From NCBI GenBank assembly GCA_964057225.1, contig OZ059898.1:7750001-7814000 (forward strand): 64,000 bases of DNA, read 5' to 3'. The first letter of the stretch is position 1, and each line of letters opens with the position of its first letter. The notes under the pieces were generated by a model. That model saw nothing but the letters and a program-made list of their open reading frames with translations. It ran no database searches and was not told the DNA's origin. Below, in pieces: positions 1 through 64,000 of this stretch. A program made the position numbers and the translations under genes. This DNA comes from Auanema rhodensis. Taxonomy: Eukaryota; Animalia; Nematoda.

Positions 1-53
1 AAAAACGGAAATAATAAAGGATTCTTTCTAAGAAAATTATTAATGTTTAACTT

Positions 54-2988
54 CTATGCTTTCTTCAATTTAGAATCAAATACGTGAATACTTACATATT
101 GATTAGAAACTGGCCCGATCTCACGTTCTATCATACAATCAGGCACTGGAGCTCTCACAGAAGCAACCACTGATTCAACAAGTTGATCATCGCTTGATTC
201 AACCGTTCGAATCACTGGATTAATAGAAGATTCTATAACAGAATCTTCCGCGATTTCTACTAGTGGTCCCTGTTTTAGCTCTGCCACTGGCTCTACTAAT
301 TGGCCTACAGTGATATTGGAAGGTTGAAACGAGCCATTACATAGAGATTTTTTCAAACTTTTCCCTAAAGGACCCATAATTTTTTTCGGAGCTATTCCTA
401 TCTGTAATGAAAAAGGAAGATACAAATACAAACAAACAGGAAAATACTTGCTGATTCTTATAATCCTTCTTGGCAATATCCTTTTTTTTCAGTGTTTTGA
501 AATCTTCATTGGATAGCATACCTTTTCTAAATGAATATGAATTTAAACTATAAGCTCTTGAAACAAAATTACTTATTAGGTGCGTATCCATGAACAGCAA
601 TATGATCTAGAAAGCTTGAAGGTAAACCACACCAAAAACAAAAATAGCAAATCTATAAAAATAATATAATATAATTTTTTTAAAATGTGAGTAAATACCT
701 TGAAATCTTTCGCTGATTTTGGAAGCATCATGTGTGTCCATGGACATTGAAAGTCGTTCGGGTCGCTAAACTCATAGGTAACTCAAATTTAAAGTTAAAT
801 TATTTACTCTATCTCGAAAGATCTATTAGAAGTAATGGGATCAATGGTAAGCAAATTAATTGTCAAGCGAAGTTGATTACTCAGTATGCTCCTGGAACAC
901 GATTATTTACAACCAAAAATTGAAAAACCAAACCATTCATGAGCAATGAAAGCTTCAGAGAACAAGCCGTCATGAAATTCCAAAAAGTGTTTCAAAACAT
1001 AAAGTTGCAACAATGTTTCAGAAGGAAACTAAAATGATTAATTAAAAGATATTTGAATGAAAAATATATTTTACATGAAGTACATCATCTACATGACCAT
1101 GTTGATCACAAGGCAGTGGACATCTCCATTTATAAACAAGCAAGGAATTTGTATTATCCAACTCCTAAAAAAAAAAATTAAGAATATATGACAAGGGTAT
1201 TCCTTTTACCGTCACACAATACATTTTTGAATATCTTAATAAGCTTAACGGGAACATTTCTTTACTAAGTAAATTAGCCTCAGCTATTTCTTGTATTAAT
1301 TGAAACTCCGTTCTTTCACCATGTCTGAATTCTATTCAGAGTAATTTTGAGCATTAAGAACAGCTTACGTTTTTAAATCATTATGATAATCGTCAAGAAC
1401 AAAATGAGATGAGATTCGTCCTATTGATATAGGGTTAACACAAATTAAGCAGATTACTGTTTCACTTGGTATAATTTCATGCTAAAAGGTCAATAAATAG
1501 TAAATTATAACTGACTATACAAAAACCTCTCGTTGACCACGTCGAATCATTTCAACAATTAAATCTTTATTTGAATCACTGTATTCATCCATATAATAAA
1601 ATACGCTCCTAAATCATTACAGATAACTATTTACCAACATATACTTATACATACCTATATTTACTTTCAAGCCGTGAGCTCCAACTACTGTATTTCTCAA
1701 AGTCTAAATCACAATCTTTTTGTAGGCGATTCCTTAATAGGTTTAAATGTCTATAAACGCTAGAAAATCATTCATACCATTCTTTTGAACATAACGCCTG
1801 CAATTCTTCATTATCAGAGTGATATGTTTTGAAATGCCTCAAAACATATAAACGTAAAGATATATCATTACGAAACTTGTGTGGCATATGCCTAGCTAAA
1901 CCAACGTCACACAATACGCATACCCTGAAATCAAAGTATTTAAATCATTATATAAAAATTCTCCAACCATCTATAAGGCATTAGCTTATTTTCATGCACT
2001 TTATAATGAAATAATACTGATTCCTTTCCAGTTTCTTCATAATCTTTTGCTATTACTCCGTGGAAGGTGCCTAAATATTAAAGATATTTGAATAAAAACT
2101 ATTTGCAACTCACTCAAGTTCACTCTCATTTTAAAGCCTTTGAAGTGAGATTTCGCATCAATATACTCATTTGGAACCCTAATTTTTAAATCAGTTGCTA
2201 GTTTTGCCTTACTAAAAAAGATGGACGATAAGGAGAACAATACAATTTACACTAACTCTTCGAGGGCAGCTATAAATTCTTTTAGATCCTCTATTCGATT
2301 AGTATGCATTACCATATCATAACGAGGCTTACATAAATTTATCTCTAATCCTAAAATTTCCAAAATGTAAAGAATAAAAAGAATATCACCTGGATGAGCT
2401 TCTGCAAAATGGTTTGTGATACTACGCCTTGTGAACGACAAATAGCATACAGGGCATATCTTCTCATTTTGCACGTCTAACTGAGAATATAATAATATTA
2501 TTTATAAAGATTAAAAAAAACCTACATTTCCATTGTGAAGTAATAAGTGTGTTCGAATTGTATCCAGCACCGATTTTAATGATACTCCCGTCGTTATTGA
2601 ACCAAATTCCTTATTACATAAGGGGCATTGAATGCTTTTCCGTAGAAGTCGTACAATCTGCAGTTTGTGTTATATTCCAACTGACTTTGAAAACATACCT
2701 TAAGTTCTACCTTCTCGGACGATAAAACATTATTAATTTCCTCAGCATTCTCAGCAAAGAACTCGCTTTTCTCACCATACTTATGAAGTTTGTTATTTGT
2801 TTTCTGAGAAATTTATGAAAAATCAAAAATTATTATCACTGAAAATTTATTACATTAAAGTGTTGGATGTTCTTGCTGGTGAAAAAGGACTGGATCTCAT
2901 CCCAACCATTTTCTTCTACTGTTCTTGATGAAGATACGTCCTGTTCCGAAGTGCCGGGAAGAGATCCATCATCTTCGTCAACTTCCAT
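54..2988 (-). CDS. Multi-exon C2H2 zinc-finger protein (3' end uncertain, may continue past window edge)
   Basis: ATG at 2988 (MEVDEDDGSLPGTSEQ...). Spliced exons give CPLCNKEF...THLLLH, CPVCYLSF...NHFAEAH and CVLC...HFKTYH finger-like motifs, separated by ~45-nt GT-AG introns. Last long exon is ORF 54..476. Confidence 0.7.
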
Positions 2989-4316
2989 TTCTTATGTTTT
3001 TATTTCTTGGCAATTGTTTTAGCAGCAATAATTGAAAGCTAAATATAATTCACATTGGTTTTAAAATATTTATTTCCCTCTCTGCGTAGATATTTTCATT
3101 TACACGCCTTCATGAAAATAAATGCTTCCTTGCTTTACATACATTGTTGAATAGTAGTTTAGAATGATTAAATAAAAAATATAAGTGCTAGATATCTCAA
3201 TATTCTCTCAATTTTTTAAAAAAATTTTTTTGCTTGAGCACGTTTAAAGAGCCTAACACTAAGGCTGCAAAAGTGTATGAACTCTGGACAACAAATTGTT
3301 TTAAAAAGTAAATAAATAGAAAGTATAAACCAAAGTAAGGAAATTTCAGAAATTCCAGACCGTAATGCACTTTTATTCTTGAGATCGCAGTAGGATATCT
3401 GCCTAAACTAATCCTTGTTATACAGTACCCAAGATACAGACTGGTTATTTAGAAAACAATTATTAGACAATGATTAGTTATGGAAAATTTTTTTCTATCG
3501 AAATTCTATTTGGAACTGTTTACCCTTTTGCAATTAAAAATTCTAAATATAATAACGACAAGATTGAAATATGACATATCGGTTTCGGGCTTTTTCTAAA
3601 GCATTCCCGTCATCATTTTTGATTTTTGTCATCATCACTGTCAATCCGTCAAGTATTTAGCAGCACAGGGTCTTTCGCAAAGGCATAAACAGACGAAAAA
3701 ATCCCATTATGGCAATCACGTCTGTCTTCTGTCTCTAACCTCCCGCTAGCTTTTAGGCATGCAGTACAGGGAGCTCCCTGCTTAAAATATCTGGCATGCG
3801 GCGAGCTCAAAAGGGAACCCCGCGGAGGCGTGAAATCACGGTGATTGAAGACCATATTGGACTATGAATTGATGAGTTACATTAAGAAATAACGGCGAGA
3901 AACGCCTGTCAAATCTCTATTGGATTCTGGGAAAATACACGGTAGAGCAAAAATGCTTAAGATCTAAGCCGAAATTTAAGTGAAGCGTGAATAACACATT
4001 CACTAATTTTTTGTGGCAATTTTCCCATTAGCTGTGTTTTAGTTAGGATGTGTATTCATGAAATATGTACATCATCAATGTTTCTATTGATGTTTTTCAC
4101 AAATATAATCAAACCTTATGTGCGTATTGTGAACGCAATTAATTTGTCTGGTATAAAGAGAAAGTAATGAGTGTCATATGTTACCAGACGATCTCTTACT
4201 TGCATACTATATTCTTACATTTTCTTGTTACATACAGTTAAATCCAGAGTATATTTTTTATTTCATACCGTGAAATAAATTTTATTTCAATAACTTTTTA
4301 TTATATAACACAAAGT

Positions 4317-7300
4317 CAGATGGAGAGCAGAAAACATTTATATTACTTTTGATCAGGCATTTGAAATTCTAAGATGTGCATGGTAAAAAACTACTTTCAA
4401 TATGCAAAGGATTAGTTCATACAGGTTTAATAACAGTGATAATAAAGGATTTAGTTAAAAGCTTATATTAATTTTAGACTTTCCACATAGTTTCCGGCTA
4501 TCAATAATAGAACCTAATAAAGCATGATTATGAATCATCATCATGACCTTAAAGGCAAGAGCCGGCTCGTCGGTCTTTTCAAGGATCAAGAAAGATCTGC
4601 TGGAGAGCTAAGAAGCAGAGGATTATAGTCACGGTTCTGAAACTGATCCTCTCCGGTCTCTTGGCCTCAGATGAGAGGTGCCTTCTCATTAGCGGCTCGG
4701 ACAGTATTGAGATTAAATTGCGTCATACGTATACAGAGCACCACGATGATCTATTGAAATAACTATTGGATTACCTCAGTTGACAGGCGAGACGTCCGTG
4801 TTCAGCCACTTTTCAGGTCATCTCGAAAACTAATTAGAGTTATGACGTCAGAGGACAAAAGGCAACTTGACAAAATATTTATCATGTTCTCATTAATACT
4901 TTTCGACTTTGATGTTCCTTTATTATTAGAAAAATATTTTCTATACTTTGCAATAATTCTAAGCATTCATATATTATTTAATTTTGTTTAAATTGTGTAT
5001 AGTAAAAGAATCACATGTTATACATATTTTTTCTAGTTCAATGACCTAAGTTAAGTGGATAGTTTAGGAAGTATTTGACACTAACTTGAAACTTTCCACA
5101 CAGTAAGTACTTAAAGACCTTTAGCACATCCTTAACTTTTGAAGAATCACGACTTCCGGAGTACTTCTGCATGCAGTCGTGAAGCATCTGCTAGATTTCA
5201 ACAGCTTTTTCACACCTATTATATGTGTGACATAGGTTACATTAAGCATGAAGTTGGCAAAGTACTGTGGAATATTGATAGAATGTCGGAAAGTTATGAA
5301 AATACGATAAAGCTCTCAGAGAAAGAGGATTAAGAGAATATTTCTTGTATCATCATAATATTCGTTTAACCAGATGTTTCTACCGCATTCATTTCTTAAT
5401 CCTTTAGCAACATGGCTGTCGGAGGAGTACTGTGCAAACAGTAAAATACTAAGAAGGCGTTATAGTCACATAAGGAAATCCGAGAGAAGAAACTGAGAGA
5501 AAAGGAGTTAGAGATTGTAACCATAAACGACTGAGCCACTCTCTTCACGTTTCTATTAGAAATCGTATTGTAATGCAAATAGGCGGCACAGTCTTTTTCG
5601 ATTGAGCATACCGCCTGTCTTAAATAGCTCACACATCTGAGCAGAGAAAAGACAATAGACTCTTAAAGGAAAAATTCATCAGTAAGTCTGCCGGCTAGCT
5701 GGCTTATCCTCAAAGGAAGTTAACTAGCTGGCATTTGACAGTATTTTCCTAATAAAAAGCATATAAGGTCGCAAAGATGCGAGATCCAATGTATTGCTGC
5801 AATTTGAGATGAATAATAGAGAAAATTAAGATCCGTTCATAAGCACAAATGAAACCAAATGTTAAAAAAAAATTGCAAACATCATAAGTTATGAAACTAA
5901 TTAATCTATCGAGTTGTTGTTCCAACTTGAAACCAAGTAGAAATATAATTAAGTTCTTCTTCGCATGTACAGTATATATTCTATTCATATAAGCCCTTAA
6001 TGTGAGATTGTTAGAATATGTTTTGTAATTGATCTGGATGAGAATACAATACAATTCACAGGTGGTTGTCAATTGCACAGGTTTAACCTCATGTTGAACA
6101 AAATACATAGCATAGTTATTGTTTGCTGAAGTGCATAATCTAATAGATTAGTGAGCAGTTATGCATCAATACCATCATTTCTTTTCACTATCCTATTCAT
6201 ACTGCTTCACACACGCATTTTGGAATGAGTTGTGTTGTATTCATTATGTGTGCAACAACTAACTACTAGTACTAGATATGGTCATCAGAGTCCTCGACAA
6301 GAACAATCGAGCACAGAGTTGCTCACACAGTCTGTGACCATTTATGGTCACTTGTACTACTTTTCTATTGCCAGTCCATAATGGGTTATAGCTGTTCCTA
6401 AGCTGCAATTAACAACAGCTAGTCACTTCAACCACATCCCTTCAACAGCTATCCTGTGTCTTCTGACTCTCGAATTGATTATAACTATTCTGAATAAACG
6501 CTGACCAACAATTAGTCAGGTCAATTGATGGATATAACATTAAAAATGGCTATACCTATTCAATACATTAATCTTGTTCATGAGAGCCTCTAGATTAGTG
6601 TTTTACGTGAAATAACTACGAGCGATTTCTTCTACTAATATATATATGTATATGGATACTCATTCATTTTTAATAACTTTTATTTCTAAAACCTGGATAT
6701 GAACTATAATTTCTTTAAACTACAAAATTGGAGTTAAAACTACCTAATATATGTAGATATAAATCGTGGTTTACCATAATTGTTGAATGCCGCGAAAAAA
6801 ACCTTTATTCAAAAAATTAAAATTAAAAGTAGTTTGTCTATTCATTTGTTAAAAAAAGTGTTTATATTGTAAATTAAAAATACACATATGGGTATAATTG
6901 TGATAGAATTATGAAATTCGAAATTTAAATAAACCAAATAAAATACAAATTCACTTGTAATGCATAAGCTGTTATTTATGTATTTTATCAAAACGATTTT
7001 AAATATTATATAATGTTTAATGTTCAAAAATATTAAGATTATATCTTCAAATTTCATTATATTCAAGATTTTTCCTTTACTAGACCCCTTGCTGCGCTAC
7101 CGTAACCACTTGGGCCCACCCACCACTTCAGAGGGGGCGGTACATTGAGGCATCCGCGATTCTGCAGACAGATGATCAGATAGCAACATCGGCTCCGGTC
7201 AGGAGTGGAAAGCTGTCTACTCTTCTCATCATTTAGAATAATTTTTTATCTTATTGCTTTAAAAATATTTTGCTACCTATTCTAATATGTGTTTGAATCC

Positions 7301-9512
7301 CAACTAATGTCATCTCATGCAACCTACTTTCAGTGTTCCTTCTATTTCGTTCTCAACGACTATTCACTATGTCTCCCAACATGGATTCCAACGATGATGG
7401 CAAGCTCAAGATGCGCGTTCGCCGCGTAAAAGCCAATGGACGTGAACGTGCTCGTATGCATGGACTTAACAATGCTCTCGATGTCCTCCGCCAGGTATTT
7501 CAGAAATATTTCCAATGTTAAGTAACTTTTATATATTTTCAGTATGTTCCTTTAACTACTCAACATCAAAAATTGAGCAAGATCGAAACCCTTCGTTTAG
7601 CTCGGTATGTTTTCATTTACAATATTTTTGATATAAGAAACAATATATTTCCTTGACTATAATTAGAAAGCCATTCAAATTAAAATAGAATATATTCATC
7701 TATAAGCTGTATTCTTGAAATCATCTACTCATCCTCTCATTTTCAAGTCATATAATAACCTTATATAGTCAGTAAAATCCATATAGAGGCAATGACGTAT
7801 GACTTTATGGCAGTATGAAGAACATAAACAATTGAATGAGTTCTTGACGATGTCATTTGGACATCACATCATAGATATCCGGTGGAGTGTTCGCCGACTG
7901 TTAAAAATATTTATAGCCATATAACATTCTTATCAGTTGATTATTATCTTGTTCTTTGACTACTTACGGTTAAAATAAAAAATATTCATATCGTATACAG
8001 ATAAGAAAATCAATGCGATTTACACTCGCATTAAAGGTATACGACTTCCTCAGTGGATGAATAATTGATTTCATATGCTTCTTGACCCAGATCAAAACGT
8101 ATTTTTTATGAAAATTAAATGGGAGGGTGAATCTTTCCAGTTCCATCTGGTTAGCCTTTTAATAAAGTGACCCTATCTTAGAGCATTACTGGCAGACCTT
8201 TTTTTATGAGAAAATTAGGGTGAGAACGAGAGCAGTAGAGCAATATAAGGCAATTAGGAGATATTTATCCCATATCTTTGAGAGAAGTCCATTAGATAAT
8301 GAAAAAGTCAGCCTCATAATCGTCTAGTTCATCAAACCATATTTACACAAGTCACATATCTATGAACTAGATAACATGATGTGACAAGAAATCTAACACA
8401 AAGTCATCATATATTCGGACACATGTCCAAACATGGACAAGGAGAGTAGAGGGAAATGAGAGATATTTGTAGACGAGCAACAGAAGACTGTCAGTAAATG
8501 AATACATGAGGGATTACTAGTAGTGATCTCGCACAGATGCTCATCTTCTCCTATTTGCTTTGCAAGCTCATCCTACCACTTAATATATTTGCTGATAACC
8601 TGTTACTTAGCTATTTCCGTGACAGATGATCTCATAAACATTAAAATATAAGCACACATCTTCCTTGAATATTAAATAATGTTTCAATTTTTTCAGCAAC
8701 TACATTTCTGCTCTACATCGCATTCTTCAAAGTGGAGCTACACCAAGCCCGCTTGAATACGCTCAACAATTGTCTATTGGATTGAGTCAAACAACAACTA
8801 ATATGCTCGCTAATTTGCTTCAAGTTCAACCACGTCTTCTTATCTCTTCTCCAACCCAACAAGATAGCTGCTCCACATCATATCCAACTCCAACTAGCAC
8901 ACCAACCCATTCAAACGCCCATATGGGATATATGCCTTATCAGGTAAATATAAATATTACTGTACGAACTATTCTTACTTTTTGCTTTAGGTTAGCCCAC
9001 CACCATGCTATTATGAGCCCCAATCCTGCGTCTCGGAACCAGCCTATGAAACTCCAATTGGTTATTCTCACGCTATGGCCTATTATCCTCAACAACCATG
9101 AAGGAATTTGCTAAGAAAACAACAAGAACATAATTCAGCCACTTAACATTTCTCATCTAATTTTTTTCTCAGATTATTAATGCTATCTCTTAAACATCGT
9201 CATTTAATTGCTCCATCTAACTTGCGCAACATACTGTTCACTGAAACACGGGTCCTTCACGCTTGTCTTTTTTCAAATATATATTGTTTTTTTTATGAAT
9301 AAATTATATAAATGAATCAATCTTGTGTGAAACAGATGAAATCTATATATCCGATGAAACAACATCGAAGATGTCAACCAATAGAAGCATAATTTACAAT
9401 GTACCTAATTGCTCACCAATTAAATCATCAGAAAACAATATGCATATATAGTCAGTTGCCACCTGGCTTTACCCATTAATGTTTGAGTAAAAAACAAATA
9501 AAACAGATGATC
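4317..9512. promoter_or_regulatory. Cluster of CAGATG/CATCTG E-boxes upstream of, within and downstream of cnd-1
   Basis: Sites at 4317, 4668, 5185, 5371, 5634, 7169, 8144, 8534, 8623, 9333 and 9504; the 10-mer ACAGATGATC occurs three times. Confidence 0.5.
7369..9101 (+). CDS. cnd-1: NeuroD-family bHLH transcription factor (exons 7369-7494, 7543-7604, 8697-8943, 8991-9101)
   Basis: Spliced protein [49 protein letters not shown]...[29 protein letters not shown] = bHLH plus NeuroD box. TTTCAG acceptor at 7328-7333 before the ATG; AATAAA near 9298. Confidence 0.95.
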
Positions 9513-9654
9513 AGGCTATCTTTATTACCTGGAAACTTAATTTTGAACGGTATAAGTAATCAGAGATCCTTAGAAAATAACAACATGTACCAGTTTAAAC
9601 CGGCTGAACAAATGACCAAAAAATAATTATTAAACATGATTAGAACAGAAAAAA

Positions 9655-12042
9655 TTATGGCTCTACAATGCAAGCAAGATTTAAACCGGTTTTTCCAATG
9701 TTCATCACATCAATACGGCCCTCATTATAAACCTAGAAATAACTAATCTTTACGAAGAAAAAAGTAAATTTACCTTTGCGTGGTGAACAAAATGAACAAT
9801 TGTTCTAAAGAAATTACTAGGGCCTTTGCTTACAGGAGAACGACTGGTAACTCCATTGTTATCAGTATGAACTAATTCAAAGTGTGGAGGTGAAGATGAA
9901 GACTTAAATAATGGATGAAATTAAAATTATTTTAAATATGTATACCATATGAATATAAAATGAACCGGGTGCATTATGAATGGCAGAAGGTTTTTGAGGA
10001 GAAATGAGTGTATAAACGGCAGAAAATGGGTTAGACAATCTGTAAAAACAGAGAAAAATGCTTAATTTAAGTATTACAATTACGAGGCAGATCCTACGAG
10101 AGGATTAGAGGTAACTTTGCTGTCCATATAAGCACAGAAGATATGAAAAAGAAGAGCGCTGTCAGTAGGAAGGGTGTCTGACCATGCTCTACGAGCTATT
10201 CTTCCAGAAGCTTAAAAATAATAACGATTGAAAATGTTGAAATATGAAATCAAAGTCCTACCAGTCTCTTCGGATACCGGCTCAGTTCCTCCTGAATTCC
10301 AATGGAAGTTAGAAATGAAAGGGTCGGCACTAAGTTCATGAATACGTGACACCAAATACGCCTATTGGAAGTTAAAAAGTTTAAATTTTTTTAAAAATAG
10401 ATACACCTGATTTGTGTGAAATGAAAGATAGGGAAGAATGAATGGAAGAGTTGTAAATTTCAATTTTTCCTTTGAGGTTAATGCTGTCTTTAACGCCTCA
10501 ACTGAAGCGTTGCCGATTCGCAAAGTAGTATGGTCCTGAGAAAAATATTATAATCCCAATACTGAATTAGAGAGAAACCTCTTCTAATGCTTTGTTAACA
10601 TTTAAAATAGCAGAACTTAAGTTATTCAAAATGGTATTTGAAATCCAGACCCGAACTAATTGTTCTCCTCTTAATAACTTATCTTCATCCAATGGCGAAC
10701 TAAAAAAATAGCATGATGTGTATACTATGATATAATTAACCTTAAATCAATTTTCGGCGAAGTGGAAACAGAAGAAATAGAGCCATCAGCGATAGAGAAA
10801 CTTCTTCTACGTCGTTCATTGGATTCAGATCTACGCATTAATGGGGAGCCAGTCTAAGTTCATATTGGTGAAATGTCTAATCAGCAAGCATACCTTTCTA
10901 GTAGTGTTTTTCATATTCATTAAGGAAACTTTCAGTCGTTGTAAATCGTCCATATCCCCATCACCGCCTCTAGGTACAGGAGACAGATAAACTCTGCCGC
11001 TCGAATCAATTCTAACAACTAAAAAGATTCAACTGATAATATTTACATTCGAAAAGCCTAACTTTCTCCTTCTTTCTTATCGGCTTTAGAAGATTCTGAC
11101 AACTGGTAGGGCTTCTTTTCAGAGCCACTAGCATCTAACAAATTGAAATAAGACAAAGAGCTATTGTTGAATGATGTAGATAAATCTCCACGACTTTCAT
11201 CATTGCTGAAAAAAAGTAATACTTTAATATACAACCGAAACCTGAACCTTTTGCGCAGGAGACGTTCTAATTGTTCTCGTGTATGGATGCTATCTACGGA
11301 TTTAGAGTACGGGCTAGCATTTGAGTGATGATAGATAGGACTGATCAGTCCATCGGACGAAACATCTAATGGAACGTTTCCGTGATTACTTAAAATGTTC
11401 AATAGAATTGTGAAACAGCAAATGCAAACCTTCTTGGAGTAGAAGATGTAGGTTCATGACTGAAAGTACGACTAGAAGAAAATCCAAAAGAATGGCTTTC
11501 TACCCAAGAAGTATCTCCCTTACGTGAAGTATTCAAAGACTTATCAAGAGAAGATGTATTGAATACGTCATTTGCTTTTTCTATAATTTGGAAGATATCG
11601 TTTAATCTATATAAGAATTCTGAAACCTCTGGATTGAGCTTCTGTCGAGTATATTGGAAGAGATTTATATGTCAACCACATAATTGTGGTAAACACATGT
11701 ACTAGAGCTGCCCATTCAAAAATTATAACTATTTTTGAAGGAATAACAGAATTTAGGAATAGTTTGCCTAAGAAACTACTTAAAACAAAAATCTGAAAAT
11801 CAAGAAGATAGCTAAGATTAAATTACTGGAAAAGGGTACCTCAACAGTTAATAAAACGAGAGCAATAGACCACGGTACTATTTTTGCCCGCATACGTTGA
11901 GCTCTTAAAACAAATTCGGATGAGTTGCAGCAATTTAAACTTACTTGTTTAAAGTTTTCTGTCGTCTTCTCTCATCTGACCATTGCGTTTTTTCACTCAT
12001 TGATTTATTTATATTGGGAGATAAAATACTACCAAATGCCAT
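9655..12042 (-). CDS. TMEM209: TMEM209-like nuclear envelope membrane protein (CytochromB561_N family), multi-exon
   Basis: ATG 12042, N-terminal hydrophobic segments and a Ser/Pro-rich middle. Conserved-looking C-terminal blocks RIWISNTIL, AYLVSRIHELS, LPTDSALLFHIFCAYMD, PPHFELV and KGPSNFFRTIVHFVHHAK; ends GLNLACIVEP*. Confidence 0.8.
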
Positions 12043-12276
12043 AGAATATAAATAGTATACAACAGAAAACCGGCAAAGATTAAACAATAATGGACCTTAA
12101 ATTTGAGGGCGCGAAATTCATACTTCTATATTGCGTATTTTTTTTGCGCCGTCTAACCAAAAAGATTGATAACTTCTTTCGAGCTTTTAACGTTTAAGCA
12201 TATTTTCAGTACTTTAAAGTCATTCAAATACTTTTATATCATTATTTTTTCAATGTTAACTAAGTTTTAGATTGTT
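12043..12276. promoter_or_regulatory. Short bidirectional promoter with E2F/DRM-like site
   Basis: Head-to-head ATGs 234 nt apart; GGCGCGAAA (= TTTCGCGCC) at ~12108-12116 and TTTTGCGCC at ~12142-12150. Confidence 0.5.
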
Positions 12277-12590
12277 ATGGCTCTGCCATGGTATTATTTA
12301 GAAAAGCCAGCTCGAGTTGTTCTTTTAAGGTATGCATGTACTATATACGGTTTTTTTCTGTTCTTATACTGATAAATCAAGATGTATTTGTTAATGTTAT
12401 TGTAGATGTTATTACACAACTTGTGCATTAGCTTATCCTAGTTATGTAGCGTTCAATTGGAAAGCTTATATTCCTGAAAGAACCGAGGTATTTCTTTTGT
12501 GTTTTAATTTTCTATAACTTGATAAAACAGGTTCTTGGTGGTCGTTCATTACAAGAAGAAATCGTTAATCCCCTCAATATCAAAAAATAG
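12277..12590 (+). CDS. 64-aa single-pass microprotein, 3 exons (12277-12329, 12406-12487, 12531-12590); possibly COX8-like
   Basis: MALPWYYLEKPARVVLLRCYYTTCALAYPSYVAFNWKAYIPERTEVLGGRSLQEEIVNPLNIKK*. Two canonical introns keep the frame; TTTTAG acceptor 6 nt before the ATG; AATAAA ~20 nt after the stop. Missed by the ORF track. Confidence 0.75.
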
Positions 12591-12761
12591 TTTATATTTT
12601 CTATAATAGAATAAAGTATTATTAGTTTATTCGTTTCCCCTATCGTGTATTACAACAATAAACCGCGAAGAAGAGCGTAGTTAAAATTTATTAAAATTAT
12701 AAACTTCGATTTTCAAAGACAGTTCTTATTAAGTACGATTAGTTTTTACAAAATAATTAAT

Positions 12762-13015
12762 TTAATATCGACAATGTTCATGAATGACGATTACTTCATC
12801 GTGGCAGTGAGGTCTCGTGCAGATGATATAAACTGCGTGAATAACTCCAGGTACGAATAATAAAAAGGTCAATAACAAGTTGATCCAGAAAGCATTAGTA
12901 CAACCTCTGTCACAAAGCACTGCTAAAGGCTGAAAATCAAACTAAATTAATTATAAAGAATGAAAAAACTTACTGGGCAAATGAAAGCCAAAATAACTAG
13001 GAGAACCCTACACAT
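12762..13015 (-). CDS. Pmp3/RCI2/UPF0057 proteolipid membrane potential modulator (exons 13015-12974, 12929-12762)
   Basis: MCRVLLVILAFICP|PLAVLCDRGCTNAFWINLLLTFLLFVPGVIHAVYII... matches the family signature PPLAV...INxLLT...PGxIHA. Confidence 0.9.
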
Positions 13016-13353
13016 TATCAAATTGTAGATCAATGAAGCAAAAGTATTTGAACAATCACAGGCAAGCCAGTGTTATAAACCCTTCGAGCTGACTCATAAT
13101 TCAATTCGAAAATTTCATGACGATTGCTTTAAGCAAACAAACAGTAAGATATATCAGGCGAATCAACAAAGAAAAGAGCAGTAAGAACTTTATCAGTGAA
13201 ACCCCGCATTTATACATTAAAATCGTTTTTGCGACCATGAAACTTATATAGTTATCCAGTTAACAAATTATTTAAAAACGTTTCGAATATTATACTAGCT
13301 TTACAATTAGTGATTCTATAATATGTCTTTAAAATGTAGTTGTGCTTTGAAAG

Positions 13354-16300
13354 TTAAAAATTCTTATTTACAAGTGGTTCGCGGGATAAAACCTGTTCTT
13401 GAGCCTGTAAATATTTTAGTTTCTAAATTTTATCTTTGTTAAAGTCACCTTGCTGTTAGCGTTTGCTTCTTCATTCTCTTTGCCTTTTTTAGAGAGCATA
13501 TATGAAGACATTCTTTTCATAAACGCTTTTCCACCAGTTGAACCCTTCCCTTTCACGCTGTTTTCTGTGCCTGTGGGAGATGGATAGTTCATTGTCTCTA
13601 ATGCATAGGAACTTCTGAGAGCACTGGGAACTTGCCTAGAAAAACAATCTCAAAAAACTCTTTACTTCTAAAGTTTACTTATTTCGCTCCTGTAGCTCGA
13701 ATAATCGACTTCGGTCAGTTTCTTTATGTTTGGGAGATTTTTTCGGTATAGCTGGAACAGCTGGAAAACATCAAATAAAATCCGTTATAGCAATATAGAA
13801 AAATCATTATACACTATTCAGCGTTCTAAAACTGATGAATAAGTTTTTTCAATATTTGAGAGCGACTGATAATGGTAAAATGTCCATTCACATAGTATAA
13901 AGCTTATCAAATGAGTCAAAAATCCTCTTACCAAAATCAAATGAACTTTGCCGAAGCTGCTCTTGCGTACCTTCCTGTTGATCACTTTCAGTATCATCAT
14001 TTTGTTCTTGTCTCGAAGGTAGAAATACGCTCTGAATGATCCATAGTATAAAATAGAACCATATTTTGACATCAAACCGAAACACAAGACCCATCCAGCA
14101 TTGTAGAGAACATTTCACAAGGTTCTTCATCTTCATTCACATCCGGAATAACTGTATTCACAGATTCAGAGACTGCTGTTGAAAAATCATCTAAAGCTAA
14201 TTGCTCGTTAACTAGCTCGTTCAGCTCTTCAACAACATCATTAGGAGGCTTGAATATAAAAAATTACAAAAATATTAAGAATTCAATTACCTCCACAATT
14301 TCTTTTTCGTCATTATTTTCGGATATGAAATCAATTTCAGGAATTTCTTCTCCTGTATTCGCCATCTCCATTGTAGGATTTTCATCATGTATGCGGTCAG
14401 TATGAGTCAGAGTACTTTCTAATTGTTCACGGAGATACTTGTTCTCTTCGAACACATTGATCATGTAATCTTCTGCTACATTCAATTTGTTGGCCATATC
14501 ATCAGCAACATAATGAAGATCCGAAACGACTTTCTCTAGATCCATAATTTGTCCTCGGGCATCATTCTATAGAACAAATATTCAAGCGAATTTATAAATA
14601 AAAAACCAAAGCCTGTTCTAAATTGTGTACTTCACACTCCCTCTGAAGAGTTATATCATCTAATTCCTTTTTCATTTTAGTCAACTTAAATTTAAAATTT
14701 GAAAATATAAAATATCGATTTAATTAACCTTAGCATCCTCTTCCGCAATTTGGATTTTCAAACTCTTTTTCTCATGATCTGCTTTTTCTAGATCAGACTT
14801 CAACGATTTCATACAGTCAATAAATTCAGTTTCACGATTAGAAAATTCAGAATTTGTCTAAATAAAAAGTGATCTATGAATAAGCTATTATATATTTAAT
14901 TACCTTTGATAAATGTGCTTTAAGTGATTCCAATTCTTCATTAAGTGATTCATGCTTTTTCTCATAATAGTCTTTGAATTCACACAAACTGCTAATCTTA
15001 AAGAATGATAATAAGTTTCAAAATAATAGACAATCAGCACTTCACGCTCATGAGATGATTTAACTTCATTCATATATTCATCCCACTCTTTTTTTTTAAT
15101 AAGCAATTTTGCTTCAGCCTCTTCTTTTGATTGTTTATACCTCAGGGCGCTTAGTTTTTCCCTCTCTAGATTAGCATTGTACATGTTAACCATATCAGTT
15201 AACTTCTACAAAAAAAACAAAGCTATATGATGAAAGAAATTGTAACCTCTTCAGCTTGCCGAAGCTCTTTATGAGCATCGATACGCAAATTTCTCTCATC
15301 CTCAACCATCATCATAAGCTCGTGTTCCTAAAAGGTATATCAAGATAAAAGAAATTTCGGTTTGTGAGAACAATATTACCTTTTCTTTCAACTTTTCAGC
15401 ACAATATCCTTTTTCATTAAGAACTTCTTTGGTTGCAAGATCAAGTTTCATGGATAAGTCTTGAACTTGCTTTTCAAGTGTTATAACACTTCGTTTGAGG
15501 TCATTATTCTCCTAAACATTTAGAAATTCGAACAAGAAGTATGAATGAACATACCGAAACCAGACTAAGTTTTTCTTCACGAAGAAACAAAAGTTCCTCA
15601 ACTTGAGCATTAGAATCTTGTTGCAACTGAGTCAACTCATCGTTGACTCGACCTCTTTGTACTTCACAGTCTTCTAAATAATCTTTGTACTTTAGCACCT
15701 GAAATAGATAAGGTTGAAGAATAAAAACTGGTACAACTTACAGCTTTGCCCTTATCTTCTGATTGCTTTTGAAGCGTTCTTTTCTCCCTTTCTGTAAGTT
15801 CTAATTCTGATGAAATTTTTTTGTTATATTCATTGGCTCTTTGAAGTTCCCTCTCTAGATCCGTGGCCTTTGACTTCCATTCGTGCATCCTATGCAACTA
15901 TTAATAAACAATTTATTAACAGTAAAACATACGCTAAATTTAAATCTCCCGTCTCCTTTCTAAGCATATTTAACTTTTCTTCTAATATCATTTTTTCTTC
16001 ATCTAGCACATGAATTTTTTCATTCATCTTACGTTCTCTAGCCGAAAATAATTCGTACCGCATTTCGCTACAAAAAAAAAGTCAACAACTAATATATATG
16101 CCAACTTAACTTAATTCTTGGAGAATTTAAAACAGTTTTAACTGGACTTCCTGAGTCATCTTTATAGAACACCTCCTCAATGGTAAACTTGGACTGTGAC
16201 GGTTTACGTGTTTTGGGTGTCTGTCCACCTACAATAATTTAGTATGTGGATTAAAATTTGTAAATTACCATTTCGAATCGGAGTGAGTACAATATCTCTA

Positions 16301-16960
16301 TTGGGCGTGAAGGGTTCACTTCTCCACCACGAATCGCCTTCTGTATTACCAGCACATTGTTCTAACTGAATAAAATGTTTTTTTATAAAGAAGAGTAATG
16401 ATAAACATACAATTTTAGCAAAAGGAAGTTCTAAATTTTTTTGTTGAAGCTCAGGAATGAATTTTTGAATCCATTCTTTTGATAACAAAGAAATCTCATG
16501 TAGCAGTAAAACAACAAACTAAAAATATAGAGATAAAATTATTTATTTAAAAACAAACCTTATAAATCTCAGTTTCATTACCATTAGCAGCTTTATCTAC
16601 ACACAAGCTTCTCACACGACCACGCTGTTCAACCGATTTGACAGCATCAGCATCATTTAAGACACCAAGGGCAAGTTCAAAAGTTTCAGTGGGATTAGAA
16701 ACAGAACAAGGTGAAGGCTCTTTTGCCTCTCTAAAGACAAACTTAGACTACATAGCATTAACAATAAAGGTACAAAAAACTTGCTACAGATAATAAATGC
16801 TTTCTCCACAGTTCAGTTAGCTTTTCAACTGTTGGTAACCGTAATCTTTCATCGAATCCATAATGATTAATCTGCAGAGCATTGTATTGTTGAAAACAAT
16901 TACATTATACTTTACCCAGAGAAGAACAGCATCAATCCTCTCTATTTCTACTGCAACCAT
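13354..16960 (-). CDS. lin-5: LIN-5/NuMA/Mud spindle-positioning coiled-coil protein (full-length copy A)
   Basis: N-terminal Hook/CH-like region IDAVLLWINHYGFDERLRL...KAANGNETEIYK...GDSWWR, then a long coiled coil. C-terminal NLM-type motif SRLFELQERNKQVPSALRSSYALE at ~13600-13712; ends EPLVNKNF*. Confidence 0.85.
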
Positions 16961-17563
16961 TATAATTCCTTAAAAAACAATACTTTAAAAATATTTTAAT
17001 TCTTTGGATTTTATATTAATATACTACAAGGAGTCTATTACAGTATTATAATTATATTAAATTAATTTTCAGGAATAAGGAATGCGATTAATTTCGCTTA
17101 AATTAGCAATTTAAAAAAAATATTTTCGCGGTTTTACCAATATGGTTTGAGCGCGTTTCAATCCAAACTAACAATCCCCTGGAAGAAACGTTTAATGATT
17201 TTTGTTATATTTTCAGTTGACAGAATGAATCATTTATGAATCATCAGATTCATAAATGACTAAATAATGTCCATGAAACCACTTAAACTCATTAAATCAG
17301 AAGTTCAGGGATACTTCAATAAACTGTATTAAATTATTATTTTTTGAATTCATTTACACGATTTCAGTGTATTTTAAAATAATAACGTGGGCAGGTTTAT
17401 ATTTGATATATATTTGTTTCATTTTTAACTAGTTACACTAATATAAAACTATATTTATTATATCAATAAAATTAGATTTAAATGAAAAAAATCATTGGCA
17501 AAGTGTAAAAGCAAAATAAAAACTGAATTCTTATCAATACTAGGAAATCACTTCTTAGGCATA

Positions 17564-20426
17564 TCATCCCATCACTGAAAACAATAAATATTGTTCATGA
17601 ATAAATTAATGTTACAACTCCTAGATTTTCCTTCTACTGGTGACTCCTTACAGCTTCTGCGTTTTAACTCGTTTTTCAATTGTTGATTTTCTTCAAACAA
17701 CCCACCAATATATCTCTGTAAAATTATTCATAAGATTAAGAGAGCAGTCTCTGATACTTCCTGAGAATCGAATTTGGATCCTTCAGTTTCAAGTAGTGCG
17801 AGAACCATTTTGCTGAACTCATCGGCCTCCGAAATTTTGACTTGTTGATTTCGCTAAAAATTGATAATTTTCCTTATAGTCTCAGAGTAAAATACTAAAT
17901 TATTCTCCAAAAGGTTAATTTCTAGTTCGGCCTTGCTCATATAATTGCTGAATTCGTTACGGAGATCGCTAATCTGAAATAATATACGAACATATATGAT
18001 TTTTTTGACAAGCATAATGCAGTACAATTTCATCTTTTTTGTTTAGAAGAAATCTCAGACTTTTACTTTCTTGATCATGTATTACTGAGTCTGTTTTTGC
18101 ATTACTCATATTTTGCTGAGTTCCATCCTCTGATGCATCGGAAACTATCTAAAAACAGTTAAATATTTTTTCTAAAAAAGCAGCTAACCTTCGCAATATG
18201 TGACCTTAATTCATCTAGTTCCTCAGTTACAGATTGATGCTTTTTCTCATAATAATTTTTGAATTCTATTTGACTGTTCAGCTAAAAAACTACATAGATA
18301 TTTCTGAAACCTTATAAATTAACCTCCCGCTCATGTGAAGCATGAATTTTTTCAAGTTGAGTATCCCATTCTTTTTTTTTTGAAATCAGCTTTTCTTCCG
18401 CCTATACAAGTTTTCAAATTATTTTTGCACAGTATGTGAATTATTCACCTCTTCTTTAGATTGTCTATATCTGGCTACAGTTTCTTTCTCTCGTGCTATA
18501 TTTGAGTTATAAAGTTCTGTTACATCATGTAATTTCTATTCAATTACATATATTTAAAAATAATATAACGCATCTAACCTCTTGAGATTGACGAAGTTCC
18601 CTTAAAATATCTTGTTTAAGACTACGTTCCTCTTCAAGTGTTCGTTTGAATTCTGTTTCCTAAAAATGAAAATAGTGATCTTGCTTACAACACATGCTTT
18701 CTTTTCTTTCTACCTTTTCTCTTAATGAATCCATCCGGTATATTTTTTCTCTTTCTAATTCACGTCCTGCGGACTCTAACTTTATGTTAAGATCTTGAAC
18801 TTGCTTCTCTAATATAGCTATCTGTCGCTTTAAGTCATTAGCTTGCTGTAAGAAAGAAAATTACAAAATCCGCACTTTTAAAATACTTACGGCAGACAAT
18901 GAATATTTGTCATCACGCAGATATGTTAATTCTTCTTTATTTGCTAAGATATGTTGTTGAAGTTGAAAACACTCTTCAGCTACTTTAACCCTCTGATGCT
19001 CATATTCACAAAGATATTTTTGGGTTCGTTCATTCTTTTTGTTGGACTCTTCCAGTTGTTTTTTTAAAAGTTTAATAGTCTTTGCTTCATTTTCAGATTC
19101 GTCGATTAACTTGTTATGCGTGAATTGGATTCGTTCCAATTCTTTCACTGCTTCCTGAGCTTTCTTCTTCCAATCTCGTACTCTGTAACATCAAACCATA
19201 AATATAATTAAAATACAAAAAGACAAACTCGGAAGTTAAATCGTCTAAGTGTTGTTCCTTCGTCACTAATTCAGATTCTAAATCAGCTTTTTCTTTTCGT
19301 AAGCTTTTGTTCTCATATCGCAAATTTCGCTCTATCAGATTGAGATCATCAATTTTATTTTGGAGCTGTGATGAAACACTTTTAGTTTGATCTTCAGCCT
19401 CTTCTAAATATTCTCTATAATGATTCATCTGAACGAAAAATAGAAAATTATGAGATTCAAAATCTTCTCCTGTATTACGCTTTCAACATTTTTCTGACAT
19501 TGATTCCGCAGAACCTTATTTTCTTTCTCAAGTTCCTCAATAAGTGTATTGTTCATTCGTAACTCTCTGGTGAGGAGAAAAGAAATAAAAATAGAGGTCA
19601 GTTTAAATTATCTAACTTAAATGATGGTGAATTTAGAGTTGTATCTAAATTAAGCACAGGGCTATTTGTGAACACTTCTTCTTTTCTTGAAGACCTACAT
19701 CTTGTTAAACCTAAAGCATTATTTATTTAAGGTAATACAATAAGTAATAACTTCTTGAACGACGAGATGGAGTACAATCTAATCTCCACCATGAATCTCC
19801 TACTAAATTTTCTCGGCACTGTACAATCTAGAAGAAGACTTATGATTAAATTCAATACAAAACTTTTCTGTTACAATGTTGCTAAGAGTTGTTTCCACAT
19901 CATCACCTTGATATTCTTTTTTAAACTTCATCACTTCTTCTTTATAAGAAATAGCAACATAAAAAAGGAATAGAACAATAAACTGTAATATATATATAAC
20001 GCTTTGTTTATAACATAAATATTATTAGTACCTTATAAATTTCAGTATTATCGCCATTTGCAGCCTTTATAGGACTTAATGTTCTTATTTTATGTTTATG
20101 CTTATTCTGTTGCTCAAATACTTCTGTTAAAACTTTAAGGGCATTATTGTAAGCATCAATCGGAGATAAGCTCGATTGTTGTTGAAACTTGCCAGTAGCA
20201 CTGAAAAGGTTAATTAGTATAATCGATTTAATCATTTAGTTGCTAACCAAAAATGTGTTAAAGTTGGTATGTGTCGACACCAGATAGTTCCATAATGAGT
20301 TATATTACGCAATTGTAACGATTTCTGACTACCAAAAAAATTAATCTGACAATAAAAAGATAAGAGGATAAGAGAATTATGCTTTACCCATAGTAAAAGC
20401 CCATCAGTTCTCTGATTAAAACTCAT
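17564..20426 (-). CDS. Tandem LIN-5 paralogue (copy B), C-terminally shortened
   Basis: MSFNQRTDGLLLW|INFFG...KAANGDNTEIYK|FIVL...GDSWWR with intron positions shared with copy A. Coiled coil aligns to A up to YIGGLFEENQQL (A: YMINVFEENKYL), then stops at ~17564-17572. Confidence 0.75.
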
Positions 20427-21173
20427 TGTTATGATAAAACGTCAATTATTAATCTAATATACCACACTAAATGAAAATCCTACTAATAAGAAGAGTATGC
20501 GTGTTTTCTGTAGTTGTATTTCAATCCATAATTGTAATCTTTAAAAAAAATTGTAGTTATTGTTTAATCCATATTTGTATTTTAAAAAACAGACCGTTTA
20601 GTTCAGGAGTAAGCAGCAAATAGCACATTTGAGATTATTATATTAATTTATATCAGATTTTAGGTTTTAAATGTTAAGCTGACAACCGAAAAAGTTTAAA
20701 ATACAAATGAAAGAGCTCAGTTTGACGTCTATTTTAACATACTTTTTATAAATAATTATAAATAATTTTTTAAATTCTTCAATAAAAGACAGATAGATGA
20801 GAGAAGAAGTAATCTAACTTTTGAAAAATACAGACAGGTTTGTTTTAGATTTCGGAAGTAAATATAGATATTTTATTAGCATTCATAATCTCAATCTCAA
20901 TGTATCTGAGCATATTGTTTTGCATTCCGAATTAATTCTAAAGTCTTGTCACGAATATAATTCAATTTAAAATTTGAATTATCGATTTTATTATATCAAC
21001 AGTCATATTTGTATATTTTTCTAAAGTTTATTAAACTTTTTTTCAATATAATTTATTTAAACTCAAATTATATGTAAATTACGTTTATAACCTCTTTTGT
21101 ATATTTCGCAATGGAAACCCATATTTCATAATACACAGGCTAATAAATATACACTGAATCAGTTCAACTAGGA

Positions 21174-23031
21174 ATGGGTAGGAGGAGAATCACAAAATCT
21201 AGCAATACTAGCAGAAAAAGAACTCGAGAAAATAGTCCTCCAGAAATCGACAGTGTTAATGTAACGGCTGAAGAAGGGGAAGAAGGAAATGAGGAAATGT
21301 ACGAAATTGAGACTCTACTCCATTTTCGTGTGGTATGTTTATATTGTATTTTTTATGTTTGAAATAAAATCATGCTTTTCAGGTTAAGAAAAAAGGAAAG
21401 TCGCTTCTCAACTACGAAATTAAATGGAAAGATTATGATTCTGATGAAAATACGTTTGAAGAGGAGAATCGGATTCTCAACTTTGCTGGAGTGTATAGGT
21501 TTTGGGTTCGTCAACTTGAATCCAATTCTTTGCCGAATAATAAAAGATGTAGGCAAAAAAATTAAAATGTTGCTTCTGTATAGTTTTCTTTAGATCTAGC
21601 AACTGGTACAATCCTCTATAATAGCATTCAAAATACATTTGGCCGTTTTTTACTTGGGCAACATGTTGATTTACGGCAACAATTATTAGACGTTAGTAGT
21701 TTATTCAATAGCAAGATTGTACAAAATATTTTGAAGTTGGTTCCTACATATCATTGGCAGTACAGGTTGCATTGTATTGAAGACGAAGATGACTTCAGAG
21801 TTGCACAGTCCAGGTTATAAGCATGGTTAAAGCCGAAAAGTTAATTGCACTTTTTAAAGATATAATCATCAATTAAGAAGAATATATGAAGGTTTGGATG
21901 ATTATCCACTTTTTGAAATGGTAAACCTTGTCGACCAATATCTGCCTATACCATTATCTCATGTGTGCTTTAATGATATTTATCCTGATTCCGAAGATAT
22001 ATTTTATGAAGAAATTGCCGATAGTAAGAATGCAAGTTAATTTTTTTTTGGTTTATAAACTACAGACTCTTTGTTTATGATTTAGATGCATATATTAAGT
22101 AAAACAGGACTTCAAATTGTTACTGATAGAACTAAAGGATATGTTCCGAAGGACGAGGTCTACGAGGTTCTTAAATTATTAATCATAAACAAAAGATTAT
22201 ACATTGTTATAGATTTTTGCAACTAATCTTTATGATGTTAAAACCTCTCTTTTCATTAAGTATTTATTTTGCTTTGTAAACAAATTTCGAATAATTTTTT
22301 ATAGAGCCCATCCAGATGTACATTGCCTAGTTCAACGAAGTATCGAGAATACCTGGGAATTGCTATCCCGTAAGGACATCCCTTCGGGAGTAAAAATTAT
22401 GCCTATTTCTGGAAAAGTTAGAATACAATTAATTGCTATTTGTAATTAATATTTTTAAGGTTACGGATATCGAAACTGCTCTGTGCTCGCTCAATGAAGA
22501 AAACTTGCTGTTAGCCTATACTTCTTTCATAAGAATTGATGATAAAACTTGTCTTGATAGAAGAAGTTTATCTGATTTCTCTCAATATCTAGCGCAATCG
22601 GTATTACATTAAACTTATAGTAAAATGAGATTTCAATTTTTTTTTAGTGTGAGCCTAATTGCTATGCTGTTCAACAATTTATTGAGAATAGAACAAGATT
22701 GTTTATTTATTCTAAAAGACATATATCCGCTGGCGAAAAATTAACTCTGGATTGGTTCAAAATGTTTAAAACCAGCAGTACGAAACTTGAAATTTTAAAA
22801 TTTTAAAATAATTCAACTCTTGCTAGGAAATACTCCTTCTCATCAAGACTTGGTTGAAAAGGGAGTTCTTCATGTGTTATGCAGTTGTGCGAAACCAGAG
22901 TAATCAGTTAACGTTTAAAAGTAATAATATCCTTAAATTGCAGGTGTCGCTCTGTATTATGGTACGACGAAAGAAAAAGTATCGCATCTCGAAAAAAAGC
23001 AGATCCATATGGTGGACTACTCATTTACTAA
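21174..23031 (+). CDS. Chromodomain + degenerate SET + post-SET protein (SUV39/set-31-like architecture)
   Basis: Chromo: MYEIETLLHFRV|VKKKGKSLLNYEIKWKDYDSDENTFE. SET: TWELLSRKDIPSGVKIMPISGKV...QYLAQS|CEPNC...RLFIYSKRHISAGEKLTLDW. Post-SET: CSCAKPECRSVL. Stop at 23029-23031. Confidence 0.8.
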
Positions 23032-23583
23032 ATGACCTATCTATATAAGCAATTTTGTGATAATATTAATATTAATGATTAAATCAAAGGGACTACTACT
23101 CTCTGAATGCATGATTTTCTTCCTGACACCAACACTGTAGTTTTTCTAGAACTCGGATGATGGTTGTCAGATAGTGACACAAACAGAGAAGTGTCGCATC
23201 ATTTTTCCCCACTTATCCATTTACAATTCATATCCATCTAAAATTGACGATAACGTGCCTCATAGAACAGACCCATTCATGGCTTTTCCTATTTGAACAA
23301 TAAAATCTTGCCAATAGTGTGCTGAAGTCATTTTTTTCTTTGACTAAAAGACATGAGAGTTCCGCCTCTTTCTTGCGTGTGTTCAGCTATAAAAGCAAAT
23401 TGAGTCTTCAGCTGACTTTTAGTACTTCGTCTTTTGGAGATTTCTTATCAAAAGTTCTCATCGGTCGTTTATTTACTCGAAAGTTGGCATCCAACCGGAC
23501 AAGCGTTCAAATTCATCCATCAAACGCAACTACTACTGCCTAATATCAGTTTGACTTTTTAATCCTAACCTCCATTCTGCCGA

Positions 23584-24005
23584 ATGTCTAGAGCACACTT
23601 ATCAACAGGTACATTTCATTATATTATATAGCATAATCAGATATTTTCAGGTCATGTATCTTCTCCTTATTTACGAAGATTTCGCTTGCCTGCATTAGGC
23701 ACATATAGGGGCTATGAAGATCCTCTAAGTCCATCCGATGAACTCGCGAAATTGGATCTAATTACAGCACGCATGGTAACAAAGTTTTTAAATGTTTTAT
23801 ATGAATAACATAATGATGCAGAGTGAGATGGTATGTAATGATAACCAAGGAAATCCTAATAATAATATTCAGAAAATTCAGGAAGATACTTCACATCGGT
23901 AGGATAATAAATTGAAGCTACAATATTAAAAGATTATCTTTCAGGTTGGAATCTATTTCTGTACTCGAATCCATTTTCCACCCAAGAAAACTTTTCGCCA
24001 AGTAG
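23584..24005 (+). CDS. 95-aa protein of unknown function, 4 exons
   Basis: Three ~42-46 nt GT-AG introns splice to an open frame: MSRAHLSTGHVSSPYLRRFRLPALGTYRGYEDPLSPSDELAKLDLITARMSEMVCNDNQG...ESIFHPRKLFAK*. AATAAA at ~24050. Confidence 0.65.
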
Positions 24006-24251
24006 TTTCTTTTCTGGCTGATTGCTTTCTGTGAATATCAGATCTTTTGAATAAAAATCACACGTCGATATAATATTTGAGCTTTCTATTATTTTATGTA
24101 CGAGATCACCGTAATTCCGAAAATAAAGATGTGAATGCGGCTGGCTTGTCGATAAAACTAATAACAGTGAAATATTAAGAAAATATTAGGATTTTTAAAA
24201 TATTTTAAACTATATTTTTTATAACCATTATCATTAATTTCGTCAATTCAA

Positions 24252-24285
24252 ATGTACAGAGAGACATTATGTACAGAGAGACATT
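24252..24285. repeat. Perfect 17-bp tandem duplication ATGTACAGAGAGACATT x2
   Basis: Read directly from the sequence. Confidence 0.9.
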
Positions 24286-24565
24286 ATCTCTTTATATCTC
24301 ACCGATTAAAAATCACAGCATAATTTATAATATAATATTTAAGTTGTTTATCCTTTCTTTGCCTTTTAGTGAGGTGACCTCACTGAGTTCTAAAATGTAC
24401 GCAATAAATTTTCTGTTTTGCGTACATTGCGTGGCAGAAGGAATTTATTTCCTTTTTTTCAATATAACTTTAAAACTCTAAACATACTTGAAACATATAG
24501 TTATTACAGAAGCAACATAATAGCATTGCTCAAAGTAGCTTTGCTTTTGATTGATTAACTAAATT

Positions 24566-24911
24566 ATGCTCTCAGAGCTGATAATTGCTGGAACACTATT
24601 CATCAACGCCTGCGCTGTTCTTAACTTCAAACTGTTCGTTCTTTTTTCTATCACTGTCTAAATAATTCTTATCGAGTCGTTTCACATTTTAGAACCAAAT
24701 CTCAGCACGACTTCACACAGTTCATACCTGAAGGAGAAGCCAGGGCTTTTGGCGATAGAATTAGAGAGTTTCTTGCATCTCTACAGTACTTTCGTGTTTT
24801 CATTGCGCTTTGGAACTTTTTCTTAATTTTTTTGATGTTTGTGTAAGTTTCATATTTTCGAACTTTATATCTGGTGTGCTTTTCTTTCTTTCTAGTTTCT
24901 TCTCTCATTAA
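24566..24911 (+). CDS. SMIM7: Small integral membrane protein 7 (exons 24566-24633, 24693-24842, 24896-24911)
   Basis: [23 protein letters not shown]...[36 protein letters not shown] matches the SMIM7 motifs GTLxxNAxAVLNFKL and IREFLxSLxYFRxFIALWN. Confidence 0.92.
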
Positions 24912-24915
24912 AAAT

Positions 24916-27900
24916 ATGGTATCTGCAACTGAAGCGCCCAATACTTTTGTTGGGGAATCCGATCAATTAAATACCGTAGAGAGTCTTCTAAAAGTTTAAC
25001 TAAATATATGAATGTTTAGTAATATCAATGATTTAAGTTACCCGTAAAAGTTATTCCTTCCGGACGACCTAGAAATTGCTCAACAGTTACTAAAGCTGAA
25101 TCGTATGCTGTTTTTTTCTACCTCGTCTAAAGCCTAATTTTAGGGAAGATGATTTAGATTTTTCTGATCTCCTTAGAGATCTCAGGACAGAATTAGATGT
25201 GAAAAAAAGAGAAGAAGCTAAACTTGAGCAAGAAATTGTTGCTGCACTAGCAGAAGGGAGCGCTGGTATATAAATATGCATATATATCGTTATAATTCAT
25301 TAATACAACAGCTGGGTTTGAACAATCTCGTGCTTTTGCTATGGCTGTTTCTCGACTTAATAACAGTTTACTAGTTGTCGAATCTGATGCAAAACAGCTC
25401 GCTACTAGTCTGTACTCTATATCCCGTTTAGCCGACAATATTAGCGGAAAAGTTTATACAATGCTAAATAATTACTAAAGTTTCTATACTAGGTTTCTGC
25501 TCTTGATGTAGCGAAAACGAGGGTTGTTGAATGTATGCAATTATGTGGAGATATGAAAGATTTGGGTGTCTGTAGTGAGGGTGTTGAAGATGCTATCCGA
25601 TCCGAAGATTTTGAACAAGCAGCTCAACTTATTCATCGATTCCTCACACTTGATAAAGCTGTTTTCCAATTGGGTGAACCATCTGATAAAGGCAATTTAA
25701 GAAAAAGTTATGAACTAATTTTGAACGTCTTAGATGCTGGTCAAACTATCCGCCATAGCTATGAAGTTCTATCTGCGGCTCGAACGCGTTTGAAAGATAT
25801 TCTCGAAAAACGGTTGGATGACGCTATAAACAGAAATGAAGTAGCCGAAATGCAAAGGTAATCTAATTAAGGTTGATTAGTAGATGTCAAATAACCAAAA
25901 TGAATGTATTTATAATCGGCTGTTAAGATATGTAAAACTTTTCCCTCTAATCAATGAGCATGAGAGCGGATTATCTCGCTTTGCTATGTACTTTGGTGGC
26001 ATTATTCGGAAACAAGGAGAGGAAAATATTAAGGTTTCTAATATTAAGCTAATTTGATAAAATATTTTTTCAAGATTATGAGTGCCGGTGGATCAGATGA
26101 TTCCCGATTGAGTGTTTTGTATGCTGATACTCTTTTCCTCTTCCTCGAAAGTAATAGCTCTAATTTATATGAACATGGATTTATTAAAAGTTCTTTAAGA
26201 TGTGGCATCATTGCTGGAAGTAAATCAACCTTTAATTGAAAATGCATATGGCGCAGACAAATTGTTGGATTTCATTATTATGCTTCAAACTGATAATGAT
26301 TTTGTTATCGAAAATATTCTTAGCGCGTTTAATAAGAAGAGACAAATAGATCGATTTGCCAGAAGTGCTCGAAAACTATTACGCGATGGCAAGAATAAAA
26401 CTGGTTTGTAATTATAACTCATAATAAAAAACCTTAATAATTTTTGTAGAACGAATTAACCCACTCGAACTAGACACATTACTTTCCGAGTTATGTTTAA
26501 TGAACACACATGTAGAAATGTATTGGAGATTTGTTAAGCGACGTTTGGGGGAAAAAAACAATGTTCAAGATGATGAAGTTTTAATTTATTGAGATTCTAA
26601 AGTACGTAGAAATTTTAGTTTGTTATGGTTGGAGAAGAACGCGAATTAGAAGAAAGTGCTCGTAAAAAATCTGAGCAAAATGCTATTATTAAAAAAGAAG
26701 AACGCCAAGCCAAATTAGATCAGTTATTACATCGCAGTCTTGTTGGAACAAAGGTTCAAGAGTTGTTAGGACAATATATACTTCTCGAACAGTATTATAT
26801 GGAGGAATCTGTTCGGAAAGCTATCGAAATCGATTCGCGAGAAGAAGGATATACAAGGTAAACTGACCGAGTAAAAATTTTTAAAAAAACTCAACATTCT
26901 TCGTTAGCTCTGCTGTGGAGGATGTAATGTTCATCGCTCGAAAATGCGTTCGAAGAGCTATGACTAGTGGATCTATAGATTGTGTCTGTGCTGCCTTAAA
27001 TAACGCTTGTGCTCTATTAGAAACTTCTTATTATGGATATCTAGAGGAATCCATAAAGGTATGTTAGAGAATATAGCAAACGAATGAATCTTTTTTTATT
27101 TTAAGGTTGGTTATCCTTCCGTTGGCTTTGCAGCCGAAGCATTTCAAACGGCACAAACAGCATACAATGTAATTCAACATGGTATGTAACCATTTAGCTG
27201 TCCAATTTTCTGATGGAATTTTATAGGAAAAACGATGGGCGAAGCTGGTCCTGAAGCTCAGCGAGATGCGTATATAATTTCTATAAATAACTCAAGTCGA
27301 ACAGCTGAACTTGTTGTTCAATTGAAACAAGGATTCGAAACTGAGTTGTCGAAGAAAGAGGTATTTTAGTTACGTTGTCGTAATTCATTTGCTAACAACT
27401 TTAACAGAGAAATCCAGTTGATGCTGCCAAGCTTGAACATTCATTGTCTCAATTAGATGAAGTAGGCAAAAAAATGTCCAATTTGGCTGCTACAGCAGTG
27501 TCAACTCTATGCACAACTATTTTCCGACCCAAAATAAAATCCAGGTATATACATGCATACATACATATATAGCAACGAATACATTTAGTTCGGAATCATA
27601 CGTTGATCTGTCTCATACTCTTACGGAAGCCCAATTTGCTGACTACGAAGGAGTTGATCCCTTCATTGAACACTTTATTGCTTCTATCGATAAGCAGTTA
27701 GCTTATTTCGAGCCAATGTTACAAAACGAAAACTTCCAAGTATGAATTTATATTTATGAATTGAATATGTCCAATTCTTTTTTAGAATTTACTTTTGGAT
27801 GTTTGTGCTGAAATTGCTCATCAAATGGAGCGTGTAATTCTCAAGTGTAATTTCAATAGATTAGGTGGATTGCAACTTGATAAAGAGTTTCGTCATTTAT

Positions 27901-28168
27901 CTGCTTATCTTAGTGGAGTAGCCGGTTGGTCAGCAAGAGAAAAAACTGTTCGTTTAACACAGGTAGCAATGTTTCCACATGAGATTTAAAGTGTTTTGTT
28001 TAGATTGTATCCCTGTTGAATGTCGAATCAGTTGATGAAGCAAAAGAATTATTTGAAGCTGGTCGTGGTAGCATAATGGCTCGATCTTTAACTCCGAGCG
28101 AAATTGAGAAAGTTCTCCTACTTCGAGTTGATTTATCTTCAGCTCAGATTAAGCAACTTCAAATTTGA
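24916..28168 (+). CDS. cogc-4: Conserved oligomeric Golgi complex subunit 4
   Basis: LADNISGKVSALDVAKTRV, EDFEQAAQLIHRFL, QELLGQYILLEQYYMEESVRKAI, FNRLGGLQLDKEFRHLSAYL, LTPSEIEKVLLLRVD. First in-frame ATG at 24916 via 44- and 41-nt introns. Confidence 0.92.
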
Positions 28169-28516
28169 TATTGTTTCATATGTTGGGGATTGGGCTAGTT
28201 TATATCCTGTGATAATTGTTGTGATGGTAGGTAACCATTGTCTGGTAATAATTATTGTGAATCAATAAAACTGAATCATTCTATCCTCCATGTTTTATTC
28301 ATTGTTTTTAATCGGGCTAACATATGGCGTATATGGTACAGTAACATTTAGTAAGAAATTAAAGGGCGGCCACAAAAAGGTCCTGTGAAGAAAAGGCTGT
28401 TTAAAATATTCTTCTGTGTGCACCCGGAATATTCGGTGGACTCGAGATTTCTACGAATAATCTTGTTCATTATTTTCTATAAATCTGATATAATTTATAT
28501 ATATCCTAGGTAAATA

Positions 28517-30753
28517 ATGGCTGGCGCTGGAGAATCGTTACTCGCTCTTACCGGAAAGAGAACAACTGGACAGAGTATTCGCAGCCAGAATGGTAAAATA
28601 TGCTATTTCGAATAATTCTTACTTTGAATCCTCTAAATTATAGTAACTGCCGCTGTAGCTATTGCGAATATCGTAAAATCGTCTCTTGGGCCTGTTGGCT
28701 TAGATAAAATGTTGGTAGATGATGTTGGAGTAAGGACATCTTGTTAGACATTTCATAATTTTTTTCCTCAGGATGTTATTGTGACTAATGATGGAGCTAC
28801 TATTTTGAAGCAATTGGAGGTTGAACACCCAGCCGGTAAAGTTTTGGTAGAATTAGCTCAGCTTCAAGATGAGGAGGTATTTTAAATCAATTCTTATTAC
28901 ATGAAAATTTGTTTTTACTACTTTAATAGGTTGGAGATGGTACCACATCTGTTGTTATTGTTGCCGCTGAACTATTGAAAGCTGCTGATGAACTTGTCAA
29001 GAGCAAACTTCACCCTACTACTGTTATCAACGGATATAGATTAGCTTGCAAAGAAGCCGTAAAATACATGCAGGTAACATAGAAAGAGTTTACTAGTTTA
29101 ACATATCTATAACTATTAGGAGAGTCTTTCCTTCACTGTAGATGAACTTGGAAGAAAGTCACTTATTGGAGCTGCTAAGACCTCAATGAGCAGTAAAATT
29201 ATTGGACCGTTGGTTTCAGTATCATTTATATTTTTGAATTATATATAATAGAGACTCTGATTTCTTTGCTGCCATGTGTATTGATGCCGCTGAAGCTGTA
29301 AAGGTTACGGATTCCACAGGAAAGGTTGTGCTTTTGTAGTATATCCGTGCAAATATTTCTTTGAAGGTTACCTACCCAATCAAAGCTGTTAATGTTTTGA
29401 AGGCTCATGGTAAGAGTGCTCGCGAATCAATTCTCGTTAAGGGTTATGCACTTAACTGTACTGTTGCTTCTCAAGGTCTGCTGGTTTTAACAGGCTTCAA
29501 CTCAATTGTTTTCTTTTTCAGCTATGCCACTTAGAATCCAGAATCCAAAAATAGCCTGTTTGGACTTTTCTCTTCAGAAGGCTAAAATGCATTTAGGTAT
29601 TTCTGTAGTTGTTGAAGATCCAGGCAAGCTTGAAGCCATTCGCAGAGAGTACGCTCGTTTATTATTTATGAATTCTATACGATTCGTTTACAGAGAATTT
29701 GATATTACCAAGAGAAGAATCGAAAAAATTCTTAATGCTGGAGCCAATGTTGTACTCACCACCGGAGGTTCAAAATTACCAGAAAGTGTGAAAATTAATA
29801 TGGTTTTTTAGGTATCGATGATCTGTGCTTGAAACAATTTGTTGAAGCAGGTGCTATGGCAGTTAGAAGATGCAAAAAAGCAGATCTCAAGAGAATTGCC
29901 AAGGCCACTGGAGGTATTTGTGCGACAGCTATTTGTTCTATATTTTGTTTAAAGCTACTTTAACCTCATCTCTTGCAACTCTCGAAGGAGATGAAGCATT
30001 TGATGCTTCTCTTTTGGGATCAGCTGAAGAAATTGCCCAGGAGCGTATCAGTGACGATGAGCTTATCTTCATCAGGGGACCTAAAGCTAGAACTGCCAGC
30101 TCTATCATTCTTAGGTTTGTTATATTTTTGGATTGTGTATTACTTTTTTTTTCCAGAGGAGCCAACGATGTTATGCTTGATGAAATGGAAAGATCTATGC
30201 ATGATGCTCTTTGCGTTATTCGCCGTGTTCTCGAATCCAAGAAACTTGTTGCTGGAGGAGGTGCCGTTGAAGCAGCTCTTAATATCTGGCTTGAGGCCTT
30301 TGCTACAACCTTGGTAAATTATTGCAGATTAGATGAATTTTTAATTGTAGTATGTTTAAGTCATCCCGTGAACAGCTGGCTGTTGCTGAATTTGCTAATG
30401 CTCTTCTGGTTATTCCTAAGACATTGTCAGCTAATGCTGCTAAAGACTCAACTGAGTTGGTTGCCAAATTGAGAGCTTTCCATCACAAGGCTCAAAACAA
30501 CACACAGCTGAAACATTTGAAATGGTATGAATAATTCTCCCTTTTGTACTAAAAATAGTAATACAGGGCTGGCCTTGATCTTGAGAACGGAGAAATTCGA
30601 GATAACAAAGAAGTTGGAGTATTGGAACCACTTCTCAGTAAAGTAAAATCTCTCAAGTTCGCCACCGAAGCTGCTATTACTATCCTCCGAATCGACGACC
30701 TTATCAAGTTGGATAAGCAAGAAGCCAGAGGTGGAGACGAATGTGGAATGTAG
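28517..30753 (+). CDS. cct-1: T-complex protein 1 alpha (CCT1/TCP1)
   Basis: [85 protein letters not shown]. Confidence 0.97.
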
Positions 30754-30986
30754 AATGATCTTTTACTTTTGAATTTCAAGTTTGCTATAATTGTTTTATT
30801 GTTTTTTATTCGCGCGTTGCTTCTCAACTGATCTTATGCTTGTTCGCAGTTTTAATTGTTGTTTTGCTTCCGTTTTTGTTAAGTAAATATAATTACATTT
30901 AATTTGCATGTACAATTATGACAACTTCTTATAAGTAAAAAATATCACAAATAGACCAGGTTCTCTTGGGTATATACAAACAGACA

Positions 30987-33141
30987 TTATTCTTCCTCAT
31001 CAACCTGCTCAACTTCACCCGCATCTTCGTCTAAAATTGGCAACCGATCGGAAGATTGGTCCTGAACGCGTGTTTATGGTCACAAAAGATGAATATATGA
31101 AAGAAAACCTTGGTAACTGTATGAACAAGAACTGCAGCTGCCAGTCCAGTTAAAATTACGCATCCAGCGCACACTAACGAAACTCCGAAAATAAAGCTGC
31201 TATGCCTAAATTAAATAAATACAACAGATAGTGATCAAAATGCGTACAATGCGAATGTTAGTTGTTCCAATTGAGCACGTGTTCCATCATCAAACTCAGC
31301 TGTTTCATTCATCCATAAGATTGGCATAATTACATTCCTTGTTTTCTTCATAATTCTATGAATTATTATTAACAAAGAAAGTTAAAAGTTAAGCATACTC
31401 CATGTTTCCTCTTGACATTCCGAGATTAATTTGCATTACACGTTTAGCTTTGATAGGAACTCCGCTAGTCTTTTCAATATCCACATACGTTTTATCATTT
31501 TGCATGCTGGGCAAATCGACACCTTCTACCGCAGACCAAACCTGAGTTTAAAAGGCCTATATAAACATAAACTCTGTAATGATAGGTACCTCAGTGGGTG
31601 CACCGAGAAAATGGCCCTGAGATAAATAAACTCTTGAAGCACCTATGCAACGTCCGACATCGATGAATCCAGGAGGAACGCATCCAGCTAAGCGTTAATT
31701 ACTCAAGAAAGAAGTGTGATAACTAGAACTCACCTGGTTGAATTGATTCATTAAAGTATTGCGGAGTACCATTACGATTACAATAAATTTTATTTTGAGG
31801 CAAATTTGTGTCATATAGACTATTAGGCATTTCAAATCGATAAGCAGGGATATCACGATATTCAGACACATCTTTGTATTCAAGAACAATAGCTCTAAAA
31901 ATATTACAATGAAATATGAAAAGATTCCTTACGAACCTGCAAATAGGTCCTGCAAATATGTGGAAAGAATCTCCTTTCTTAACTAAAGGAGGAAAAAGTT
32001 GTCCATCAGTACCATTAACATAGCCTGCTGAAGCATCATCCCATACATTTGGAATAGCTGTTGAATTTTTGTATGAGAAAACCCAAATTATATAGGTTAT
32101 AGAACTAATTATAGATTATAAAATACTTTTCCAATAGTCATTCGATCTTTCAACCCAGTACTAACTTCATACAATCCATCATCAGTATTATTTTGCTAAA
32201 ATTGTTCTTTAAATTTAAGTTTCAAAATAACAGTACCTTATAGAAAAACCCAATTCGGTCTGGTATAACTTGGCTTTTGCACAAATAGTTCAACAATGGA
32301 ACATTACATATTTTATCCAATAAAGGATCTTTAAAACCATCAAACAAGGCTTCCCGAACAGTAACCTATATTTTTTTTTCATTTTTTAAAAATCAAACTT
32401 AAATTTATCTCACAGTAATAAAAGCATTTTCTCGAACTGTGCGTAAGACTGTTTCAATCGCAATTTTCATCAGGTATCCCTGAGAAGCAACATCAACCAA
32501 TTTCTGCATAAGAAAGAAATATAATTAAACTACTATATTCGCATTTACTTGGAAAACAGGATTTGGAATAGTTACACGCATATCCAAGTTGCATTTTTCA
32601 CATGACAGGGATCCGTTAAAGAAATATAAATGGTTATTTCGATAGAATACACGTGATTCATCTTCAGAAAAATTGTATGCTTTTTCTTGCTTTTCACTAA
32701 ATCAAAATGTAAACTCAGTTATATAGTCAGACGAAATGCACTTACATAAACACAAACGGTCCAATTTCAGAAACTCTCGGTTTCCCGCCATTCATAATGT
32801 CATCAACGTTCGTAACCTTGAAAAATGCCTATTTCTAGGTTCAGCAAAAAATTCTTTACATTGTACATCCAAATGTGTTGCCTCATGTCGTATGGAGGAT
32901 TAGCCCATTGTGACGTCACTGGACTGGGAGTCTTGGTACCATTTATATTGAAAGTACCCAGAAAATCTCTCTAAAATAATAATTTGTTTGAGCATAGTAA
33001 TGCAAAATCATTGATTACCTGAACAGCAATATTCTCAATAACAGAAGGCATTGAAATTGTCACAGCTAATCCGAGAACAACTAGCACAGATCCTAGCCCA
33101 AGGCTCCACCAAGAAGCGACTTTTTTAGTACAACATGGCAT
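30987..33141 (-). CDS. CD36/SCARB family scavenger receptor, LIMP-2/SCAV-3-like
   Basis: N-terminal TM; WANPPYDM...YNVTNVDDIMNGGKPRVSEIGPFVF; NGTDGQLFPP; C-terminal TM followed by a tail with the acidic dileucine-type signal DRLPIL. Confidence 0.9.
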
Positions 33142-33830
33142 AGCCTTGAAATATTTCAATACTTATATTCGAGACGCCAAACTTTGAAATGAAATACGAT
33201 GATAATTGCAATAGATACTAATATTAAAAACACTAAATAACAAATAAAACGAGCCAAGACTGCTGAACAAGAGTGAAAGTGTTCTTAGATACCGTATACA
33301 AAGCACGAGTATTTGTCTGAACTCTCTTTATAACACATACTATTTTACCCTGCAAATAGTCCATGATTTCTTTTTTCTATCCTCATCAACAGCGTCGTAT
33401 GTTTTTCATAAGAGACTCATTGTTTTTTTTTTTAATAAGAAAAAGCTGATATGTCATGATTAAAATTATTACCATCAATTTTATAATTCCCGTTAATATT
33501 TGTTAATATAAAAATACTTCTCAGTTACAGATAGGAAACTTTCGAAGAAAATAAAAATAAAATATGATTCCATTAAAACTTTATCTAATTCAGTATATCA
33601 TACATATTCAATTAAATATGAGGATTTGGGAAACATGCAAAGGCCAATTTTTCAGGCATATGACAAAAACCTGAGGCATGCAAAACAGAAGTACCCGATA
33701 AAGAACCTGAGATTCAAATATACAGTTATACAAACCGCCTACAAAGTACCAGCAGATGAAGGCCATGTTAGACGCGTAAGTTTAACGGTACAACGCTTAA
33801 TACCGGAATATACACAAATGAATATACAAG

Positions 33831-34921
33831 TTAAGCCACAGGCTGAGGTTGCGGTTGTCCGTTCGGTTTAGCAGTTGAATTCTCATAAGGTATTCCATTA
33901 TCTTTCAAAAGTCGTCTCAACCGTTCATTCTCCTTGTTCATTCTTAGTAAAGAATCATGATACACTTCTGCTGTTTTTTCCATAGCAATAACTTCCTTTT
34001 CCAACTGAAATAAAAAATTAATATATATATATATTTGGCTTTCTAAAGTTACCTCATTTTTGCTAAGATGGGAGATTCTATCTCTATTAAATTCATCAAA
34101 TTCAGTTTCAAAATCACGATGTTCGGGATCACTCCAACTTTCGGAACCATCATCACTTGGTAACATCAGTTCCGAAGAAACACTGATGGATCTGATTCGT
34201 CGTCTTTCCTCAGCGCAAACCTCCTCCACCTGAGAAGTAGAATGTAAATGAAGTCTCTTATGTTTATAACAAACCTTTCTTTCAGTTTCAGTCCTCTCTT
34301 CCACATCTTCAAGAAGGAATTGCGTGGTGTTACTAGGGGCCATTGGCATTTCTTTTCTGCAAATTATCAAAATCAGCAAAAGCTATATGTGGGAACTTAT
34401 AAAGGACTTCATATAATAATTACTCAGTTAGTGCCAGATATTCGTATTTTAGTGGAATAAAAGCGTATTCTTATTCTTACTAACCCTTCTGACTGTGCAG
34501 AGCACTAGTGAGACCATGATGTCGGCAAATGTCATCCAATCCATCTTAAACATGTTCCATCAGTAGAAACTTTTGATGGAATACAAGAAAAACAGAGGAA
34601 ACCACGCATTTTCAGGGGTCAGTTTGGTGTCAAAACACATGATATTGGTATTTTTTTTGCCAGACAGATAACAAATATATATTTTGAAAAAGGAATTAAA
34701 ATACCGTAATCTCAGAATGCAACTCACCTCAATCTTAACTTTCTGTCACTTCCACTCGGACCTTGCTCTCCCTCAGCTTCAGCCACATCGTAAGGACGAT
34801 AACGACCACGGTTTCCACGACGTCTTCTGATCCTCCTTCGCTTTTTCTCAACTTCCATGTCCCCATCTGAGACACTTCGTTGGTCGTCGAGCGACAAGCG
34901 TTTTTCGTCAGGTGACGACAT
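33831..34921 (-). CDS. HEXIM: HEXIM (P-TEFb inhibitor, 7SK snRNP protein)
   Basis: Basic RNA-binding tract KKRRRIRRRRGNRGRYRPY, PMAPSNTTQFLLED (PYNT-type motif), acidic region RDFETEFDEF, and C-terminal coiled coil ENERLRR. Intron 1 spans 34727-34357. Confidence 0.9.
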
Positions 34922-35089
34922 AACCGTTCTCAGCTCAACGAGTAGAGTTGAATGAGCCCCAACAAGTTGGGCTTATCTTGAGAACTTCAGAATCTGACGA
35001 CGTCAGAGATGAACGTCTTCAGATGGATGTGTTTCGAAAATTGCGCAGATAGGAGCGATTCGCCCGGCAAAACTAGAAACGAACCGCAG

Positions 35090-35190
35090 CTCTCACTGCT
35101 TATATACTAAACGCGCAGCCGCTCGCGCGGAAGGTTGCGTCCGTTTGCTCCGCCCACAAACAGACGTGGAATGAGTGAGAGCGCGCACAT
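35090..35190 (-). promoter_or_regulatory. CpG-rich HEXIM promoter with TATA box
   Basis: TATATAAG on minus at 35106-35099, GC box (CCGCCC) at ~35150, GAGCGCGC at ~35179. Confidence 0.55.
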
Positions 35191-38020
35191 ATCTTTAACC
35201 ATTGATAGCTCAAAACAACGTTAATTAGCGTACGAATGAACATGAATTTTGGAGTCAGCTGGTACAGATTACTCTGTAGCTGTGACGCTGAGTTCATAGA
35301 TGCACAGGCTGCAGTAATCCTAATACTGACAGGGTGATCGCGTTCTCAGCACCCCAGAGAAGTCTGTACATTTCGTATTCACCATTCGTTATGGATATAC
35401 TCCATATATTTAATGTATAGTTAGCTGGATTTATATATTTGCAAGTTTAGTTAAATCGATTATGTGTGTGATTTCTGGAAATGTTAGTCAATTTTTTAAA
35501 TGAAAGAAAATATAATATATTCAAAGATGCTAAACCTCTTAGATAGTGGTGCTATCAGTCTGCTTCTGCCCGTAACAAATTTCAATTGCCTTTTCTATGT
35601 TAACAATTAAATGGAATATGAATCCTATATAGTTTTGTTAAAAATATTCTGAACAATTATATACTATCGTTAGTTTTTAATATTTTCACTGCCATCTCAG
35701 TGTTTAGTTTTACAGGTTATCATATAAATTACCAATATTTATTTTATTGTATTTTCGTGGAACTACAATTGTTATGTGTTATGATGTTAGAACCCTTAAA
35801 ATTACTTGCTAGCTGCTTGGGCCGAGGGCAATGGGAGGCTAGCGACTCCCGGTGGTCAATAAGAGAGGAATTAGACGACGAGGGTGTCGAATGCAAGGCT
35901 AGACGACGGGGAGAGCGCAGAGTATTGAGAGTTCAGGGCGTTGGAAACGAAGAACTAGTGTTATCATAGAAGAGTGGAGAGGATAGCATAGTAAACAAAA
36001 GCTTTGTATTCTGATATTTTGCCTCACTTTGAAAAGAAGTAGCATTCACACAATATTTCATCGATCAAGACAAATCCTGTACCGCGTGCATTGCAATCCT
36101 CTTTCTCCATTTGCGAAGTAGGAGTTATTAGGCAGTAGAGTACTATACGGAAGCTAGAACCCCTATTATTAGGGAAATCAAAGGATTCTTGAACAAATCT
36201 TTGTTGCCTATCAAGTATGAACCATATGAGGGTTTAAAGCTTTTCCCCTGCTGCCCACTTTGTCATGCACATTTTCTTCCCAAAATGTTCCTTGTATTCA
36301 GCCTCGAGACGAATGAACATGCCCTCCGTTACCTCCATGTTCTCTGCTAACCTCTCTTCCTCTCTTTATGGATACTAAGCTAATAGTGTTGTGTATTGGC
36401 TGAGGCAGTGTCGCCGTGTAGAGAAGGAAGGGTAGAGAACGAGGGAAGAGAGCCCCTCTCTGGGTTGCAGCGAAGCAGCCTCCTACTCTGCTTCTATGAC
36501 TTTCTAGCTCTATAATCTATACGCTATTTCGCTGACTCCGACTTGGCCTCTTTCCGCCTGCTGTAATTCACATGACTTCGTACATCTTTTCTATCGTAGA
36601 ATACAGAAAAATACAAACAAAAAATAATTCAAAACCTAATTTTGTAAGATTCGAGTAATAGAAGGACAAGTGTAGATCTTAAAAAGTTATCTCTTCATTT
36701 TTAAAGAAACTTTATGACTGTTCCCTATCTCTTATATGTACATGTGCGTTCTATCAAGTCATATCTGCCATCGCAGTCGTCATTTGCCACTAACTAGTAT
36801 CGACAGTTGACGCAACAAACTATGTCCACACATGGATTTATTCATTTTCACGGCTTGTTATGTTCATTCCAGGGAGATGAGACCTATTGCAGTACAACTG
36901 AGCTAAACAAAATTGAACAACAGATACATCGACAGCCAGAAAATGCAGCAAGCATCACCGCATGCTATATCTTTAGCGTTTGTCAAAGACTGGTGTCAGC
37001 TGATAATTATTGGACGCAAGAATTAGGAAAGAAGTCGAAAATCTTCGTTTTTTCTTGTTTTAAAAATAGTTTTCACGAAACCGTTAGCACACTTTGCAAT
37101 AGAGTGGACTCAATCAATGAGACTTAGATTCATGAAACAGCGGACGATTTCCAAGAGCTTTTCTTTCGTATACCCAGAATGAAGTAATCTTTAAACAAGA
37201 TGAAGCAAATTGTTTTTGAAAATGTTCATCCCTTTTGTTCTTCATGTTTCTAATCATTTAGCATCTGAAAATACGATGTACAGTGTATGAAGAACGTTGA
37301 TTCTATCAATTTCTGAATGAAGTACCGAACAGATGATTAGTTATCATCGCGCGTCTAACGTACGAGTAGCATTGTAAGTCGCTCAGTTTCGTTTTAAGCA
37401 AGATTCGTGATTTTTTGGAACCCGTACGTGCCCACAGTTTTGACTATGTTCTTTTTTCCACTTTTATTTTGAATTGCATTTCATTTAAGATGACTTGTAA
37501 CAATAAACGAATACGCATCATCTAACCATCGTCGAAATTGAGAATGAATTTTATAACATATTGATAAAATAAATTGTTTTAATGGCTCAATAACGAACTC
37601 AAAAACCTTATCAGTTTTAAATTATAAACAATTGTATTTTATCTCGAGCTGGTTAGCTAAAGACCAGTGGACGTTTCATGTTCCATGTTGCTTTGATGGC
37701 AGATGTCCTTTTCCATTAATAGCTATTGATTTATTTTTGCAATAAGTGATCTATATTTTGCGCTAGTACAACAACATATCTTGATTAATGAAAATTGTAG
37801 GAAGTATAATATTAATAATTAGAGTTATGGTTGAGAATAATTTGCTCAAGCTTATCGACATGTCTATCATGCATCGACTCCATTTCAGAGAACTAAATCA
37901 GTTTTTAAAATCCACCCCGTCTGTCTCCGACTGAATCTTCAATTTTACCCAAATCAGCTGTTTTCTGTTTCTTTTATGGTTCCCTATGATAGAAAGGAGA
38001 GGAGAGACGAGTTGGCTGTC

Positions 38021-38044
38021 TGTCAGTCAGTCAGTCAGTCAGTC
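38021..38044. repeat. (CAGT)n microsatellite
   Basis: tgtcagtcagtcagtcagtcagtc. Confidence 0.85.
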
Positions 38045-41000
38045 TATCCGATTGTGTCAACCTGACCACGAGAGACGACGAAAAGAAACGCAGACATACA
38101 TATTTGTGGCATAATAGAAGGCATTGAGCTGATTGAAGAAGCTGTGATATATAATTGCGATATAGGAGAGCGATAGAGAACCATAAGCAGTAGACTAAAA
38201 ACATGTATGTCTGTGTGAAAAAGCATTTCCTATGTCATCTTTTACATCGCAAAGACTACCAACCGTATTACCTGTTTCCACCCTCGTCATGTTTCTTCCC
38301 CACAAGCACCCCATTTTCTCTGTTTTCTCTCAGATATTATGCGTATATCATCTATCCCTCCTCAGCATCCGACTAACCAACAACAGCAGTAGCAACAGGC
38401 CTCTCCGGCAGCCGGCAGACTTGCATACACAGAAGGAGAGACACAGAGGGAACGAGCAGGCCAGTTGAAAGAGGGGGTACACATATAGGCCCGAATGCGA
38501 CACAGAAATAGCGAAGATGACGACACCACGTGATCTTCCAGAAAAAGGACGAACATAAGGGAATGAGAGGGTCACTAGGGAAAGAAAAGTGAGAATTGAG
38601 AGACAAAAAGGGCTTAGTAATCGTATTCTGGCCATCTGCCATCATCAAAAATACTCACGGGACATTTGCAAGGTGATAAGCAGAGTCTCATGAGACCTAT
38701 GAGAATAACCTTTTTCTTTCATTTTGTATCAGAATTTCTTTCAAAATAGTACCTCTCATGCAAAAACTAAAGGTTCAATGCGATTCTCGTGCAATTACTT
38801 CCAGAAAAGGCTAATAATTAACGTTGAAAATTGATCTGCATAGTTACTCTCTTCATTGATTACGTTTTTGAGCTACCCTCATGAGGCTATATAAGCCAAC
38901 TAATTACATTATTGATAAGTCAATGGCTTGTTACAAGCGAGGAATATACATGCTAGGCTGAAAATATCTATTTTCATTTGCCTTGTGGCTATCCAAACGT
39001 GTTCATCTCGGAATAATTGTGAAAAACCAAGGAATATATGTTCAAACTCGAGACGAGGTTTATTGGAGTGGCTTTTTCTTGATATAATAAAATAAGCGCT
39101 CAGACTTAGTTAGTTGTATGGACATGTAGCAATGTCTTTGAAAAAAATGAAGAACATATTTCGCAGAGCAGATTGCAGGGTTAAGCTTTCCATTTTTGAG
39201 ATTTTTTTATATTGAAATTTTTCGAATTGCAATCAAACTTTCTCAGCTGTCAGCCCCATGTTCGTTAACTTTTTTAGTTAACTGGGCTGTCTAAGTTTCC
39301 GGAAAATGGCTCCAGCTGTGCTAACGCCGCAATGTTCGCGTACTCAGAAGGACGGCTAAAAGACCGTTGCTGCAGATCGCTTATGGCTATGGAATAACCA
39401 AGCAACCCTTTCCGCTTCCGTTAAACTCTATCCAAATTGGGAGATTTAGCAGTTTCATCAAGCTACCAGAGAATATTTCTATAGCAACAAATTAGAAAGT
39501 TAAATGAAAAATTTCCAAAAAACTTGGAAAAAAGTTTTGCAGCAGGCAATCAAACATATAAATGGTTTATAAATGAAATAACTCTTTAAACCAAGGGTAT
39601 AACTTTAATTCTATTTCTTATTCTTAAATCACGTTTTTTAGCGTTTTCAGATGTTGAACTAACTTTGTACAAATAAAAATATTTATTTCATAAATCAATA
39701 GATCCAAAATTTCAATTCATGTAAAACAAAGCTTTAATTTAATCTTCATCTTCCGCCTTGTGTAGTTTGTTTCTCTTTTTTTCTTCCTTTCTCTTATTCT
39801 TATTCGATTTTTACTCGAACGATAAGATGATGAACAAGTAGAGAAGAGCCGCAGACGACTGGGCGGGTCTTCCTTTCTCTCGGCAACTATGACATTTTTT
39901 CATAACTATTCTCAAATAAATTCGCATATTTGGTTAAAAGGATCTAATAAAAAAACATTTCTTTTTCTTTATAAATATACTTCAGAGTTTATGGTAACAG
40001 TAGTTTATATTCTTTTAAGAATCATTAAAATGTTTGACAAAAAGAAAGTGATAAAGAGAAGATTATATTTAAAACGTTTGAATAATGAAATATCAATAAA
40101 AAACTAATTTATTCATTTTATATTTATGTTTTAACAAATAAAAAAACAAAAATTATAAAAATACAACGAATTTTATCTGTCCCCGTATAATATCACAATA
40201 TAAATTTATATTTATATGAACTCTTCTCATATTTTTAACAAAGAAAATATGTAAAGTTCATACATGAAAGAGAGATCTGTATAGGCGAATACATGTATCT
40301 ATATGTATATGATGAGTCTAAAAAGAAAAAAATAAGAGAGAAAAAGAGAAAGTGAGAAGAGGGGGGGGGGTTGATATCTGGAATAGGGAATCATTATACT
40401 AAATGTCTTTCTTTAGAAAAATGTTCAAATGAGTCAGATTTCAACATTTCTTCACTTCTCTTACTTATGAAGTAACGTTAGACATTTCTGTTGAAAAGGA
40501 GAATAACGTATGAGTACAAATCATCGCAAAGTTAAAACTTGAGAGGCTTTCTGTTTAAATAAAGATAGATAGGCCGATGAAAAAAAGTTGTGTCTAACTG
40601 AAATAAACATTTTTGATGTTAAGACTTTAGTGCATTCAGAGCAAAAATACATAAAGCTCATAAGGAACCTTCGTTCCGGATTGTTATCTTTTGAAATGTT
40701 CCGAAGTTTTTTATTCTTTTTCCTATATTTCCTTTTCTTCTTCAAAAATTGTGGATCGAAAAACGACGGGGAAGAGTGAAAACAGAAAACATTGAAAAAG
40801 CGGAGATGAAACGAGAAACTCACACACAACGTTTCGATATTGGGAGTGGGCGGAGTTTTGGAGAGTCTCAAAAGAAGCAGAGCAAAAGCCTTAAGAAAAC
40901 ATCTTTTGAACTAACAAGAATTCGACCACGGTTCCTCCGACAACTCGGGAAGGAGGAAAAACCACTGGCTTCTCTGACGATTTTCGTACTTAATGAATTT

Positions 41001-41339
41001 CTTTCTTTCTGAATTTCGAAGTTCATTAAGTACGAAAATCATTAGACCCCAAAAACCCAAAAACATAATTACATAAAAGATTCTCAAGAAATCTATTGAG
41101 TTTAATAAGAAAAACAGGTGTACCACAAATATGACAAAAGCATATTCCATCAGGATATTGTATGATTATAGTTGATTCTTACACTAGTCCTGGTGCAGCA
41201 TTTAAATTTAATAAATCCATAATTGAAATAAGCCAAAAGATTATGAAAACACTAAAAGTAAACATGAAAAATTCAACAAAACAAGAAGAAAAAAGCATTT
41301 TTAAAATGTGAGAAATGCCCTATTTGTAAGAAAATTTTT

Positions 41340-42270
41340 AGACACTGATCAATTTCCTTCAAAAATCAAGGAAAATCTTTTTAGACACTGATATCCTTTT
41401 TGTAATGCGAATAGCCTCGCCTATTTTGAATTTTGCATTTATTTCTTTTTCTTTTTTTGGAAAATAAATTACTATAACTTAATTTTCTATTTTAGAAGCT
41501 TTGATTGAAGTTATTTTCATCAAGGAATGATAATGATTATTATAAACTAAAACTAATTGATCTAAGATATTAATTCGCTTGTGGTTTCCTTGACGAGTAA
41601 ACATTTTCCACATCTTTTATTTCGAAGTCCTATTAAATTTCTCAATTATTAATGCTTTTTTATCTGAATAAGTTGAAAAATGATTAATTTCAAATGATTT
41701 GAAAAGTTTATTCATTTCTGTATTGTAATATTCTTTTCCATTGTTGTATCTTTTTTGGCTTTCTACCAGATACATTGAATAATTTTTCCAGAGCATATGC
41801 GGCTTCTTTGCCAATCTTCGTTTTCAAAGGTGCTATCCAAGCATATTTACTAATTGGAATCATTTCAACTCAATCAGATTGCCATTGCTCATCAACGGCA
41901 TTAATGTAAACTCTTTGATTCTTGAAGATTTTACGAGCTGGCTTGTGCAGAGTGTAAACATCCTGCTCATTCAAGAACTTTTTGAATTCTTTAATGGATT
42001 TCTTCGTTATTCTAGCTAACTCATTGATACCACAAAATCCTGTTTTAGGGGAGTAATACGTTTTTTCTATGACAACTTTATCTTTTTCAATAATCATTTT
42101 TCCTCCTTTGATAGCTTCACTTCGTTCAGGACTTTTGGTAACTTCAATTTCAGTTTCTATTTTCTTTTTTGAAATGAATTTACACTTTGTGTTGTTACAT
42201 TACAAAAATAATCCTTTTATTATCAATCTAGCAACTGCTGGATTTGATGAATATTGATCTGACGCATATC
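41340..42270 (-). mobile_element. Decayed Maverick/Polinton fragment: intronless rve-type integrase pseudogene plus upstream small Zn-ribbon-like remnant
   Basis: YYSPKTGFCGINEL...QDVYTLHKPARKIFKNQRVYINAVDEQWQSD, YAWIAPLKTK, HFSTYSDKKALIIEKFNRT, YNNHYHS and KFKIGEAIRI are typical Polinton integrase blocks, here broken by stops, frameshifts and deletions. Confidence 0.85.
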
Positions 42271-43094
42271 GATATTTTTTTATATTATTTTATTTAGAAA
42301 TTTTAAATGTTTGTATATTATTTTATTTTGATTACAGACATGTATCTATTTTGCTTTATAGGTCCAGCTGCCAAGGATGATGAAACCGCTGAATTAAACA
42401 AAGTTAAACAAATTTCCGCCAAAATTTGGAAGATATTCCGCCTGCTATCTCTCCACGTGGATACTCGATTCCAACTGATTTCTTATTTCATTTTCACGTA
42501 ATCTTGAGTTTATTACTACTCATGTTTGATAACAATAAACTTTTTTTTACCGGTTGTCGGCTATAAAGGAGAAGGAGTTTGTTGATGACGATGCTAACAT
42601 AGTTATCTTTTATTATAACCGGTAAAATGCCACGTATGAAGATGATTAGAAAATTAGAACAATAATAGAGCAATTATTAAATGAAAATACCTATTTTGGG
42701 TGAAAGGTGTCTTAGACTGTCAGTCATCCTAAACACTTCAAAATTAAAAAATAGAAAAAATCATGCCTAGATGGAAGAAAATTATCACTTTGTAATGAAA
42801 AAATGCTAGAAATGCTGGATTTTAAGAATAGGGTGAAAGGTTTCTCAGCATTTACAATTCTAATACTACTAAAATAGCATTGGTTTTGTTCAAGAATATA
42901 TCATGACTAAACTAAATACAAAAGAAAGGCTTTGTTCTGTCATAAACCTGATTGTCCAGAAGGAAGTTATTCTCTTATCCAGCTTGGAATGGAATGTCAT
43001 TCATGCTTTTGAGAACTTTGGATCGATGACAAGATGGTGAATCAAGCAAGATTAGTGCCATCTACTCAGATATGCATGTATTGGTTCTTATGTT

Positions 43095-46000
43095 TCAAGT
43101 TTTTTGCCGTCGGTTTAAGATTCGTCGAAGTTTTTGAAGGTTTTGAACTGCTATGTTATCAGATGAGTTAAGTTGAATAGCTTTAAGGTAGTAAAACTCG
43201 GCTTCCTCCAACTTTCCAATCATGTGTAGAATAGCGCCATAATTGGAACAACTTGAAGAAGACATGGGCATCAATTGAACAGCCCGACGAAGTAGCTGAA
43301 ATGAGATGATATTAAATTCTAAAAATCTGAGATCCATAACTAAGAAATTAGAAAAACATTATTATTACTAAATTCATTGAAATTAGAAGAAAAAATGCCT
43401 TACTTTCTCTGATTCGTAGATTCGATTCTGATCCTTTAATAGAAAAGCCAAAGTGTTCATTGACTCGAGGTGATTGGGATTTATGCGTAAATTCTGGTTC
43501 AATAGCTGTTCAGCTGTCTTCACATTTCCCTAAAAAGACAAAAAAAAATACAAATATTGAATATAAAAAATGAAAAACAAGAAAAATATATACCAATTTG
43601 ATATGCATAAGAGCTTTATTATACATCATCACATGTGATGAAAAATTGAATTTTTCCATTTCATTTAAAATCATCTCAGCTTCTTTGGAGCGATTCTAAA
43701 AAACGAATATTAAATTTATAAAAATGAAAAATACATATAGTATATAGTATATATATACATATGTTTATTGTATGATTTTTCAAATATTTTCATTTACTTA
43801 CTTGTTTAATTCGAAGAAAAGCCATATTCAGAAATGTTGATTCATTTTCAGGTTGAACTGATAAAGCTTTTTGATAATATTTATCTGCTGTTGTTAAATC
43901 ACCCAGGCCTGCGTATATTTCTCCATAAAGATTATATACATTGATGAGAAGTTTTATATTTGAAATGTTAATATCAGGAACCTGAAAATAGAATTAATAA
44001 GCTTTAATAAACATTTTTGAAATATTTTTCTTTCTTGTCTATAAAATAAAAGTAATTGGTTTTTTACTAATAAAATATTTCAGATTGATTGTATCATAAC
44101 GTACAAAAAAATAATATTTTTCATGATGATGTTAGTAATTAACAATAATGATTCTTAAAACTAAAATTTAAAAAATTACTTGTTTCAGACATGATAAAGC
44201 TTTGTTCAAATGGCCAAGGCTTTGATATATTCGAGCCAGCTGAAGCCAGCAGTTTAGTTGAGCTTTCACATGCTGTTTCTGATTCTTTGTTTCTTTTCCA
44301 TCAATATTAGTACATTTTTGCAAAATTTCAATAGAATTTTCAACTTTTTGTTGTTTCCATAAAAGAAGACCAAGATTTAGATGTGCTGTAAAAATAAATT
44401 TTGAATGAGTTTGGCAGTTCGAGATACTCAAACCTTGAGTGAAATATTTCCTAAAATGAATTGCTTGACGATAGCAGCTTTCAGCTTTCTTCAAATTCCC
44501 ATCATCAACGTATAGTAAAGCCCTGAATAACATTACGTTTTAGTAATCAGTGTTTATTTTAAAAGCTTACAAGTTATACCAAGTATCTGCCATATTTGGT
44601 TTAATGTGTAAAGCATCTGTATAAGCTTGAAGAGCTTCGACACGACGAGAAGGATTATCGGACAACTCACGACCCAAATTTGTTAATGCTACAAGATACA
44701 TAACCATCATGAATATTATAAAGAAACAAACCTTTAGCTGGACTAATTTCTTTTCCACTTCTGTATAAAGCTTCACCATTAATCCAATCTTCATTTCGAT
44801 TAACTGTTCTTTGAGCACACAGAAATAATATTGCCACAAATAAACAATTCCGAATTTCACGGCAACGAAGAATTCTATGAAAAGTACATCTAATTATATA
44901 AGAAAATCGGATATATACCCTTGCTCTAACTCTTCAAATAATCGAGAAAATACATAACAGAATCCTATGGAAGGTAAATAAAGAATTCGCTCTGCTACAA
45001 CAAATCCAACGTATACGAATAGGTTAGATGCAGGTAAAAAGGATAATATTGAAATTGAAATATAGAAAAAGACATCAGATCCTATCTTATCATTCTAAAC
45101 AAAAACAAAATTTGTAAATAGTTATAAAAATTAATAAATTACTTTTTGTATAATTGATGAGATTATAGAAGAGAGAATAGATGGATAAATTGAAGAAATA
45201 ATTCTGAAATATGAAAAAAATTTTTAAAATATTATAATTAATTAAAACCTCAATAAAATATGTATTGATAGAAAAAATAAAATAGTATAAAATAGACAAA
45301 TAATTGTAACTCGGTAATCCAATAACCGATCTATTGGACACAAATATTCTAGGGACCAATCAAAGCTAAGCTAAAATTAAAAATTATCTTTAAATGAAAA
45401 TAATTATTTAGTATTTTACCTTATTTGGAAATAATAATAAACGAAGATTAAATACAGGTAGATAGAGTAATGTAAAGATGCGTTTGAAATTGTTTTTCTC
45501 GTAAGGAAGAGGATTACTTGATTTCGCAAAACTAAAATATAGTTAAATATATTTTGATTATATCTAACTTGTTTTACAATAGTTAATATTTACAATTTGA
45601 AATATTTTTAATAATAATAATAATAGAAATTGTTCATAACTTACTGTGGTGATTGAAAATTGTTAATAACGAGACGAATAAAAGCGATAACCAGTCCTAT
45701 AGCTAATAATAGACATGATTTATTTTTTATTGTATTCTTTTCCTGAAAAGCATAATTTTCACAATTTCCTATAGGTATATAACTATAATAAAGTTATTGT
45801 TGACATTTTTTATTAGATTCTTAGATATTTCTTGAATCATTAAGACATAGCCTTCGTGTGATGTTAATTTGGAACTTAATAATATGGATTAATGCCATTC
45901 CAATGCGGTAAAAGTCAAAAAAACATCAAAAAGTGCCTATGAAAGGAAATGTACTTGACCGAAAAATGCCATAAGGACTTGGATGGATGAGAGGATCTAG

Positions 46001-48876
46001 TATAAGGATAAGAAAGAATGGCCATTAATTTGTCTGTCTGTTGGCTAATTCGCACCTTTTAATAGCTTTGCATAGGACATAACAACGGAAACGGATGACC
46101 TTATAAGGATATGAAGACAGTTCCTTTAAGATACTGAGGTCACACATTTCCTTCTTACACTGAAACTGACTGAACATCCTCACACACAAAAACAAAATAA
46201 CGATTATGGGACGGAAAGTGAAGAATGTTTCACCGAATAATGCCAATACATCAACGACCTTCATAAACTTACAGGTTTGCCATAGAAGGATAACTGAACG
46301 ATATGAAGAAAAGGTAGAACAGCGCCTGATTCCTTGCTGGTCACAGCTAAGATTGTCCAACATAATACTCGAAGAACATTCTAAAAATAAATAAATTTTA
46401 TAAAATATGAAAGTGGTGGCAAACCTGATTCTTGTGAAAATCAAGCAATGATAATAAAGTGAATATTGTTACGAGAATATCTGAACGCCCAACTATGTTA
46501 GCAACAGCTTCTGTATGAATTGGATGAACTGCAAAGAGTAATGCAGACGAAAAAGCTGTTGAACCTTAAATTATAAAATTGCAATATCATTTGTTTCATG
46601 AATTCAATTACTTTTTCCTGTTATCCATGATCCTGTGTGAAACACAAGTAGCGAAGCTATTCCATGCAAAATTATATTAGTAGCATGAAATCTGAAGTTA
46701 AAAATTCATAAACAACGAAGAAAGAGAAGGGACAAATTGAGGGCATTCATATCGTGTTGGACATTTTATTATTTATCTTATAAAAATAATGTGTAATCTC
46801 ATATTGTATTGTGATCTTTATGCAAAGAAAAGATTTGTTTTCAATTCAAAATATTATTTTCTGTTGAAGTTCTCCTTTTTTTTCTTATTTATGTTCAAAT
46901 ACATCATTGTCATTAAAGAGTAATAGAAGAATATATATATATATATATATATAGATGAGTGTACAGGGATCCAACAGATTGGTAATTTAGATAGAGCAAA
47001 GCATTTCTACTGAAGAATAATGTGACCATGCCTATGACTTAAACAAATGAGAGAAGAAGAGAAATTGGGAGAAAATCCTATTTCCTCCGTACATTCATCA
47101 TAAGCTTTCTCTTCTTGTTGTTGTTTCTAACTTTAACTATCGAGAGAATAAAAAGCCAATTAATTTGAATGAACGCCGGCAAGATCTAACTGCCTTTGTA
47201 GAGTGCTTAACCCTAACCCACAAGGACATCCGCTCAAATTCTCAAGAATCATTTGCAGGATCATATTAAGATAGTTGTAAACCATTGGGTTCGATACAAT
47301 AGACGCAGAAGAGTGAGACGGCTTCGCACCAGATAACGACTCGCTTGACCAGTTGAAAGATGAATTCATTAGCATACGTGCCATTTTCATAGATATATTT
47401 ATATGGCTGTTTGAGATAAAAATCAAATCCCCAGAGAGTGCTTAGTGGTTATTATGAGAGTAACATGGATGCCAATGTCTCGTCAGAACATTATCTGTAT
47501 TTAGATATAGACATATTATCCTTAAGATTCTATGATAATTAGGAATTTTTTCATTAACGGGAAAATTTGTTACAAATGGATTGCAAGACAAGCAATTATA
47601 ACATTGTCCGACAATTCATCTAGTTCCATATGACGCCTTGATATGTGAGCAGTTGTTGGACCCGCTCAGAAATATATTAATTAGGACTTTCGGGTCAAAA
47701 TGGCTCGCCCAGACAAAGATGTAAATTGCTGAAGAATTTGAGAGCATCCAAATATAAAATATATTTTTACTTAGCACAAGCTCATTCGAGATCTGGCTGT
47801 CAATTCAATAGTGAAACAGGAAGAAATCAAGCATGTACTAATATCGTCATATAAGACTGAATTCATCATGAGCATACCGCTGATGATGTTCAGAGAGATG
47901 AGATCTAGTTATGAGAGTCAAAAGAAGCAGACATGTAGTCAACATAGCCATTAGGTTAATGCAATTATGTCAAAAGCATAGAATCAGGAGGGTTGCCATA
48001 GTTATTGATAAGCTAAAGAACGACGAAAGATGTACAATACAAAATTATGAAAGCTCACTTAAGAATAAAAAAAACGTACGCGATTGGTGATAATCCGAAG
48101 AGAATATAGTTGATACGGAATGTCAATGTAGTAAGTGGCCTCCAGCTTTTATGTGAGCCTGGACTTCTTATGTCATTTCCCCAAAAGTCGTTAAACAAAA
48201 AGGAAAGCAAAGATTGTCCAGTAACATCTTCATTATCACAAATAGCAGCTCTGAAAATCAAAAACTGAAATGATGAATGAGATATAACTTGTTCAAATCA
48301 ATCTCCAATAATTTTACGCTAATCACTAACTGGGGAATTGGAAAAAGACCAGTATGTTTTCTTAGGGTTTAAAAAATTACAATATAATGACAAGTCACTC
48401 ATTTCTGACATTTCCTTCTTAATACCGAAAAGAGAAAGCTGGCTCAGAAAGAGATGTTTCTTTGCTAAAAGGATCAATTTATTTGAACAGAAGAAGTAAC
48501 TACTACTAGCTGTTCATTTACAGTAGGTCAGCACGAACTATATACGTCTTACATTATGAAATATTAATAAGAAAGCAGCCTAAATCTGCAGATCATACTA
48601 ATGTAAACTGTTATAAAACAACAGAAATCAGAGCATTCATCATTAGAGAATGACATAATAATATAAAATTCACTACTAAAAGTTATGAGCAAAAACATTT
48701 CCTCCCTACATGTAGAAACATCAAAACAACATTAGAGACACATACCTGTCATCATAAACAAAATCTCCAGATACTGTATTAGAATATATGACAGTTGATA
48801 CGGAAAACAGCAGTAGATTTCTTAAAAAAGAATTGACATTCTCTTTTTCGAAAGAACCAGCCTTCTCGAGGAACAT
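43095..48876 (-). CDS. TMTC-family protein O-mannosyltransferase with TPR repeats
   Basis: GDFVYDDRAAICDN, NDFWG...SHKSWRPLTTLTFR, LLFAVHPIHTEAVANIVGRSD, PASNLFVYVGFVVAERILYLPS, followed by C-terminal TPR exons. Confidence 0.93.
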
Positions 48877-49027
48877 CGGAATTCTACTTGAGCCAAGTGC
48901 CTCTAAGCAGCTGCCGAAATGGGCGTAGCCAACCCCTCCCTACCACCCAATATGCAGTGTCATTCCCCACCTCTTGTATATTAACAACATTAATTTATTT
49001 AACAATTTATTTATAACAATAACAAAT

Positions 49028-50680
49028 TTAAGCCTTAACCATGTCCTTCTTGAGTTTTCCCATGAAGGCAGACTTTTCGGCAGAGGTCTGGAAGCGACCG
49101 TGTCCAGTCTTGGAGCTGGTATCAATCCATTTAAGGTTGATCTTCTCGTGAGCGAATCTCTTGGTCTGGACGATGAGGGATTTACGGAGAGTGATAAGTC
49201 TCTTCTTGGGTCCAAGAACAGGTCCGCGGATCATGACGTAGTCTTGTCCAACAATACCGTAACGTGGGAATCCTCCCTAAAATTAAAAAATTTTCAATGT
49301 TAAATAAAAAGTTATAAATAAATTGCTGTTCTCAGAATTAAAAAAGGTTATCCTCATTCACAAGTGAGTATTGCAGACTGTATCGTCATTGAACAGCAGA
49401 ATTACGGAAAATCGACATACCATTGGGTTGATGGTCTTTGGAGTGATATCGGTTTCAGTGGAACCGTTGTTCTTTCCTTCTGGGGTGTTAGCAGAACGTC
49501 CAATACGGTAGATCTTCTTGTTAATGTGAGTTCTGTGGTGGTAACCCTTCTGACCGGCACGAGCAACGGTGAAGGCAACACGGGATGGATGCCAAGCTCC
49601 AATACAGGCAACCTTGCGGAGACCCTTGTGAGTCTTGCGAGGAAGCTTCTTGGTGTGCCATCTGCTGGTTACTCCCTTGAATCCATGACCTCTGGTTACA
49701 CCAATGGTGTCGATCATTTCATCTTTAGCGAAAACGTTGTCGATTGGGATCTGCTTCTCAAAGTGTTCGCGGCACCAGTCAACCTTCTGCTCAACAGTTC
49801 CTCCGTTAACTTGGATTTCCATGATGTGAGCCTTCTTTTGCTTGCGCTTGAGGATAGACATCTAAAATAAATTGAAGCATTACTAAGAACAGAATTGCTA
49901 ATCATACCTGAGTGTGAGCAATAACTCTGATGGTAGAGCAGTACTTCTTCATCTTGTTAAGATCGGAATCGATAGCCTTCTTACCATCCTCATCTTGCCA
50001 CTTCTTGGCGTACTTGGTGAAAGCCTTCTTCTTGGACTTGCCCCTGCAGAGAAGATTAGATGATTGAACGCAAGCCAAATATGACTAAGGTGTCAAACGG
50101 CCATAGCAAGTTCAATCCTTTCATATCTTATAAAAATAAAATAGAGGAAAGTTATCATCATTACTTGCATTGACATTATACTCATGCTAAAAGCAGAGGA
50201 GATAACGTACAAGCTTTATAAAAAAAGCTGTAATCGTAACGTAACCTTATTTTATGGAACAATAACTGACCAGTTCTTGTAGAAGCGACGTCTGCAGTCG
50301 TCAGAGATGTGCTCGGAGAAGACAGACTTGAAAGCACGTGGACCACGTGGAGTGTCGATGTATCCAACAACACCGATGATGACCATTGGTGGGGTCTCAA
50401 CGATGGTGACGGCTTCGACGACTTCCTTCTTGTTAACCTTTGATCCTGGTTTGTCGACCTAATTAACAATACTTATAAAAATTCTCTTAGATAAAATACA
50501 TACCTCACGGACGATGTGAGTCATACCAGCCTTATATCCGAGGAAAGCGGTAAGGTGGATTGGCTTGGAGGCATCATCCTTAGGGAAAGCCTTGACTCTA
50601 CCGCGGTAAGTTCTGGAGCGCTTCTTTGGGGCGAAGCCCATAGATCCATGTCTGGGCGCCGAAAACTTTCGGTGCGACAT
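49028..50680 (-). CDS. rpl-3: 60S ribosomal protein L3 (uL3)
   Basis: [16 protein letters not shown]...[18 protein letters not shown]...[24 protein letters not shown]...[14 protein letters not shown]; strong codon bias. Confidence 0.98.
49325..49397 (-). ncRNA. Intronic box C/D snoRNA, predicted guide for the 5.8S rRNA Gm75-equivalent (SNORD96-like function)
   Basis: Lies in the last rpl-3 intron. 7-bp terminal stem GCUGUUC/GAACAGC, box C AUGACGA, D' CUCA, C' AUGAGGA, box D CUGA. Guide GUCUGCAAU is complementary to the 5.8S sequence AUUGCAGAC. Confidence 0.85.
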
Positions 50681-53600
50681 TGTACCCTGTAATAATAATC
50701 ATAATGAGGTGAATTCTTAAATAACGGAAGAAACAATAACACGCAGAAAATATATATTTGATTTAAACATTGAAATGAAGTAGAAGGCATATAGCTAAGG
50801 TACAGTTGAGATTTTTATTAAAACATAGGCCCAAAAACTGAAAAAGTCAAAAAGTGTATGAACACACTTTGTTCGTGGTGCGTCTTTTAGTTACAGTAAA
50901 CCTTTGCAATAGGGCGCGCTATCGGTGAAATTTACAATTCTATCGAGATAAGAAACAAAATTTGCGAAATTTTTCGCCAGCAAGAGATATCATAGTTTTT
51001 TTTGTATCAAAGATCATTTTTATTTAATTAAATGGAGCATTCATAATATAATATGTTATTTTTGTTAGTTATCTTTATTACATGGAAATTGAATTATATT
51101 AACAGCAGATACGAGCTTATACAGTACAATATTTCCATATTCGTGGGTTAGATGATATGCTTCACTATTATAAATAAGGTTGCACAAAGTTTTATGTTTT
51201 TGTTATTGTTATATCAACGAACAGTAACTTTCTATAAAGAAAATTGGGGGTATTCGAGTCTTAAACATATCTGGTACAACATTAAAACAATTTAATTTCA
51301 TTACAAAATGTGTATACTTAAAAAGTAAAATGCTTATTACAATAGTTTAATTTCAGGGCATACTTATTATAAAAATTATCAAAGGCTGTTATTTCGATAC
51401 GTATTCTTTTTAAAGTTTCAGATACGTTTGATGCTTGATTGGACAAATATCAAAGCATGAAGCCATTACGGGCGATGAAAGTTTGTTTCACTAGAAATGA
51501 ATTAATAATGAAGGAAAACTAGTGGTAGAGAAATAAAAAAATGTGTCGTTCGAATAGTTAGAGTCCCCTGTTCCTTTCTCTTAATTTCTGTTATTTATTT
51601 CAATGAAAAATTTGAAGTTGCATGCCAACTTTCAATCATTTACTTCTGCTGCAAATATTTTTCCTGTCAATTCTTCCGTTTCTATTTAGATTCTGACTTT
51701 TGTAAGTAAGATTTTTATAAAAAATTACTGAAAACATTGCGTGAATTGATAGAGTTGCCAAAAGAACATCAAGTTGCTTGGCAGAACGAAATAGTTGTTG
51801 TCATTAAGCTCCCCTATTGAAAAGCCGAATATGTAAGAATGCAAGTTAGAAATGTAACCAAGTTCGCGTTACATGTGTTAATTTTATGTCCTACATGAAA
51901 TTGAAAATTACAAGCCTCATTTAAACTAGTTCTTCATCAAAGATTAACTTTGTTTCAGCCATTTTTCGTATTTGTATCTAATTCTAATGTTAGAACTTTC
52001 TGTTTTTAATACATCTGTTTCATTATTTTAAGTTTACAATTAATATTTAAAATATAACTGGTCGGCTTTTTCAAAGCTATTAGTATTGTGGATCTGAGAA
52101 CATTTTCTCAATTTTATTTATCAACATGATTTGGTTCCGGTAATGCCAAAGACAACGTGAAAAGAATGAGGTCTGCAAAGGCATTTCAGTTAAAAAAATA
52201 ATTAATTGTGAACATTAAACTCATTAGTGTTTCAATTAATTATTTAAAACAAATGTTTTTGCTCTGTTCCAACAATAGAAAAACCGAAATCCAAAAGATC
52301 TTTCTGTCTTCTCATCCTGCTTCTTGGCGGATAGATTTATTTTGCAGCTGCAGTACTTTAAACTATATCTACATAACTTTCATGTTGTCTTGAAAATAAA
52401 TATACTCAAATCAAGCTACTTATTTTATTTTTTCTTCCTAACTCACAACCATTTTAATCGTAATTAGCTGAAATTCGTTAGAAGTCGTTGTCGACTCTTC
52501 CTCCTTCGTGCAAACTGACCCGTTTAAGATCAAACTTTAGGCTTATTAATGATTCAAATGATGATAGTCAAACTCTCAAAGGGTAGAGTAGTTAATAGTG
52601 AGAATGACATAAAATACTTGCTGAAATGCCTTTTAGTTATATTATCTTATTAGATGGTCTGCTTTATGCGTTCCGTGAATATAGTGGGCATGAAGCCAAA
52701 ATGAAAAATATTCTGTCCTATGAACTTTAAAATAATCAAAATGTGAATGTTTTTCTCTGAACACACACGCATATATATGATTCTATGTTTTCTATTATTT
52801 TCTTATATTTCCTTTGTCCTGGCTCTGTCAAAGACCAGCGTAGAAGAGTCAAGCAGAATGATCTAATATGAAATAGATATTCTCCTGCGACTATTTGATA
52901 TAGCACACGGATAAAAAACTTATCTGTTTCTTTTTTTAACATTTTTTAATTCTTTTTTTTTCTAATTACTATTTAATAATTGGATTATGTTTTTTTCAAT
53001 ATGTAGCATAACCTTTTGGTTTTTATGTCTTTTTTTTAAATATATATGTAAATATAATATTTTTTAAATATATACTTATGTATACCATGCATCACAATCC
53101 TTTTTTTTTAGTTTTTGGTACCATTGTGCAAAGTAAAAAATAGTTTAACAGTAATTATTATTTGTTCTTTAATCTACATACACAAGATTTCTATCTGTCA
53201 ACAATTATAAATCTATATAAAAGTTGTAACGACTTTGTAAATATAAAATTATTGGAAAAGAAAGATTTACGAGCAACTCGAAGTAACGGAAAAGATTAAT
53301 AGTTGTGGGAGAATGTTGGTTGAACACTCTCTTCATATCCGGAATTATCACATTTTTTATGTTAATTAAAGCTTTTTATGATATTTCCAACAAAAAAAAA
53401 CGGTGAATGAAATAATTTGCATTACCTAAATCAAATTTTATAAATCATCAAATGTTGATAGGAAGAATGATTTTGTTTTTCAGAATTTGCCAAGCATGAC
53501 TTAATCGCTTCTTGACAATTCAATCTTGAATGATTTAGGGAAATACAAAACCAGAAAATACAGTTACTACTATAAACTATTTACTGCCACTGTTAATTGG

Positions 53601-56600
53601 AAACATTTTAGAAGTTAAGGTGTTTCTATGTTTGATTGGATGAATATCATTATAGAGTAACAACTTACTTTCGGTAAACATTGTGAGAACGATTTACAAT
53701 GAAATCTTACTTTCGTTTAATTTATCAGAAGTTGATATATGTATAAGCACATATATATGTATTTATGTACATAAAAAATATATATACAAAGTTATATTAT
53801 ATACATATATACATAAAGCTCTTTTTACTTTATATATATATATATATATATATATGAAGGCCTCTACGCTTTTGTTATTTTTCCGGTGGAAACAATATTA
53901 TCTGCTTTCTGCTATTCCGCTTTTCTTTCGTCATTCTTGCGTTTATTCTTCTCCTTTTCTTACTAATCCTAGAACTTTTTGCTTTGTTTTTTTCTACAAA
54001 AATTTGGTCAAGAACCTTCGGATATACTTTTATAATGTAATAACGTAACCTTTGAAAATAATCTCACATGATGGTTGTTGATTTGCATAGCTTGAAATAA
54101 TATATTTTATTAAAGGTAATATGATGTTTCGTCTATTTGTATATACATATTCAACAATTGCATGTGATATTTAAAATTTTGTTTAAAGTATAACTGTCTA
54201 TTATTTTCGAATATTCTTGAATATGTACGCTTCAAGTAAATTAATTTATATATTATTAGATTAAAGGTCTTGTTCATAAGCAATGATATATAAAGTTTGT
54301 TTGGCTGGGAACACCTTAAATAACAAAAAAATCATCTGACCTTTCGTGCAACTTCCGTTTTTTCGTCTGTATACTACTCTCCTTTTAATAATTGATCTTT
54401 TCATGTTTTCAACTTCTTATGGCTGACTTCATGATTCTAGTAATATATTCTATTGTTTCACCTTAAAGTGTGTGTTTAGTTCCTTTTTTTCTTCCATATT
54501 CATTACTATTTATTCAAACATTTTGAATAAATCCAATTCTTTGCTATGTTGTATTCTATAAACATATGTGAAACTTTCGAAAATATTTTGTAAGTTTAAA
54601 AAATTATGTTAATCTCTCTTTTCAGAAAGTCAAAGAGTCATTAAGAGCTTGAAACTGAAAAAATGTCTTAAAAGGTTTTAGTTTGAACATTTCTCTCAGT
54701 AGTTATATGATTATCGGATTATTACATATTACATTATACGGTAGTCATCATTTTAGTTCAGACTATCAAATTTCTTCTTGATGAATATGATTTGCTAATC
54801 ATAATCATATGTTTTATTAAACATGTTAATCTTTTTGATACGATATCTTTCATACATATAAGGATTCTTTTGCATCTTTCTCATGTAAATATTTGTAGTA
54901 ACCATTGAAATTGCATTGAAAAAAAACAAAAAAGAATAGATATGTTCTCATATTTTAGATTTTTTTGGATTCATAATGCGCCTTCTACGTCTTGTATCGT
55001 TTCTGGATTATTCGTTCTTCAAAATGTGTCTTTCAGCCACTTCCTAATTCAGACTTTTGTTCTTTTTCATCTGTTTTCGATGATAGAACTGAAACAGTGC
55101 AAAGAACTCTGATGACAATGTTTTCTCTATTGTCAGGAATAGGAGAGCTTGCTGTCAGGATATCTCTTCAGATGTTTGCTCATGCTTGTGCTGGTCTCAA
55201 GGCTTCCTTTTTTTCTTTCGAACTTGAACACTAATTATTACATCTTATCTTGGCATTTCATTCTCCTTTCTTGGATATCTCTGGTATTCAATATGTCCTG
55301 GCATGTATCAGCCTTAAATTATTTTCTAAAGAACTCATTTTAACTTGATTTGTATTGCTTTTTGCTATTACACATTCATATTTTAACCTATTCTTCATAA
55401 ATGACGTTGAATCGATTTCGAAACAATGAATCTATATTTTCCTTACTATTATACATGTGTATATGTACTTTATGCATGTTGTATTTATGCTAGATTGAGC
55501 AGTATTTAGCCAAAATTAAACAGTTCAATGAACGAAAAAGTTCTCTTTCAGAACTTTCTTTTTTTAAATTTTGGAAGGCATATCTAGGTATTTTTCTCAC
55601 CTGGTTTATCCTGCACTTGTATAAACCAAATATTAAAATGCGATATTAATCATATTTTACATGCCTTTGTCGGAAATACATGTATGTGTACTACTTTCAT
55701 AAAATCGTACTTGCTGAGAACAATGTTGAATTCTGATGATCAGGAGACAATAGGAAACGAGCAATCGTCTTAGCCTGTGTAAATACATTATTATTACGTT
55801 TTTCATTTATTTCTGATTTTTTACTTTACAAGAGGAAGCATACCCCAACTGGTGTTCCCAGCTGTTCATTCGGATACATAATATATATACATACATGTAT
55901 GTATGTGTTTCAGTTTTTTTTCTGAAAATGCGAAGAGCAATTCCAAATAAATTGCAATTTCATTAGCTTTATTCATTCATAAGTTGCACATTTGCCAGTG
56001 CTTATGATGCTTATACGGGGGTGTTCATCACTTCTCACTACCAATTATTTATTCTCTAACAAAATTTCCTATTTGTACAACTTCATATATCTCAACTTTT
56101 AATCTAGAACAAAAATAAATCTTTTTTTTTCTTGTCGTCATAATTTGCCTGGCCTTTGCTCTCAACCACGTTGAGATGTCATTAAGACTTACATATGCAC
56201 ATGTATGTACATGTATATACATATAAGATGCATCTTGATCTTTTTTATAACGTATTTTGGTTCATATTCTCAATGATATCATCATGAACAAACATATGCA
56301 TGTGATAATTTGGATGTAGTAATCTAATAATACATACATATGTGAATTAAACACATACATATACGAAATTATTTCCATTTCATGTGAAGTATGTAATAAG
56401 ATAGTAATTTACTATTTTATTCTTAAATATACCTTTATTCTGCTATTTATCCATTGATCTTTCATAATAATCGAAGCGAATATTTTGATGTCGGAAACTA
56501 TTTTGAATTCCTGATCATGATCTTTTTTCTTATCTGTTTCCCAGATATATAAGCTAAGAATTTCTTTCCGTATGATGGATTTCACACTACCTAGAACTGA

Positions 56601-57976
56601 ACTACTTCGCTTTTCACATTTTTTTTTAGTTTAAGGGCTTTCACAAAAAAAACTAACCGATGTTTGTAATCCTATCTTCTAGAAGTGTTTCTTGCTAATC
56701 TCTCCTGGATAAAAGTTCATTCCTACATTTCAAGCATTGACAGTTGAGCATATTTGTGAAATTCTCTTCAGACAAGGAGTAGTTGCTGCCTTGTTTACTT
56801 CGCAAAGTGTAGATATAACAACTAGAAGAACCATGTAAATTAAACTAATACACCCGTGAAACAAATAAATTAAAAAAAAGCAACCATTTCTTTCTGCACG
56901 TCAATTATAAATAAGATTTTGACGCAATTAGCATATTAGCATGTTGCTGCATTGCTCTCTAACATTTCATTCCCGTTAGAGAATATGCATAATTGAATGA
57001 GATTCTTATCCGTTGGAAGTATGTGAATTATTTGATCCCATTTAATATTTTAGTATTTTGATACTGAATTAGAGATTAGAGTCATTTAAATATTTATTTT
57101 TTTTATATTATTTTCACTTTAGTTTCACTATATACATATATATTTATGTACACATACATATATGCATATTTGTATGTATGTGTATGTAAGATAGCTTGCA
57201 TTGGTTTATATATAGCATAAGTAAAAAAATTGCAAAAACTATGTGTTTATATTAAAATGTAATTAGCATCTTGCTCATTTCTACTACATTTCTTTCATCC
57301 ACTTTCAACTTCAGTGGAGTTTGACGCTGCTTCAGCTTTTTTAATGAATTTGCATTATTTATCACTACCACTTTATTACTAGTGTTATCCTTCTATGTAA
57401 AAGAGATATTATAAAATTCAAAGGTCAGAAGCAGCCTTATAACTTTAAGCCAGTTGATTTTATGTTTCAAAACTTTTTACTATAATCATTTTTTGACGTG
57501 TTCGCTTGTGTTTTGCAAAAAAACATCAACTATATGGGTATATGTTGTGTGTCTGATTTCTATTTCATTATGATGAAGTCTTATTTGTTTGAATATATCA
57601 CATAAATATACATCAATAGTCTAGATTTCTTTCCATTCGACGAAAAAATTACTGTGGATGTTAAGCAAATCTTTATTTTCATCTTTTTTTGTTCATTTTT
57701 GAAGCACAAAAATTCATCATAACTGATCTGGCTGTGTTTTTTCACTAATTGTTGTTTTCTTTTTTGTAAGTTTGCCTTTGATACATCTGGTTTTTGACGT
57801 TTCTACTTTTGTTTTAATCTTCACGCATACGTACTTTATATTAGAGTGAAAATTTTTGAATTTAATATATTAATTTCAATCTGCAGCGTTAATTTCGTCC
57901 TGTTCTGCTCTTATTCTTCATTTTTCTAACTTTTTCACACTGTTGTATTTCTATAAACGGCTAAAATTTTTCAGAC

Positions 57977-60900
57977 ATGAAGGATGTTATCACCAGCTCT
58001 CGTCAAGATTCGTCAAAACGTGAGTTCATTAATAGTTTATACAGTAATCGTCAAATATATATTTATATTAGAAATAAAAGATTAATTCTCGAAATACTGA
58101 ATAATTTACTGCATGTAGCAATACGAAAGAAAGTGTAACAGTTAGATAAAAAAAGAAAATTTGTTTTTTTTTATAGAATCATTATAAATTATTCACGTAT
58201 AAAACTTCAAAACTAATCCAATTGGATCAGCTTCCAAAATGTCTAATACTTAATATTGTTTTAATCTTTCTATTATCTTGTCGTACCCCAATATCTTAGT
58301 TGACGTATACTCAATAGTTTTTCATATCGAGTATATTTTCTTTGTTTTCCTCAGCTTATAACGATTGAAAACCATATTATCAAAATATTTTCTATATTTT
58401 ATTGAAAATATAATAATTGCCTGATTTACTTTTAAAAACGTATGTACTCTCAAAACTTAAATGATACTCTGTTTTCGACAAAATATTGTCTAGCTTAGTG
58501 TGTATGTGTTCAAATGTTGCACATGTGCATGACGATGACTCTATTATTAATTCCGGCTGTGTTGGTAATCAGTTGTTTGGTACGAAGCATTACTTTCGTT
58601 GTCAGCTTAATTTTTTTGCTTGCAACATTAAAGCTTATTCATATCTGACCACATGTATATACACTTCAATATGTTTCGAGTTTTAAATTAAAGATTTTAA
58701 ATTCTATTTTCTTCGACTATTTCTTTCTTCAATCTCAGAACACAAATTATATTTATATTTATACATAAATATATATTTTTGCATATTATAAACATTTATA
58801 TGTACCTTCAATCGACTGCGTGATTAATCAATTTCATTTACATTTTATTTTGAATTATCTTTATAATTCGAGAAAAGAAATATTAACGTGCTATGAATAT
58901 GCATCTACTTAAGTCGTTCAAATAACTTATCACAAGTAATTTGCATATTACTTGCGTAATGAACTTCACGTGTTCAATATCCAGCATTTCATTTTGAAAT
59001 TAATAGATTCACGGAACGGTTATGTTCTAGGTTTTCTTCTAACTTCGTTCAATATTTCTTGGAACCAAAAATTTCATCTATCCTTCTTTTTCTATCGCTT
59101 ATATTATTCATTTCTTCCAAAGTTATGTAATTGATCTTTTTGTTGCTAATGAAGACCAAGTAATTGGAGAAATCATTGACGATTAAACGCTCATCTTCTC
59201 ATAAGGTTTACTTAATCTTGTTTCTTCTATTTCCCTCTTCCCACTCGTTATAATTTCTCCGAGAAGCTCAAATTTGCTTCTCTTCATGTAGATATCTTAA
59301 AAGTCTCAAAGTATCATAACTTTTTTAAGATATCAAACTAAAATTTGGTTTAAATGTTTCAAACTACTAGTATCTCAACACCTCAACATTATCTTGGTGA
59401 ATAAAAAAATATTTAAAAAAATAAAGGAATTATAGGAATATTTTGCAGTTTTTATTTGATAGACATACATACAGCTGTAGCTCTATTGCAGTTTACAACT
59501 ACTCATCCTTTCTTTTCTCTTGTAGAATTTTATACACTTCTTTCGTTTGACATTTAGTTTTTGCAAATTTTTTTCACGGACTTCCCAAATAATTTTTGCT
59601 TTTTTAAACAAATCTTTGTTTTCTTATTGTTTTGATAAGTTTTTCCAGTAATTGTCGTCTTCAAAATAGTGGTTTCTTGTCTCAAAATTTTAAATTAATT
59701 TGATGAGAAGTATAAATCAATTAGTCTGGTGCTATACGTAATATCCTTTAATCTTCTTTTGAGTTCAAATAGAGTATGAAATTGGAAATGTGTAAAAAGC
59801 TTTTCCGAAGAGCTCTACTATATAAATTTTTTACTCGGTGTATTATAATTATATTATTACAAATATATCCAATAATTAAAAGATATGAACCCACATATGT
59901 AAAAGATATTTAATCTTTAATATATATAAGAACCCTTAAAAGAAACAGTCAATTAAAGAACGAGTAGCTGTAACTGATAGACTAAAATTATTGGACTGAA
60001 TTATGTGATTGAAATATACTAGACTTCCTAAATATATTGAATTAATGACATGAGGGTCCTTCAACAACTAGGTTTTTGCTCCTATGACAATCCAACAAAT
60101 TGGAGTATTTACCTTGGCATTAAGATATATTTTCCTCTGCTGCAATTCCAGTATTATTTGCTTTATTTCTACAGAAAGCCTTTTTTTGCTTTGCTAATCC
60201 GTTCAGGTGTTTCCTTGATGTTTTGTAGTTAGAGCAGTTATTTTGTCTTTGTTGTTTTGTACATCCTTTTAGCTTCAATAAATACATTTGATTTTCTAAT
60301 TCTCCTTCTTTCTAGATTTACGTTTTTACCGGAAACATCTCTAACGTTCTAGGGTTCCGGAAGTAGCTTAAACTTTTGTACTATTGCTAACTTAAATATG
60401 AGAGACAGCAAGTAAAGCGAAAAAGACGCTTTTTCTTGGTTTTGGCTTTATTTGGCATTCTTCTTCCTTCCTCAACCGTACTTCCGATCCAAAAAGCTCG
60501 ACTGAGAAAACTTGAGCCATGAAATATTGTCAACCAGAGTCCTTTCTCAGAAAAAAGAAGGAAAGAAGCCTTCATTTCAACTAACTGATTCTTCTTTAAT
60601 TGGTCTTATTTGTCATCAATCCGAATGGAATCAAAGGCTTAACCAGTCGTTTTAAAGCATACTGTTGACGTCAAAGAAACAGTATATTTTAAAAAATTCT
60701 CCTTTAGCTTTGTTCGTTGCATGTATGTTTAAACTTCAAAAAATTTAAAAATATTATATATGATGAATATGGGTCCATTTACACTTTCTTGTTTTCCAAT
60801 TATTTCTTTCTTATATTTTTAATTAGACGAATGTATACCTTAAACACCATTTTGAAACTTTTTAATATAACCATCTTTTTATTTTACAAAATTAGCTTTA

Positions 60901-62315
60901 TTCATTATGCAGAAGCTGATCTCTCTCATACTCTCACTTATTTCAATTCTCTGTTCTCCCTCATTAACACCTGCTATTCGTTCGAATAGCTCATCTGCAA
61001 TAACTATTTCCATTTATTATAAAAATGGAATTAAATTTAATTATATTTTGCCACAACTTCATTTTCAGGAGCCATGTGTCGTGGTATTCGAATACAGGAT
61101 GAATGGACGTTCCTTTGTGGCCTGTGGTTGAGGAACAGATCAATCGTCATCGTTTTAGCTATCATTCAACTTGTTGTAGCTTGTGTTAGTTTTGCTCAAC
61201 ATGTTTATTCAGTTACAAAATTCAATAAGGTATGTTTCACTTTACTTTTCTGTTTACGGTAATATCAATTTCAATATTTTAAGATATTTTTATGTTCCTT
61301 CAATGAAACATCCCCTACTGCTGCTAATTTCCTCGCAGCTGATGTAATTATCTTTGATTTCGGTCTCTTTCATGAGCTTATTCAGGTTATTAATTCCATT
61401 AAAATGCTACTAACTAATTATTCTTTGAAGGTTCAAGAGTGTATAGCTAACTATCTAGATGGAGGATACATGAGATGTCTTTGGTGCATAGGCCAAATCG
61501 CTGCATTAACATTAACAATAGGTATGGTAACATTTTAAAAATATTATAAAATAAACATTTTTTATATTGTTTATGATATAATCTCTTTTTAAGGCACATG
61601 TGTTTGTGTTAAAAATCCACATCCACTTGTTTTATGGCCAGTTTTGATCATTCAAAATGCTTATTGTTTTGGTTTAGTCATTCTCACAATAGCAACAGGT
61701 AACTTTTTTTTATTTTAACACAGTTTTTGAAAATTCTGTTTAGAAAAGTTTTGTTGAAATAAAAAGAAACTATATTTTGAGATTTTCAATTTATAAAAAA
61801 TTATAATGTAATTTAAGTTTAACGAATTTCTTAGTTAATATAACTTAGCACAAAAAAAAAGTTTAAACATTATATTTTCTTTTGATTTTAAATTAAATTG
61901 AAAATAATATGTATTTCAATAAAATTTCAAATAATAATAGCTTTTTGTTTAATAGTATGTCATGTTAATATAATAACAATATCTACATATGCTATTATAA
62001 ATATGTGTATAATATTAACATATATAATATAACAAAGAAATATTATTACAAATTATATTTAAGAATTAATCAAAATATCATATCGAAAAAAACATCGTTT
62101 CAATTAATTAATTGATTTGTTCAATTGCAGCTGACAAACTACTCGTTTCTATACTACATCCGATAAATCCACATCTTAATTTGCTCATCTTCTACTTCGG
62201 TGTTGGAACTTGCACAAATCATTTGTTTGATTATATTTTATGGCATTACTATTGGCATGAAGAATATCAGTATATAAACAGAACGGGAAAACATGTTTTA
62301 CCCTTTTGGGTATAA
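57977..62315 (+). CDS. Nematode-type four-pass membrane protein (exons 57977-58019, 61069-61229, 61284-61385, 61431-61521, 61594-61698, 62131-62315)
   Basis: Phases are consistent across six exons. Four hydrophobic segments with a Cys-containing loop (DFGLFHELIQVQECIANYLDGGYMRC); ends LWHYYWHEEYQYINRTGKHVLPFWV*. Exon 1 is less certain. Confidence 0.8.
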
Positions 62316-63561
62316 AAAATCTTAAAAGAGCAGAAAAAAACCTTTTTTTTAAACAAATTGAAATGTATTATTAAATAGGGAATCTTTTAGTATGATGCAG
62401 ATATAGCTTATTTATTAAGAATCTGCAGTTTTCTATGTTTCTCAATATACTTGATATCATTAGCCAAATAGTCAAAATACAGTGATCTCCGTTTTGTCCA
62501 TTTATCTTTTTGCTTTTCATATATGATTGTTCAACAAAATACTTTATTTTGTTTCTTAACTATGGGTATTGTTGTTTTGTTTCTCAAGCTTAAGAATTTA
62601 ATAAATATTTTTAAATATTTTAATTTTTTTTTGATTTGATCGTCAAACGTCATGGGTAATTGTCTACAAAGCAATTCGAATAAGGTCAAGGTTTTGTTCT
62701 CAACTGTGCGTGGCCTCATGACAATATTCTGACCCTCTTCTATTTTTTGATCACTTTTCTTATATCATAGTGTTCGTTTTAAAAATTTACTAATTTATTT
62801 TTATCAATGTATCTCATTTTTAATTAATATTCACTGAGCTTTGCTTTTTTTGTTAAATTAATATGAAGATTCTTGGCATTAAGCTAATCAAGCATTCTTT
62901 TTTTCTCTACAATATGATCTTGTATAGATACGTATATATACACAAATAAGATATATATAGTTATCTATTTGTATAATATTGTATAGTTAATCCTTCACTG
63001 AGATCATATTCATTTCATGAAAGTATCTAGAACGATTACATCTGAAATGCAGGTATTCAACAAACCAAAAAAAACTTTTCAAAACTATTGAATCATTTGA
63101 CAAAGAAGTCCCACTCATTGGAAAAATGTGTGTTGGTTTCGCTACTCCATGAAAAATTAATCATCGCCATCGTTGCCTAAGACTGCTTCCGTTTGACGGG
63201 AGTATTACCAAGAATTTGAACCTCGCTTCCTCACCTGAGAGCAATGTGATCAAACTCGTTTGAGAAACACATTTGTGAAAGTAATAGAGTCAATAATTAA
63301 TAAAAAAAATAGATAATTCTAAAAATATTTTGAAAAAAAAACAGTCACGAATAACTTTTTTGAAAACGATCGCAGTTGTTTCTCAAGAACTTAACTCACA
63401 TGGGTTTATGAGATTTTCCCCCAACATAATTAGAGAAAAAATTGTTTCTCCAAAAATGATTTCATATGCTAAGAAATGCCAGATTATATGTTTTCAGAAT
63501 TATGAAATTATGTTATAATAACATTTACACCTTATATTCTTTCTTCCTTATAGGATCGTTG

Positions 63562-64000
63562 ATGATTTGCAAGATTCTAATAGGGCACTTCCTTTTGTTT
63601 GCTTCATTCTGCTTTGCAACTGAACAGCACGATTCAAACCCAGAGTTACAATTACCAAAGTGCACACATATTAATCCATATAAACAGTTAGTTAACTTTA
63701 TTTCATAAAGAAAAAACATTAGTTAAGAAAAAATAAAAATAAAGCAAAATCTTCTTTCCGCAGATATAAAGATTGAAGTTTGATCTTCAATTTTGTGCAC
63801 ATTGAAGCGATAACTAATATTGAAAGATTATATAATTCGAAAATTTAAATTAAAGTATTATATAACTTTGATATATACTTTTGTTTCAGTTTAGAAGATT
63901 GGTTTAATCAAGAAAGTTTAGACAAAAGAAAATGTAATCATACTTCAGGGCCAGAAGTTAACTTAACAGAAGAAGTATGAATATCTTTATTCATGTTTAT
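63562..64000 (+). CDS. 5' part of a secreted/type I membrane protein, truncated by the window end
   Basis: Signal-peptide-like MICKILIGHFLLFASFCFA; a phase-2 splice to exon 63890-~63974 gives ...INPYKH|LEDWFNQESLDKRKCNHTSGPEVNLTEE, followed by a GTATGA donor. Confidence 0.55.

What the first reader, a model, noticed from the sequence alone, without database searches (positions are those of the whole stretch)
24840..24995. SMIM7 and COG4 share one exon: stop and start 4 nt apart, with a back-up stop built into the splice donor
Seen: SMIM7's last exon starts at acceptor 24895 and ends TAA 24909-24911. The only ATG that opens the COG4 N-terminus is at 24916, in another frame, in the same exon (24896-24993). 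There is no room for a 3' UTR, poly(A) signal or ~100-nt operon spacer. If intron 24843-24895 is not cis-spliced, SMIM7 reads GTG TAA at the donor and still makes a protein only 4 aa shorter. Inference: the acceptor is a switch. Cis-splicing yields a dicistronic SMIM7-COG4 mRNA (SMIM7 as a conserved uORF, COG4 by reinitiation, or an NMD target). SL trans-splicing at the same AG yields monocistronic COG4 with a 20-nt leader. Established: SL1-type/alternative operons and rare dicistronic mRNAs are known in C. elegans; I know of no report for this pair.
Basis: partly seen in the sequence, partly recalled or inferred. Interest (0 to 1): 0.8.

Follow-up and report, generated by a model that had tools for sequence, protein, structure and literature searches.

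The report
Worm SMIM7-COG4 two-protein mRNA
In this roundworm the small Golgi membrane protein SMIM7 and the Golgi tethering subunit COG4 are assembled as one spliced mRNA, with stop and start 4 letters apart; the layout is kept from Trichinella to Caenorhabditis, and SMIM7 is kept free of stray start codons, as expected if ribosomes skip it to reach COG4.

Summary
The SMIM7-like gene (24566-24911, 77 aa, 3 exons) ends at TAA 24909-24911. COG4 starts at ATG 24916, in the same exon (24896-24993).

Spliced cDNA contigs from four runs of one study each run from about 24499 through both reading frames to about 28250-28275.

The same layout, with 1-40 nt between stop and start and no splice acceptor between them, is present in ten nematode sequences. 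These include Trichinella pseudospiralis, Dirofilaria immitis, Mesorhabditis spiculigera, two Caenorhabditis species and a strongylid. All ten strongylid transcript contigs examined carry both frames; one starts with an SL1 tail and three end in poly(A). The annelid Capitella lacks the linkage.

New evidence: nine nematode SMIM7 frames contain no out-of-frame ATG, where 15.5 are expected by synonymous resampling. All 31 codon junctions that could form one avoid it. COG4's ATG always has A at -3. This points to leaky scanning on a true dicistronic mRNA.

The proposed cis/trans-splicing switch is not supported. No spliced leader was seen at 24896, and Caenorhabditis has lost that intron yet keeps a 3-nt spacer. 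The "back-up stop" is a generic result of a phase-2 GTAAGT donor.

Earlier notes of this scan reported similar pairs elsewhere in this genome.

The parts
24499..24565 (+). 5' leader of the SMIM7-COG4 transcript. It contains no ATG.
   Evidence: cDNA contigs start at 24499 in three runs and at 24508 in one.
24566..24633 (+). SMIM7 exon 1 (start context TAAATT ATG C)
   Evidence: Translation; joint 24633>24693 in 4 runs.
24693..24842 (+). SMIM7 exon 2
   Evidence: It is 84% identical to P0001, which carries PF27938 SMIM7.
24843..24895 (+). Last SMIM7 intron: 53 nt, phase 2, donor GTAAGT. Read through, it gives GTG TAA.
   Evidence: Joint 24842>24896 in 4 runs. The position and donor are shared with Capitella. 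The intron is lost in Caenorhabditis.
24896..24993 (+). Shared exon holding the last SMIM7 codons (VFFSH), the stop, a 4-nt spacer and the first 26 COG4 codons
24909..24911 (+). SMIM7 stop TAA. ATTAAA at 24907-24912 overlaps it.
24916..24918 (+). COG4 start codon (context AAAAAT ATG G)
24916..28168 (+). COG4 gene. The first exons are 24916-24993, 25038-25102, 25144-25265, 25312-25451, 25493-25691 and 25734-25857; the stop is TGA 28166-28168.
   Evidence: Joints. Pfam COG4_N, COG4_m and COG4_C. Open frame; 3' end.
28264..28269 (+). AATAAA poly(A) signal of the transcript
   Evidence: Contigs end at 28245-28275.

Best explanation
SMIM7 (a Yos1-like small Golgi membrane protein) and COG4 form an ancient, true dicistronic gene of nematodes. 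One promoter gives one spliced, polyadenylated mRNA that carries both reading frames 4 nt apart. Ribosomes that start at the first AUG make SMIM7. Small ribosomal subunits that skip that AUG scan on through about 240 nt that are kept free of out-of-frame AUGs, and start at the COG4 AUG, which sits in a strong context. Some reinitiation after the 7-codon in-frame mini-frame (ATG 24835) or after SMIM7 itself may add to this.

Shown: the sequence layout; cDNA contigs that carry both frames; conservation across the phylum; AUG depletion. Inferred: that single molecules carry both frames, that both proteins are made from them, and that leaky scanning is the route.
For: 1; in 4 runs, one spliced contig of about 2.86 kb covers 24499-28275 with every intron removed.
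2; in a strongylid, all 10 COG4 transcript contigs examined, from 10 runs, include SMIM7 with a 2-nt spacer. One begins with the SL1 tail CCAAGTTTGAG and three end in poly(A).
3; another species' transcript contig has a 19-nt spacer.
4; stop and start lie in one exon in L009 (36 nt), L012 (1), Trichinella pseudospiralis (4), Dirofilaria immitis (15), C. brenneri (3), C. remanei (31) and Mesorhabditis spiculigera (40).
5. Capitella SMIM7 is not next to COG4.
6; there are no out-of-frame ATGs in SMIM7 plus spacer in 9 species, against 15.5 expected by synonymous resampling (minimum 6 in 5000 simulations).
7; the same test on COG4 gives observed counts near or slightly above those expected (30/26.5, 33/30.4, 24/23.5), and only 1 of 26 blocks of 231 nt has none.
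8; all 31 at-risk codon junctions avoid ATG. All 18 Asn/Asp/His codons before a G use the C-ending codon, although the window's COG4 uses T-ending ones 85% of the time. The sites span codons 8-64.
9. Capitella uses AAT-GCN at the Asn14-Ala junction and so has the ATG there.
10.: -3 is A at 9 of 9 COG4 starts, against A 4, G 2, T 3 at SMIM7 starts.
11; a dearth of AUGs in the first frame is the published signature of leaky-scanning bicistrons in green algae and in Drosophila stoned and Snapin (PMC11892635).
Against: Contigs are assemblies and cannot prove that one molecule carries both frames. Short spliced-leader or poly(A) branches would be trimmed as tips.

The four runs come from one study.

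SMIM7's AUG has a purine at -3 in 6 of 9 species, so it is not clearly weak.

ATTAAA overlaps the stop in five species, and C. remanei has AATAAA in the spacer, so a short SMIM7-only mRNA is possible.

Pristionchus COG4 contigs start with an SL1-like tail 27 nt before the ATG.

The nine species are related, so the ATG statistics are not fully independent.

No protein or ribosome data were available.
Confidence: 0.68

Rival explanations
1. The acceptor at 24895 is used either in cis (SMIM7 completed, dicistronic RNA) or for spliced-leader trans-splicing, which gives a monocistronic COG4 mRNA with a 20-nt leader as the main source of COG4.
For: The genome has thousands of SL1 genes. The acceptor is the only AG-bounded site in front of the ATG. 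Pristionchus COG4 contigs begin with GTTTGAG, the SL1 tail, 27 nt before the ATG. Contig assembly would trim a 22-nt leader branch, so its absence is weak evidence.
Against: No leader was seen at 24896 in 4 runs. All 10 strongylid contigs examined are dicistronic. Caenorhabditis lacks the intron yet keeps the tight junction. ATG avoidance over the whole SMIM7 frame would not be needed if COG4 came from a leader-capped short mRNA. Trans-splicing there would also discard the SMIM7 part of the transcript.
Confidence: 0.15
2. Two overlapping monocistronic mRNAs. SMIM7 mRNA is cut and polyadenylated about 10-20 nt after ATTAAA (24907-24912). COG4 mRNA starts at an internal promoter within or upstream of SMIM7 exon 2. 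The assembler merely joins the two.
For: ATTAAA overlaps the stop in the window, L012, the strongylid and both Caenorhabditis species. There is an AATAAA in the C. remanei spacer. By the tool's own caveat, contigs cannot show single molecules.
Against: The hexamer is absent in Trichinella, Dirofilaria, Mesorhabditis and L029. ATG avoidance already acts at codons 8-15 of SMIM7, which implies scanning from the 5' end of the SMIM7 frame. Strongylid contigs run from the SL1 tail to poly(A).
Confidence: 0.1
3. Termination-reinitiation only. Ribosomes translate all of SMIM7, stop at TAA and restart 4 nt downstream. Leaky scanning plays no part.
For: The stop and start lie very close, 1-4 nt apart, in five lineages.
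Against: The spacer is 15-40 nt in five others. A 77-codon first frame is long for ordinary reinitiation. AUG depletion inside the translated frame would not be selected under this model.
Confidence: 0.07

Closest known systems
Conserved bicistronic loci of green algae translated by leaky scanning (PMC7896298, PMC11892635)
   Same: One mature mRNA carries a small first protein, often a small membrane protein such as OST4 or TOM22, and a larger second protein after a short spacer. The first frame is poor in AUGs. The pairing is conserved over a very wide phylogenetic range.
   Different: This is an animal that has spliced-leader trans-splicing and operons at its disposal. The pair here is SMIM7-COG4. 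No translation experiment has been done here.
Drosophila dicistronic genes stoned and Snapin (as cited in PMC11892635)
   Same: The first frame lacks internal AUGs and has a non-consensus start context, and the second frame is reached by leaky scanning.
   Different: The genes differ. Here the stop and the start lie in one exon 1-40 nt apart, and the layout is kept across a whole phylum.
Nematode SL2-type operons (PMC1657053)
   Same: Same-strand neighbours are transcribed together. The unit's 5' end can carry SL1 (L016).
   Different: There is no spacer of about 100 nt, no upstream poly(A) site followed by a trans-splice acceptor, and no sign of separation into two mRNAs.
SL1-type and 'alternative' operons of C. 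elegans (from my own knowledge: Williams et al. 1999; Blumenthal, WormBook)
   Same: There is essentially no intercistronic distance.
   Different: In those operons the downstream gene's acceptor abuts the upstream gene's cleavage site. Here the only acceptor lies 13 nt upstream of the SMIM7 stop and is missing altogether in Caenorhabditis.

Membership tests
True dicistronic mRNA read by leaky scanning | One mature mRNA molecule carries both complete reading frames | tested here: inconclusive
   Spliced contigs span both frames in 4 runs here, in 10 strongylid runs with an SL1 tail and poly(A), and in L029. Contigs are not single molecules.
True dicistronic mRNA read by leaky scanning | The first frame and spacer are depleted of AUGs that would trap scanning ribosomes | tested here: met
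   None observed against 15.5 expected in 9 species. The control on COG4 is calibrated. All 31 at-risk junctions avoid ATG.
True dicistronic mRNA read by leaky scanning | The first AUG has a weaker context than the second | tested here: inconclusive
   COG4 has A at -3 in 9 of 9 species. SMIM7 has A 4, G 2, T 3, and A at -1 in only 2 of 9. This is a tendency, not a clear-cut difference.
True dicistronic mRNA read by leaky scanning | Both proteins are made from that mRNA | not testable with these tools
   This needs ribosome profiling, proteomics or reporters.
SL2-type nematode operon | Upstream poly(A) signal, a spacer of about 100 nt, and a trans-splice acceptor before the downstream ATG | tested here: not met
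   The spacer is 4 nt and has no AG. There is no AATAAA between 24449 and 26394 on the + strand.
SL1-type operon | The downstream gene's acceptor lies directly at the upstream gene's 3' cleavage site, after its stop codon | tested here: not met
   The only acceptor (24895) lies before the SMIM7 stop.
Alternative cis/trans-splicing switch | A spliced leader joined at 24896 in some transcripts | tested here: inconclusive
   No loose end at 24896 in 4 runs, but contigs drop short branches. The acceptor is absent in Caenorhabditis.
SMIM7 / Yos1-like (PF27938) | About 75 aa, with the motifs NA.AVLNFKL and [17 protein letters not shown] and the C-terminal VFFSH | tested here: met
   The 77-aa model aligns with named SMIM7 proteins of nematodes, molluscs and annelids. 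The Atlas clusters are SMIM7/Yos1. The local Pfam copy gave no hit for the 50-aa and 87-aa pieces; this may be because the copy lacks the model.
COG4 | COG4_N, COG4_m and COG4_C domains in order | tested here: met
   Exon translations hit PF20663 (3.9e-16), PF08318 (2e-11) and PF20662 (5.2e-15).

The most novel reading that the evidence does not exclude
SMIM7-COG4 is one of a class of ancient true dicistronic genes in nematodes (a small protein first, a larger protein second). The class is kept since before the split of Trichinella and Caenorhabditis, escapes spliced-leader resolution, and uses leaky scanning to fix the ratio of two Golgi trafficking proteins. On this reading SMIM7 (Yos1-like) works together with the COG complex.
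Probability: 0.45. Interest if true: 0.7.

Novelty: new member of a known kind. Interest (0 to 1): 0.6.

Why it matters
Nematodes are the textbook case of operons that are split into single-gene mRNAs by trans-splicing. A gene pair that stays on one mature mRNA across the whole phylum, with codon choice in the first gene shaped to let ribosomes through, shows that a second way of expressing two genes together works beside the operons.

It gives a clean, testable system: a single synonymous change in SMIM7 should lower COG4.

It links SMIM7, whose function is unknown and which sits at the trans-Golgi network in mouse neurons (PMC9938882), to the COG tethering complex.

It also explains recurrent annotation errors. 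SMIM7 is cut to 73 aa in Ancylostoma, Mesorhabditis, Auanema and Onchocerca, fused to COG4 in Trichinella and Dirofilaria, and not called in the C. brenneri record.

Tried and rejected
1. A codon-order shuffle of SMIM7 alone gave weak P values (0.33, 0.075, 0.05). I replaced it with synonymous resampling using each species' COG4 codon usage.

2. I considered another frame and other splice sites for COG4 exon 2 (the 'DDLEIAQQLLKLN' frame). The cDNA joints 24993>25038 and 25102>25144 rule it out.

3. A fusion protein by stop read-through or frameshift is rejected. The spacer length modulo 3 differs among species (4, 36, 1, 2, 19, 3, 31, 40, 4, 15 nt).

4. An alternative acceptor inside SMIM7 (the CAG of the Gln codon in SLQYF) is not conserved; C. 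remanei has CAA.

5. Literature searches for SMIM7 with elegans, cogc-4 with operon, Y51H7C.6, and alternative operons found nothing on this pair. My memory that cogc-4 is Y51H7C.6 is unverified.

6. The bacterial-type promoter and terminator scan is irrelevant and found nothing.

7. The C. elegans locus itself could not be fetched; C. brenneri and C. remanei stand in for it.

Searches used single exons or intact reading frames of fetched transcripts. Exons were joined only inside scripts, for translation and ATG counts.

Full report
**What is in the window**

Reading 24000-25800 and translating the pieces gives a three-exon gene for a 77-aa protein:
- exon 1 at 24566-24633;
- exon 2 at 24693-24842;
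- the first 16 nt of an exon that starts at 24896, with TAA at 24909-24911.

The protein ends in FLMFVFFSH. Four nucleotides later (AAAT), at 24916 and in the +1 frame, an ATG opens a frame that continues through 24993 and further exons into a COG4 protein. Pfam gives COG4_N 3.9e-16, COG4_m 2e-11 and COG4_C 5.2e-15.

The small protein is SMIM7 / Yos1-like:
- Exon 2 is 84% identical to P0001, which carries PF27938 SMIM7.
- The whole model lines up with named SMIM7 proteins of nematodes, molluscs and annelids.
- The ESM Atlas places it with SMIM7/Yos1 clusters.

The genome is a 181-Mb nematode with several thousand SL1 genes. Its COG4 is 96% identical, over the 46 residues that align, to that of Auanema sp. 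JU1783.

**Transcript evidence here**

Four public runs of one study hold the stretch as spliced contigs. In each run a single contig of 2.85-2.88 kb starts at 24499 (24508 in one run) and carries the joints 24633>24693, 24842>24896, 24993>25038, 25102>25144 and the later COG4 joints. The contigs end at 28245-28275, just around the AATAAA at 28264.

In the contig's 5' part, up to and including the COG4 start, the only ATGs are the SMIM7 start, one in-frame ATG seven codons before the SMIM7 stop, and the COG4 start. No in-frame COG4 ATG exists in the next two exons. The next one would delete about 98 residues, including the conserved motif (V/I)P.GR.

No spliced-leader loose end was reported at 24896. 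Contigs drop short branches and cannot prove single molecules, so this point stays open.

**Conservation across nematodes**

In every nematode sequence listed below except Pristionchus, the SMIM7 stop and the COG4 start lie in one exon with no acceptor between them.

| Sequence | Spacer (nt) |
|---|---|
| The window | 4 |
| L012, an unnamed relative | 1 |
| A strongylid close to Ancylostoma | 2 |
| Caenorhabditis brenneri | 3 |
| Trichinella pseudospiralis | 4 |
| Dirofilaria immitis | 15 |
| L029, an unnamed transcript | 19 |
| C. remanei | 31 |
| L009, an unnamed relative | 36 |
| Mesorhabditis spiculigera | 40 |

Further points:
- In the strongylid, all ten COG4 transcript contigs examined, from ten runs, include the SMIM7 frame. 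One starts with CCAAGTTTGAG, the SL1 tail, in front of the SMIM7 leader. Three end in poly(A) after the COG4 3' UTR.
- The two Caenorhabditis species have lost the last SMIM7 intron.
- In the annelid Capitella teleta the downstream neighbour of SMIM7 is a sulfatase on the other strand, not COG4.
- The one exception is Pristionchus. Its COG4 transcript contigs begin with GTTTGAG (the SL1 tail) 27 nt before the ATG and carry no SMIM7. Where SMIM7 lies in that genus could not be checked.

**The 'back-up stop'**

Reading through a phase-2 intron with a GTAA donor always gives xxG TAA.
- Both other phase-2 GTAA donors of this COG4 gene do the same, and most retained introns would stop within ten codons.
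- The same intron position and the same GTG|TAAGT donor are found in Capitella, where there is no COG4 link.
- L012 has GTATGC at that donor and no such stop.
- The four residues that would be lost belong to a C-terminal tail (VFFSH, with close variants such as VFFGH and VFFAH) that is kept from nematodes to molluscs.

So the 73-aa form is best seen as an annotation artefact. It appears as such in the records of Ancylostoma, Mesorhabditis, Auanema and Onchocerca.

**How COG4 is probably translated**

Across nine nematode species the SMIM7 frame plus spacer contains no out-of-frame ATG.
- Resampling synonymous codons with each species' own COG4 codon usage predicts 15.5 in total. None of 5000 simulations gave fewer than 6.
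- The same test applied to COG4 coding sequence gives observed counts close to, or slightly above, those expected: 30 against 26.5, 33 against 30.4 and 24 against 23.5. Only 1 of 26 blocks of 231 nt is free of them. The test is therefore not biased towards finding avoidance.
- Of 31 codon junctions where a synonymous choice could create an ATG, all 31 avoid it.
- All 18 Asn/Asp/His codons that precede a G use the C-ending codon. Yet the window's COG4 uses T-ending codons 85% of the time, and in 21 of 23 cases before a G.
- These sites run from codon 8 to codon 64, so the constraint covers the whole frame.
- Capitella, without the linkage, has the ATG at the Asn14-Ala junction.
- The COG4 start has A at -3 in all nine species; the SMIM7 start has A 4, G 2, T 3.

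A dearth of AUGs in the first frame together with a good second start site is the published signature of leaky scanning in algal bicistrons and in Drosophila stoned and Snapin. Pure termination-reinitiation would not select for it. It may still contribute, especially after the conserved 7-codon in-frame mini-frame.

The species are related, so the statistics are not fully independent. They do span the deepest split in the phylum.

**Rivals that remain**
- A minor spliced-leader product at 24896 cannot be excluded from contigs.
- ATTAAA overlaps the SMIM7 stop in five species, and C. remanei has AATAAA in its spacer. A short SMIM7-only mRNA cut inside the first COG4 codons is therefore possible.

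Neither changes the main reading.

**Comparison with known systems and novelty**

The unit fails the defining features of SL2-type and SL1-type operons. It fits the class of true dicistronic mRNAs read by leaky scanning.

I found no paper on this pair. The C. remanei record lists the two as separate neighbouring genes. Earlier notes of this scan report other small-protein-first pairs in this genome: TMEM242-PIGL, prefoldin-like-ALG1 and LYRM1-EEF2KMT. I did not test those.

Mouse SMIM7 sits at the trans-Golgi network and has no known function. A fixed coupling to a COG subunit is therefore a functional lead.

I rate this a new member of a known kind, of moderate to good interest.

Noticed in passing
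window 25692-25733: A GC-AG intron in COG4 (donor GCAATT), supported by the cDNA joint 25689>25732, which can shift by 2 nt.
   Followed up: partly
window 28510-28900: A highly expressed CCT/TCP-1 chaperonin gene starts at ATG 28518, about 230 nt after the COG4 poly(A) signal on the same strand. A Cpn60_TCP1 gene also lies downstream of COG4 in Mesorhabditis spiculigera (L018). This may be operon-like synteny.
   Followed up: no
G000:C3:6741531-6766485 and C3:14134320 onward: SL1 genes stand in long tandem arrays of about 252-bp and about 341-bp units. There are 3673 matches to the 22-nt SL1 in the genome.
   Followed up: no
L013 5001-7590 (Trichinella pseudospiralis KRX97831.1); L014 5001-11645 (Dirofilaria immitis MCP9261524.1): The public gene models fuse SMIM7 exons to COG4 by skipping the SMIM7 stop. 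These are probably annotation artefacts of the dicistronic layout.
   Followed up: partly
L014 5540-5575: Dirofilaria SMIM7 reads ...IISLCLC instead of ...IIFLMFV, as if one T were missing from a T run. This is either an assembly error or a real frameshift.
   Followed up: no
L022, L024, L028, bases 1-30: Strongylid SMIM7-COG4 contigs join two different upstream sequences at the same acceptor that takes SL1 in L016. These are either alternative first exons or upstream operon genes.
   Followed up: no
L009 5944-5964; L012 56-73: In two relatives a 6-codon upstream frame (MIGDAL*, MHYAL*) overlaps the SMIM7 start codon. It would further divert ribosomes past SMIM7. The window has none.
   Followed up: no
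L019 1-31, L020 1-25 (Pristionchus transcripts): The COG4 mRNA starts with the SL1 tail followed by TGAGG..., which resembles the stop plus spacer of L029. The leader may be spliced right at the old SMIM7 stop.
   Followed up: no
L009 5176-5481: A TPD52 gene lies upstream of SMIM7 in this relative. In the window the upstream transcript ends near 24135; I did not identify it.
   Followed up: no
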